DNA of 63,988 nt, the filler included, from Ministeria vibrans ATCC 50519 (Eukaryota > Protista > Filasterea), in NCBI GenBank assembly GCA_943704425.1. It is 13 parts of 13 records of this genome, joined end to end, with 100 filler letters (N's around TTAATTAATTAA, not from the genome) between each part and the next. Parts side by side here need not be neighbours in the genome. Positions count along the whole stretch, not along the records: positions 47,949 to 53,173 come from CALSCP010002355.1; 12 more parts are not named here. The stretch is one strand, 5' to 3'. The stretch's first letter is position 1; each line of letters opens with the position of its first letter. This document shows, piece after piece, positions 1 to 63,988 of this stretch. The translations under genes and the position numbers were made by a program. The notes under the pieces are model-generated. The model saw only the letters and a list, made by a program, of their open reading frames with translations. It was not told the DNA's origin and ran no database searches.

Positions 1-98
1 GCAGACATGTCACATCATGTAAACAACCATGCGAATCATCCATCCCCCCTTTTTTTTCTTTTCTTCTCTCTCTCTATTTTCTTCTCTGTGTATGTGTA

Positions 99-1217
99 CC
101 CTGCGCGCCACAATGGTGACTGCGTCCAACATGCCACACGACGGGTCGCACGAGTGTGTAACCTCATCGGCAATCTCCGTTACCGGATTGCACACCACAG
201 GCACGTGCCACAGTCCACTGCTCACTTGCGCCGAGTATCGCACCGTCTCTTCTCCCAATCCTCGAATTGTCTTCTCATCCACCGTCTTTCCGCCCCACAC
301 TAAAACGGTCTCTCCCTTTTTGATTTCCTATGTATGACCCATATCAAATCGAGTTCAGTAAACTTTGACACTATTTGAGACGGAATTGCACCTTGAGAGT
401 GTAAACGGTACGCGAGCCGGACTTCTCGCGAACAAGACACGTTCGTGGATCGTTCCAGCCCACTTGTTGCGACTGTGCCACAATGTGCGACATACAGTGC
501 TCCTGAGAAAATACTGACTGAGTCACACACTCCCTCTTACACACAAACACGTCCACTTCTACCTTGTTCTTGGCCATAAAAACGGGATCGCGGTAGTTTG
601 AGAAAGTGAGAAGTCCACGGCACTGCGCTGCGCCACAGAGGCACTGCATGCCCGCATGAAACGACATTTCCGTCTCGGTGAACGCATAGTCGTAAACTAC
701 GTGTTCGCCAGCTTCAATGCGTCGGAGTGCCACCAGTGTGTCGTCGTCTTGGTAACCACAGTTGGGATCACACGAGTGGTTGAAGTAGTACGACGTGTCC
801 TACGCGGACACCTTCTGTTACATTTCGTTCTCTCTTGCTCTCTCTTGGTTTCTCCCTCCTTTCTCTCCCCTGTCTCTCTCTTCCCCCTTACGAAATCAGC
901 GTCGGTCGCCTCGGCCTTTGTCGATCCAAGCGTGTCAATGGCAATGGCATAAGAGTACATCTTCAAAAACTCTCGCCTCTTCTGATCCGGCTCATTGGCA
1001 ATGTCAAGATAAGAGTACTCTTCCAGGACATCCGCCTCGCCCGTCCACCACACCCGCTCGCCCGCCTGCCAATGCACACCACACACAGTTTAGTCCCACG
1101 CGCCGTGCACCCGCACCCCCCCTCCGCCCCTACCTCGATGGCTTCCTGCGCGATGATGCCCTGGCAACGAAACGTTCCATAATCAATTTCGCCGTGTGTG
1201 ACTTTTTCCGTCAGCAT
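99..1217 (-). CDS. Tandem SET-domain protein (SET+post-SET followed by a second SET), multi-exon, 3' end truncated at window start
   Basis: Spliced translation gives NHSCDPNCGYQDDDTLVALRRIEAGEHVVYDYAFTE...MQCLCGAAQCRG (SET motifs plus post-SET CxCxxxxC), then EIKKGETVLVWGG...THSCDPSCGMLDAVTIVARR. GT-AG introns. Confidence 0.8.
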
Positions 1218-1988
1218 CGTTTCTGTCCGTCTACACCAAACAATCAAGCTCGCATGAGGTTGGGTATGCCACAGGGAGTCTATTCTAGCGCCAATCGCAC
1301 GCGATGGTGCATGTCATGGGGTTTTTGTGGGTGGGCTGTGGTTTTAAAGCATATCCAGCTGAAGCACCAATTTCAATCCTATTGGCTATATGCACCGAAT
1401 ACAACAAATGCTTTTGCAATCCAACCTACCGTTAATGGGAATATGAGATAAAAACTGTGACTTTAGAGTTTAGGATTTTAAATTTTTGTTTTGAATGATA
1501 ACTGGGGTTTTTTTATTTTTCTTTATTTCTCTCTGCGCCTCTCTCTGCCACCCTCGGCGATCCGCCAATCCTTTGCAGTCATTTACTCAAGTCCGTCACG
1601 CTCTGTCATTCATGGCGATCGGGGCCCAATTTCATGACAGATCAACGGGATGAGTTGAATCTGGGATGGGACGGGATTGATTGTCACGCACCCGTCAAGA
1701 TAGAGTACGTATCAGTCGCCATCAACCATTACATATATACATATAATATATATATATATATATGTCAATTAATGAACAGTAGTCAGGTGTGTAGCTGCTG
1801 TGGTGACACACCGCTTTTGCGAAACTGCAGCTGCAAGTGCTGCGAGCGAATGACTGAACCAATTGCAAAAGACGTGTCAAAGTGAACATCACAATTTCAC
1901 ATCTTTTTTTTCATTGATGACGAGCCGCCGAATCAAATCGAGTGCCCCGTCGTCGCCGGCGCCCCGATCGCCGGCCGCCTTTGTCGAG

Positions 1989-4272
1989 ATGGGGGCTTTT
2001 GATGGAGTGCCGGAACTCGTCGAAGCAACGTCCGAAGGGTGTCTTCGCGTGCGCGACGCCGCCCTCAACAGCTTTGTGGGCCTGGGCCCGCCCGATCTCG
2101 TCCACGTCCGCAAGCATTGCCCGGAAAACAAGAAATCAAGCTTCTCCATTGTGGCATCTGCGTCGTCGTCCCCCTCCAAAACACCCGTCAAGGTCAGCGA
2201 ATGCGCCACCGCCACACCGTCGCCTGGACGCCCCCCCCCCTCTCCCTGCTCTCCGCAACAGCCTCCCTTCAGAGCCTGGACGGCTTCTCTGTCTCTTTAC
2301 CTGAGGAATCCACAGTGAAAGTACTGACAATGTTTTTTTTTCTTTCTTTTCCAGACGTACAGCTCATTCCACAATGTTGTTGGCATCGACTGCAGCAGTG
2401 CGGCTACGCCTGCGGCATACTTTACGGGCCTACTCAACGACCAGATGAAGGCAGGCAACGCGTGGCGGCTGCAGGGCGGCACCTACTGCACATACAATGC
2501 GTTTGCGCGCGTCGACGTGCGCATTGTGGTTGCTCTGCCGGGCTCCATCGAAGCATACTGCACCACACAGTCTGGCGAGCGTCTTGCCATCGACGACCTT
2601 GGCTGGAAGGAGACATATGTGTCCAGTGTGCTGCGCGCACTTCGAGCGCCCGATGATCTTGCCCGAAGTACGACTGTGATTCGATTGCATACTAATTATG
2701 ATAATTCTTTCGTTTCTGATTCTTTGATTTTTTTTTCAGTTCGCATTGATGCACTGCGCATCTTTGACCCACTTCCGAGCCCCAAGGCAGAGCGAGAGTT
2801 TCTGCAAACTGTCCAAGAGCTGTACTTTGAGAGCTTTGTGACCGGTTGTGAGCATCCCACCACAAGTCCCTCGCACATCCACAATCGCGTCGTTGCCGGC
2901 CTTTGGAGCTACTTTCACAGCACAGCTCGCTACCGCCAGGCCATTGAATTTTTTGAGCCGCGTAAGCAAGACCAAGGAAAAGGAGAGAAGAAGAAGAATT
3001 TGTGTGTTCTTATTGTGTTTTTCCCAGTGGCTGCGCGCGATCCGGAGCAGACAGTCTTTCTCGCCGAAGCGTATCGCCATTTGGGCGAAATTCCAACGGG
3101 TCTCTGTCTTCTTGCGCGGGTATCACATCAATTGAAGACGACAGAAGGAAATCTCATAATAGGTTTTGTCGTACTTATTTGCGACGTGTTTTTAGGCACT
3201 GATGCGAATGCCAAAGTCATGGGCACTGTTGGTGAAGGAGGCAGAGCTGTTGGAAGAGAGTGGGAAGATTGCTCTGGCACTGGAAGTGTCGAAAATGGCA
3301 GTGGATGTGGCGTCGGGATCCACACAGGCGTGGCTCTCGTACGCTGATGTGTGTGTGTCGGCCGGGCTTTACGAAGAGGCACGAGCACACCCCACAAGAC
3401 TCAAAGCACTGACACATACCACACACACCACAAAGACTCACCACGCACACTGGTTGACTGACTTCTTTTGTGCGCTTAGGCATTGATTGCTGTGAATCTG
3501 GCACCCATGGCGGCCAAGGAGCCCGACCGTATGGCAGCACTGACTCCCGAGTCGCGTGTCAACTGTGACGAAAGCATTGCCATGTCGATTATGGCTGAGC
3601 GGGCGGGCACTGAGGTGCTGGGGAGTCTCAGTGGGAATGTGCTGCGCAGTACATTTACCGATGCGTATGCGGTGCTGGCCAAGATGCTCAAGAAGCTCGG
3701 GTGGGCGCAAATGCTGTCTCGTCGCGCGAACACGTTTGTGCTCGAGACCGAGTTCACCTGGGGCCAGAAGATTGCGGTTCCGCGTGCAGCTGCCAAGCGC
3801 ACCGCGTCGCGCGAAATGTCAGCGACTGGCGTGGACATTGTCAAGGCCATTGCAACTGCCAACATGACGGGCAGCAGCGGCGACGAGACCAAGGCCAAAG
3901 CGGCAGTGTCACGGCGCCAGTCGCAGTTGTCGTTGTCGCGGTCCATTCAGGAGGAAGGCGTCGAGGACGACGATGAAGCAACCGGCCCTTCGGTCACAGC
4001 AAGCAGTGACGCGACGACCGAGTCTGTCTCAGTCGACTCGGCAAAGCCATTGGTCACGGTCGACGAGAAGAAACTAGCGTCACTTCATCGCACACTGAGC
4101 AGCACTGGTAGCACCAGTGGCAAGGGCAAAGGGGCAATGGCCAGTTCTCTAACGTCAGTTGCAACAACACTCTCAGGCGAGGGTAGCGGCAGCGACGGAA
4201 TGACAATAACTTTGATTGATTATTTTAATTCTTGCCTGACAATGAGCACCGATCCCACTGCGGACATCTTCG
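1989..4272 (+). CDS. ChAPs (Chs5p-Arf1p-binding, exomer cargo adaptor; Bch1/Bud7-like) TPR protein, 3' truncated
   Basis: Motifs FVGLGPPDLVHVRK, FHNVVGIDCSSAA, YCTYNAFARVDVRIVVALPGSIEAY, WKETYVSSVLRAL, and AWLSYADV...ALIAVNLAPM match the ChAPs family. Several introns, including a GC-AG intron at 3379-3479. Confidence 0.85.
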
Positions 4273-4372
4273 NNNNNNNNNNNNNNNNNNNNNNNNNNNN
4301 NNNNNNNNNNNNNNNNTTAATTAATTAANNNNNNNNNNNNNNNNNNNNNNNNNNNNNNNNNNNNNNNNNNNN
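4273..4372. other. Artificial contig spacer N44-TTAATTAATTAA-N44; the same spacer occurs at 14592, 17710, 19896, 32649, 34595, 47849, 53174, 55365, 57136, 58437 and 60903
   Basis: Identical 100-nt pattern with stops in all six frames, seen 12 times. Short internal N gaps also at 24940-24949 and 51793-51801. Confidence 0.98.
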
Positions 4373-4379
4373 AAAAAAA

Positions 4380-4526
4380 GAAGCTTTCGCCCTAGGACTT
4401 GCAAAAAAAAAAAAAGTCTCTCGGAATGTCCGCTTCGGCCCATGCGGGGGTGAAGCAGCCGCTTCGGATGGCTAGATTATCTGTCTTGTACAATGAAGCT
4501 TTTGCCCGACGACTTCCAAAAAAAAA
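4380..4526 (+). mobile_element. Short poly(A)-tailed retroposon (SINE-like or 5'-truncated LINE tail), copy A, preceded by an extra tail fragment plus poly(A)
   Basis: GTCTCTCGGAATGTCCGCTTCGGCCCATGCGGGGGTGAAGCAGCCGCTTCGGATGGCTAG...GAAGCTTTTGCCC...CTTCC(A)n is near-identical to the reverse complement of 53054-53173 and similar to 5350-5498. Confidence 0.75.
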
Positions 4527-4559
4527 TGATTGTTCGAAAGCAAAGGAATGTCATGGCGA

Positions 4560-4850
4560 GTGAAAGCTCAAGCTTTTTGCCTGAACTTCGAGCCTCGTTT
4601 GTCGGAGCATCGTTGTGCGCCTTCCCATTCTTCTTGACATGGTCCTGGCACCACTCTTGAGCGTCGACGCTTCACCGCCTCCTTCGCCGTCTTCTTCAGC
4701 CTCTTTCGCAGACCCGTCGGGCACAGCTGCATCGCCCAGTAGCCGGTGGTCAGTCTCACTGCACTGATTGCCCTCACCAGTTTGTCTCTGTCTATCTTGT
4801 CCATGCGCCAACTTTCAATTTCCCCTACTACCTACGTTCTTTCAGCACAG
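4560..4850 (-). mobile_element. Diverged fragment of the same retroelement ORF C-terminus as 6140-6330, in inverted orientation
   Basis: LCPTGLRKRLKKTAKEAVK here versus LCPKSKWKRLKKAAKEAVK at ~6246-6302; AVRLTTGY versus AVRLVMGY. Confidence 0.6.
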
Positions 4851-5079
4851 TATTAAAAATTAAACGAGTTTGAAATGTTCAATTAAGCCGTACAATCATA
4901 AAATCTGTTTAACATATTTCGCAATATATAATGAACATAAGTACATTTAAATGTCAAACATGACGTAGTGCGAAATTCAATGTTAAATATATTTTTGTGC
5001 ACAATGTATACAGCGAAAAATCTTGTAAGTTCATTTGTAAATATTTTGACGTGTGTTTGACCCGAATGAATAAGCGGAC

Positions 5080-6420
5080 GACTCTCTTTTGACTGCAGAG
5101 AAGATGACACTGGAGGAACGATGGGAGGAGGAGAATGGCAGCGTGAATTCGTCCAAGGCCAAGAGCATGGTTGACCTGAGCAATTCTGCACCGACAGCAC
5201 GAGCGGAGCTGGCGGTGCATGCGGGACAGATCACTTTTGAGCACGTCAAGGCCCATGTAGGGAAGGCAGGAGACGGGCGCGAACCGGACTGGCGGGAGAG
5301 GTCGAACGCAGTCGCAGACGAGCTGGCCAACGAGGGGTGTCAATTGAAGGGGGGTTTTTTTTTTGAAAACCTAGGATGAAAGCTTCATTGTACAAGACAA
5401 TCTAGCCCTCCGAAGCGGCTGCTCCATCCCCGCATGGGCCGAACGGTAACAGAACGAGACTTGCATGCGCTCAAAAAGGTGCACCCAGGCAAGCACACGT
5501 GTCAATTGAAGTGCACGAGCATTTTCAGTCTGAGGCGATTCAACGACGAAGAAGAAGAGTCATTGAAGACGAGGGCATTGAGATGCATGCAAGTCGACCG
5601 GTGCTCAAAGACGCGGATGTGAGCGGGCACTGGGCACGCGAGACGAGCAAGCAAACGACGAGATGGCGATACAAGGGCACAACCACCTTTCGTTTGAGGA
5701 GGTTGCAAGATGAGGAGGGCGTGATCAAGATGAGAGCGACAGGCAGTGTGCAAATCAACAAATCAATTATTGGTGCTTAAGGACACGGATGAGGGCACAG
5801 GGCACGCGCGACGCGAAACAAGACTAGCTCTCAAAGTTTGTGAACAACGGACTGGGAAGAAGAGAATGAACAGGTGGAAGACACTGAGACGACAAGGTGA
5901 GACGGCGAGGGATGGAGATGAGAAGTGGTTTGCATCCCGTTTACAAGGAGACGGTTTGCGGTGCGAGCAGTGTTGAGACTACTCAAGTGCAAGGTAAGTG
6001 AACATGAGGAGGGGCTATGGCACGACGACGGCAGAGGACGACACCGGCGAATTGTGCACAAAGTGCGATGAGAGCCTGGTGGAGACAACAGAGCACCTGC
6101 TGAGCTTCAAGGGATTTGGCGATCCTGTACTGATAAAGCCTTGAAGCGGGTGGTAGGAGAAATTGAAAGACGAGATGGACAGGGGCAAACAACCAGTGCC
6201 CAAACGGCAGTGCGACTGGTCATGGGCTACTAGTAGGGCGATGAGTTGTGCCCGAAGAGTAAGTGGAAGAGGCTGAAGAAGGCAGCGAAGGAGGCGGTGA
6301 AGGGTGCTCAAGATGAGGAAGGAGAGACCAAGACGAGAGTAGTGGACTGCGCGCAATTCGACCGTCGGACGCGATGCCCTCTTAAAAACCAGTGTTATTT
6401 AAACCACAGAGACATGCGCG
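5080..6420 (+). mobile_element. Decayed non-LTR retrotransposon 3' portion: RNase H C-terminus, zf-RVT-like knuckle and CCCH finger; frameshifted, with stops
   Basis: ITFEHVKAHVGK...SNAVADELANEG (RNase H C-terminal motifs), LCTKCDESLVETTEHLLS at 6052-6105, and CAQFDRRTRCPLKNQCYLNH at 6348-6406. Confidence 0.75.
5350..5498 (-). mobile_element. Short retroposon copy B with a 13-bp target-site duplication GTGTCAATTGAAG (5337-5349 and 5499-5511)
   Basis: Direct repeats flank the insert, a T-run lies on the + strand at the element's 3' end, and removing the insert restores the host reading frame (NEGCQLKCTSIFSLRR). Confidence 0.85.
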
Positions 6421-7815
6421 ACAAAGTGACTGGAAGAAACCGTCGGATAAAACGACCTCTCTCTCTCTGCCCGCACCACTTCCAAAATATCGCTCATTGA
6501 CTTGACTCTCCCTCCAGTTGCGCTCGAACAAGAGAAGAGTAAAGACACTCTGAAAGACGCCAACACCAGAAGGCAAGTGCAAACCGCGTGCCACGGAACA
6601 CCAAGCACACTCGGAGAACGACATCAAGTGTGACTCAACTTGCTCAGGTGTAAATACCGTCTTTGACTCCGACATCACACCTTCCGGCTCCATTCCCACT
6701 ACAGTCCGCAGCGACTCAAAACCGAGTCCACCGCTACCCACACTGGCACGGGGTCATCTCCTGCTGACACCCCAGGCACGCATCAGCCAGACTGCCACAC
6801 CACACACACGCTGAGTAGACGCATTGCAAACGCGTCGTTCTCCTCCCCCAAGCCCCCAACAGTTTACCCACTCTCGCCGCATAGATCGCCTTCCATCCGA
6901 CGGAGTCATGTGGTGCGGTTCACACGACGACGGCGGCGACGAATACGTTGGCGTGGCCAAAGGAGAAGAACGAAAGAAGAAGGAACCGTTTGAAAGGTTG
7001 TCGCTACAGGACACACACAAGAACAACACCCGGCTGATATGGGTTGGTGCTTGTGGAAACCACAATGTACACCGTCTCCAGCAAACAAACCCCACCGGCC
7101 GACAAGGGTTGCCTCTGCGGTGTGGATTCTCGATGGCGAATTGCCCATGTCTCGGGGCAAGACCGCTCGCCTCTGCGCCCCCCCGCCGTACCATGACACA
7201 TGGCCATACAAATGGCATAGTCACATGCGGCGTTAGTCTTATGTACGGGCCAGGAACTCACTCATTCCAAAAAAATTGATTCAAAGTTCTCAATCACTCA
7301 ACCAAACTACAATTCTACTTATTTCTACAGCCTACACTATTTTTTGCTCCCGTGCCCTCCCCAAAACATCCACCAAGCGGTACGACCCCCATCCTTCCAC
7401 TTCCAACATTCCGTCCAAAAAATTGAAGAAGAAACAAAAAAAAACCGGTTTGAAAACCAGTTTTCAACTCGCTGAATCGATGACGCTCCATCTGGCAAGG
7501 CACCGCGCCATGCCCGCCGCCGTCCATTCCCACACACGCGCAGTCTAGCGGATGTCCGCGAGACACGCGTCGATAGCCGCATTGTCGGTCAATAGCGAAA
7601 TTTCGTGTTTGTCGGGACGTGCGGACCAAAAAAAAAAAAAGAACGCTGTGAATTTTTCGTCGTTTCACGAATATCCTCAGCGCTCGCGTGAATCACGCAC
7701 GCACAGCTGTCTTATCAGCATGCGGGGAACGCCAGGGCTACTCGCGCGACCGCTCAAACCGCACCATTCCGGTCTCCTGTAGAAAGTTCTCTCAGTGTGG
7801 CGTGCTACAGACCAA

Positions 7816-9784
7816 ATGTCCGATCCTCGACAACTCCTTGACTTCTCGGGCAAGCTCGACGTGGCACTACTTGACAATGTTGTCTCAGCCATGTTTGAAG
7901 GGAGCCCGCACCTCCAGGTAAGTCGTCATTTCAAAGTTGGGTTGCGAAAAACGGTCAAAAAACGATCGCAAGTTGCAATGTGCGACTTTGAAAAAGAACG
8001 GCAAAGAGAACTCGCATGGGCACGCCATCGGCACAGCGACACGTGTCCCCGTGCATTGACTGAAATACTTACTAGCGTCGAGAGAAATTTGGTGCCTTGA
8101 GAGTGTGCGATGGTGTCAGTGCTCGACTACGTCACTTTCGTTCGCGCTTCTTTTGACACCTTTTCTTTCCTTAGCAACAAGACGCACAGCAACTGCTCAA
8201 CGAATTTCAGGAACACCCCGAAGCATGGACTCGCGTCGACGCGATCCTCGAATTCTCCCAGAGCATGAATACGAAATACTTTGCGTTGAAAATCCTCGAG
8301 TCACTCATCCAGACGCGCTGGAAGGTACTGCCCGTCGAGCAACGCGAAGCCATCAAAGATTACATTGTCAACTTGGCCATCGAGTCCAGCAGCGACGACG
8401 CCACCCTCGAGACGAACCGTGTCTTTATCAACAAGATTAATCTCGTCCTTGTCGAGGTCACACAAACAACAACATTTTATTTTTCGCTCTCTTCTCTAAA
8501 CCAGCAGTACCTTTCACAGATTCTCAAACACGAATGGCCACATAACTGGCCCACCTTCATTTCGGACATTGTCGGTGCCAGCAAAACAAGCGAGTCAATG
8601 TGTCAGAACAACATGGTCATTCTCAAACTCCTCAGGTATCTATTATAAAGGAAACGATTGCGCGTTCGGCATCAAACGCATCGCTGATCCCCTGAATGCG
8701 CGCGCCATTGCTGACGGCACATTATCTTTGAGAAAACTTTCTGACTGGTTTTTTTTTCTTCAATTTTTCTTTATTTTTTGTGTGGGTGTGTGTTTGCAGT
8801 GAGGAAGTGTTTGACTTCTCGAGTGGAAAAATGACCCTGGCCAAGGCCAAGCACCTCAAAGACACGATGTGCAACGAATTTTCTCAGGTACACAACATAA
8901 TTATTGTCAATAATGACGTCTTTTAATTTGTTTTCTGTAGGTGTTTCAACTGTGTATGTACGTGCTGGAGAACAGCGCTCGCCCTGCTCTGCTGACGGCG
9001 ACCCTGGGCACACTTCTCAAGTTTCTCAACTGGATTCCCCTCGGCTACATTTTCGAGACGAATCTCATGACAGCACTCATTTTCAATTTCCTGCGCGCTC
9101 CTGCCTTCCGCAATCTCACTCTGATGTGTCTCACAGAGGTGGGCTCGCTCCAGGCCGCCGAAGACAAGTACGGCAACCGCTTTGTGCAACTCTTCGACAA
9201 CACGATGGGTCAGATCCGCAACATGCTCGACATGTCCTCCGACCTGCGCACCCTCTACCAGCACGGCTCCTCGGCCGAGCAAGACTTCATTCAGAACCTC
9301 GCTCTCTTCTTCTGTGGCTTCCTCAAGGAGCACGCTGGTCTCATCGAGGCCATTCCCGAACAACACGGCAACCTCCTTGACGGACTCAACTACCTCGTTC
9401 TCATCAGTCACGTCGACGACGTAGAAATCTTCAAAATTTGCCTGGAGTACTGGAACTTTCTCGCTGCCAGTCTGTACGGTTTTTTTTGTTTGTTCGCCTC
9501 CCATCTCACTTTTTTTTTCTTCTATTTTTTTCTTTCAGGTACAACGAATCGCCTTTTAGCGTTTCGACGGCAAGCAACAACGGAGGCCTGGGTCTTGTGC
9601 GCGGACGCATGGCCGCAGGACCCATGACATCACCTCGTCGTGCCCTCTACGCACCCATTCTGAGCAAAGTGCGCTCTGTCATGGTCTCGCGCATGGCCAA
9701 GCCCGAAGAAGGTAACAATAATAATAATAATAATAATAACAATAATTATAATAACAATATAATAACAATAATTATAATAATAAT

Positions 9785-9818
<34 letters not shown>

Positions 9819-12493
9819 TAAAAAAATGATTACATCTTTCACACATTATGCTTTTTTGCTTGATAGTTCTCGTGGTGGAAAACGATCGAGGCGAGGTGGT
9901 GCGTGAGTTTATGAAGGATACAGACGCCATCACGATGTACAAGAGCTCACGCGAGTGTCTTGTTTATCTCACCCATCTCGACTATGTTGACACGGAAACA
10001 ATTATGAGAGAGCGTCTTGATGCGCAGGTACGTGGGAAAAAAAAAAGACTTACTTTTTTTTGGTTTGAGTTTCTTATTCTTTCTTTTCTTTTTCTTCTTT
10101 TCTTCTTCTTCCTGGCAGGTGCACGGACCGGCATTCTCGTGGAAGGGACTCAACACGTTGTGCTGGGCGATTGGTTCGATCAGTGGAGCAATGTCGGAGG
10201 ATGACGAGAAGCGCTTTCTGGTGGTGGTGATCAAAGAGCTGTTGGGGCTGTGCGAGAACAAGCGTGGCAAGGACAACAAGGCGGTGATTGCAAGCAACAT
10301 CATGTACACGGTTGGACAGTACCCTCGCTTCCTGCGGGCCCACTGGAAGTTCCTCAAGACGGTTGTGAACAAGCTCTTTGAGTTTATGCACGAGACCCAC
10401 GATGGTGTCCAGGACATGGCCTGCGACACCTTCATCAAGATTTCCCAAAAGTGTCGCCGACTCTTTGTCTCCACCCAGGTATGAAGTCAACGAAAAAGAA
10501 ATCATAAATGAGACAAAGGGAGAAAGAGAAAACGAAAGAAAGGGGCACGTCTTTGTGACAACACGAATATTTTATTTTTATTATTATAATTAATAATAAT
10601 AATAGTTATTAATCATAATAATTATAATTGATAACCTTTTAGTCTGGCGAACGCACCCCATTCATTGACGAAATTTTGGACTCGATGAGCACTCTTATTT
10701 GCGATTTGAGTCCCTTGCAAGTGCACACGTTCTATGAGGCAGTAGGCTACATGATCTCTGCTCAAAGTACGACAATTACAGCAAAAATAATTAGAATGTA
10801 TTCAAAAACTAATAATAATTGTCTTTTTCATTTTTTTTTTCTTGTGTTTTAGCCGATCCTTCAACCCGCGAACGACTGATTGAGCGATACATGGCGATTC
10901 CTAACATGACATGGGATCGGATCATTAGCGAGTGTGCCGTCAACGTGGACATTCTCAAGGACATGGACACTGTGCAGCAGCTCGGTCACATTCTCAAGAT
11001 CAACGTACGTCTCCATCTTGAATAGCGCATGTATTGTCGCAATTCCAACTCTACATTTCTTTTCAGGTCCGCGCTTGCACAAGCACCGGACACCCGTTTG
11101 TGGCACAACTTGGCCGCAACTACTTGGACATGCTCAATGTGTACAAGTACATCAGTGAGCTCATCTCGAGTGCCATTGCGTCGTCGGCACACAGCATCAT
11201 GCAGGAGCCCCTTATCCGCGCCATGCGCATTGTCAAAAAGGAGACACTGTTGCTGCTTGAGACGTGGGTTGCCAAGTCGGAAGACCCACAGATGGTCTTG
11301 GAAAACTTCATTCCGCCTCTGCTTGATGCCGTCCTGGGCGACTTTGCCCGCAACATTCCCGTCGCACGCGAGGCCGGTGTGCTCTCCCTCATGGCCGCCA
11401 TTGTGAACAAACTCGAGAGCCTCGCCACTCCCTTTGCCGGTCAGATCCTTGAGACCGTCTTTGGTTGGATTCTCGACATGATTGACAAGGTAGATTGCCC
11501 CAAACAAACGAAAAGAAAAATGAATGAAAAATAATAATTAGTATTCATGGGGTTTTTTACCTTTGCATTTTAGGACTTCTCCGAGTTTCCCGAACACCGC
11601 ACCAACTTTTACATTCTTTTGCAAGCAGTCAACTCCAACTGTTTTGAAGTGCTGGTCGAGCTTCCACCGGAGCAGTTTAAGCTCATCATCGATGCTGTTG
11701 TGTGGGCTATTCAGCACACAATGCGACAGGTATAGAAACGAGCGCTTCTCAGTTGTTCAACGGATTTTTTTATTCAATTTTCCTTCAATTTTATTTTTAT
11801 TTTAACAGGTGGCGGACATTGGACTGCAAGTGATGCAAGACTTGATTATGAACACCAACAGCGTTGCCGAGGCACGTCCCGAGTTTGCACAGCGCTTTTA
11901 CCAGCAACACATGCTGCAGTTGCTGCAACACGTCCTTGCGGTGTTCACGGACTCGTCGCACGCCGCGGGATTCAAACTGCAGGCGGGCATTATCCAGAGT
12001 GTGTTTGCTACGGTCGAGAGTGGTGTCGTCACAGTGCCTCTTGTGCCCGTACGTCCACTTTGATTCTTAATCGAGTTGTTTGTTATAGTCACACTTTACC
12101 TCTTTTTTAGTCACCTGAAGCCGCAAACATGGACAACATGCAGGCACTGCAATGGTCCGTCGGCAACACACTCTCAGGGGCATTTCCTCACCTGCAGCCG
12201 TAAGCACATCACCGAAAACTCAACTAGTCTTGAACTTCCTTTGCTTGGATAGGGTTCAAATCGAACGGTTCCTGATGGGCGTTGTACGCGGCACACACGA
12301 TCTGCAGATCCTGAAGAACACATTGAGAGACTTTCTGGTGCACATTCGGCAGTTCTCGAGTGGTGAAGACGACATTGACTTGCAGTTGGAGGCGGCGGAG
12401 GCAGAGCGACAGCTGGCGGAGGCAGAGCGCAAGCGTGCAGTTCCCGGCCTTATCAATAACAACACCACGGACGACATGACCGACGATCTATAA
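7816..12493 (+). CDS. XPO1: Exportin-1 (CRM1), multi-exon
   Basis: [124 protein letters not shown]. Confidence 0.98.
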
Positions 12494-12514
12494 CATAAAA
12501 ATTTATACTACTCT

Positions 12515-12879
12515 TACTGATAAAAAAAGACTGATACGCTTTCTTTGTTCCAACTGAAAAGTATTTACATCGTCTTGTGAATGGCATAAAGACCATTCTT
12601 CCTGATGAAAAATCGATACCCCTTTTTTTGTTCTAACTGAAAAGTGAGTGCGTGTTGATTTACATTGTCATGCGAATGACATGAATTAATACCATTCTTT
12701 CTGATGAAATATCGATACCCTTTTTTGTTCCAACTGAAAAGTGAGTGTGTGTTGATTTACATTGTCATGCGAATGACATGAATTAATACCATTCTTCCTG
12801 ATGAAAATCGATACCCTTTTTTGTTCCAACTGAAAAGTGGGTGCGTGTTTTATTTACATTGTCGTGCGAATGACGTGAT
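12515..12879. repeat. Tandem repeat with ~97-99 bp unit, three good copies plus one degenerate; the unit contains the last ORC3 codons, the stop codon and the 3' UTR
   Basis: ACCATTCTT unit starts at 12592, 12691 and 12788. On the minus strand the units read HVIR(M/T)TM*. Confidence 0.9.
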
Positions 12880-14545
12880 CGGTCTTGCGAGTGGTTGGCT
12901 TGATGAAACCCAACAGTTGAAGCTCCGAGACTGCTCGAATGAAGCGGGCTCTGCACAAAACAAGGTAAGAAAACAACAGAAAATGAGGAAACGCAGGCGA
13001 ACGATCCTACAAACTTACTGAACAAGAGAGTCGTCACGAGCGTCTTCCGAGGCGACCACTTCAGAGAAACTCTACAAAAACAACAACACCAAAATCAATA
13101 CAAAAACCATAAGAAAGCGTGTGTGGGGCAATGTGGTGATGACTGACCTGCATCCAGTCAAAGAGATTGATCATTTTGCCACACTCGAGATGGAGTTTAA
13201 AAGCAATGGAAGTGTCGGGAAGGAGAGACGAGAGGGACGAGCGAGGGGTCTTGGTGAGAGTGGACAGGTACGAGTGGGGGCGAGAAAGAGCGGAGAAAGA
13301 CGACAGACGAGGAGCACCGTCAAGCGACGACGACAGCCAGTGCTGTGTGTGCGCAGGCGCATCTGTGGTTGGGAAGAATAATAACAAACAGGTGAGTCCG
13401 GGTTTATAAAAGACCTCACAATGGGTGATGACAAAACACACCGTTGCATACCTTGGGAGGGGTAGAGCACTGTTTCGGGCAGATTGAGTCGCATTTGTGG
13501 AGGCACAAGCATTCGCGAAAACAGACTGCGTAAAACGCTCAATATCTCGTTGCGAAGCACAACAAACCGAGATTTGTTTCTTGGATTCAGACCTAACAAC
13601 AACAGAACGCAACACACACAGTCAGTCAATTCAGAACGAGTGAGTCAGTCGGTCGGACCTGCACCCAATTGCTTCCACTCTCGCATTCGCTGTGCCTTGG
13701 ACCATCCGTCACTCTCTCTCATTCGTTTCTTCCCTCTCCCTTCCTTTCTCCCCCCTTCTTCACCCTCTTCCGTCTCCCCCGAATGATTCTCTCGCAGTTT
13801 TTCCATTTCATCCGCTTTGGCTGACAGGTCCGTTCGCTCTGCCGCAAACTCCTGTTCTTCCCCGCTCGTCTTTAGTGTCTCCTCCTCAGCCAATTCCGTC
13901 AAAATTAGACGCACAGTCCGCAACATAGTCTTAGCGTCCAAAAATGATTCACACGCAACAAACAAATCATTAAAACCCTATTACGAAATGAATTAATCAC
14001 AAACAATTTCATTCCTTGTTCTTACCTTGGTTTGGGAAATAGGCTGCGTGAGAATGAGCGAATGAAACTCTCTAAGCCTCTGACCCAAACTTCCACCAAA
14101 CTTTGTCTCCTTGACGAGTACAGCAAAAGAGCGTAACGCAATCAGATAAAGAGACTGCTTGTGGTCGTTTTGACGATACAAGCGACCCAATTCGCCAATG
14201 AGGCTCTCATTGTCCGTCAAAATGTCACATTGGAGTTCTAGTTGTAAAACGAATGAGCAAGATGAAGAAGAAAGAGAAAAAAAGAGAGGGCGTGTTCGAG
14301 GAGAGAGAGATGGAGAGTGTGTGGTAGTGAAACAAAGCGGTAGAGAGAGTGTGTGTGTAAAAAGAAAATGAAGATACTTGGATTGTGAGAAAGAGACTCG
14401 ATGTGACGGCGAAAGGAAGGCAAGCGCAAGACAAGAGAGGCCAGTTCCGACGAAAGCGACTCAGTGCGCAGAACAGAGTACCTGAAACAAAGAGTACACA
14501 AAGTAAGAGATCAAATAAAAATGGACAATTGTTTCGCCAGGTCAC
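12854..14545 (-). CDS. ORC3: Origin recognition complex subunit 3, 3' portion (5' end lost at contig end)
   Basis: [53 protein letters not shown], and C-terminal [26 protein letters not shown] match metazoan ORC3. Confidence 0.92.
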
Positions 14546-14804
14546 TCCACACACGCACACACACTCTCTCTATCACTTTGTCCCCCCCCCCNNNNNNNNN
14601 NNNNNNNNNNNNNNNNNNNNNNNNNNNNNNNNNNNTTAATTAATTAANNNNNNNNNNNNNNNNNNNNNNNNNNNNNNNNNNNNNNNNNNNNGATCGTAGC
14701 TACGATACACAGAGAAGAAGAGAATTAAAAGATGCGGCGAGAATCGTGTGTGTGTGTATCTTTGTTGTGTGTGTGTGTCGTTGTGGGGTGTGTGTGTTCG
14801 TTGT

Positions 14805-14882
<78 letters not shown>

Positions 14883-14926
14883 CGAGAACGAAAGTGAAGG
14901 AGACGAGTGTGAGTGAGAGGACGGAC

Positions 14927-17027
14927 CTGTGAGAGATCAAAATGCTCAAAGGGATCGGAGACAAGATCAAAAAGCTGCTCCTGCGGGAAGAAGGCGTTAA
15001 AAATGTACTTCATGCGGCCGTCAGTCAGTGCGTTCCAATGGTTCGTCTCGTTGTAGCATGTCGAGTGCTCTAAATCAAGATACGCTCGCCACTGAGAGAA
15101 AGAGAGAAAAGAAAGTGAGCGATGATGAGAGATGAGTGGGATGTTGGATTACGTCGCAAGAGACGCCCGACGGGTCGTTGAGCAGACAGGTCCATGGCTT
15201 TCCGTCGCGAGGCTTCGCGCCCTGGGGCAGAGGCACATTGGCAATGTCAAGGACAGTAGGGAGGACATCGCGTAGCTCGACAACACGATCGGCGTTGACG
15301 GACGCGCGCTGGGCCGTGATGTTGAGCCGAGTGTCTTTTTCGGCAGATGTAGGCCAGCGCACAATCAGAGGAATATTGGCACTGGATTTGTACGGGAAGC
15401 CTTTGCGCCAATGGTAGTCTAAAAGAGAACAGTGAGAAAAACACGTCATAATATAATTGGGGGTGCGTACGGTCGCCCTGCATGTCTCCATGGTCAGCGG
15501 TAAAGATGACCCACGTGTTCTCTAGCAGTCCCGTGTCGTTCAGCGCCCTCATAATCTCGCCAATCCATTCGTCAACAAACGACACAGACCCAAAATAACA
15601 CCTGTGGAAACCCCCCCAAAAAGTCAAGAGTGAGAGAAGTCGGAGTGGGTCACTGGAAACTGAAAAGTGACCTGCGGGCAAGTTCAACTTGATCATCGGG
15701 CATCTTGCCACACCACGCATCGGCTGTGGGTCCACACCCGGACGGATGGCCCTTCCCCCCAATGAACCTGCGACAGAGAAAAGGGAGAAAGAGTGAGCCC
15801 TTGCATTACGTACGCTCGGTAACACACGAGTTCCCATTCATAATGAAAGAATTCATAATCCAAAGAGAATACGGTCTTGTGTCTTACATGTTGTCCCATT
15901 GCTGGCCGACTTGGATGGGGAAAAATTCCGAGTAGGGGGCGACTGTGTCGAGGACACGCTGAGGGGGATCGTAAGGGGAGTGGGGCCGATGGAAGGAGAC
16001 CTTCATGAAGAAAGGCTCGCCGGCACTTGCAGATTGGTTGTGGATGTAGTCGACGGCCTCGCGACCCACCCACGCCGTCGCTGAAAGAGACAACACGAGT
16101 CGAGTGTGAGAGGTTATGCATCGTTTCAGTCGCCTGTGTACGGTGGTAGAACTCGTCGAAAGCGTAGGGTTTGCCGCGCCAGCTATTCCAGTCGACTCCG
16201 GGTGTCATGGGATCCACGCCAGGCTTCTGGGACTGAAACCATTGATCGTAGCTACGATACACAGAGAAGAAGAGAATTAAAAGATGCGGCGAGAATCGTG
16301 TGTGTGTGTATCTTTGTTGTGTGTGTGTGTGTCGTTGTGGGGTGTGTGTGTTCGTTGTGGTGTGTGTGTGTCTTTGTGGTGTGTGTGTGTGCTCGTTGTG
16401 GTGTGTGTGTGTGTTTGTGGTGTGTGTGTGTGTACTTGTCATATTCGCCACCGCCCTGGAAACCTGAGCCGAGCCCGTCATAGAGCTGCGTCACCTGGTA
16501 GCCGTGCGAGATGCCCTCGTTGGTGGTTGCATTCCATCCAAAATGATCCTGGACACACACCGCATAGGATTCAGCAGTGCGTGCGTGGCGCATTGGGTAC
16601 CTTGCCGAAGGAGGCGGTGCGGAACCCGGCGCTGGCCATGACGCGCGGCAGTTCAACTGGATAGCGGTCGGCCACCGCCCCGTAGCCCAGCATGCCGTGA
16701 TTCCAGGGGCTCTGGCCCGTCAGAATGGCTGCACGAGCAGGTGTGCATGTCGGCGTCGACGTGTACATGTGGCGGAAGCTGTGAAGAGGAATTGAGCGAA
16801 GATAAACAATAAACATTGCGGTGGATGTGCTTTCTTTTATACAGGACTCCTTCTTGGGCCAGATGGTCCAAATGGGGCGTGTGAGCAGCGGTATTGCCAT
16901 ACGCACCAAGCGCGTCCGTGCGCAATTGGTCGGCCATGGCGAAAACAATGTTGAACGGCTTTGCGCTGGCCAAGCCAAGACAGCACGCCACAAGGAGCGC
17001 CAGACGCCCTTGCACAAGGGTCCTCAT
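14927..17027 (-). CDS. Secreted/lysosomal formylglycine-dependent sulfatase (arylsulfatase/choline-sulfatase-like), 3' truncated
   Basis: Signal peptide, NIVFAMADQLR, TPHLDHLA, CTPARAAILTG (CxPxR), PFFMKVSFHRPHSPYDPP, LENTWVIFTADHGDMQGD. Confidence 0.92.
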
Positions 17028-17298
17028 CAAAGCAGCTACCACGGCGAGGAACGAAGAGACCAATTAAAAGTAAGAATTATGAAAATCAAATTAATCAATA
17101 GAGAATTAATAGAGATTAGAGAATCGAGACATAACAAGACAAGTTAATAAGCAAAAAAGACAATAATTTACATTAATAAAAGAAATTTAATAAGAAAATG
17201 AATAAAAACAGTCCAAGTTTGTATAGCGCAGGCTTCTAATATATCATTAACGTTTCTTCGTATTGTTTAAAGTACTGCATTACAACATTTAAGGATTG

Positions 17299-17557
17299 TC
17301 ACCGAGGAATGAGCTGACCAATGAAGTTGAGCACACCAAAGGCAATGAGAGCAGAGTAAATGATCCAGTGCCACAAGCGAAGCTTCCCATTGTTGTGGAG
17401 CGTCTTCATTTCGACGAGCAAAGGCAATGCAAACACATAGGCAGCACCACAAAAGGCACCTGTGAAACGAATGATGTTGCCAATGTTGGGATATACAGCA
17501 GCAACGGTGACACACAGCGCAAGGGTGACAAGGTTGAACAGAAGAACATGCCAGAAC
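17299..17557 (-). CDS. SLC38A9: Last exon of an SLC38A9-like lysosomal amino-acid transporter
   Basis: YPNIGNIIRFTGAFCGAAYVFALP...IAFGVLNFIGQ closely follows the SLC38A9 C-terminal TM helices. Confidence 0.75.
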
Positions 17558-17604
17558 CTACAAGGAAACAAGAATGGAGAGAGGAGGTAGAAAAAACAAA
17601 AGTG

Positions 17605-17709
<105 letters not shown>

Positions 17710-17830
17710 NNNNNNNNNNNNNNNNNNNNNNNNNNNNNNNNNNNNNNNNNNNNTTAATTAATTAANNNNNNNNNNNNNNNNNNNNNNNNNNNNNNNNNNN
17801 NNNNNNNNNTTTTTTTTGTTTTGTGACTTA

Positions 17831-18557
17831 GCTGTCGCCGTGTCTGGCTGCGGGTAACGTTGCTGTCATCAAGCCGGCCAACGTGACTCCCTTGACGGCA
17901 CTCAAGCTTGCTGCTCTCTCTCTCGAGGCTGGATTCCCTCCAGGTGTCATCAACGTGCTCACTGGCTCAGGTACGAAAACACAGAGTGGTGTGTGTGGTG
18001 TGTGTGCGAATTGGTGACTGATTATATGTGCATGTGTATTTTTCACAGGCACCTCTGTTGGTAATGCGATTGCGTCGCACCCGCACATCCGCAAGATCGG
18101 TTTCACCGGCTCAACGGGCGTTGGCAAGCAGATCATGGCGGCGGCTGCACAGTCCAACCTCAAGAAGTGCTCTCTTGAGCTCGGTGGAAAGTCCCCTCTC
18201 ATCATTTTCGCCGACTGTGACATTGAGCGAGCGGTCCGTCAAACTCTTGGAAGTGCTTTTTTCAACAAGGGTGAGAACTGCATTGCTGCTGGACGGTATG
18301 GAAGAAGAAATATCCATTTTTTTGTATCTTAGTTTCTCTTTTCTGCCCAGAGTGTTCGTGGAGGAGTCGATGCACGACGCGTTCATTGAGCGTCTCATTA
18401 CAGAGACGAAGAAAATGAAGATTGGTGATGTGTTTGACACGGATACATCTCACGGACCGCAGAACCACGAGGCGTAAGCAATGAGACAGAGAGAGAGGAG
18501 TGGGAAAGAAAGAGGAAGTGATACAGAGAGAGAGGAGGGGGAAAGAAACAGGAAGTG

Positions 18558-18620
<63 letters not shown>

Positions 18621-19523
18621 GGAGAAAGAACAAAGTGATAGAGAGAGAGAGAGGAAAGAGTGCGTGTTGACAGTGTGTAAATTAGTTGCCTTGCTCTCAG
18701 AGTCAGTGAGTGGTTGAGTGAGTGTATGTCTTTGTGGTAGTGTGTGTCTTTGTGGTATATGTGTGGGAAGGAGTATGTGCTCATAGTGATCGTCTTTTAT
18801 TGATAGCCACTTGAACAAGCTGCTTGGGTTTGTCGAGAGAGGTGTCAAGGAGGGTGCCAAGCTTGTGTGTGGCGGAAAGGTACATCATTGCAGTAGATGA
18901 GCGATTGTGTGGCTGAAATCGGTTGTGTTTGTACGCTTTGTAGCGCGTGGATCGCAAGGGATACTTTTTTGAGCCAACCATCTTCACGGACGTCACCGAC
19001 TCGATGTGGATTGCCGAGGAGGAGTCGTTTGGCCCCATTCTGATTATCCTCAAGTTTGACGGTGATGTTGAGAAGGTACGAAGTGTGAGAGAGAAAAAAG
19101 AAAAATCAAGTGATTTAGATAGAAATAGAGAAACGAGGGAATGAAAAAGAACAATCAGATAGAGGGAGAAAGAGCGAATAGAGAGTGTAGTATAATAACT
19201 GTCTGTGCATTTTTCACGCAGGTCATTGAGCGTGCCAATGCGTCTGAGTTTGGTCTTGCGTCGGGCGTCTTCACGCGTGACATCAACAAGGCTCTGCGTG
19301 TGTCGGAAGCCCTTGAGGCTGGAACAGTCTTTGTCAACACATACAACAAGACGGACGTGGTAAGTCGGAAACATTAAATGTCCCTTCTTCACTCACATGT
19401 TGGGTGTGTGTTTAGGCTGCTCCGTTTGGCGGAGTGAAGCAGTCTGGCTTTGGCAAAGATCTTGGCCAGGAGGCCATTCACGAGTGGACCACCACTAAAG
19501 TGGTGACCATTGAGTACCAGTAA
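17831..19523 (+). CDS. ALDH1L: 10-formyltetrahydrofolate dehydrogenase-type (ALDH1L) aldehyde dehydrogenase domain, 5' truncated
   Basis: [68 protein letters not shown] are ALDH1L-specific variants. Confidence 0.9.
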
Positions 19524-19665
19524 ATCAAGCGTTTTCATTACACTCTTCTTGTTTTTTTTTATCAATTCCCCCCAAGCAAGGCAAAAAAGCAATGTATTTT
19601 TGTATTTTATTTATTATTTTTCTCTGTCACACATGAATTAAAAGAGAGAGGAGATGAAGGGCAGC

Positions 19666-19806
19666 TCACTCGACCTGCTCGGCCTGGTTGGGCGGGGGCT
19701 TGGAAAGATCGACGTCCTCGCCAGTGACACGCTTGAACACGTCGAGAATGTCGAGACAAGTGGTCTCGAAGTGACTCGAGGCATCGTACGACGTCGTGAT
19801 GAACAC
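19666..19806 (-). CDS. GDI: Last exon of Rab GDP-dissociation inhibitor
   Basis: [29 protein letters not shown] matches the GDI C-terminus (SYDATTHFETTC). Confidence 0.85.
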
Positions 19807-19995
19807 CTGCACAAAATATAATAATTAATTATGTATTATTCTCAATGAGAAGGTGAGGGAGTGTGTGTGCGTGTGTGTGTGTGTGTGTGGGGGGGNNNNN
19901 NNNNNNNNNNNNNNNNNNNNNNNNNNNNNNNNNNNNNNNTTAATTAATTAANNNNNNNNNNNNNNNNNNNNNNNNNNNNNNNNNNNNNNNNNNNN

Positions 19996-20205
19996 GAGAG
20001 AGAAACAAAGTGATAGAGAGAGAGAGAAACAAAGTGATAGAGAGAGAGAGAAACAAAGTGATAGAGAGAGAGAGAAACAAAGTGATAGAGAGAGAGAAAC
20101 AAAGTGATAGAGAGAGAGAAAGAAACAAAGTGATAGGGAGAGAGAAAGAAACAAAGTGATAGAGAGAGAGAGGAGGGGGAGAAAGAAACAAAGTGATAGA
20201 AAGAA
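19996..20205. repeat. Minisatellite GAGA(AAG)AAACAAAGTGATAGAGAG; family member also found in many other introns
   Basis: About 8 tandem units directly visible. Confidence 0.9.
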
Positions 20206-20239
20206 AGAGAGAGAGAGGTGAGCCATCTTCGCAGTTACA

Positions 20240-21681
20240 CGAGTTTGCGTGGGTACATTTGTATGGATTGGAGATGGTGACACTGCTACTGCGCGTTTTT
20301 GTTTCGGCCGAGCTGAGTGATGCGGACCGTTTTGCTCCTCCAGAACCGGAAATCTACACGTACATGTGAATATTAGCAGACAATGCACAAATCACAAGAG
20401 AGAGACACTCTGTGTACCTTCATGTCGCGCAGTTGGTCAACGCTGTCCATGAAATTGTTTGCCAGTGCGTGCTGCACCACTGCTCCTTCCAGCACCTCTA
20501 CAATCAGCTTCCCACATATTGTCTACGAAAGCAGATGCGTACACAATCAGTGATACGTGGGACACAAAAAAGCGTGACACTACTCTCTGATGCACTTACT
20601 TGGAAACAGTACCAGCCCTCGCCCGTCTCACAGCGCGACCCAGCCTCGAACTTGAAGCAGTCGTGTTCGTGGCCAAAGCGACGCAGACCGCTCTTGGGCC
20701 AGCGCACAAGCGTAATAGTAGCGGCGTCGTCCATGAGCATCACTGCACGCGATGACACAAGCAGTAGCCCTGTGCCCATGGCGACGGCGCCCGACACCGT
20801 CGCGCCCTTTCTGGGCATGAGGTCGCCCAATTGCGGGTACAGCACATGGAACTGGTGCAACTGGTCTTGTACGTCGTACACGTGTGCCTTCACGCATCCT
20901 GCAATTTCCGGATCCTTCTTCTCACAACACGTCCACTAAACCAAAGTTTATCAACTCAACACAATGGGCTTCATTTGCGCTACCTTGCTACCAACGAATG
21001 CACCCGGGTGATACATAGGCATCATGATGCCTCCGTTACGCCAGCAGCACTCTACAAAACGACGGAAAGCATCAGTCCAAGATGGCACACACACACACAG
21101 ACACACACACAAAATGACCTTCTCGAATCTTTTGGATCCATTCGTCCCGCTCGCCCGCTGTTCTGCCGGCAAAATAGACAATGCCCTCGCCAAAGACGAC
21201 CTGGAAGCCGTTGGTCTGCCCAAAGGCGGCGTCGCTGACGTTCTGGACGCCACAGACGGAGCGGATGGGCAGTCGCATAATCTGCTTTCCCCGCACTCCC
21301 TTTTTGTCCTACGCAGAGGGGCCGACGCCGCACGGTCGTGAGTGCGGCACAGACGCGGTTGACAAGTGGGGCAGCAGCGTAGTATTGCGCGTGCCAGTAA
21401 GCGTCATTTGACCCTTCTTTTGTGCGTCAAGCACATTTTTTTTCTCCTTCGACAAAACAAACGTCGCCAAAAACATGTCATACCTGTTCATAGGCGAATA
21501 TGAAGTCGCGGGTCAGCACAACAAAGCGCTCGAGGAACCTATGCGGGCATAGCGATGAGAAAGAGCGCTTGGAGAGTGGCGCGAGAGGCGTGTTTGTCTG
21601 CGTGGCGATCGTGTGCGTTTCTCACTTGTTGCCCTTGGCGCGCTGCAGCAGCGATCGCTCCAACACTACTTTAGAACTCAT
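20240..21681 (-). CDS. Tec-type PH domain, Btk zinc motif and IRS/DOK-type PTB adaptor, 3' truncated
   Basis: QRAKGNKFLERFVVLT...GFQVVFGEGIVYFAGRTAGERDEWIQKIRE (PH), YHPGAFVGSKWTCCEKKDPEIAGC (Btk motif), RWPKSGLRRFGHEHDCFKFEAGSRCETGEGWYCFQ (IRS-PTB). Confidence 0.85.
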
Positions 21682-21986
21682 GCTTGCGCTTCAAAATAAA
21701 AAACTTGTGAAATATTGATTGTTTCATGTTTGTACTTTGTTTGACTGAGAAGACAGAACAAAGACAATTCAGTCGAAACCGAATTATTAATCGGCCCTCG
21801 GGAAGTGATTCGTTGACACATTCATCGATCGTCGTATGCTCTGATCCATTGTCGAGTCCTGTGGTCTGACTGGCCTTGAAAGATTACTTCTTTGCTCTTC
21901 GATCGGCGCGAAATCGTCTGATCAATTGGGTACCACAAACATGAAACAAATCAATATTTCATAAACAATTTCAAACAATTTGCTAA

Positions 21987-23114
21987 ATGGCGACGAAAAT
22001 AGCATCTGCAGGCGCCACGGGCGGACAGACAGTTGCGGCAGGGGCAGTAGGCTCTGTCGACAAAGCGGCGGTGACGGCCAAAGCTTTGGCACTGCACAGT
22101 GAGCTGAAAAAGGCCTTTGCTGCATCCGACCTGCTCAATACCAAGCTGGCACTCGATAAACTCAAGGTATCCCGTCTACTTACGTCGATCAGCTGGGGTC
22201 TTTGCGCTCGTTTTTTTATTTTTTTTATTTCGTTATTTGAATGTGAGAACTTTCCTGATTTTTTTTTTTTTTTTTGCCCTGATTTGCAGCTTGTCCTGCT
22301 TGAACTGAACTTCCTGCCGTCGGACGAGGGTGGCACAGATACCAAAGAGATGCTACTGGCGCGGGACGTGCTGGAGATGGGCGTGCAGTGGAGTGTGAGG
22401 GCCGGCGACATTGTGGCCTTTGAGCGCTACATGGCCCAGCTGAAAACATACTATGGCGACTACTGCACGCTGCTGGCGCCCTCGTCGCTGCAGAACCAGC
22501 TTCTTGGCCTCAATCTGCTGCGTCTTCTCAGTCAAAACCGCGTTGCGGAATTCCATCAGGAGCTCGAGACTCTCGACCCAAAGTACCACACAACGCTCAC
22601 TCTGCCAACTGCCACTGCCCTAACCAACATACTCTTGTGTCTGTCTGTGTCTTTGACGTAGGCTTCTCCATGGCGACGTATACATCAGACAACCCGTTGC
22701 AATGGAACAGTACCTTATGGAAGGCAGCTACAACAAGGTCCAATTTGAGTTGAATCACACACTTTCGTACTGATCCATGTTCTGTAGATTTTTGTTGCTC
22801 GTGCGAATGTTCCGGCCGAGTCGTATCTTGTGTTTATGGACACTCTGATGGAAACGATCCGGGAAGGGATTGCAGCGAGCAGCGAGCGAGTGTATGAGTC
22901 ACTGTCGGTTGCCGATGCGACGAAGCTGCTCAACTTTGCAAGCGGGGCCGAGACGATTGCATTTGGGAGTGAACGCGGGTGGACATTGGTTGCGGGGGAG
23001 GGAGAGGGTCGTTTTGTGTTTGCTGGGGTCGGTGTGCAGGCAGAGCCCATGTCCCGTCGTGAACAGATGGAGAATGCTCTCCACTATGCAAAGGAGCTTG
23101 AGCGAATTGTGTAA
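21987..23114 (+). CDS. PSMD8: 26S proteasome lid subunit Rpn12
   Basis: [58 protein letters not shown], and C-terminal YAKELERIV. Confidence 0.96.
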
Positions 23115-23293
23115 GAAGAAGAAGAAGGAACAAAAGAAAAAAAAACTTTTCCATCATCATTGGGTCTTGAATAGAATAAGGATTATAATAATAAGATGAG
23201 TGAGTGTTGTGATGGGTGAGTGAGTGAGTGTATGTGTTTTCGGGGTGTGGGTCTTCGTGGTGTGTGTGTGTGTGTGTGTCGCTGGGATGGGCT

Positions 23294-24283
23294 TTATAAC
23301 AAGTGTTGGTCGCGGGAGGGGAAGAAACGTTCCTTGTGCGCGAGAAGACGGTCGAAAGTCGAGCGGAGCATTCCGCCCTTTTTGCGATGGGGCGCATTCT
23401 CATTGGCAGAGCGGCCGCCTGTGCTGCTGGTGAGGTCGTCAGTGGATGATGTGGGAAGGAGGCCGTCGGCGGACGAGAGCGACACGAAGAAGGTGAAGGG
23501 GATCATCCACACACAGAGCGTGAAAAATGCGACAATCTAAATCACATGGAATATTTCATTGGTTGTGTTGTGTGGTTGTTTTGCTTTTGATTCGCTCGCT
23601 TACCTCGCCAAACTCATACCACGTCGATGAGAAATGGTTGAAGACAATGTAGTGATGGACAACGAGCATGGCTGAGGAAGGAGAAAAGGTGTAGAGAGAC
23701 AGAGTGAGATGAGGGACTCACACTGCACACACTGACCGGTGGAGATGAGAAAGATGGGCGATGTGAGGGCAGTAAAGGGGAAGGTGTTGAGCATGCCGTA
23801 GTAACAAAGATGCGCGGCAACGCCGGTTCCAACCAGGAGCGCCGGCATGCCGTCGACAAGAAAGAGCAGGACGTGCAGGATGAGCACCAGCTACACACAG
23901 AGAGGGACGACAAAGAGTGTCAGCAGCCCATTCCACCTGCACGCGGCGCCTGTCCCGCTCCGTGCCACCGCCCGCCCTCCCAATGGATGCACCGTGCAGG
24001 CGGGCACCAGCGCCCGTTGCGACAGTGGCGTGTGTGTGACACGTCTCATCTCCTCACCTGAATTGCATGCTTAATCACACGCTTTGTCGGCGCCGTGTAC
24101 TCTTCTACTACCTCGCTGAGGTAATAGAGACCGCAGGCTAAACACGACGGCAAGACGGATGCAGTCAGTGAGCGCCAAAACCGAATTTGTTTTGTGAGAC
24201 TCTTCTCAGTTCTCACCAATGCTCAGCGTCGCAAGAACAATCAGCAGGAAGGCCGATATATAGTTTAATACAAACAAGATCAT
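23294..24283 (-). CDS. TEX261: TEX261/Svp26 (Erv26) ER-export transmembrane adaptor
   Basis: ACGLYYLSEVVEEYT, FPFTALTSPIF, IVAFFTLCVWMIPFTFFVSLSS. Confidence 0.9.
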
Positions 24284-24383
24284 CACTTCAAACCAAAAAT
24301 AAAATGAGAGCGAGTGATCAGTGGACAGTGGCCACAGTAGGTAGTGAGTGAGTGACTAGTGAGCGCTCGAGTCTCTGATGAAT

Positions 24384-24407
24384 TGAATATTGAATATTCA
24401 ATATTCA
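24384..24407. promoter_or_regulatory. Perfect 24-bp palindrome with GAAnnTTC (HSE-like) core in the divergent TEX261/HSP70 intergenic region
   Basis: TGAATATTGAATATTCAATATTCA equals its own reverse complement. Regulatory role is inferred. Confidence 0.35.
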
Positions 24408-24535
24408 TTATTTTTTCTGCTTGGTCTCAATGAACTTTCTCTCACGACTTGCTAACCCCCTTCGGGTAAGTCTGCTTGGGATCTTGTCTTGTCCTATATC
24501 GTCTCGATGACTTCCTTTGCTCTTTTTCCAAAAAA

Positions 24536-24570
<35 letters not shown>

Positions 24571-25184
24571 GCCGGTCGTTTCTTTGACTGTCACGTTTTG
24601 TCGCTGGAAATCGACTGTGGCTCGGCGCCCGCCAGATCCTGCTGCTGACCGTAGCGCTCCACCGAGCATGCGCGGCTCCCCCAAACGCCCCCTCATTTGT
24701 CCGCCATGTGGCTCCCACGCGATTTTTTCGTTGTGATCAGTCTCGAACAATCGTCAAGTGTCGCACAAACGTCGCACTCTGACTCCCGCCGCTCTTGCGT
24801 CATCTGATCGCTTCCTGCGCCCCACGCGTTTCGTTGACCCCGAGCAACGACGCTCCCAGCCGCTCTCTTGAGCGATCACTCCAATTCATAGCCAAAATGA
24901 CAAAATCGTCGTTTTTTTTTTTTTTTTTTTTTTTTTTTTNNNNNNNNNNGAACAAAGATTTCACTCTTTTGTTGGTGTATTGTACAAGAGAAATTAATAA
25001 AGAGAGAGGTTCTCTCTTCTCTCTGTGCCCATCACAACGCCTCTCCGACTCCACGAGCACGGCACAGCACCTGTCTCACATCCGCGACCACCCCCCCTCC
25101 CCATTATTTCGTCGTCTTCTTCTTCTCTCTGCGCTTGTCCTTTTCTCATCATGAAATGTGTCTCGTATGTCTTGTCACTCTCAG

Positions 25185-27472
25185 GCGCACTCGCGTTTGG
25201 CAGTCAACGCCACGGCGCAGTCCGTCCGCCACAACTCAGGCGTCCGTGGCCACATTATTGGCATCGATCTGGGCACGACCAACTCGTGCGTGTCCATTAT
25301 GGAGGGCAAGACGGCCAAGGTGCTGGAGAACGCCGAGGGAGCGCGCACTACGCCGAGCGTGGTCGCCTTTACCGACAGCGGCGAGCGCATTGTCGGTCAG
25401 CCGGCCAAGCGCCAGGCAGCCACCAACCCCAAGAACACGCTCACGGCCACCAAGCGTCTCATTGGACGTCGTTTCACCGACGAAGAGGTGCAACGCGACA
25501 GGAAGATTAGCGCCTACGAAATCGTCAAGGCTCCCAACGGCGACGCGTGGGTGCGCGCTCAGGGCAAGGACTACAGCCCCAGCCAGGTGGGTGCTTTTGT
25601 GCTCACCAAGATGAAGGAGACAGCCGAGAGCTACCTCGGCTCCAAGGTGAACAACGCTGTTGTGACCGTCCCCGCCTACTTCAACGACTCGCAGCGCCAG
25701 GCGACCAAGGACGCCGGTAAGATTGCGGGCCTCGACGTCAAGCGCGTCATCAACGAGCCTACGGCAGCAGCCCTCGCCTACGGCATGGACAAGGGCGAAG
25801 ACAAGGTTATCGCCGTCTACGACTTGGGTGGTGGCACCTTCGACGTGAGCATCCTCGAAATCTCAAAGGGTGTCTTTGAAGTCAAGGCCACCAATGGCGA
25901 CACCTTCCTCGGTGGCGAGGACTTTGACAACCGCATCGTCGACTACCTTGTCGCCGAATTTAAGAAGCAGGAAAGCATCGATCTCCGCAAGGTAATATTT
26001 CTCCCAACACACTTGATCGATCCATGTGCCTTTTCGTTTTCGTCGTCGGTTCGAACTGTTTTTTTATATTTAATTTTATTATTATTATGTGTAGGACCCC
26101 TTTGCTCTGCAGCGCATCCGTGAAGCGGCCGAGAAGGCCAAAATTGAACTGTCTTCGTCCGTCCAGACGGAAATCAACATCCCATACATCATGTCGAATG
26201 AGACTGGTCCCAAGCATCTTGTCCACAAGATGACCCGTTCCAAGCTCGAGTCGCTCGTCGCCGACCTCATCTCGCGTACTATCGCCCCTTGCGAGAAGTG
26301 CCTCAAGGACAGCAACCTCACCAAGGACAAGGTATCACGCAGAAGAAAGTACATCGCGATTTTATAATTCTATGTTTGACTTTCGCTACAAACGTTTACC
26401 AGATTCAAGAATCGCTCTGACACTTTCCCTGTTTTTTTTTTCTTCTGTTTTCAGATTCACGACGTCATCCTGGTCGGTGGCATGACCCGCATGCCCAAGG
26501 TTGCCGAGACTGTCAAGAACGCATTTGGCCGCGAGCCCTCCAAGGCGGTCAACCCCGACGAGGCAGTGGCCATTGGCGCCGCCATTCAGGGTGGTGTGCT
26601 CGCCGGCGATGTCAAGGATGTCCTTCTCCTCGACGTCACTCCCCTCTCCCTCGGTATTGAGACCGTCGGTCGTCTTTTCACCCGCATGATCAACCGCAAC
26701 ACGTAATAAGAAGACGAATAAGAATAATATTACAATCGATTCAAGACTAATCATTTTAATTCTTTGTTGTGTGTGTGTGTTGTACAGGACTATCCCGACA
26801 AAGAAGAGCAAGGTGTTCTCGACGGCCGCCGACGGTCAGACGCAGGTGGGCATCAAGGTGCTGCAGGGCGAGCGCGAGATGGCCGACGACAACCAGATGC
26901 TGGGCGAGTTCAACTTGGTGGGAATCCCGCCGGCTGCGCGCGGTGTGCCCCAGATTGAGGTCACCTTTGACATTGACGCCAATGGTATTGTCAACGTGTC
27001 CGCACGCGACAAGGGCACCGGCAAGGAGCAGCAGATCTCCATTCAGAGCAGTGGCGGTCTCTCGTCCGACCAAATTGAGAAGATGGTCCGCGACGCGGAG
27101 CTGCACGCCGCTGAGGATGCCGCCAAGAAGAACACGGTCGAGGCAAAGAACACCGCCGAGAGCATTGTACACGACACGGAGAAGGCCATTGACGAGCACC
27201 GCGAAAAGCTCGACAAGAGCGACGTCGAGGAGGTCGAGGCGGCCATCAAGGACTTCAAGGACTCCCTCGCCACCGAAACGGACGCTGAGGCTATCCGCGT
27301 GGGTGGCTCAGAGCTCCAAAAGAAGTCGCTCAAGATCTTCGAGAGCATCTACAAGAACAAGGGCTCCTCCGACTCCTCCGACTCCTCTGATTCCTCTTCC
27401 TCTGAATCTTCCTCCTCGTCGTCCGAGGAGCCCAAGGCCAAGGACGCCGAATACGAGGACGTCAAGAAGTAG
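25185..27472 (+). CDS. HSPA9: Mitochondrial HSP70 (mortalin/DnaK-like); first exon not resolved, near the N gap
   Basis: [62 protein letters not shown]; no EEVD or KDEL at the C-terminus. Confidence 0.95.
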
Positions 27473-27661
27473 TCACCCCCCCCCCCTATCAAAATCAATC
27501 GAACAAGAAAAGCCACTAATAAAAATAATAAATTTGTTTTGTAAAAAAAAAAGGAAAATGAATAAATCTGATTCGCGAATTGGCTCCATTTATTTTCTTT
27601 TCATTTCTCTCTCACACCCGCACTCACATCCCTCTCTCCATCTCTCTGCATTGGTCTCCGG

Positions 27662-30600
27662 CTAGTCTTCGCCCTCGTCCATCGCTGCTCCTGCGTTCAC
27701 ATTGATCTTGACAGCGTACTCCTGGTCCACGCCCATGTAGCAGTCACTCACAAGCATCAGCTTCAGCGAGTGGCTCCCTTCACTCGGCGCCGCAAACTCC
27801 ATCTTCACCTTGGCCTACACACACGCACACACAAATAAATCATTGTCAGTTTCACTTGTACATAAAATTGTTGGAATTATTTTTTCCCTACCTTCTTGAC
27901 AAGGGTGAGTCGCTTAATGGACAGCAGATTGTTCGTCTTGGTGTCGCCCACGACAACCCACCAGCCCTCAGGCTTCTTCGTGGGAAACAGAGGCGCAATG
28001 ACCGGCCCGATGTTGTCGTTCGAGCTGGACGCTGCTTCTTCGTCGTCGTCATCATCGTCGTCGCGCACCACGTCCACACTGATGCTCACGGCGTCGCCCT
28101 CGGTCACCTGGCCGTCGTTGGCGACCTCAAATGACATGTCGACACTCGGGTAGCGGTTGCAGTAGCGCGCCACGTCTTGCACCTGTGCACCCGTCAGTCC
28201 CTTGAGCACTGCCGCTCGATCATCGTCTTCGAGCTCCACCAAGTCAAAGACAGACTCAACCTTACGCTCGTCACATCGCTTCAGCATGTCACGGCCAAAG
28301 TGAGGTACTTGCTTCAGCGGCGAGTCCTTGTCCCACACTGCCTGTACCGCCATCTGTGCCAGGTCCATGGCCGCAAGCGCCGGCTGAAGCCACCCATTGC
28401 TGCTGAGCACATCGACACATGCCTGGACCAGCGGCAGCACCTTGCGCAGAATCTCCGACTGGTCGTGTTGCAGTTCGGGACTGAGATGCACCCGCGAAAA
28501 GTGCGCTTGCAACAGCAGATTAGTCTTCACATGTGGGTCATTAAACTTGCTATCGGCAGCGAGACGCAGCGGAAGACGTTCTGCAAGTTGCTTCAACACA
28601 ACATCGTCGCGCTGACGCACAGGCACCGTCTCAAACTCCGACGCCGAGCTCACAATCTCAATGAGACCACGCAGCTTGGTCTTGGCCGCAAGCGACAAAC
28701 TAAACAGCTCAATGGTCGTGTAGCTAATATAGTAATAGGCACAGATCATGCCCAGATTGAGCGGCGCCACGTCCACCTCGTCTTCGACTGCGATACACTT
28801 GCTAGCCTCCAGGTCCGCCAGTGTGTTCTCCACCAACTCGCTCATGTAGTCGCTCAAGTGGCGGTGCGTGACGCCCGTCAGCGAGTAGTAGTTGGGGTTC
28901 TTGGTGAGGCGCACATACATAAAGGACCAGGTAAGGTTGTCAACGCAGTCCTGCTTGTTCTGGATCGTCTTGGCGACAATCTCCGCGTTGAACGCGTCGT
29001 GCAAACAGTGGTCCAGGTGCGACTCAATCGGCAGCGGCTCGTACAGGAAGCGCTTGTACAGCTCCTTCTTGGACTGCTGGCACATGACGAGGCACACGCT
29101 CGAGTCGTCGACGCCCGGTCGGTTCGCACAGCCCACCATCTGAAGCACGTCACTAATGGGGTAGTCGTCATAGCGATGCTCCCGGCCATTGTACAACTGT
29201 GTGTCCATCACAATGACCATGTGTGACGCTACCTGGATCTCCCAGCACAGGTCGCGAGGACACACCAGCACCTGTATGGCGCCCACGCGGAAGCCTTGCT
29301 CCACTGCCTTGCGTTCGCTCTCCGTCTGGCCCTCGTGCACATAACCCACGCCGCTCTTGAGCAGCTCCACAAGCGTCTCGTCGCGAGCCACGCTGCTCAG
29401 AATAGGCGCAAGGTCCTCCTCTTCGCAATGAAGGAATGAGGCGGCATTGCGGTCGCTTGCCTGAAGCGCCGATACCTCCAGTGCCACCGTGCGCGTGTGG
29501 CGACGCGACGGCACAAACACAATGACGGGCTTCTCGGCACTGTACTGTTGGATCGACGAGTAGGCGGGCTTCACCATCGAGTTGAGACGTGTCTGTGCAT
29601 GGCTAATGGCAAATCCACTGATGTGCAGCTCGAGAGGCACTGGCCGCACATTGGGATGGAAGTTGTAGGTCGCTTGTGACGACACCCCAAGCCACTTGCT
29701 CACATCGCGTGCGTTCGCCAATGGACTGCTCAGTGCCACAATGCGCAGTGGAGCGGTGCGGCTATCATCGGCACTCATGTAGCGCATGCGCGAGCACACC
29801 ACTTCGAGTGTGGGACCCGAGCGACCTCCGAGTAACTGTAGCTGATCCGCAATGAACAGGGCAATCGACTTGACATTCTTGCGTTGCTTCCAGCGGCGCG
29901 ACAGCATGTCCCAATGCTCGGGTGTCGACACAATGATGCGACCACGCTCGAGCAAATGCAAGTCAACCTTCATCTCGCCCGTAAGCTGCACGACCGCGCA
30001 GTTTTCGAGCTCGCCGAAGCGTGCACGCCAGTCGGCAAGGCGTGCTGCCGCCAACGATGCCAGGGGTGTCACGTAGACACAACGACCACGCGGCTGCTGC
30101 TTGATCATGCGCAAAATGGCAAACTCAGCACAGACGGTCTTGCCGGAGCCGGCGGGGGCACCAATAAAGGCGTTGTCGTCGGTGCCAAAGAGCGTGTTGA
30201 ACACCTGCGTCTGGATGGGGTTGAAGTAGCGCTGTTGGCGCGCGTACAGTCGCTCAAAGGCCGGCTCACGAAACGCGCTCACGGGCAACGGTTGCAGGTC
30301 AAGCAGCTCGGTGGGAGGCGCGTTCTTCTCCGGCAACAACAGGTGACGGAACGAGATGGGCAGTTGAGTCTCGGAGCCGAGCCAGCGGTCGCTAACAATG
30401 CGCACAAAGTACTGAGGTGACATGGGCTCGAAAAGGGGCACGTAGAACGAGAGGGTGTGCTCGTCGTTGGCATAGCGCTTCTTGAGCACAAAAACTTCGT
30501 GGTGCAGCAACTGCTCGCCATCGACGTCCTCGACAAACACCCAAAAGGTTTGAACACTGCCGTGAATCTTGTCATCCCACTGGAAGTCGGGTGTGACGGT

Positions 30601-32507
30601 GAGCTCGACACGAAGCGTCGCGCGCGAGATGGGCTGCACGTGAGCGCGCAAGTCGAGCTTGGGGAACTGTCGCACAAACTTGTGGACCACCTTGCCTAGC
30701 TTGGGAGCGTGAATGAGGTCGCCAAGCTCGACGTAGTTGAGATCGTAGAGGCGGTCCCAGGTGAATTCGGAGTTGCGCTCGAGCGAGCGCACCACCTCAA
30801 TGGGCACGCGACGGAACTGACGCAGCGGGCTCATGCTGCCCCACATGCGGTGCTCGATCATTTTGCACAGGGTCAGAATCTTGTCGGTGAGTTGCGCCCA
30901 GCCACGACGCACCACTACCTCGTACATGGCGCGACACAGACGACCCGCCGACTGCGTCACGTAGACCATGTCGGCCATGAGAGCGAATCCCTCGAGCTTG
31001 AGACGGCTGATGTACGCCTGCAGCAGAATGTTGATCTTCGCGCTGGGCTCGTCGATGCTCTCCTTCACGGGGATAGGTACGTGCTCCGAGAGCTTCTGCA
31101 ACTCAAGCTTCTCCTCCTGACGAACCGTGATAAACTTGAACTCGCCGCTCAGCGAGAAGACACGAAAGAGCTCAATGTCCGACAGTGTCGGCTTCAGCAT
31201 CTGGTTGTAGGTCGCCATGGTCTCCATGCTGCAGTAGTAGTGTGCAGCAATGCGGCCCAGGTCCGTCGACTGGATCACACCGGCCTTCTTGTCGTAGCGC
31301 ACGAGGCCGTGCTTGTCGAGCTGGAGCGCCGCCGAGTGCACCAAGTCGGCACGACGGTTCTCCAACAGCGGGTCCGTCTGAAGATCGTCGGCACTGACCG
31401 AGTAGACGGCCGGCGAACGCAACATGCGCACGTACAGGTAGCTGTAGCCCAGCCACTGGGAGGCTTCGCGAGCGCTGCGCACGGAGCCGCTGACCGTCTC
31501 CGCATTGAGATTGTCACAGAGTCGCTTGACCATCTGGGACTCGACAGGCAGCTGCTGATTGAGCAGACTCAAGTAGTACTGCAGCTCCGAGTGGCCTGTG
31601 ATGAGCACACCCTCGCCAGTGGTGTCAAACTGCGGTCGCCCAGCGCGTCCAAGCATCTGCAGCACGTCGAGGGCACCCAGTTCGACCCATTTGCCCTTGT
31701 CGGGCGAGTAAATTTGCGTTCCCTTGATGATGACACGATGTGCTGGCAGGTTGACGCCCCAGGCAAGCGTGGCAGTGCTCACAAGCACTTGCAAGTGGTT
31801 GTCGGCGTACAAGTCCTCGACGAGACGACGGTCGACCTTGTTGAGACCCGCGTGATGGATGGCAAATCCGTAGGGCAGCAGTTCTTTCAGGTCGGCATTC
31901 TCGGCGTTTTCCGCCTCGGAGCGCAACACTTCGACCGAGGCGCTGTCGGCGCGCAAAAAGTTGCCGAGCGTGTCGCGCTCCATGGCCATGTCACGCAGCT
32001 GGCGTGCCGTCTTGGCTGTCTCCTTGCGCGAGTGCACAAACACAAGCACCTGGTCGCCCGTGCCCGCACCCGCACATTCCACCACCTTCTCGTACGTGAC
32101 TTCGTTCATGAGCGCAAGGCGCTTGATCGCCTTCTTCTCGGTGATGCCGACATACTGCTGCTCGAGCGGCACGGGACGGTAGCTGTTGTCAAAGTGGTGG
32201 AGGCCGGTAGACGGGTTGACGCGCAAGAAGGTCGCAACGTCCTCGTAGTTAGGCAGTGTCGCCGACAAACCCACCAGACGCACCTTGTCGTGGGTTTGCT
32301 CGCACGTGCGCAGTGTACGTGCCACAATGCTCTCGAGTACGGGCCCTCGCTCGTCGTGCAGCAGATGGATCTCGTCAATGATGACAAGTGTCACCAGTCG
32401 TGTGAAAGAACGATCGCCCGACTTGCGCGTGATAATGTCCCATTTTTCTGGTGTACAAATGATCATCTGAGTTTGTTCAATTTGTTCCTTGCTCAACTGA
32501 GAGTCAC
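27662..32507 (-). CDS. SNRNP200: U5 snRNP 200-kDa helicase Brr2, 5' truncated
   Basis: [53 protein letters not shown], two Sec63 units and a second helicase cassette ([22 protein letters not shown]). Confidence 0.98.
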
Positions 32508-32547
32508 CTACAAAAAAAAAGGTGAACAAGACGAAAGAAAGAGAGAG

Positions 32548-32648
<101 letters not shown>

Positions 32649-32962
32649 NNNNNNNNNNNNNNNNNNNNNNNNNNNNNNNNNNNNNNNNNNNNTTAATTAA
32701 TTAANNNNNNNNNNNNNNNNNNNNNNNNNNNNNNNNNNNNNNNNNNNNCTGTGACTGGCTGAGAGTGTACGCTTCACTTGTGCGCAGTGAGCTGGAGGAG
32801 CGCAATGCGAGTGAGTCTGTGATTGTGCGTGAGCTGCAGTTGTTGTGTGAGAGTGAGCGAGTGCCGTCGTCGTTTGCTGGCTGGCTGTTGCGTGTGCAGA
32901 AGGAGAGGGAAGAGGGAAGAGGGGAGTGGGTGTAGTGCGGTGGATCTCGACGCGTCGTTTAG

Positions 32963-33343
32963 CGACTGGCCAATGGTCAATTCAAGTGTCGAATGGTGCG
33001 ACCGGCGACGGGACAGGTGTGTGACACTGCACCATTTACAAAGAGACGTGTGGGTGACCATTTCGGTTTCTATCATGTGCTGAGTGTGTATCGCACTCGA
33101 TGTGCCATCTGCTCGCAATCAGTGTCGCGGGCGAACAATCTGCGTTATCACCTGCGCCGATGCCACTCTACTGTGTTCACTGACACTGTGTTGGCGTCGA
33201 ACTGGAAGAGTGTGTACAGCTGTCATGTGCGGAGTGCAATGATGCGAGAGGGAAAGAGTGAGAGTGCGATTGAGAGAGAATTGAGGATTTTGTATGAGAG
33301 TGAGAGAGTGCCTGCCTTGTTTCACAAGTGGGCAACACAATAA
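32963..33343 (+). CDS. Last exon of a C2H2 zinc-finger protein
   Basis: After a TTTAG acceptor: FKCRMVRPATGQVC...DHFGFYH and CAICSQSVSRANNLRYHLRRCH. Confidence 0.6.
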   Translation, partial: RLANGQFKCRMVRPATGQVCDTAPFTKRRVGDHFGFYHVLSVYRTRCAICSQSVSRANNLRYHLRRCHSTVFTDTVLASNWKSVYSCHVRSAMMREGKSESAIERELRILYESERVPALFHKWATQ

Positions 33344-33547
33344 ACATTTCTTTTTGTTGACGGATTGACGCGAAATGTTGGATTTTTTTTTTAAATTTAT
33401 CAGTGTTTTTTACTCTAGGAGATAAAAGTACAAAGCCATAAAGAGTAATACAATGCTTTCACCATAGGCTAGCCCCAGAAAATGAAGCACTCATAGACTA
33501 AAGATACGCTCTCAAAGCAAGCGTACAAAAAATTCAAGGATTTTGGA

Positions 33548-33985
33548 GAGAGTACGCACACCGAGAGCACGCATGCGCACACCAAGAGCACTCACAATAC
33601 CAAGAACACGCAAACCGAGAGCACGCACTCCAAGAGCACGCACACCGAGAGCACGCACACCGAGAGCACGCATGCGCACACCACGAGCACTCACAATACC
33701 AAGAACACGCAAACCGAGAGCACGCACTCCAAGAGCACGCACTCCGAGAGCACGCACTCCGAGAGCACGAATGCGCACACCAAGAGCACTCACAACACCA
33801 AAAACACGTACACCGAGACTCCGAGAGCACGCACTCCAAGAGCACACATGCGCACACCAAGAGCACTCACAACACCAAAAACACGCACACCGAGACTCCA
33901 AGAGCACGCACTCCAAGAGCACACATGCGCACACTGAGAGCACTTACAATACCAAGAACACGCACACCGAGAGCACGCACTCCGA
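33548..33985. repeat. Minisatellite of 15/18/21-bp CCRAGAGCACGCAC-type units, organised in a 99-bp higher-order repeat
   Basis: The ATGCGCACACCA landmark recurs near 33573, 33672 and 33771. Confidence 0.9.
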
Positions 33986-34243
33986 CTGCCTCCTTGAGCG
34001 CACGGCTGGCCATGCTCGCCGGCACGTGCGAGACAGCAACGCCGGCAGCAGCGTGAAGCTTCTGAGACGCTTCACGTACGGCGGCGGCCAGTGATTGAGA
34101 CGTCACGGTGGCAGGATGGGGCGGGGAACCAGCCTGTGCATGTGATCTTGTGATAAGTAGTGTCACTGACTCACTGAGTCTCACTGTTAAGCTTTCACTT
34201 TAAAACTTTTCTTTCTCGAGTCTCGACTCTTAACTTTTTGTCT

Positions 34244-34508
34244 ATGACATCGTATTTCCTCAAGTTAGACACGGCACCAGATCACAATGAAGACGCGCTT
34301 GCGGCCCTTAAGATCCGCTCTCGATTGGATCTGATTGATGATCGAGTGTATCTCACAAACTTTTTTGGAGCTCGCAATCGCAGCAAATTGAAGGAGGCGG
34401 GCATCACGCACGTTGTAGTGTGTGCCAAGGTGACAGTCGCATGCGTTTGAGTGCAAAGCTGAACCTGTACGCGTAGGAATTGCCCCTTTTATACGAAAGT
34501 GAACTTGA
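34244..34508 (+). CDS. Dual-specificity phosphatase, N-terminal exons (3' truncated)
   Basis: DLIDDRVYLTNFFGARNRSKLKEAGITHVVVCA matches the start of the DSPc domain; catalytic motif not in the contig. Confidence 0.65.
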
Positions 34509-34528
34509 GTAACATTTCGTTGCCGTTC

Positions 34529-34575
<47 letters not shown>

Positions 34576-34694
34576 TTCACACACTCCTTCCGCANNNNNN
34601 NNNNNNNNNNNNNNNNNNNNNNNNNNNNNNNNNNNNNNTTAATTAATTAANNNNNNNNNNNNNNNNNNNNNNNNNNNNNNNNNNNNNNNNNNNN

Positions 34695-34793
<99 letters not shown>

Positions 34794-34849
34794 CTTTGTT
34801 TCTTTGTGACTGTACTTCTTTACCAATCACACGTTTAAAATTATTATAG

Positions 34850-37808
34850 GTACTCCCTGGCTGACAATTTGTTTGAGAAAGTGTCCGACGACAAGACGGG
34901 CTCTGGTCCAACAGGTCGAGTGGGCTGTGGCATGGCAACGCTTCAGATCAACGAAATTTACGTCTTTGGCGGTGCTCTCGAGGGCGAAATTGAACTTAAT
35001 GACATCTGGTTCTTTTCAGCGGTATATTCATCCACGACGAAACAAAAGAATTCTAACGTATTTGTTATTTCTTTTAGTACACTTCTTCTGAGCAGCCTGC
35101 AGTGTGGACGGAATCCTTTGGAAGTGCAGCAACCTACGCCGAGCCTACCAGTCGACTGTTTCCGGGCTATGCGGGATACGGCTCGTCGTTGTATGTGCAA
35201 GGGGGTTCGACCTTCTTCTTTGCCAGTGACCATTCGCTTTATGATATGTGGCGCTACGATTTGCAGTTGCTGCAGTGGTTTCGACTGTCGGCGTTAAACA
35301 ACTTTCCGGGCGCGCGTGAGCTACAGACACTTTCGGCCACCGATTCGCGCGATGAAATGTTTATGTTTGGCGGATGCAAAGGGAATATTCTGACTGACGA
35401 GTGCGTGCCAGTGCAAGACTCGTTCTACTCGTACAACGTCACTCGTGATCAATGGACCTTCATCGAGGGTCCCACTGGAACAGGACCCATGCCCATTCCG
35501 CGCTATGGCCATGTGGCCGGCCAGTTTCCATCGGGTACTCTTCTTGTGTTCGGTGGCATTGTGAGTCAGTCAGACGTCCTTGAACAGTCCATTGCGAACC
35601 GCACAACCTGGCTATACTCACCCGTTTCGCGTCTGTGGACTTCCTTGCCTGACTTGATTCCCAGACCGCCTCGCGTGTGGCTTGCTTGTTCGTTCACCAT
35701 AAAAGACAAAGTGTGCTTCTTTGGCGTAAGCACGCAATAATACTCTTAGCTACAAAATAATAAATACTGACCCCCCCTCCTCCATTTTATAAAGGGTGCA
35801 ATGGTTGGACATAAACCTCTATCCATTGTTGCTCCTGTCAACGTCACTCTCTCAGATGAGATATGGTGCTTCACTGAGACACAACCGGGCACGTTCGGAG
35901 AGTGGGAGAAGATTGAATACCTCGGCGAGTCGCCGGGCGGAAGAGTCGGTAAGTGAGTGAAGTAGAGAGAGAGAGAGAGACAGACAGAGACAGAGACAGA
36001 GACAGAGACAGAGACAGAGACAGAGACAGAGACAGAGACAGAGACAGAGAGACAGAGAGACAGAGAGGGACAGAGAGACAGAGAGAGACAGAGAGACAGA
36101 GAGAGACAGAGACAGAGAGAGAGACAGAGAGAGAGACAGAGAGAGAGACTGAGGAACCTGACACACCAAAAAAATTTCTTTTGTAGAACAATCTTGTGCG
36201 TCGTCACGTGATCTGATGATTACCTATGGTGGCATTGCCAATGCGTCTCCTGTGCCTTTTACCAATCTCACTTACATGTTCCACTTCGAGTCGCGAGCTT
36301 GGTCTCCGATCACACTTACAGAGAATGCGTTTGCATCGAGTACCGGAGGTTCAGCCACCTTTCTTGGCGACACCTTTCTTCTGTACTCGGGTCTCTCGGT
36401 ACCACATATTATGTCCCTTCCTTTGGACAAATGTTCCTCCAATCTTCCCTTGTATAGGACATCTTCACCGTCCCGTGGGTGGCAGGCTTTCAGCCCGGCT
36501 GTGCAGCTGGCCAGTTCTCGCCTGATCTCTTCACAGTGCCCTGTCTTCCATGTCCCAAGGGCTCCTATGCAGAGTTTCCGGGCGCCATTCGCTGCAACCC
36601 TTGTACGAACGAACTCTGCTCTTCCTATGCTTGTGTGCGTGCGTGTTGTTCTCTTTTCCACACTTCCACGGAAAGTTCTTGACACATTCAAAATTATAGG
36701 TCCTGGAAACTCATATACTGTGTCGGAGGGCACCGACTCAGTTCTATTGTGCTCCGTGTGCGCCCCCGACGTCTGCGGCGCACACGGCGACTGTCTGCTT
36801 GACATGACAACCTTCAACGCAGAGTGTCACTGTGCGTTTGGCTATCTGGCATCTGATGCTTGTGCCTTTCCGTGGGTTGGCGTCATCATTGCTGTTGCTT
36901 GTTTGCTCATTCTTGGTCCGTCAATATGTGTGCACGTCACAAAGACAGTGCGGTGTTTTTTTGTTCAGCACAGTTAATACTTTTTGTGTTTCTCAGGTGT
37001 TATTTCGTCTGTGTACTACATTCGACGCAGAACCGATTCCATTCGAGCAGACTCATCGCTGTACGAGCGACTTCTGGAAGAGTCACGTCGAGAAGTGGAT
37101 GATCTGACACGCGCATGGCAGATTGATTGCACAGATCTTGTGATGAGGGTACGGGAAGGAGATGGAAGAGAGAGTGAGTGCGCGGAGGAAAAAGGGATGC
37201 ACTAAAAATGGACATGGTCATAAGACGTGTCTGAAAGACTCACATTTGTTCACTTTGTTTCTCTCTATCACTTTGTTTCTTTCTCTCTATCACTTTCTCT
37301 CTCTATCTCTCTCTTTTTTTCACTTTGCTTCTCTCTGTCACTTTGTTTCTTTCTCTCTATCACTTTCTCTTTCTATCTCGCTCTTTTTTCACTTTGTCTC
37401 TCTATCACCTTTTCTCTTTCTCTTTCTCTCTTTATCATTTTACCATCTATCCATATCTAACTTCTGGTTTTTTTTTCTCTGGCTCTTTGTTTATGGGGTA
37501 GCAACGATTGGACAGTGGTGCATTTGGTGAGGTGTGGTTGGCAGAGTATGGCGATAAGAAGGTTGCTGTCAAGAAGCTGCAACACGCTGTAATGGAGAGT
37601 GGTACGCAACACCGCGTGAAACAATCATTATAATTATGTTTGTTATTAATTTGTCTCTTCTATGTCGCTTTTCTTTTCGTATTGCAGATGAACAGAGTTT
37701 CACAGAATTTCAGAATGAAGTTGGTTTTATGCGATCGATTCGACATCTTCATGTGCTTTTCTTTTATGGCGCTGGATTTTTTCCCGACGGCACTCCCTTT
37801 ATTGTCAC
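34850..37808 (+). CDS. Receptor-type kinase: Kelch repeats, Cys-rich (ephrin-receptor-like/GCC), EGF, TM and TK/TKL N-lobe; both ends truncated
   Basis: Kelch motifs (IYVFGG, PIPRYGHVA, LLVFGG), CLPCPKGSY, CGAHGDC...CHCAFGY, TM VGVIIAVACLLILGVISSVYYIRRR, then DSGAFGEVW, VAVKKL, FQNEVGFMRSIRH, FYGAGFFPDGTPFIVT. Confidence 0.85.
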
Positions 37809-37895
37809 GTAAGAGCACACACGACACTCTAGAAAGACAACCGTTGTGTGTAGGTTTCTCTCTCTCTCTCTATCACTTTGTTTCTCTCTCTCTCA

Positions 37896-37974
<79 letters not shown>

Positions 37975-37976
37975 AG

Positions 37977-38174
37977 GTCGAGTACGACAATGTCCCGCTG
38001 ATTCCATCTTGGAGCACACACATTGTCGATGACAACTGCAACAACCGCGCACACGTCATTGATGGACACACCATTGAGATCACATGGGAGACGGACATGG
38101 AGAGCACTGTCGCCTCTTATTCGCCCCCACCCAACTCCCTTAATGCCGACAAGTCTCACAAGACCATCTTTTGA
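37977..38174 (+). CDS. Terminal exon of an unidentified gene (not kinase sequence)
   Basis: Acceptor TTTCAG, then VEYDNVPLIPSWSTHIVDD...KTIF*. Confidence 0.4.
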   Translation, partial: VEYDNVPLIPSWSTHIVDDNCNNRAHVIDGHTIEITWETDMESTVASYSPPPNSLNADKSHKTIF

Positions 38175-38310
38175 GTTCACACTTCAATCGGTGCACTCTG
38201 TCAAGACACATTTTAGTCTCAGTGAATGATCCTTTTCTTGCACACACACACACAAATAACAATAGCATCGAAATAATTATTATGTTACAAGTGTACAGTC
38301 GTGCAAATGA

Positions 38311-39990
38311 TCAAGCAGGCACGTTGCCTGCATCAGAACTTTCGCTGAGTTCTCCTTCTTCTTCTTCTTCCTCTTGAAGCTCATCTACCGTCACAAAGCG
38401 CACTGCCCTGTCCATCACGCCGCGCATGCGCTCCGTACCACACTCCCAGACGCTCGTCCACCACACCCTCACCGCCTCACTCACTCCCTCCACTGCACTC
38501 TCACTCGCTGCTGTCCCTTGAACTTCCGTCTCACTCCCCATCGCATCACTCTCTTCCTCCATCAGTCGAAGGCGCTCTCGCTCTTCCCTTCGAATCCGAG
38601 CATTCTCCCGCTCCACCCCACTCCCGCGCGTCAACTGCGTTCCGCTCGTCCGCCCTTCCTCCAACCGCAGCACCTGCTGCCGATATTCCTCCTGCTCTTC
38701 CTCCGTCCGCTCCACAAACCTCCGTCGCAGTTTCAGTCCCGCAGTGCGCGTCAGGAAACTAATCATCCCACGCGTATACCACCGCTCCGGATGCTCCATC
38801 TTGTACACCTCCTCTTCCAAATCATATACAATCTCGTCAAACGTCCATGTCATAAAGTACTGGTAGTGCAGAACAACCGGAAGGAATATTACAAAGTACA
38901 ACATGTACTTTGCATCTGAATGACACATGACAGAGAGAGAAAAATAAAGTGATACAGAAAGAGGAACAAAAAAAGAGACAAGAAAGAGTTAAAATAATGC
39001 TGATTGTCCATTCGTTCTTCTATTACCAATGTGAAAGAGTAATCGCTCTTGGTACTCTTCGCGCGTCGGTATCTCCACCAGTTTCATCAGTTCGTCGTGT
39101 CGCAAGTGCAATTCTCGCTCCCACTCTTCTAGCCCGTCGTCTTTCTCTTGCGCAGTGCTTTTGCAACCGTTACTCTTCTCTTCCTCCTCGAGACGACGGG
39201 AATGCGCCTCTTCGACAAGTTTGCGGCGTTCGTTCAGCTGCTTGAACGAGTCCTTGACTGTGTTGCTCGTGCTCAGAACACCTCCCAAGTAGGGTTGCAG
39301 TGTCTCCTTGAGCGTCCCTTCTTGCCTCAGTGCCGTCTGAAATCCCTCGCGAAACGCCACGACGCTTGCTCGTAGAATGTCAGCACGACTTTCCAGCAAA
39401 TGTTTGGTGGTCGCGACCACTGTGTCGTCCATGGAGGCGCGTGCGTCAAGCTGCTGTATCAGAGACGCGTGTTTGGCGTCCTCCTTCCCTTGGTGTCTCT
39501 TCGTCTCTTCCGTGTCCTCGTCGACAGCCTTGTTGAGCGAGAAGGCGGCCTGAATGTCTTTCAAGCGGTAGTACACAAAATCTACAAGAACGCTCGTGAG
39601 GTCACAGCGTGAGGTGTTTTGCCGTTTTCGTACATAACACAAAGAGGGGGATCTCGCCGGTCGACTGCATTACTTGCCGGACACTCTTTCCAATCAGCCT
39701 AGCGTGTGTGCGCAACGGCATCGCCCACAGATACTGAAACAGCTCGCGTTTGTTCCTCCAGTAATAGTCTTCCATGCTACAAGAAAAGACAAACCCCTTG
39801 ACGACATGTTGGGGAGACTTGTGCTGCGGCGTACCCTGGCGGATCCGGGATCGGCTGGTGCTTGTCGTGGTAGTGGTACTTCCACTCGCGATAGGTCGCC
39901 TTGGTTTTCTTCTGGATCGCGGCGAGAGCAGGGCGGCGAATTTCCGGGTCTCGCACAAACATCCACCAACGATTCAATGTTCGGCGGACA
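38311..39990 (-). CDS. Hypothetical multi-exon protein with coiled-coil, one predicted TM segment and an acidic tail
   Basis: Consecutive ORFs 39602-39958, 38989-39642 and 38311-38928 with coding-like composition; TM YMLYFVIFLPVVLHY. Confidence 0.55.
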
Positions 39991-40324
39991 ATCCAGAGTG
40001 CCACACTCATGTCCTTTGATTATCTTAATAAAATTATTATTATTATAAATAATAATAAGAATAATTATTATTATTATTATTATTATTATATTATTTTATT
40101 ATTACTATTATGAATTGAAGAAGAATACAACCCATTTATGATTTATTAATGATACAGTCACCACGTAAAGACACAGATTCACAGAAGTGAATTTAGAATT
40201 AGATTGGAATATAGCGGGCGTACGTTAATTAGATCTCCAATAAACTCTGTCAAGTCACTTGTGTGAGTTGGTCAGTTGGTTAAGTGTCAACTTTTTTATT
40301 TTCTCTTATTCACTTATACACACA

Positions 40325-41667
40325 ATGGCTCTCCACGTGCCCAAGTCGGGCATCCAGACCATGATGAAGGACGGATCGAAGGTAAACATGCGCTCTTGTT
40401 CGATCTTTCTCTTCCAACGAAACCACCCTCCATTGATTCTGGCCACCATGCCGCCAACCTACACCCATGGATTGTCATCCATCCTCCTTCCTGCCTCAGC
40501 TGTCGCGAAATGTGTCTGATCAATGTTGACGTTTAAAAAAGAAAAGCGAGAAAAAAAAAAAGGCGTCTCATTGAAACGCCACTCGTTCGTACGGGGCCAC
40601 GGTTGCTTCGCACGCATTGGCAGCATCACACGTGAGACTGGTGTGCGCGAAAGGAGTGCGTCCGAGTCGGTTTAAAACCCGTCGCGTGCAAAGTTGCTTG
40701 TCAAATGTATTTCTCGTTGCTGTCCCTTTTCTCGCGTTTCGTCCCTTTCCCCGCTGCCATTTCGCTCGCTCTTCCTCGACGTGTCGCTACTGTTGCGATT
40801 GAGGACTCTCGTTGTATTGAGAAGGCTCTTCACAGCGACTCTCCTTGCGAATGTTTCAACGTTGAAGGAATATTGTTCGATTTTGTTCGATTCTGATGAT
40901 GGCACTTGACGCGTTTCCGCTCGCGTGCGCTGCTCGTCTGTGTGGTTGCTCTCGTGCACATCGGTGTGTGTGCGAGTGTGGGGGGGGGGTGTGAATGCGG
41001 TCGAGAAAGGGCCGTAATGCGATTCTTTTTGGGCTTGACATATGTGTCGTTTCTTTGGTAGCAATTCTCCGGACTCGAAGAGGCAGTCATGCGCAACATC
41101 ACTGCCTGCAAAGAGATGGCAGCGGTGACCCGTACCTCTATTGGACCTAACGGTATGACCTGTTGGAATGTGATGACATAAACACTTAACATTTTCTTTC
41201 TGCATTGCTGTGCACATTTGTGACAGGCATGAACAAGATGGTGGTGAATCATCTTGAGAAGCTCTTCGTCACCAACGACGCAGCGACGATTCTGAACGAG
41301 CTTGAGGTTGAGCACCCTGCTGCCAAGATTTTGGTGATGGCATCACAGCGCATGGAAGAGGAGGTACGACAAGGGCCTGCTAATAATTTGAGATCGTAGC
41401 AACAACAAGAGTAACAATAATAATTAATAAAGGTTGGCGACGGAACCAACTTTGTGCTTGTTTTTGCGGGCGAGCTCTTGGCGCAGGCGGAGAAGCTCAT
41501 TGGAATGGGTCTGTCCCCAGCGGAGATTATCACAGGCTTTGTGACAGCCAAGAAGAAGGCACTTGAGATTCTGATGCAGCCCGAATTGGTCGTGTTTGAG
41601 GTAAGAGATATTTGATGAATCTCTCTCTCTATTTTGTTTCCTTTTCCATTCTTTCACTCTTTCCCTC

Positions 41668-41710
<43 letters not shown>

Positions 41711-42466
41711 TCTCTATTTATTAAGCTATCTGTATCTCTGTAGACCAAGGACTTGACTGACCGCACCATGGTTGTGAAGAGCCTGAAGACAGCGATTGGC
41801 AGCAAACAGTTTGGCTACGAGGACTTCTTGGCGGGTCTGGTGGCCGACGCCTGTCTTGCTGTGCTCCCCAAGAACCCCAAACGTAAGTGTGTTGCTTGTA
41901 TGTGTGTGAGAAGACTGTGATCGTTTTTTGACCGTCTCTTCAATTCTCTGTTACTTTTTTAGACTTCAACGTTGACAATGTGCGCGTGGCGAAGATTGTG
42001 GGCTCGGGAGTGCTGTCATCGCGAGTGATCAACGGAATGGTCTTCACGCGCGAAGTGGAGGGAACCGTCGAGAAGATTGACAATGCAAAGGTAAATGCTT
42101 TGAATCACTGTTCTCCCTACAATCACTCAAATGTTTGTATAGGTTGCCGTGTTTACTTCTGGCATGGACGTTGCCGCGACTGAGACCAAGGGAACAGTGC
42201 TCCTCAAGACCGCCGACGAGCTGCTCAACTTCAGTTCAGGCGAGGAGGTAAAAAAATTTATTCGATTTAATATTGTGATCATTGTGTATCTGTATGCCTC
42301 ACTCAATTCATTTATTCATGACTGTCACTGTATCTCCCTCAATCGTACTGTATCTCTCTCGCACTAACTATCACTGAATCTTCTATCACTTTGTTTCTTT
42401 CTCCTCTCTCTCTCTATCACTTTGTTTCTTTCTCCTCTCTCTCTATCACTTTGTTTCTTTCTCCTC

Positions 42467-42556
<90 letters not shown>

Positions 42557-42562
42557 TTTCTT

Positions 42563-42612
<50 letters not shown>

Positions 42613-43633
42613 GCAACATTTAATTGTCTCGCTCTCTTTACCGCGCACGTGTATCGCTCAAACTCACATTCTTACTCACCCACTTCATTGTGTACCCTCT
42701 CAGGCGATTGTGGAGAAGGAGGTGATGGCGCTGAAGGAGGCGGGTGTGAACGTGGTCGTGACCGGCTCCAAGATTGGCGATCTGAACATGCACTTCCTGA
42801 ACAAGGCCGGGATCATGGCGGTGCGCATTGGGTCCAAGTTTGAGCTGCGTCGTCTGGGGCGCACGGTGGGTGCGACACCTCTGGTGCGGATGGGCACACC
42901 GAGTCCCGAAGAGATGGGCGTGTGCAAGAAGGTGTTTGTGGAGGAGATTGGGGGGACGCGCGTGGTGGTGTTTAGCAACGCAGGTGACGCACAGGGCTGC
43001 GGTGGGAGCGACGTGTCGACCATTGTGGTGCGCGGCAGTACGGCGGGTGCCAGTGACGATGTGTCGCGTGCCATCGACGACGGTGTCAAGGTCTTCAAGA
43101 TGCTCACCAAGGACCCGACCTTCCTGCCAGGCGCCTCCGCCATTGAGATGGAGCTCGCCTGTCGCCTGGCCGCCCACGCCCAGACCTGCCCGGGTCTCGA
43201 GCAGTACGCCATCGACCGCTTTGCCACCGCCCTCGAGTGTGTGCCGCGTGCTCTTGCCGAGAACGCTGGTGCCGACGCCACCGAGGCGGTCTCACGCCTT
43301 TACGCCGCTCACCACGTAAACAAAACAAATAATAATAATTATTTCGGTCTCATTTTTTATATTCTTTTTTTTCATGTGTGTGTGTGCTTGTGTGTATATA
43401 TATAGGCCGGTGAGGGAACTGCTGGTCTGGACCTGACGCAGGAGGACGGGTGCCCGACCCTCGACGCGGTCGCGTCCAACATCTTTGATAGCCGCGCCGT
43501 CAAGTGGTGGTCGGTCAAGCTGGCTGCCGAGGCGGCCGTCACCGTGCTGCGTGTGGATCAAATTATCATGGCCAAGCTGGCGGGCGGTCCCAAGGCACGT
43601 GGTGAGCTCGCGCGTGATGCTGACGACGAGTAG
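40325..43633 (+). CDS. CCT8: Chaperonin CCT subunit theta
   Basis: MALHVPK, FSGLEEAVMRNI, MNKMVVNHLEKLFVTNDAATIL, VGDGTNFV, ETKGTVLLK, PGLEQYAI, LRVDQIIMAKLAGGPK. Confidence 0.97.
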
Positions 43634-43932
43634 AAGGGAGACAGAGAACAAACCACAGACTAAAAATAATGAAAAAATAAAGTTTACATTGTGTGCGAAA
43701 GGTTCTTAATCAATAATAATTATTGGTCATTGTCACTCATTGAGTTAATGAGTTATTTGGGTGGTCAAACCAATTATTGCCTGCTTTCAGGTATGTCGAA
43801 TTGTGACTTGTATTGTGATAGAGTATAAAAAAACAAACATGATTGAAGCTGAAAAACTGAAAATATTTGTAAATTGTATTTTAAATTTTAAATTAATTTC
43901 GCGTTTACAAGCTGTAATAACCATAGCATAGC

Positions 43933-44326
43933 ATGAGGATAACGTTGGCCACCTTGGGCAGACGATACACGCTCCAGCAAGTCAAGTATGAGATCGAAAA
44001 ACGTTTTCCACCGTACTGACTCTGTCGTCGTCCTCCTCCTCCTTCTGCCCCTCCCCCTGTCTCCCCTTAGATACAACCGACTTCTTCGAGTGCAAGAGCA
44101 GGAGAAGAAGATGGAGATGAGAGAGAAGCGAGCAAAGAAGATTCCGAAAATCTCGCCAGGCATTCTCTCTCTCATTTCCAACGCTGTTCCCGAGCTCGGA
44201 CGCGTCTTGCGAGTGCAGCAAAGCATTCCCTTTGGACGTTACTTCACCGTGCCTCGCTTGATCCAGCGCAAGAACGGCAGCGAGAGCGTGCCGAAGGAAG
44301 ACTTGCCCAAATCAAGCACTGTGTAA
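43933..44326 (+). CDS. Small basic hypothetical protein (two exons), possible organellar presequence
   Basis: Plausible GT-AG splice gives MRITLATLGRRYTLQQVKYNRLLRVQEQEKK...; no family recognised. Confidence 0.35.
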
Positions 44327-44678
44327 CCCAAACCATCGATAAAACCCTGACCCTGTACTCTGCAATATCAGATATCTTCATTCATTGAAAGCTCCACCCA
44401 GATCCAAGTGATCCAACCTGTCGAAGAAGATTTTCCAAACACTATTTTGATCAGTCGAGGATTAAGAGAGTCCTCCAGCTAACACACACCTCCCCCTGGC
44501 CCCTTCGGTCGTGCGTGTAACGTGTTCTTCTCTCTTATTTTGTTCCTCTCTCTCTTTCTCTCTCTCACACTCTCTCTCAAAATAATTAATATCGCGCCTT
44601 AATGAGTTTCACTCAAAATAATCACCATTAGAGTCAATAATCAATTAATAGTCAGAATTTTTTTTAAATCCATCGAAA

Positions 44679-47262
44679 ATGGGTCTCTGTGGTGGCGACG
44701 CGGCGTTCACTGACCCTGCTGCGCGGGCACGCAGTGAACAGATTGACAGGGATCTCAAGCAGGAGAAAAGAGCCTTCCAGAATGAGCAAAAACTTCTCCT
44801 TCTCGGTACGACTTTGGTTTTTTTTTTTTTTTTTTTTTGCAGCATTATCGCATCTGTGGCCCTTTGCGCGTCCCTCCACTCTGCATCGTGGGTCTGTCCT
44901 GTTCAAACTCGCCCGTTGATAGTCAATCCCGCCACCCGCACACTCCTTGATCATCCTTAACGCGACTTTCGCTCAAGCGACTTTTTTTGGGTTTTTTTTT
45001 TGTGTTCTTCTTCTTTCTTTCTTTTTTTTTCCACCCTCTGGCGCTTTTCGTTGACTTCTGGCCGCGCCCCCCACATCGACGGGGCGCCTTCGCTTCTGCG
45101 CTCGTCGTGTGGTTCCCTCTCCTGTGTCCCCGTTCGCTCCACCCTGCGCTGCTCTCTGTCTGCACAACCGTCACAGGGATGGATCTTTTTTTTTTCTTTT
45201 GACGTTTCACGCCACACCCGAGTTCTCCTCAGGCCTATGCCCATTTTGTTGATCTCATTCCCACCCCTGCTGTGTTTTGCACTCCTCTCATGCTCCTCTG
45301 ACTCCCCCAAGGGCGATTTTTTCAGCCGAGTATTTACGATTTTCGCCAGCGAAAGTCCTCCTTCTCCGTCCCGTTTGCACGCCTTTGCGCGCGTATGGCG
45401 GCCCTCCCACGCGCCCCTATAGCGACATCGAACTATTTTCGTGCTCATCCCGCGCACAAACACCCGCTTTCGTGCTCTCTGTGCGTCCTAGAGGCGCGCA
45501 AAGACGACGCGCCAACCCAAGTGTTTTTTTTTCATGAACACACGCCCACCCTCCGTTTTTCCTCAACGTGTTGTCCCCTTACACAATGTCCCTGCCCCAT
45601 CCGGGCTACTATGGGGTCGGTTCCATCATTTGGCGTGTCCATTGAAGGATTGATTTACAAAAGCTATTTCTGTGGGAACTCAGTTTTGTGGTTTCTTCTT
45701 TTTAAGCCCTTGTCCAATGGTGTCACCCGGTTGATCATTGCATTGAATCGTGTGTGTTTTGCCTTGTCGACTATTCTCCTGTTGTTGAGCATTTCGTTTT
45801 ACTCTTTTTCGGTTTTTTTTGTTGATTTTTTCGTTCCGGCTGAGAACAAGAGAGAGGATGTATGTGGATGTGTGGGTGTGGCGGCGGCGCTGGTGGTGGC
45901 GGTGTGTATCCTAATCGTTTTGTCAGTTGTCAATTGTGTATCTGTGCTGTTTCGTTTTTTTTTAGACAAGCTGGGTTTTTACACATTATTGATGATTGAC
46001 TGTGTTTTTTTTTTTTTCAGGTGCTGGCGAGAGCGGCAAGTCGACGATTGTCAAACAAATGCGTATTATTCACACGCAAGGGTTTTCGTCGCAAGAGAAG
46101 GACCAAATGAAGGGAAGCATCTACAGTAACGTGCACGACTCATCCAAGGCACTTGCCCATGCCGCAACGGACCTTGGCATTGAGATTGGCTGTCAGGACT
46201 CTGCGTCCTTCATGCTCGGGTTTTCTGAGAAGTATAGTGCCTCCGAGTACCCTCCCGAATTTTTTGATCACGCACAAGCGCTGTGGGCCGACGGTACAAG
46301 GAGAAAACAATGTAAAACCTTTTTCTCATTATTTTTTCTTGTAGCTGGCATTAAAGCAACATATGAGCGACGTAATGAGTTCCAACTCAACGACAGTGCT
46401 GACTACTTTTTTAATGAGCTCCCGCGACTCCGCGATCCCTCATATGTGCCGACGGACCAGGATGCAGTGCGTCTGCGTGTCCTCACCACTGGTACGGTCT
46501 CCCTCGCCACACACATGACCACTCTCTAAAAAAAATTCGTTTATTATTGTTGTTTTGTTTGTTTGTAGGTGTATTTGAGACCAAATTCTCTGTGAGCGAG
46601 GTTCAGTTCCACATGTTTGACGTGGGCGGTCAGCGGTCGGAGCGAAGGAAGTGGATCCAGTGCTTTGGCGACGTCACTGCAATTATGTTTGTTGCCGCCT
46701 GCTCTGGCTACGACATGGTATTGCGTGAGGACAACTCCCAAAACCGCCTCACGGAGGCTCTGGAGCTCTTTGAGTCTATTTGGAGCAACCGTTGGCTCGA
46801 AAAGGTAATTTTGTTTTAGTTTGTAATAATTATTGTACGCTTTGAATCTCACGCATCCTTCCTCGTGTCAGGTCTCTGTGATTCTGTTTCTCAACAAGAC
46901 GGATCTTCTCGAGGAGAAAGTGCCCAAGAGTCCCATCTCCAAGTTTTTCCCCGATTACACTGGCGGCGCAAACATCGAAGAGGCAAAAAAGTTTATCAAG
47001 GAAAAGTTTAGCGAAATCGGAACGGTACTAAGCGCTAGAAAGAGAATGTGGGTGAGAGAGAACAGCGAGTTAACGTCTTTTTTCTTTTTGTCTCTTTATC
47101 ATGTGTGTGTGTGTGTTTTTTTAAAAAAAATAGGGCTATGAGGAGAAGCGAGTGTACCCGCACTTCACGTGTGCGATTGACACCGGCAATGTCAAGCGTG
47201 TCTTCAATGCCTGTCGTGACATCATCCAGAACCTTCATTTGCAGCACTTTGGTCTTGCATAA
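44679..47262 (+). CDS. GNAS: Heterotrimeric G-protein alpha subunit, Gs class
   Basis: MGLC lipidation site, [95 protein letters not shown] (Gs signatures). Confidence 0.9.
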
Positions 47263-47948
47263 TTTGTTTTTCTTTTCTCTTTTTTTATCAGCGTGTGAGA
47301 GAAAAAGTTTCCCGAAAAAGTTTTGGCTTTGTGGGTGTTTTGAGTGTTGATGTGTTTGATGTTTTCCCTTCGTTGCCGTACTTTTTTTCTATCCCATTCC
47401 ATTTTTTTCTTCTCTTCTCAAGTGTAAAGTAATAAACCCAAAATGAGTGAAAAGAAAGACCAATGGGCAATAAATAATTCGAAGATTATTCGTATAACTA
47501 AATACTATGAGAGATCCATAACCATAACAGAGATAACAATCACACTAGCGGGTGTCTGTAGAAAAGAGTGAGTCGACTCAATGGACAATGAGTCTCGATC
47601 GAGTCACAAAAAAAGGAGGCAGCATAAGCCGATTGACTATTAAGACGCATAACCAACTCGAAAAATAATAATAAATTTATGATCGTATTAGATTTTAGAT
47701 TAGATTTTCTTATATCTCTTGCACTATCACGCAAGAGTTGCCCGCAAAGAGCGAATTCAGTTTGTTTTTACAACTGCTAACAAGACCAGTCGCCCACTCA
47801 ACTACCTACTGCTCTCCTCCATCGCTCCCCCCCCCCCCCACCCATACANNNNNNNNNNNNNNNNNNNNNNNNNNNNNNNNNNNNNNNNNNNNTTAATTAA
47901 TTAANNNNNNNNNNNNNNNNNNNNNNNNNNNNNNNNNNNNNNNNNNNN

Positions 47949-50900
47949 GCTGAGCGATGTGTTTGCGTATGTGCGGGGTGAGGGGGTGAAGTTGTTCTGT
48001 GAAGATGAGACTGGGCCAGACCAGGTGGACGGTGCACTGGCGACAATGAAGGGACACAAGGACAACGTGAGTGGCATTGCGATCACTCCAGATGAGCAAT
48101 TTCTGGTCAGTGTGTGTTCGGACAGGACTCTCATGGTGTGGGAATTGAAGAATCACGCACATGTGCGAACTGTTGAGACTGGCCACACAGCGTACGATTG
48201 TTTGTTTCGATGGTTTCTTCTCATTTGATTGTGTTGTTTTCACAGTTTCATCAATTGTGTGTCAGTGTCTCCCGATGGACTGAGAATGGTCACTGGCTCA
48301 GCTGACTGCACTTTGAAAGTGTTCTTGTTTGAGAGTGGAGAGTGTGTTATGACTCTCACTGGACACAAACAGTAAGACATTTGTCCAAATGAGTTTTGTC
48401 TGATTTCTGTTTGTGTTTTCTCTGTAGATCCGTTGAGGCGTGCGAATATTCGACTGATGGACTGTTCATTGCGAGTGGATCATATGATGACACAGTGAAA
48501 GTGTGGAATGCGCAAACTGGAGCGTGCACAATCACTCTCACTGGTCACTCAGTGTAAGTGTGTTTGTGATTTCTTTTGTTTCGGCTGATGTCATTCTTTT
48601 GTTAGTTTGATCTACTCAGTGGTTTGGTCTCCCGACAATTTGCAAGTGCTCAGTGGCTCAGCTGACAACACACTCAAGCTGTGGGACCGTGAGAGTGGAA
48701 AGTGTCTCATGACACTCACTGGACACTCAGAGTATGACAAATCCACTCATTTGCACTTTCATTCAATTTTCTTTTCTCGTTTTTAGGGGAGTGTGTTCAG
48801 TTGATTTCTCACCAAATGGACTGAATGTGCTCAGTGGCTCAGATGACAGCACAATCAAACATTGGGACATCAAGAGTGGAAATTGTGTCGTCACTTTCAC
48901 TGGTCACTCAGAGTAAGAGTAAATAACCAATTCTGAATCACTTTTTTTATGTCTTATTTAGGTCTGTTTTGTGTGTGAAATATTCACCAAATGGAATGAA
49001 AGTGCTCAGTGGCTCCGGTGACAACACTGTAAAACTGTGGTGTGTTTTGAGTGGAGAGTGCGAGCGCACCTTTGTGGGACACACAAGGTAAGAATGAGAA
49101 TGAGAAGAGACAAAATGCATTTGAGTGTGTCTGACTCACTTTTGGAAATGTGTAGCGGCATTTACTCATTGGCACTCACTCGCAATGGACTGACTGTCTA
49201 CACTGGCTCTCGTGACAATACCATTCTCGTGTGGTCTTGTGCAAAGGGAACGCACATTGAAACACACTCCGTCGAACAGTTCGTGCTCAACTCAGATCTC
49301 ATTCTTGTTTGACTCATTTTCGCTTTTGTTCTCAGTGCTCCCAAATCGATTGAGTTCTCTTTGGACGGACACGCACTCCACATTGAGTGTGAGTCAGACA
49401 CAGTTGATTGGTCCGTTGCTGACACGCTCGAGCTGCACAATCCGTAAGAGACACACACACTCACTCCCAAACGCAGACCCTTTACACTCGATGTGTGTTA
49501 CTTGCAGGAACACATTCCACCGATCAGCCTTCAAGTCGGCGCTGGGTCGTGGGTCGGTCGAGTCACTGTCGATGAAAGTGCTGTTTATGGGTGCAGTGAA
49601 GGCGGGCAAGACGGCACTACTTGCGGCACTGCAGGGACACTCATTGCCCGAGGAGAAAGACCGGTCGATTGCCACACGATTTCAGCGCATGCGACTGGTG
49701 TTCAACAAGGAGGGGGGCTTCTTTGAGGCAGTGCCGGTGGAGGAGTACCGTTTGAAGAGCATGATTGGAGAGAAGAAGGTGGTGTTGGTGGAGGAGGAGG
49801 ACGGAGGAGGAGGAGGAGGAGGAGAGAGTGAGACTGCAGGGAGTGCTTCGAGTGGGCGCTCGGCAGTGATTGCCCCAGCTCACCCTGTGCCAACAACATC
49901 ATCATCAACCACGACGCGTATGACACCAACACCTGCCACACCCATCGCCATTACTGCCGGTGCCAGTGCCCTCACGATGAGTGCGGTCCAAGACCTGCTC
50001 AAGGGCGAACTGAGCGAGCAGCACATTGATCTAGACACTTTCGACTTTGCTGGTGAGAACGAATTGACAGTTTCACTGTACCTCGAATAGACACTCATTT
50101 CTTTCTATTACATCAGGTGAAGCAATGTTTGACTCGCTGCCTGCGCTGTTTATGGGCTCCGAGTCGGCCTACATCCTTGTCTTTGACCTGTCCGTCATGA
50201 ACGACGCCACACAAGCACAGCGGCAGTACGAGCACCTGTCCAAGTGGGCTCACCTGATTGCGCACCAAGTGCCGGAGACGCTCACGTCGTACTTCCGCGT
50301 GCTCATTGTAGGCACCCATCTCGACACGTTCCCCGACGACACTGCGCCGTCGTCGCTGCTGCGTACTGTCTCTGATGACATTGATCGCGTCGTGGGACCG
50401 GTGTTGGGCAACCACTTGATTTTGCCAGAGTCTGGTCGCACTCCGTTCTTCCAAGTGGGCAGCGCAAAGGGCATTGGCCTGCGCGAGCTCAGCGAGGGGA
50501 TGCGTGCTGCAGTGCGTGGTCGGCGATTGCCACTGGAGTATGTGTGTGCACAGGATCTGGTTGGTCGGTGGTCGCGGATGGGCCGCATTGAGCTGCTGTC
50601 GTCTGTCGCTGATCTGCCGAGTGTCGTTTTGAGTGAGACCACGCCGGTCATCACAGTCGGGTCGCTGGTCCCCGACGAGTACGCACTGCGCACAGGACTG
50701 GTGCCATACCTTGAGGAGGCTGCGGATGTGTTGGTGTGTCGTGAGGACTCGAGTACACGAGGCGTGAGTGCTTCGGACACGATTGTGTTTGATGTGCCGC
50801 GTTTGATTGCGGCTGTTGAGTTGCTGTGCTCGGTGGTGATGGCACAGTGGAAGCGGGCGACGAGTGATCGCGCGCTTGACATGCTTGATCTGGTGAAGGC

Positions 50901-52175
50901 GGCAGGACGGCGACTGGACAACAAAAAGACGTTGAAGCTGTTTGCCGAGCTGGACGAGGCACGACAGAGGTCGGAAGAGGGATTCCCTGTTGACGTTGCG
51001 TTGTGGCTCGTGTGGACTGCGGCGGCGCGTGAGGCGAAGGGCGAGCCGCTCCTGGCTGGTGCGGACGTCCCAGACGGGCTGACGCTTTTTTCGGCACTTG
51101 AGCGACTGAGTCTTGTGTTCCAACACAACACTCGCTTGCTCGTGCCGATGCTGCTGCCTGAACATGCACCGTTTGTCAAGACAGCGACAGCCGCACCAGT
51201 ACAGGTGATGCTGTACCAGGTGGTGAAAGACGAAGAGGACACGCACTCCGTGCTTCCCGTGTCACTGGCGACCTTCCATCTGGTTGTGGTGGCGCTGTGG
51301 CGCGAGACGATGAATGTGTGTGCGATCCGAGCGACTCAGCGATGCACGGATGTGCTTGTGATGGACAGGTGTGCTCCTGTGCGACTGCGTCTCAATGCGG
51401 GTGAGGATTTCATCCGTGTGGAGGTATTTGACGATGGGGGGCCACCGGAGCGAGTAGTGGCGACGTTGCATCGGGTGAGCACGCGAGTGTGTGACCAGAC
51501 GCGGAGTCTGCGGTGGGGATGGCGCGGTGTGCCTGTGCTTGTGCCCGCGAGTCCAATGAAACCATCACTGCCTCTGTTTCGACCATTGGATGTGGCTGCG
51601 TCACCCGATGTGTACCGTGAAGAGGGGACGCTGGGTGCGGTGCTGCACAGCAAGGAACCGCGGGAGTGCAACAAGAAGCTTGAAGAGTGGTGGACCAAGC
51701 GAGTCGGTAAGCTGATCACCGTCACCAGAATCAGTACATAAGTTTTGTTTTTTTTTTTTTTTTTACTGTAGCTTGCAATGTGGGACCGCGTTNNNNNNNN
51801 NGCAACTCGGGGGCACTGCTGCCGCCCGACCGAATCCAGACGGAGGCGTCGGTGGTGCAAGGGCGGTCGGTGTTTGCGCGCCAGATCATGACGAGTGCAC
51901 TGCGCGATGCTTTTGGCTACGTCGCGCTCGACGGGACGCGCACGCGTCTGACCGAGCTGCTTCAACGGGCCTTTGGGCCAGCAACATTGGGGGTGTTCCG
52001 CGATGGCGAGGAGTCGCTGACGGCGGTTGAGCTGCGACAGCGACTGCAACAGCTAGACAAGGAGGACACGTTCCAGGCGTTTCTGGTGGGGCGCATATGG
52101 GACGAGTGGTGCGGCACGCCCAACGAGGGGGATGTTGTCTTCTTCAAGACGGGTGCTGGTTTGGTCATTGTGTGA
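47949..52175 (+). CDS. WD40-repeat plus Roc-COR (ROCO) GTPase, 5' truncated
   Basis: Seven to eight WD40 repeats (GH...SGSxDxTxKxW); Roc motifs KVLFMGAVKAGKTALL, TFDFAGEAMF, SAYILVFDLS, VLIVGTHLD, FQVGS; followed by a COR-like region (LLVPMLLP, FHLVVVAL). Confidence 0.85.
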
Positions 52176-52181
52176 ACGAAT

Positions 52182-52288
<107 letters not shown>

Positions 52289-52351
52289 TGTATCAAACAG
52301 AGTTTGGTTTCCGATCCGTTGCATAAAATTGACTGTGTTCGGCGGGAGAAA

Positions 52352-52441
52352 CGCAGACTGCACCCCCTGAAAAATTTAAATCGCAGACTGCACTCTTTTC
52401 GCAGACTGCACTCTTTCATAATTTCGACTCGCAGACTGCAC
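52352..52441 (+). repeat. Four direct copies of CGCAGACTGCAC
   Basis: Copies at 52352, 52382, 52400 and 52430. Confidence 0.85.
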
Positions 52442-53053
52442 CCTTTTGAGTCTATGACTCAACGAGTTGTTCCTGCATTGATTGCTCTTGCAGATGGGTC
52501 TGTACATGGACCATCCCAGCGACAAGTAGTCGACTTGGGCGCGACTATACGCATGAGACGACGTCGTTTTTCTTCTCGAAAGAAGAAAGTTCATTCAGGG
52601 AGTCCTTTTAGGGCCATCTACTGCCTGACTCCCCCCATTACACCTCGTAGCTGGAATGAATGAAATATATCTGATTCTAAACCTAGCGCCTCTTTTGCCT
52701 TTTCTGCCCAAGAACCTGCAAAATAAATCTCAAGCAGTTCCACTTCAGGTTCAACAGTCCAATATAGTACATAATTCGGTCGATATCTGTTATTGGAACA
52801 CAACTTTACAATGTTTTTCGCAACATAATAAGTTTCCAATACACATGCTGTTTGATAATATTACATATGGCGAAATATAGTGCGTGTTGGCAACTTACAC
52901 GGTTTATCATAAATTTGCACGGCTTAAGTTAAAGCGCCTAAAAACGCTTCTCTGCGGCCAAATCTGACTAATGCGACACGACCACTCCTCGCAGATGACT
53001 AGAAATTTGCAGGTAAAATCAATCAATGGAAAAGGTGTGTAATCGGAACTTTC

Positions 53054-53173
53054 TTTTTTTTGGAAGTCCTAGGGCAAAAGCTTCATTGTACAAGACAATC
53101 TAGCCATCCGAAGCGGCTGCTTCACCCCCGCATGGGCCGAAGCGGACATTCCGAGAGACTTGCATGCAAAGCC
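53054..53173 (-). mobile_element. Short poly(A) retroposon, copy C (cut by contig end)
   Basis: Near-identical to the reverse complement of 4416-4526. Confidence 0.8.
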
Positions 53174-53273
53174 NNNNNNNNNNNNNNNNNNNNNNNNNNN
53201 NNNNNNNNNNNNNNNNNTTAATTAATTAANNNNNNNNNNNNNNNNNNNNNNNNNNNNNNNNNNNNNNNNNNNN

Positions 53274-53376
<103 letters not shown>

Positions 53377-53422
53377 TTTATGCAATAAAACACTTCATCA
53401 AAAAAGATGTTAAACCGTTTAC

Positions 53423-54476
53423 CTTGAAGTAAGATTTGTACATGCCCGCTGGCTCAACTTGCTGGCAACGTGAAGGACGGAATCTCTTGTCCTTCTTCGC
53501 CATATCATCCTACACGCACACACACACACACACACATACATACACACACACACACATACATACAAATATACAGACAGACAAACGATCAGATATCCCATGC
53601 CACGGTGACGTTCGACAGACAAATCATGTCCGGTACCTCGTCCCAGACAACGAGTGTCGCCATCGCCTCGTTGACCGTTTTCGTTTCCATCTCAATGTGC
53701 CGTCCGAGCTTGAACGGCGCAATTTTCCCCACACCAAAACGTCCAATAGACGTACGCGACTCGTGCTCTTCGTTTCCACTGCCGCCAAGCAGAAGATACT
53801 CGCTCTTGACCCGTTCAAAGGTCAATCCGCATCCATTGTCCTCAATGGTGATTTTCTACAGAGCACAACCAACGACGTAAGTAATGAGCAACTTCGGACG
53901 CAATGGCGGCAAGCACACTTGCGTGACAGTCTGACGCGCGCACTCGACATTCGCGCGGCTGTCGGCACCACGCCACGGAGTTTTGTCAGTGCGTTTTCTT
54001 TCGTGCGAGGTTGACACAACGACTTAGAAAAGTCTCCTTTCTTGCTATTGGCAAGTGTTTCACGCGCTCCTCGACGCTGATTACGTCCACAGCAATATAA
54101 CAAGAACACCTAGAGCAAAGCGGATGCGCAACGAGCGCATGCTGACGTTTGCTGTCGAGAAGAAGTCGGAACTTGGTTGCAAAGGGCGCGCTGAAAAAAC
54201 GAAGATGGCCATGACGCGCATCGTTACCGCGATGGGTGATCCAGCGGGCCCCGTGGACCTGACGCTGATTCGAGGCTTCTTGACCTTCGAGCTGCGGATG
54301 GCATCGGCAGAGTTCTCTGTGTGTGCAGAGAGATGTGTTAAGGCAAACGCTCCTTTTTCGTTCGTTGTCTTTCTCGTACCGATAATCTCTGTAAAAGCAT
54401 TCTCAAAAGTCAGGCTAGCGACATGACTTTTGATCACATTTGCCATAGGCGTTAGGTCGTGAGGGGCCTCCGACAT
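53423..54476 (-). CDS. GHKL (HATPase_c_3/MORC-like) ATPase N-terminus, intron-containing, 3' truncated
   Basis: Spliced N-box AFTEIIENSADAI, G1 ITIEDNGCGL, G2 IGRFGVGKIAPFKLGRHIEMETKT. Confidence 0.8.
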
Positions 54477-54721
54477 GGCGAATTTTGATAGGAATAATTA
54501 ATATGATTGTTATTTGATATTGATTGATAGAAACGACGAGATAATCAGTCAATCACTTACTTATCACACAGCGTGTACACGCTCTTCCTTCTCATCTTTC
54601 AGGTATTTGGCATATTTTAAGGTTTTAATCTCTTTGTGACGTGAGTTTGTTCAGTTTGCCGACATCTGACAATATAATTATCCTTATTACTATTATTGTA
54701 TTGAGCATTTCAGAAATCCGC

Positions 54722-55175
54722 TTACTTGTCTCCCATCGGCTTGCCATGCCGCCCTTCGCCGCGTGAAAACCTCGCTGCACCCTCGACTCCCTCGCTCGTG
54801 GCAACGGCATATCCTGCATCAAACTCCTTGGCAAGCGCCTCTGTCTCAGTCAGCGACCACTGTTGCTTTGCAGAGCGCAGGTCACCGCGAAGGCTACGAG
54901 GCAAAAAGCACAACGCGAGAGTCAGCTGCGGCCCACACATCTCTCTAAAAGATGGGGATATTTCTTTTGCGGGTAATGGGTCATACCATAACTGAGGAAA
55001 CGCCGCAATTTGTGTTGCAAGGGCGACGGCTGCATCGAGAACCGACTCGTCCGCCGACACCAGTCGGTTCACCAGACCCATCGAGTGAGCCTCAGTCGCG
55101 TTTACAAGACGTCCTGTCAGGATCAGGTCCAAGGCTTGCGCTTGTCCAATGAGACGAGGTAACCGTACAGTTCCC
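54722..55175 (-). CDS. Enoyl-CoA hydratase/isomerase (crotonase) C-terminal exons
   Basis: GTVRLPRLIG..ALDLILTGR.V.A.EA..MGLVNRLV, C-terminal EGAARFSRGEGRHG. Confidence 0.9.
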
Positions 55176-55233
55176 TTGAACAACAACATTGTAAGTTATT
55201 TCCCTCACTTGTTTCTTTCTCCACACACACACA

Positions 55234-55364
<131 letters not shown>

Positions 55365-55464
55365 NNNNNNNNNNNNNNNNNNNNNNNNNNNNNNNNNNNN
55401 NNNNNNNNTTAATTAATTAANNNNNNNNNNNNNNNNNNNNNNNNNNNNNNNNNNNNNNNNNNNN

Positions 55465-55498
<34 letters not shown>

Positions 55499-55523
55499 TG
55501 TTGATACATTGGTTCGGAAACAG

Positions 55524-56194
55524 GGCGCTTTGCAGAGGCGGCGTTCATGGCGCGCACGTACGCTCCTTCGATGATGCCTGCGGCTGTGGCTGCGTGGCGC
55601 GACGATCTCGCCAAGACAAACCCGAAGGCAGCTCAGGCGTTGGCGGATCCCGCCGAGTACGCCAATCTTTTTCCCGAACTACAGGGTGCGCTCCAGGCCG
55701 AGCAGATGCTTGCTCACGAACGTTCCATGTCCATTCCCGCCAACGCGTTTCCCGAATTTTGCAAGAGGTTTGACCATATATGCGATTTGAGAAAATGTTG
55801 TGACACTTTTGTTTTTGTTTGTGTGTGCAGGATGCAAGGACGCGACGTGGTGTCAGAGGCAATGGCGCGAATGGCGGCAGCCAGTGCCCCTGTTGAGACT
55901 GTAGCCCAGGTAGTACCAGAGGTGGCTGCACCTGAAGCCACGGTGGCGCCCGTTGCAGCCGAGGCGGATGTGACTACTGAGATGACTACTGAGACGACGG
56001 CTGTCACTGAGGCCGAGCCAGTTGTTGAAGAAGTTGAGGCGGCGACTGTCGCTGTGGTAGATGAAGCGGTGGACGACACTGCGGCGCTCATGGCGGAGGC
56101 AGTGCAGCAGAGTCTGGACGACGAACTGGACGATCTTTTGGACAACACTGTGGCCACGGGCGACGACGATTTCGACGAAGATTTGTTGGATTGA
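55524..56194 (+). CDS. COPB2: Coatomer beta' subunit, C-terminal exons
   Basis: EAAFMARTYAPS...WRDDLAKTNPKAAQALADPAEYANLFP plus an acidic tail. Confidence 0.9.
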
Positions 56195-56311
56195 AAGGAG
56201 AGAGCGCGAGACTGAGAGACAGAGAAAACAAGACGAAAATGAAAGAAATGAAAAAGCCAAACAGTACTATTTTTTTTTTTTTTGCAATCCAAAAGAAACA
56301 AAAAAAGGGGT

Positions 56312-56949
56312 TTATTTCACGACGAATTGGCTGATGCCTGGATGCTCACGCTGGCGCTTGAGGGCCGCCTGGCTCTTGGTGTAGTCGATTTTCTTGAGCA
56401 TGGACGAGAGACGGTCGGACCAGGTGGAGATGCGGGCGTCAAGAAGCTGCCACTGTTCAGGACCAAATGAGCGGAACGTGGTGTGATGGACCTTGACGGT
56501 CTTGTTCAGCTGATCGATGCGTGCACCGAGCAACTTGGCCGCAATGGCTTGAATCACCCAACGCTCCACGTCGCTCTCGGGCACGCTCAGAGCAGCAGCA
56601 CTGTACAAGAGGGAAGGAAGGGAGGAGACGAACGGCGGTGAAGGTGAGACGAGACAAAAAGAAAAGAGTTGGGGGGAGTGTCGTACATGGCTTCGAAGGA
56701 AAGAGGGGAAGGGCCCGTTGCGAGAGCACAGAGGGTGAGCAAACGCATTTTATGGCGGGTCTGGTCAAGGTCAATGCCGAGGGCGGAGCCATGGGTCTTG
56801 GCAAGGGCCTCAAAATCGGAGAGAGAGCCCGAGACAAGCACATCAAGAAGCTGGAACACGGGGTCGTTTGCTTTCTTCAGATGGAGGACGGCGGGAAGGG
56901 ACACCAAGTGGTCATAAAGGTAGGTGGTCTTGGATGCAGCCGCAGCCAC
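56312..56949 (-). CDS. EIF3M: Translation initiation factor eIF3 subunit M (PCI), C-terminal exons
   Basis: YDHLVSLPAV, KMRLLTL, VERWVIQAI..KLLGARIDQ, TFRSFGPEQWQLL. Confidence 0.88.
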
Positions 56950-57036
56950 TAAGTGAGACAATAAGAGAGAGAGAGAGGAGGGAGAAAGAAACAAGTGATA
57001 GAGAGAGAGAGAGAGGAGGGAGAAAGAAACAAAGTA

Positions 57037-57135
<99 letters not shown>

Positions 57136-57235
57136 NNNNNNNNNNNNNNNNNNNNNNNNNNNNNNNNNNNNNNNNNNNNTTAATTAATTAANNNNNNNNN
57201 NNNNNNNNNNNNNNNNNNNNNNNNNNNNNNNNNNN

Positions 57236-57547
57236 CAGAGAGAGGAGAAAGAAACAAAGTGAGAGAGAGAGAAAGAAAGAAACAAAGTGACAGAGAGAGG
57301 AGAAAGAAACAAAGTGACAGAGAGAGGAGAAAGAAACAAAGTGAGAGAGAGAGAAAGAAAGAAACAAAGTGACAGAGAGAGGAGAAAGAAACAAAGTGAC
57401 AGAGAGAGGAGAAAGAAACAAAGTGACAGAGAGAGGAGAAAGAAACAACGTGACAGAGAGAGGAGAAAGAAACAAAGTGACAGAGAGAGGAGAAAGAAAC
57501 AAAGTGACAGAGAGAGAGGAGAAAGAAACAAAGTGATAGAGAGAGAG
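57236..57547. repeat. Intronic minisatellite AGAGGAGAAAGAAACAAAGTGACAG, about 12 units
   Basis: Directly visible tandem array. Confidence 0.9.
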
Positions 57548-57580
57548 AAGTAAACAAAGATGAATTGCTTTGGTAACATA

Positions 57581-58030
57581 CCCTCGATCAGCTTTCGTGC
57601 GACCGACTGAGCGACAACAAGAGGGGCAGTCACATTGACGGACATAATGCGCGACATGGCAGCCACGTTGGAGTGGCACAGGGCAGGAGCGAGGTGCGTG
57701 ATGCCTGCGCAGTTCACCAGCAGGTCGACATTGTTGCACTCCTCCACCGCATTGCGCAGCGCCGTCGGATCGCTCACGTCAACCGCCACCGGACGTATTG
57801 CACAATGCTCTTGTGCTAGTGAGCTGAGCCCGTCGACACAGCGGCCCAGACTGAACACAGCATCGGCTCCTTGTTCAGCGAGCGCCAGAGCAATTCCTCG
57901 GCCAATGCCTGCGGAAGAGACGCCATTCACCACGACTCGCTCTCCTCACGCCGATTGAATTTTATCATTACTCACCTTTTGTGGCACCTGTCACGAGAGC
58001 GGTACGACCGGCAAATTGAAGGAGGCTCAT
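57581..58030 (-). CDS. Short-chain dehydrogenase/reductase, L-xylulose reductase (DCXR)-like, 3' truncated
   Basis: ALVTGATKGIGRGIA (TGxxxGIG), VDLLVNCAG, SVNV...VAQSVARKLI. Confidence 0.8.
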
Positions 58031-58159
58031 TGCAAAAAAAAGTCTAATCAATAATCATTCGAATAACAAGAATCTTTTTGTCTTTTGAATTTAATTGAAT
58101 TTGCGTGACGCTTGTGAGACAGCATCTGCGGTAACGCCTGAGAGAGACACCTCCGCGCC

Positions 58160-58402
58160 ATGTCGCTGGCCCTGTCTGTTGATGTGACTCTCTCGACAAC
58201 CATCAAAAGAAAAAAACCGTTTCCTCGCCTCCACTGGCTGCCTGCCCCGCCAACGGTACCGCATCCGTGCCCAGTGCACCCCAATCTCACATGCTTATGC
58301 TTTCTCTACCGTGCTGCGTTGCTAGAAGCCCTCCAAGGACGCTGTGCGGGCGAACTGGCTGCTGGTCGACAACCAACGGATTGCGCTGCTCTATGCCTCT
58401 GG
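58160..58402 (+). CDS. Possible CPLANE1 (JBTS17/C5orf42)-like N-terminal exons
   Basis: MSLALSVDVTLSTTIKRKKPFPRLHWL resembles the CPLANE1 N-terminus (STGIKQKKPWPRVSWL as recalled); next exon contains WLLVDNQRI. Short fragment. Confidence 0.45.
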
Positions 58403-59038
58403 TACAACGACCCACCCCCCTGCATCCACCCCCCCCNNNNNNNNNNNNNNNNNNNNNNNNNNNNNNNNNNNNNNNNNNNNTTAATTAATTAANNNNNNNN
58501 NNNNNNNNNNNNNNNNNNNNNNNNNNNNNNNNNNNNTCCAAAAGATGGTCAAGGTACAATAGTCTGCAGAATGCCCCCCTTTCTTCCTTCCTGTTCCAAC
58601 GAAATTCGTTCTGCGCTCGTTGAGCCGTTACATTCGTTCTTCAGAAGTTCTTCATTCGTTCTGTTATGTGTCGCCGTTTGCCGGTTGTTTCGAGCGAAGA
58701 GGGGAGACATCGTTCCCTGGGGGGTTACTCAGACTGTGTATCGTTCAAGCCGGCAGGCGGGTCATCAGTTCTTGTGCTGTGACAGTCTTTGTGCTCTTTC
58801 ACTTCTCTTTCACACCACTTTGGAGAAACGAAGGAGAAACGAAGGAGACACGTTTTTGTAACATTGCCCTCAAATGTGGGAAGGGAACACGCCAACGGAG
58901 CTGCCTGTGTGGCGTGGCGGCCCCTCCTACAGAGTACAGACTGCAGTCTGCAGCACAGTCGCATACTATATAGGGGCACATTTCATCGTCACATCCGTTA
59001 CCTTAATTCTGTTTTCATTTTTTTCTCTCATTTTTAGA

Positions 59039-59851
59039 ATGCGTTTTGCGATCGCTCTCTTTGTCGCTGCGCTTTGTGCCACCGGTCTCTCGGACCCATC
59101 ACCGTCGGGCTTTCTTCCTGCTCGCTTTCAGCGATGCCGCGTTGAGGTACCACCGAATGAGCGTTTATTGAACGTTTATTATCAGCTTATTTTAATCTCT
59201 GATGACACAATGATAATTGAGGGCACTAAATTTAATAACAATAATAATAATTTATTATTATTATTAAAAACAGCAATAATAGTATGGGTATTTCAGTGTT
59301 ACTATTTCGTATTTTCATTAATAATTAATGGTTGTATTCTTCGTCTTATTTTTTATTATTAAAAATTATTATTAAAACTTTGTGCACTCGTATTTAATTT
59401 CTTCGTAATTATTATTAATGGTTAATTCTTCTTCTTCAATTAATATATGAGTTGTATTTTTCTCTTTTAATAGATGTACTGCTACGGGCTGGCAGGAGGC
59501 AACGACGTGCCGTCCCCCGACAACACGACTCCCTTGTTGCACTCATCCAGTGCCTATTCGTCGCTGACGTGCAAGTCCCTGTCAAACGATGAGTCGTACT
59601 GTCGCTTTGATTTGTATGCCAAGTCCGATCAATCGATCACCCTCACTGCCGAGGACCTTTACAACGACGATGTTGTCTCCGTTGCTGCGGACGGCACAGC
59701 GAGTGCATGCATGGTCACGGGCAACCTCGGCACAGGCACCATGGCTGCCATCAGCGTCGGCGAAGTCGCGCGTGTTACTCAAAACCCTGCCGACATGAAC
59801 TGCCATATTCTTGCAATCAGCTCAGTCACCGCTGGATTAGACCCTGGGTAA
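59039..59851 (+). CDS. Small secreted Cys-containing protein of unknown family (two exons)
   Basis: Signal peptide MRFAIALFVAALCATG; in-frame GT-AG splice across an AT-rich intron to MYCYG...GLDPG*. Confidence 0.65.
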
Positions 59852-60389
59852 CAATTGATATTAAATAAAACGCTTCCAAAAAAGTGGATGAGAATTTGTG
59901 TTTCAATGTCACGCGAAGATACAAGGGTCGGGGCGGGGAGTCCTCCGCTCCACTGTCACTCTCACAAGAACAATCATTTATAACGCAATTAATGCAATTT
60001 ATTGCCTTGAAATAGTTGCGTCCACAAACGTGGCATATTCGGTTCTATTAGGATGCCTTTGGGAGGAACTCTGCTCATCAATAAAAGAATAAGAAAAGGA
60101 AACTGAAGTTCTTCTTTCACTTTTTTGGGCCATTATCACTTACTCCGTTACTCGGGTCTCAGAAGTCAGGCAGACAACCAATCGACAATTTTTCATCAAG
60201 TCTAAATGATCAGAGTATACAGAGAAGACGGGGTGTCAGCGGAGTGTCAGCGGAGTGTCAGCTTGACGACTAAAAAACACACGTCTTTCTTCAATCGAAG
60301 ACCGTTGGCTGCTTGTGAAATGTGACAAAACCATACCCAGGTCACAGATGCTTTCCAGAATGTGCTGAGAATGAGCGGTGGCAGTGTTA

Positions 60390-60458
<69 letters not shown>

Positions 60459-60607
60459 AATAATTATTATCAATTATTTTTAAGCTTCCAACAAAAATTT
60501 CCCCTGTCACTTTGAATCAAATTAAAGTCTTCCACTGATTTTCCAGTTCAAACAGATCATTGTATAAGTGTATTGCAATAACCTATAATACTTCACCTCA
60601 CAAAATA

Positions 60608-60902
60608 TCAAAATTTATACCAACGTTTACGGGGTTTTTGGCGCTGATATATAACCTCGATGATTGGTGGGGGAGGTTTGGCCGCCTCTTCAATATTCGT
60701 GTTCAACTGCGCCTTCTTTGCCGTCTGCGCGTTTGTAGAGGCGAGCTTTTGTTGGGCTTTAGCAGCCGCGGCTTTTTTCGCCTGCGCCTTGACTTGACGC
60801 TCTTGCTCCGTTGCTTTTTCCTCCTTGCGTTTCTTCTCCAGATCTGCCGCCTCCCTGCGGTCTTGTTCCGCCTTTTCCCGGCGTGCTGCCTCCTCCAGCT
60901 CG
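60608..60902 (-). CDS. C-terminus of a charged coiled-coil protein (hypothetical)
   Basis: Open frame ELEEAARREKAEQDRR...PPPPIIEVIYQRQKPRKRWYKF*. Confidence 0.55.
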
Positions 60903-61002
60903 NNNNNNNNNNNNNNNNNNNNNNNNNNNNNNNNNNNNNNNNNNNNTTAATTAATTAANNNNNNNNNNNNNNNNNNNNNNNNNNNNNNNNNNNNNNNNNN
61001 NN

Positions 61003-61176
<174 letters not shown>

Positions 61177-61242
61177 TAATAATAAATTAATAATAATTAT
61201 TATTATAATTATTTTTTAATTTTTTGTGTGTGTTTTCTTGTA

Positions 61243-63055
61243 GGACGTAGAGTCTTCGCAGACACCCGTGCACGAAACGCCTTTGGTAGATACCATGACA
61301 ATGCCTTTACTGAGCGCAGACTCGAATGCGACAGACGACGAGGAAGAGAGCACGGACGACGAGGAGTACCGCCCCAAGACACCCGTGGTGGAGCGACTGA
61401 ACGTGAGCGGGGGCTCACGTCGGCGACTGGTGCGCTCAGGGACGTCGGCGGGACAGACACAGGTGATGGGACTCAGCGTCAACGTGTCGTCGAGTGCGTT
61501 GAATGTGTACCTGTCGGATGGGACGGTGCGAGTGGACGCAGCCAATCGTCTGCCTAATCACATTGGCCTGCGAGTGCCCCTCTTTTGCAAAGGTGACACG
61601 GACGCGTCGGGTCGATCCGAGCCGCTTATCGACAACGTTTATGCGGAGTTGTGGCCATCGGCGATGATTGGTCTGCTATCGGCACCGCAGTTTGTACTGC
61701 CACAGGCGCATTTGCCGGTCGTCGTGGCGCTGGTGCAGCAGCAGACACAGCCCCAGTACCGACTGAACAAGGCGGACCGGACGCTCTATGCCGAAGCGAT
61801 GCCTCAGCTTGCTCCACTGTTTGCCTCCGACGTGGACGTGCAGCAGGTTCTTAACCGTGTGCCCAAGGTCCAGACCTTTTTGCGGTTCCAGAGCAACCGC
61901 ATTGTGACGCTGGCGAACAACTTTTCGCAGACGGCCGTGCATACCAATGATCAGCTGAAGCGCAGCACCGCGATACTGAGCGACCTCACACTGCGCTTGT
62001 ATAAACTGCGCATGCGTGTATCACCCTTTTCGCAGCAGTCGGAGCATGCGTCGAGCGACGCGGCCCTCTCGTCCAAGAGCAGCAGTCTTGCTGACACAGT
62101 GCCACCCGCGGCCACGCTCGCCAAAGAGACGCTCGCCGAGGCACTCGCCGACCCGGCCGTCTCGAGTGCGATGGCGGCGGCAGCGGCTGCCGTGCCAGTG
62201 CCGACGACCATGGCTCCACAGCCGCACCGCCACCGCCTTGCCATAGCATATGCGACCATTGTCGCCTGTGTCGAACACGAGTCCCACAAGCGCGGTCTTT
62301 TCTCCAAGATCACTTTGGAAAATTGTTTTGAACCGGGCGAGGTATGAAGTGACTTGTTCTTCTTTACTTTTGTGCTGTGTGACTGGAGTGTGACTCACTC
62401 GTGTCATATTGATTTTGAATAGGCAATTGTGGCCCTGAAGGCGACGAATACGGCGACGACGACGGAGCATGCGATATCATTGCTGGAAAAGATGAAGGAG
62501 CGAGGATGGATTGCGCCGGTGACGAAGAGTATTGACTTTGCGGACGACAAGAGCGTGTACCAGTTCATTACGAAGCCAACGGCGGAGGCGGCGACGGTCG
62601 GGGTACCCGAGGGGCTGGCGGAGGTTGAGAAGGCGCTTGCGGGGGTGCGGAAGACGCTGGACGGCGTGGCGCACGACGGGGCGCTGGTGCTGCGGACGTC
62701 GGCGTGGGAGCGATCGCTGTCGCACGAGTGGGTCTCGGCGGCTCTGTGCCAGACGCAGGAGGTTGTATCGCAGCTGCACGAGGCGTACGAGAGCCGCCTG
62801 CATGTGCTGCGGCGCGAGAATGCGACGCTCAAGGAGATGGTTGCGGCGACGGGCCAGGAGCTGACTGTGACGCGCGGACATGCCGTTTCCGCTGAGTCCA
62901 TTGCAGTGGACGCGACGGAGAGTGCACGGCTGCGCATTGTGGCCGATGCGCTTGTCGCAGGGCACACTGAGCATCTCGACTGGTCCGTCCTGGGGCCAAT
63001 GGTGCTATTCTGGGGCGTCTTCTGTGTCTCCGTTGCCATTATCATGGGAATGTAG
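61243..63055 (+). CDS. Hypothetical protein with C-terminal coiled-coil and tail-anchor TM, 5' truncated
   Basis: ORFs of 359 aa and 208 aa joined by an intron (62342-62423); C-terminal MVLFWGVFCVSVAIIMGM. Confidence 0.65.
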
Positions 63056-63078
63056 TGCTAACTTATTCTATTATTTTT

Positions 63079-63162
63079 ATTGAGTACAGCTCTTGATTCT
63101 CTATTTACTTTCTTATATTAAGAAAAATATAATAATATACAGAATTAAGAGCTGTACTCAAT
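63079..63162. repeat. 22-bp inverted repeat with an inner hairpin
   Basis: ATTGAGTACAGCTCTTGATTCT / AGAATTAAGAGCTGTACTCAAT. Confidence 0.85.
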
Positions 63163-63268
63163 GTCAAAACAAGACTATATACAAAACAAAGAGCAGCACA
63201 ATACACTTCCTACTACTATTACATTTTGTGGGTTTTGAATGAAACACAGAAAATTATCTTATTATACA

Positions 63269-63961
63269 TTATTGGACGGCCAATCGCTCAATCTCTTTGA
63301 CTGCGTCCTCGGGCGCCTTAAGCGACAGCATCAGAGCAAGCAAGTCCGCATCGGCTGCCCAGTCTACGCCACTCGAGACCACCAGCAGCTGCAGGACGTG
63401 ACGCAGAATGGCATTGCGCTCGACCTGCCGTCGCAGTTGCAGTCCCTGTGCATGTATTGCCGTCGACGGCGCCCCTCGTAGTCTCTCTATTGCCTCTTTC
63501 CGTTGTGCGATCTGGTCCATGAGATCTTGGTTTCGCTCGCGTAGCGCCGCCGCCTGCTGGCGTTTGTGACGCAGTCGTTCCTGATTGGAACTTGAAGCGT
63601 TGAACAGACGCAAAAACTCGTCGGTGTACGCGTCGCGTTGCAGACACGCAGCGCGAATCTGGTCGTCGAGGACCGACGGCACATCCTCAACAGTGTCATT
63701 GTCGTCCTCGACAGCCCCTGTGGCAGCAGCAGCGGCCGCCGAAACCGTCTTGGACCAGCCAGGAAAGTGCACATTCAACAGGGCAACATTGCGCTCGAGG
63801 CGCTCCACCAGCAGCTCATTGCGCATCTGCAGCGACGCGTCGTTGTACAGCCGCTCTTGCAGCTCCGTAATCGCGTCCAGCAGTGGCCCGTCCCCATTGC
63901 CGTCGTTCCCGTCCCCGTCCCCATCGTCGTCATTCTCATCACTCGCTAAAAATGTTTCCAT
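63269..63961 (-). CDS. CENPH: Centromere protein H-like (CENP-H/Fta3), single exon
   Basis: Coiled-coil followed by ILRHVLQLLVVSSGVDWAADADLLALML, the CENP-H C-terminal signature. Confidence 0.75.
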   Translation of the reverse strand: METFLASDENDDDGDGDGNDGNGDGPLLDAITELQERLYNDASLQMRNELLVERLERNVALLNVHFPGWSKTVSAAAAAATGAVEDDNDTVEDVPSVLDDQIRAACLQRDAYTDEFLRLFNASSSNQERLRHKRQQAAALRERNQDLMDQIAQRKEAIERLRGAPSTAIHAQGLQLRRQVERNAILRHVLQLLVVSSGVDWAADADLLALMLSLKAPEDAVKEIERLAVQ

Positions 63962-63988
63962 TGTGTTTCGTTTCTGTTTTTTTTTTTT

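Follow-up and report, generated by a model that had tools for sequence, protein, structure and literature searches.

A spliced ROCO-family gene of Ministeria vibrans with one WD40 blade per exon and a predicted C-terminal caspase-like protease

The window analysed here, a stretch of 63,988 nucleotides (filler included) from Ministeria vibrans ATCC 50519, holds in its piece 47949-52175 most of one ROCO-family gene, with at least 11 exons and a product of approximately 1,350 aa. The opening exons of this gene each encode a single WD40 repeat, and this raises the question of whether such exons are cassettes that diversify a receptor, as a preliminary description proposed, or an inherited and fixed layout, and of what the encoded protein may do. 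Our reading, held as a whole with moderate confidence, combines an architecture (N-terminal WD40 propeller, Roc GTPase, COR-A/COR-B and C-terminal caspase-like cysteine protease, in that order), an inherited layout of one blade per exon, and a proposed working as sensor, switch and protease. The gene in the window (W) was compared with related loci on short metagenome scaffolds (L001-L006), at least six members of the family being present within one sample. The complete WD40-Roc-COR-protease architecture is also found on the single contigs L003 and L005. Datasets that carry the gene include seawater and algae metagenomes and four organisms under different labels.

The propeller part of W comprises the following exons.

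47949..48191, + strand: exon 1, N-terminal strands and WD40 blade 1 (frame open from 47950; Pfam WD40, E 5.1e-9)
48246..48371, + strand: exon 2, 126 nt, blade 2 (Pfam WD40; junction 48190>48246)
48428..48553, + strand: exon 3, 126 nt, blade 3 (Pfam WD40; transcript contigs)
48606..48731, + strand: exon 4, 126 nt, blade 4 (Pfam WD40; junction 48551>48606)
48787..48912, + strand: exon 5, 126 nt, blade 5 (Pfam WD40; X18 record 18 links exons 5 and 6)
48962..49087, + strand: exon 6, 126 nt, blade 6 (Pfam WD40; transcript contigs)
49156..49278, + strand: exon 7, 123 nt, blade 7, less canonical (Pfam WD40, E 6.1e-5; junctions 49085>49155 and 49278>49336)
49336..49443, + strand: exon 8, 108 nt, degenerate blade-like or closure segment and linker (GT..AG junctions 49278>49336 and 49443>49508)

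When the exons were searched singly, Pfam WD40 matched every one of exons 1-7 (E 5e-10 to 6e-5), and every blade exon translates into one 41-42-aa WD40 unit, so that the earlier assignment of one repeat to each exon is confirmed by both translation and profile. The blade residues quoted with that assignment were also correct on translation. Exon 1 is truncated at its 5' side by the edge of the piece; comparison with the alignable, ATG-started paralogue L005 (ORF 291-554) shows that the start and about 8-10 codons are absent. The junctions of exon 8 are exact in three RNA-like runs, and its counterpart in L005 gave a weak blade-HMM match (E 0.036). The propeller of W is made up of seven clear blades and a degenerate closing segment, for a total of seven or perhaps eight blades, and, going by strand order, we read one structural blade per exon. 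This pattern is far above chance expectation, and the same pattern is seen in the paralogous loci L003-L006.

Introns 1-7 measure 54, 56, 52, 55, 49, 68 and 57 nt, and direct reading places every one of them in phase 2, interrupting the second codon after GH. The 126-nt exons have an AG acceptor preceded by a pyrimidine tract and a GTA donor. Each of the predicted introns 1-9 is spliced out in contigs of the RNA-like runs X8, X17 and X18, and the DNA run X1 has no contigs with introns 1-9 removed; the gene is transcribed and spliced. The run of five consecutive 126-nt exons followed by one of 123 nt was thus recovered at exactly the coordinates given before, both by reading and from spliced transcript contigs, and the phase-2 introns of 49-68 nt at the same site after GH are likewise real, all of them GT..AG.

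The propeller is followed by the switch region, for which these features were located.

49508..50052, + strand: exon 9, N-terminal half of Roc (motifs read directly; X17 record 11 links exons 9 and 10)
49590-49613, + strand: P-loop GAVKAGKT (direct reading, exon 9)
about 49755-49990, + strand: long low-complexity insert in Roc (exon 9)
50043-50052, + strand: DFAG, its final codon finished in exon 10
50117..51706, + strand: exon 10, C-terminal half of Roc, then COR-A and COR-B (profile, fold)
50314-50325, + strand: THLD (direct reading, exon 10)
50461-50469, + strand: SAK (direct reading, exon 10)
about 50527-51705, + strand: COR-A and COR-B region (fold level)

The G1, G3, G4 and G5 motifs of the GTPase (GAVKAGKT, DFAG, THLD and SAK) are intact, THLD being what we take to be a G4 motif as in LRRK2. 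The Roc domain is split by an intron and by the long insert, which is disordered, and because exons were searched separately it was scanned, and has to be judged, in two halves. Pfam Roc (PF08477) stayed below its 27-bit cut-off in exon 9 (E 0.052, 14.2 bits) as well as in L001 (E 0.0025, 18.5 bits). Exon 10 matched no Pfam family, COR-A and COR-B included, and phmmer of this exon against PDB sequences returned noise only; the COR assignment was for that reason made from profiles and predicted structure. In a profile search against PDB, LRRK2 Roc supplied six of the seven weak matches (E 0.12-1.1), with the alignment spanning THLD. An AF2 model of exon 10, searched with Foldseek, had ROCO proteins as 16 of its 17 best matches (6hlu at E 1.8e-4), and VIA gave Z scores of 11.0 for C. 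tepidum RocCOR (3dpu_B), 10.2 for CtCOR (3dpt_A) and 9.4 for LRRK1, over matches of about 280-297 residues. In the Atlas, the neighbouring clusters are of COR-A/Roc type. When the profile was run against 1.84 billion representative proteins, it found the family itself and only four weak matches (P0012-P0015), which cover the Roc part and belong to proteins that carry Pfam Roc and/or COR-A. Since Pfam Roc falls below cut-off and COR-A/COR-B have no match, membership of the ROCO family rests on motifs, fold and weak profile matches. Fold comparison and weak profile matches suggest, weakly as far as sequence goes, a COR domain directly C-terminal of Roc, and the COR region is highly divergent. 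Against L001, exon 10 has a dN/dS of 0.22, which indicates purifying selection on Roc-COR. Of the domains named in the preliminary description, Pfam therefore recovers WD40 in exons 1-7, leaves Roc below cut-off and gives no match to COR; its call of a Roc-COR gene holds, though weakly by sequence, given the intact GTPase motifs together with the fold and weak profile matches of COR, and its placing of the propeller N-terminal to Roc-COR in W is confirmed.

The C-terminal end of the product, overlooked so far, is encoded by the final exon and appears to be a caspase-like domain.

51707..51771, + strand: intron 10, 65 nt, phase 1, with a T-run (loose contig ends at 51708 in X17 and X18)
51772..52175, + strand: exon 11, predicted caspase-like (C14/CHAT-type) protease domain and stop codon (BLAST to L001; family alignments)

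The position of intron 10 is kept in all seven loci that reach that far. Nine N at 51793-51801 stand, by BLAST, for 450 nt that are present in L001, and this gap removes the first approximately 150 protease residues, the catalytic His among them, together with the greater part of the Cys codon. The region is whole in L001, which has 96.5% nucleotide identity to W, and in six paralogues, and it is from these sequences that we infer the catalytic part of the protease of W. In all 12 aligned family sequences H98 (in GHG) and C155 (in DFCNSG) are invariant, and the two motifs align with VHYSGHG and DSCHSG of Arabidopsis metacaspase-4 (AtMC4). Pfam PF00656 matches seven of the 12 family members (best E 1.5e-7) and CHAT (PF12770) matches five; L001, the counterpart of W, matches neither PF00656 nor PF12770 at E 0.01. 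A structural model of the protease (m443edf85dcbe, pTM 0.78) has a caspase-haemoglobinase fold, with 229 PDB matches by Foldseek at E <= 1e-3, among them MALT1, caspase-9, -3, -4 and -8 and metacaspase-9 (E down to 1.1e-6), and a language model places the domain beside bacterial C14 proteins. The final exon is thus a putative caspase-like protease exon, with a His-Cys pair that is invariant across the aligned family.

ROCO proteins have been studied chiefly because of LRRK2. To our knowledge, the outputs described for them are kinases, death domains or none. A literature search found no description of a eukaryotic WD40-Roc-COR-caspase architecture, nor any for Roc with COR and Peptidase_C14, and a 2019 review of the family recognizes three architecture groups without mention of a caspase (PMC6337361). 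W shares with canonical ROCO proteins (C. tepidum Roco, LRRK1/LRRK2, DAPK1 and MFHAS1) a Roc with a THLD-type G4 motif followed by the COR-A/COR-B fold, whereas it would have no LRR, kinase or death domain, carries its WD40 repeats at the N-terminus rather than the C-terminus, appears to use a protease as output, and has very low sequence similarity to them, with Pfam below cut-off. The earlier statement that WD40 occurs solely at the C-terminus of typical ROCOs was too strong, since N-terminal WD40 has been mentioned in ROCO proteins (PMC11378527).

In our best reading, the family would stand closest, by described architecture, to the gasdermin-activating Roc-COR-CHAT protease of bacteria. 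That protease is known from Runella zeae, and some bacterial gasdermin-linked proteases carry WD40, TPR, LRR or NACHT (bioRxiv 10.1101/2021.06.07.447441). In both the Runella protein and W, one chain would carry a Roc-COR switch and, C-terminal to it, a caspase-fold protease; in contrast to the former, W is a eukaryotic gene with many introns and spliced transcripts, puts a WD40 propeller at the N-terminus, and has no gasdermin gene within about 1 kb of flank. A second likeness, again by analogy, may be drawn with the Apaf-1 apoptosome and caspase-9, in which a WD40 sensor and a nucleotide switch activate a caspase by induced proximity, and the W-family protease model matches the folds of caspase-9 and MALT1. 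Here, however, a Roc-COR GTPase would replace the AAA+/NB-ARC ATPase, the protease would be fused to the sensor instead of being recruited by CARD, and the domain order is reversed.

These comparisons suggest a possible working. The top face of the propeller, which would differ among paralogues at the usual ligand-contact positions, may bind a ligand; binding would be relayed via the nucleotide and dimerisation switch of Roc-COR, which would bring together or release the caspase-like domain, and the latter would then cleave a downstream substrate. The whole would be a single-chain sensor, switch and executioner, comparable to the gasdermin-activating Roc-COR-CHAT protease found in bacteria. 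We infer this signalling logic, and any role of the family in cell death or immunity, by analogy. A further step, offered only as a tentative proposal, would be a eukaryotic 'ROCO-some' of intracellular receptors in a marine protist, in which the propellers of the paralogues recognize different non-self or danger ligands and Roc-COR activates the fused protease to bring about regulated death or defence. If true, bacterial Roc-COR-CHAT/gasdermin systems would have their equivalent among eukaryotes, and apoptosomes and inflammasomes an alternative built on a GTPase.

The same architecture might instead serve ordinary signalling or scaffolding, with a propeller that binds a fixed partner, a protease of limited housekeeping processing, paralogues that arose by sub-functionalisation, and no role in conflict or death. 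Limited processing of this kind is the job of many metacaspases and paracaspases. The purifying selection on Roc-COR (dN/dS 0.22) and the stable gene structure agree with such a role, as does the flank of about 1 kb, in which no convincing gene was found and no gasdermin-like or other death partner lies downstream of W. Positions that the preliminary description called variable between repeats are also fast-evolving between paralogues, with a pN/pS of 1.21 against 0.40 elsewhere (20 codons, one paralogue pair), and only one of 2000 random position sets reached their pN; these positions evolve at about the neutral rate between the two paralogues. In any WD40 propeller, constraint is weakest at the loop positions, and fast change there need therefore not be adaptive. 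Against a housekeeping role, several paralogues differ chiefly on the propeller face, and the described systems in which a caspase-like domain accompanies repeats and a switch, be it an NTPase or a GTPase, act in conflict or death (PMC7159879, PMC8195603, bioRxiv 10.1101/2021.06.07.447441). On balance we regard the housekeeping role as rather unlikely.

Whichever role applies, a eukaryotic ROCO protein with a protease output and a WD40 sensor would connect the ROCO GTPases with the way in which apoptosomes, inflammasomes and the gasdermin systems of bacteria couple a sensor through a switch to a protease. Being small, compact and transcribed, the family could serve to test how Roc-COR controls a fused enzyme, and it could reveal whether cell death set off by receptors involves caspase-fold proteases in protists.

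As for the exons themselves, we now regard as very improbable the proposal of a non-self receptor that gains its variety when alternative splicing or recombination omits, copies or exchanges the symmetric 126-nt cassettes. That proposal draws on the fact that blade exons are in phase 2 on both sides, so that any skip or duplication keeps the frame, and on a family of several paralogues with fast-changing propeller surface positions. However, symmetric phase-2 126-nt blade exons occur in W, L003, L004, L005 and L006, the same blade layout being present in every paralogue whose contig includes the propeller region, and a blade HMM found seven blades each in W, L004 and L005, while L003 gave six clear matches and a weak seventh. 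This constancy of number and layout does not favour cassettes, and, from textbook structural knowledge, a closed propeller poorly tolerates an altered blade number. The expected mosaicism was not seen in a per-exon phylogeny, where blades instead group by position (10 label changes, where shuffled labels gave 19.5 on average; none of 200 shuffles reached 10), and the best DNA matches of blades are same-position blades of other paralogues (76-85% DNA identity between L003 and L005, against at most 69% within a gene). Two observations point the other way: L004 blade 6 is nearest to blade 4 of other paralogues (71% nt), a weak exception, and L002 has another N-terminus, with the join falling precisely on an exon boundary. 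As blades 3-6 of W are also unresolved in the tree, some blades may have undergone an old rearrangement.

Blades within a gene have 41-58% protein and 53-69% DNA identity with third positions near saturation, and the introns between them are dissimilar, which also speaks against cassettes; recent exon duplication or gene conversion is ruled out by the 53-69% exon identity and the unrelated introns. As to exon skipping, no exon-skip junction was among the 15 of 40 junctions listed from the three RNA-like runs, whose contigs drop rare variants.

The likeness drawn earlier to Podospora HET-E/HNWD receptors does not hold up; what is shared is WD40 joined to a nucleotide switch and variability at the same propeller-face positions. 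The WD40 repeats of HET-E/HNWD are nearly identical and evolve in concert, unlike the divergent, near-saturated blades of W, which moreover has no NACHT, the NTPase that precedes WD40 in HET-E/HNWD: its switch is Roc-COR, lies C-terminal of the WD40 repeats, and would act through a protease as effector. The comparison with brown-algal ROCO genes, in which each LRR occupies a 72-nt phase-2 exon (PMC11378527), is formally right, as N-terminal repeats lie one to a symmetric phase-2 exon in both. The repeats of W are, however, blades of a closed propeller and not of an open LRR solenoid, and in the W family repeat number is constant, with no mosaic order and no splice variant among the junctions listed.

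The layout of one blade per 126-nt exon is what an ancestral tandem exon duplication would leave, and it is now fixed and common to the paralogues with a propeller; it would be a clean example of a propeller built in this way. The data show no exon shuffling and no sign that the layout creates diversity at present; variety in the family would stem from duplicated genes and from point substitutions on the propeller face.

It is scarcely credible that W is an artefact of assembly or a copy in decay, its multi-domain gene being no working unit. The last exon does hold a gap of nine N, Roc contains a long low-complexity insert, and the related contigs are short metagenome scaffolds of which L002 looks chimeric. 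Yet every exon of W has an open frame, spliced transcript contigs run across the gene, exon 10 keeps its dN/dS of 0.22, independent contigs show the architecture again and all aligned family sequences share the catalytic residues.

An Rfam scan of the piece gave no match. One further feature lies beyond the coding region.

52182..52285, no strand assigned: (GA)n microsatellite, directly after the stop codon

This microsatellite is probably within the 3' UTR.

The main interest of this gene lies in a protease domain hidden in the window, which marks a eukaryotic, intron-rich WD40-Roc-COR-caspase family. The gene has multiple exons on the + strand, and its 5' end is truncated by the edge of its piece.

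Features of the gene, in window positions
48246-48371, 48428-48553, 48606-48731, 48787-48912 and 48962-49087, + strand: blade exons of exactly 126 nt each
49156-49278, + strand: 123-nt blade exon, sixth in the series
49336-49443, + strand: exon 8, a degenerate blade-like segment
49508-50052, + strand: exon 9, with P-loop GAVKAGKT, a long low-complexity insert and DFAG
50117-51706, + strand: exon 10, with THLD, SAK and then about 390 residues without a Pfam match
51707-51771, + strand: conserved 65-nt phase-1 intron before exon 11

Direct reading confirmed the five consecutive 126-nt exons, the 123-nt sixth and the phase-2 introns of the preliminary description. A GT donor and a pyrimidine-rich AG acceptor are present at all six blade exons, and introns 1-7 (54, 56, 52, 55, 49, 68 and 57 nt) are all in phase 2, interrupting the second codon after GH. 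Translation of each blade exon gave a stop-free WD40 unit of 41-42 aa, and both the assignment of one repeat per exon and the residues quoted for it were correct. Scanned one at a time, exon 1 and all six blade exons each matched Pfam WD40 (E 5e-10 to 6e-5). By the usual WD40 strand order, one exon would supply strands A-D of one structural blade. In L005, a paralogous metagenome contig, an ATG lies approximately 45 residues ahead of the first GH, which places the propeller at the very N-terminus; by this comparison, the window gene is short of only about 10 codons at its 5' end.

Logan contigs of three RNA-like sequencing runs (X8, X17 and X18) and one DNA run (X1) were mapped to 47949-51790. 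Every predicted intron from 1 to 9 has junctions in the RNA-like runs, including exact GT..AG skips at 49278>49336 and 49443>49508, an exon 5-exon 6 join on one 311-nt contig and an exon 9-exon 10 join on another; none of these junctions was seen in the DNA run. The gene model is thus backed by transcript contigs. A few letters differ at several junctions and several variants map to one place, consistent with an origin of these transcripts in close paralogues or other strains. No skip of a whole blade exon was found among the 15 junctions listed from contigs of the three RNA-like runs, a weak piece of negative evidence because contigs lose rare forms and the list covers 15 of 40 junctions. GC3 changes sharply within the gene and within paralogues L003 and L005: the WD40 part, dense in introns (window 47950-49441), has 40-52%, and the Roc-COR-protease part, which has few introns (window 49509-52172), has 64-69%. 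Constraint from splicing on the short exons, or separate histories of the two halves, may be the cause.

The Roc-COR call of the preliminary description holds, although Pfam Roc fell under the cut-off (E 0.052 in the window gene and 0.0025 in its 96.5%-identical counterpart, L001); scans were run exon by exon, so Roc was scanned as two halves. THLD is the form of G4 present in LRRK2. When a profile built from exon 10 and its eight relatives was searched against 1.84 billion representative proteins, it recovered only its own family and four weak matches (E 2e-4 to 7e-4), with Pfam Roc in three and COR-A in two. LRRK2 Roc made up six of the seven weak PDB matches of this profile, aligned across THLD. 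AlphaFold modelled residues 140-529 of the exon-10 product with confidence, and 16 of the model's 17 best Foldseek matches are ROCO proteins (6hlu at E 1.8e-4, 3dpt, LRRK1 and LRRK2). In VIA-align, the model scored Z 11.0 against C. tepidum RocCOR (297 residues aligned), 10.2 against COR alone and 9.4 against LRRK1 843-1225, and its protein-atlas neighbours are COR-A/Roc clusters. Motifs, fold and weak profile matches together show that the call is right: this is a very divergent Roc-COR member, recognized through motifs and fold and not through curated sequence models. Its dN/dS of 0.22 between the window gene and L001 indicates purifying selection. A low-complexity insert of about 80-90 aa (49755-49990), rich in Gly/Glu and then Ser/Thr/Pro/Ala, separates the Roc P-loop from DFAG; the paralogues have an insert that is quite different, such as the long Ser/Thr/Ala run in L007.

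The start of exon 11 runs straight into nine Ns (51793-51801), and this gap hid the protease domain from the preliminary description. The Ns stand for 450 nt of coding sequence present at 2791-3240 of L001, a contig of an ENA metagenome assembly whose identity to the window extends over 2.8 kb, introns included. With the gap filled from L001, exon 11 encodes approximately 280 aa. Two of its motifs, VHLLGHG and CDFCNSGAL, do not vary among 12 family members, of which seven match Pfam Peptidase_C14 (best E 1.5e-7) and five match CHAT. The family profile has one PDB sequence match, Arabidopsis metacaspase-4, whose VHYSGHG and DSCHSG align to the protease motifs. The predicted structure (pTM 0.78) has 229 structural matches at E <= 1e-3 and matches MALT1, caspase-9 and other caspases at E ~1e-6. 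The intron between COR and protease has the same codon phase and GT..AG in the window gene, L001, L002, L003, L005, L006 and L007, and propeller, Roc, COR and protease lie in order on each of contigs L003 and L005. Motifs, fold, shared intron and this order thus identify a WD40-Roc-COR-caspase-like protein.

Exon 10 has eight relatives of 51-97% identity, whose only sources are two samples that belong to one study; one of these samples supplied six. The protease domain has 15 relatives, and together these form a paralogue family. The proposal that the blade exons are shuffling cassettes is not supported, in view of positional clustering in a per-blade tree, the same layout in paralogues and within-gene identities of at most 69% nt. 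The 126-nt phase-2 exons recur in L003, L004, L005 and L006; a blade HMM found seven blades in the window gene, L004 and L005, six clear and a weak seventh in L003, and four in the partial contig L006. With blade numbers 1-7 as labels on a tree of 28 blades, 10 label changes are required (minimum 6), compared with a shuffled mean of 19.5, and none of 200 shuffles gave so low a count. The position-1 blades group with good support, as do the position-7 blades, and blade 2 of the window gene groups with those of L003 and L005. As caveats, this 41-column tree does not separate window blades 3-6, and blade 6 of L004 is similar to blade 4 of the other paralogues (71% nt). Exon pairs are most alike between L003 and L005 at matching blade positions (76-85% nt); inside a single gene, third positions are near saturation and introns unalike. 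The blade repeats are old, older than the paralogue split, with their order kept. The suggested likeness to HET-E/HNWD fails because near-identical repeats, the feature that defines those genes, are absent.

L002, a 74%-identical paralogue, has no WD40 blades upstream of Roc at 14-1185. One unbroken ORF runs from a cullin N-terminal-like start (Pfam Cullin E 6e-6; CUL3-like by eye) straight into the Roc P-loop, and similarity to the window begins exactly at its exon 8/9 junction. Either the gene is a genuine chimera that arose at the site of an intron, or the metagenome contig was misassembled.

Between positional orthologues, differences concentrate at repeat positions 1, 3, 4, 19, 21, 29, 32, 38 and 41. 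Restricted to the positions that the preliminary description singled out as variable (1-3, 19 and 21), comparison of L003 and L005 over blades 2-5 bore out their variability, with pN 0.59, pS 0.49 and a ratio of 1.21 (20 codons) vs 0.40 elsewhere; only one in 2000 random five-position sets reached this pN. In this pair, the presumed binding face evolves at about the neutral rate, compatible with diversification or with relaxed constraint, which 20 codons cannot tell apart. The preliminary interpretation as a shuffling, HET-E-like receptor is partly supported: it keeps its domain call and variable positions and loses its shuffling and HET-E likeness. Differences between runs cluster in blade 2 (exon 2), where contigs of four runs depart from the window sequence at codons 19, 21, 27 and 29 (48302-48333), with two different non-synonymous alternatives at codon 19, a propeller-face position; alleles, strains or very close paralogues may account for them.

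In this spliced gene, one of a paralogue family with fixed exon structure, established domain order and intact GTPase motifs and protease dyad, a ligand bound on the propeller face would be the input, the Roc-COR nucleotide and dimerization switch would relay its signal, and the relayed signal would activate the fused protease. Of the systems described so far, the closest is the Runella 'Roc-COR-CHAT' protease, which cleaves a bacterial gasdermin; other gasdermin-linked caspase-like proteases in the same study bear WD40, TPR, LRR or NACHT domains (bioRxiv 10.1101/2021.06.07.447441). Conflict systems of a related repeat-NTPase-caspase type have been catalogued (PMC7159879; PMC8195603). A 2019 ROCO review recognizes three architecture groups and never mentions caspase (PMC6337361), and ROCOs that bear CARD and death domains are reported from Trichoplax (PMC11378527). 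The literature searched, of which coverage is incomplete, yielded no description of a caspase-like domain fused to a eukaryotic ROCO, which does not prove novelty.

Within the piece downstream, no neighbouring gene, such as one for a protease substrate, was identified. GC drops to approximately 38-46% at 52600-53173, a stretch with no convincing ORF. A (GA)n run, approximately 100 nt long (52182-52285), follows the stop codon. Just beyond it, approximately 180 nt past the stop codon, four copies of CGCAGACTGCAC, with no Rfam match, occupy 52352-52447 as two 48-nt units that are 79% alike.
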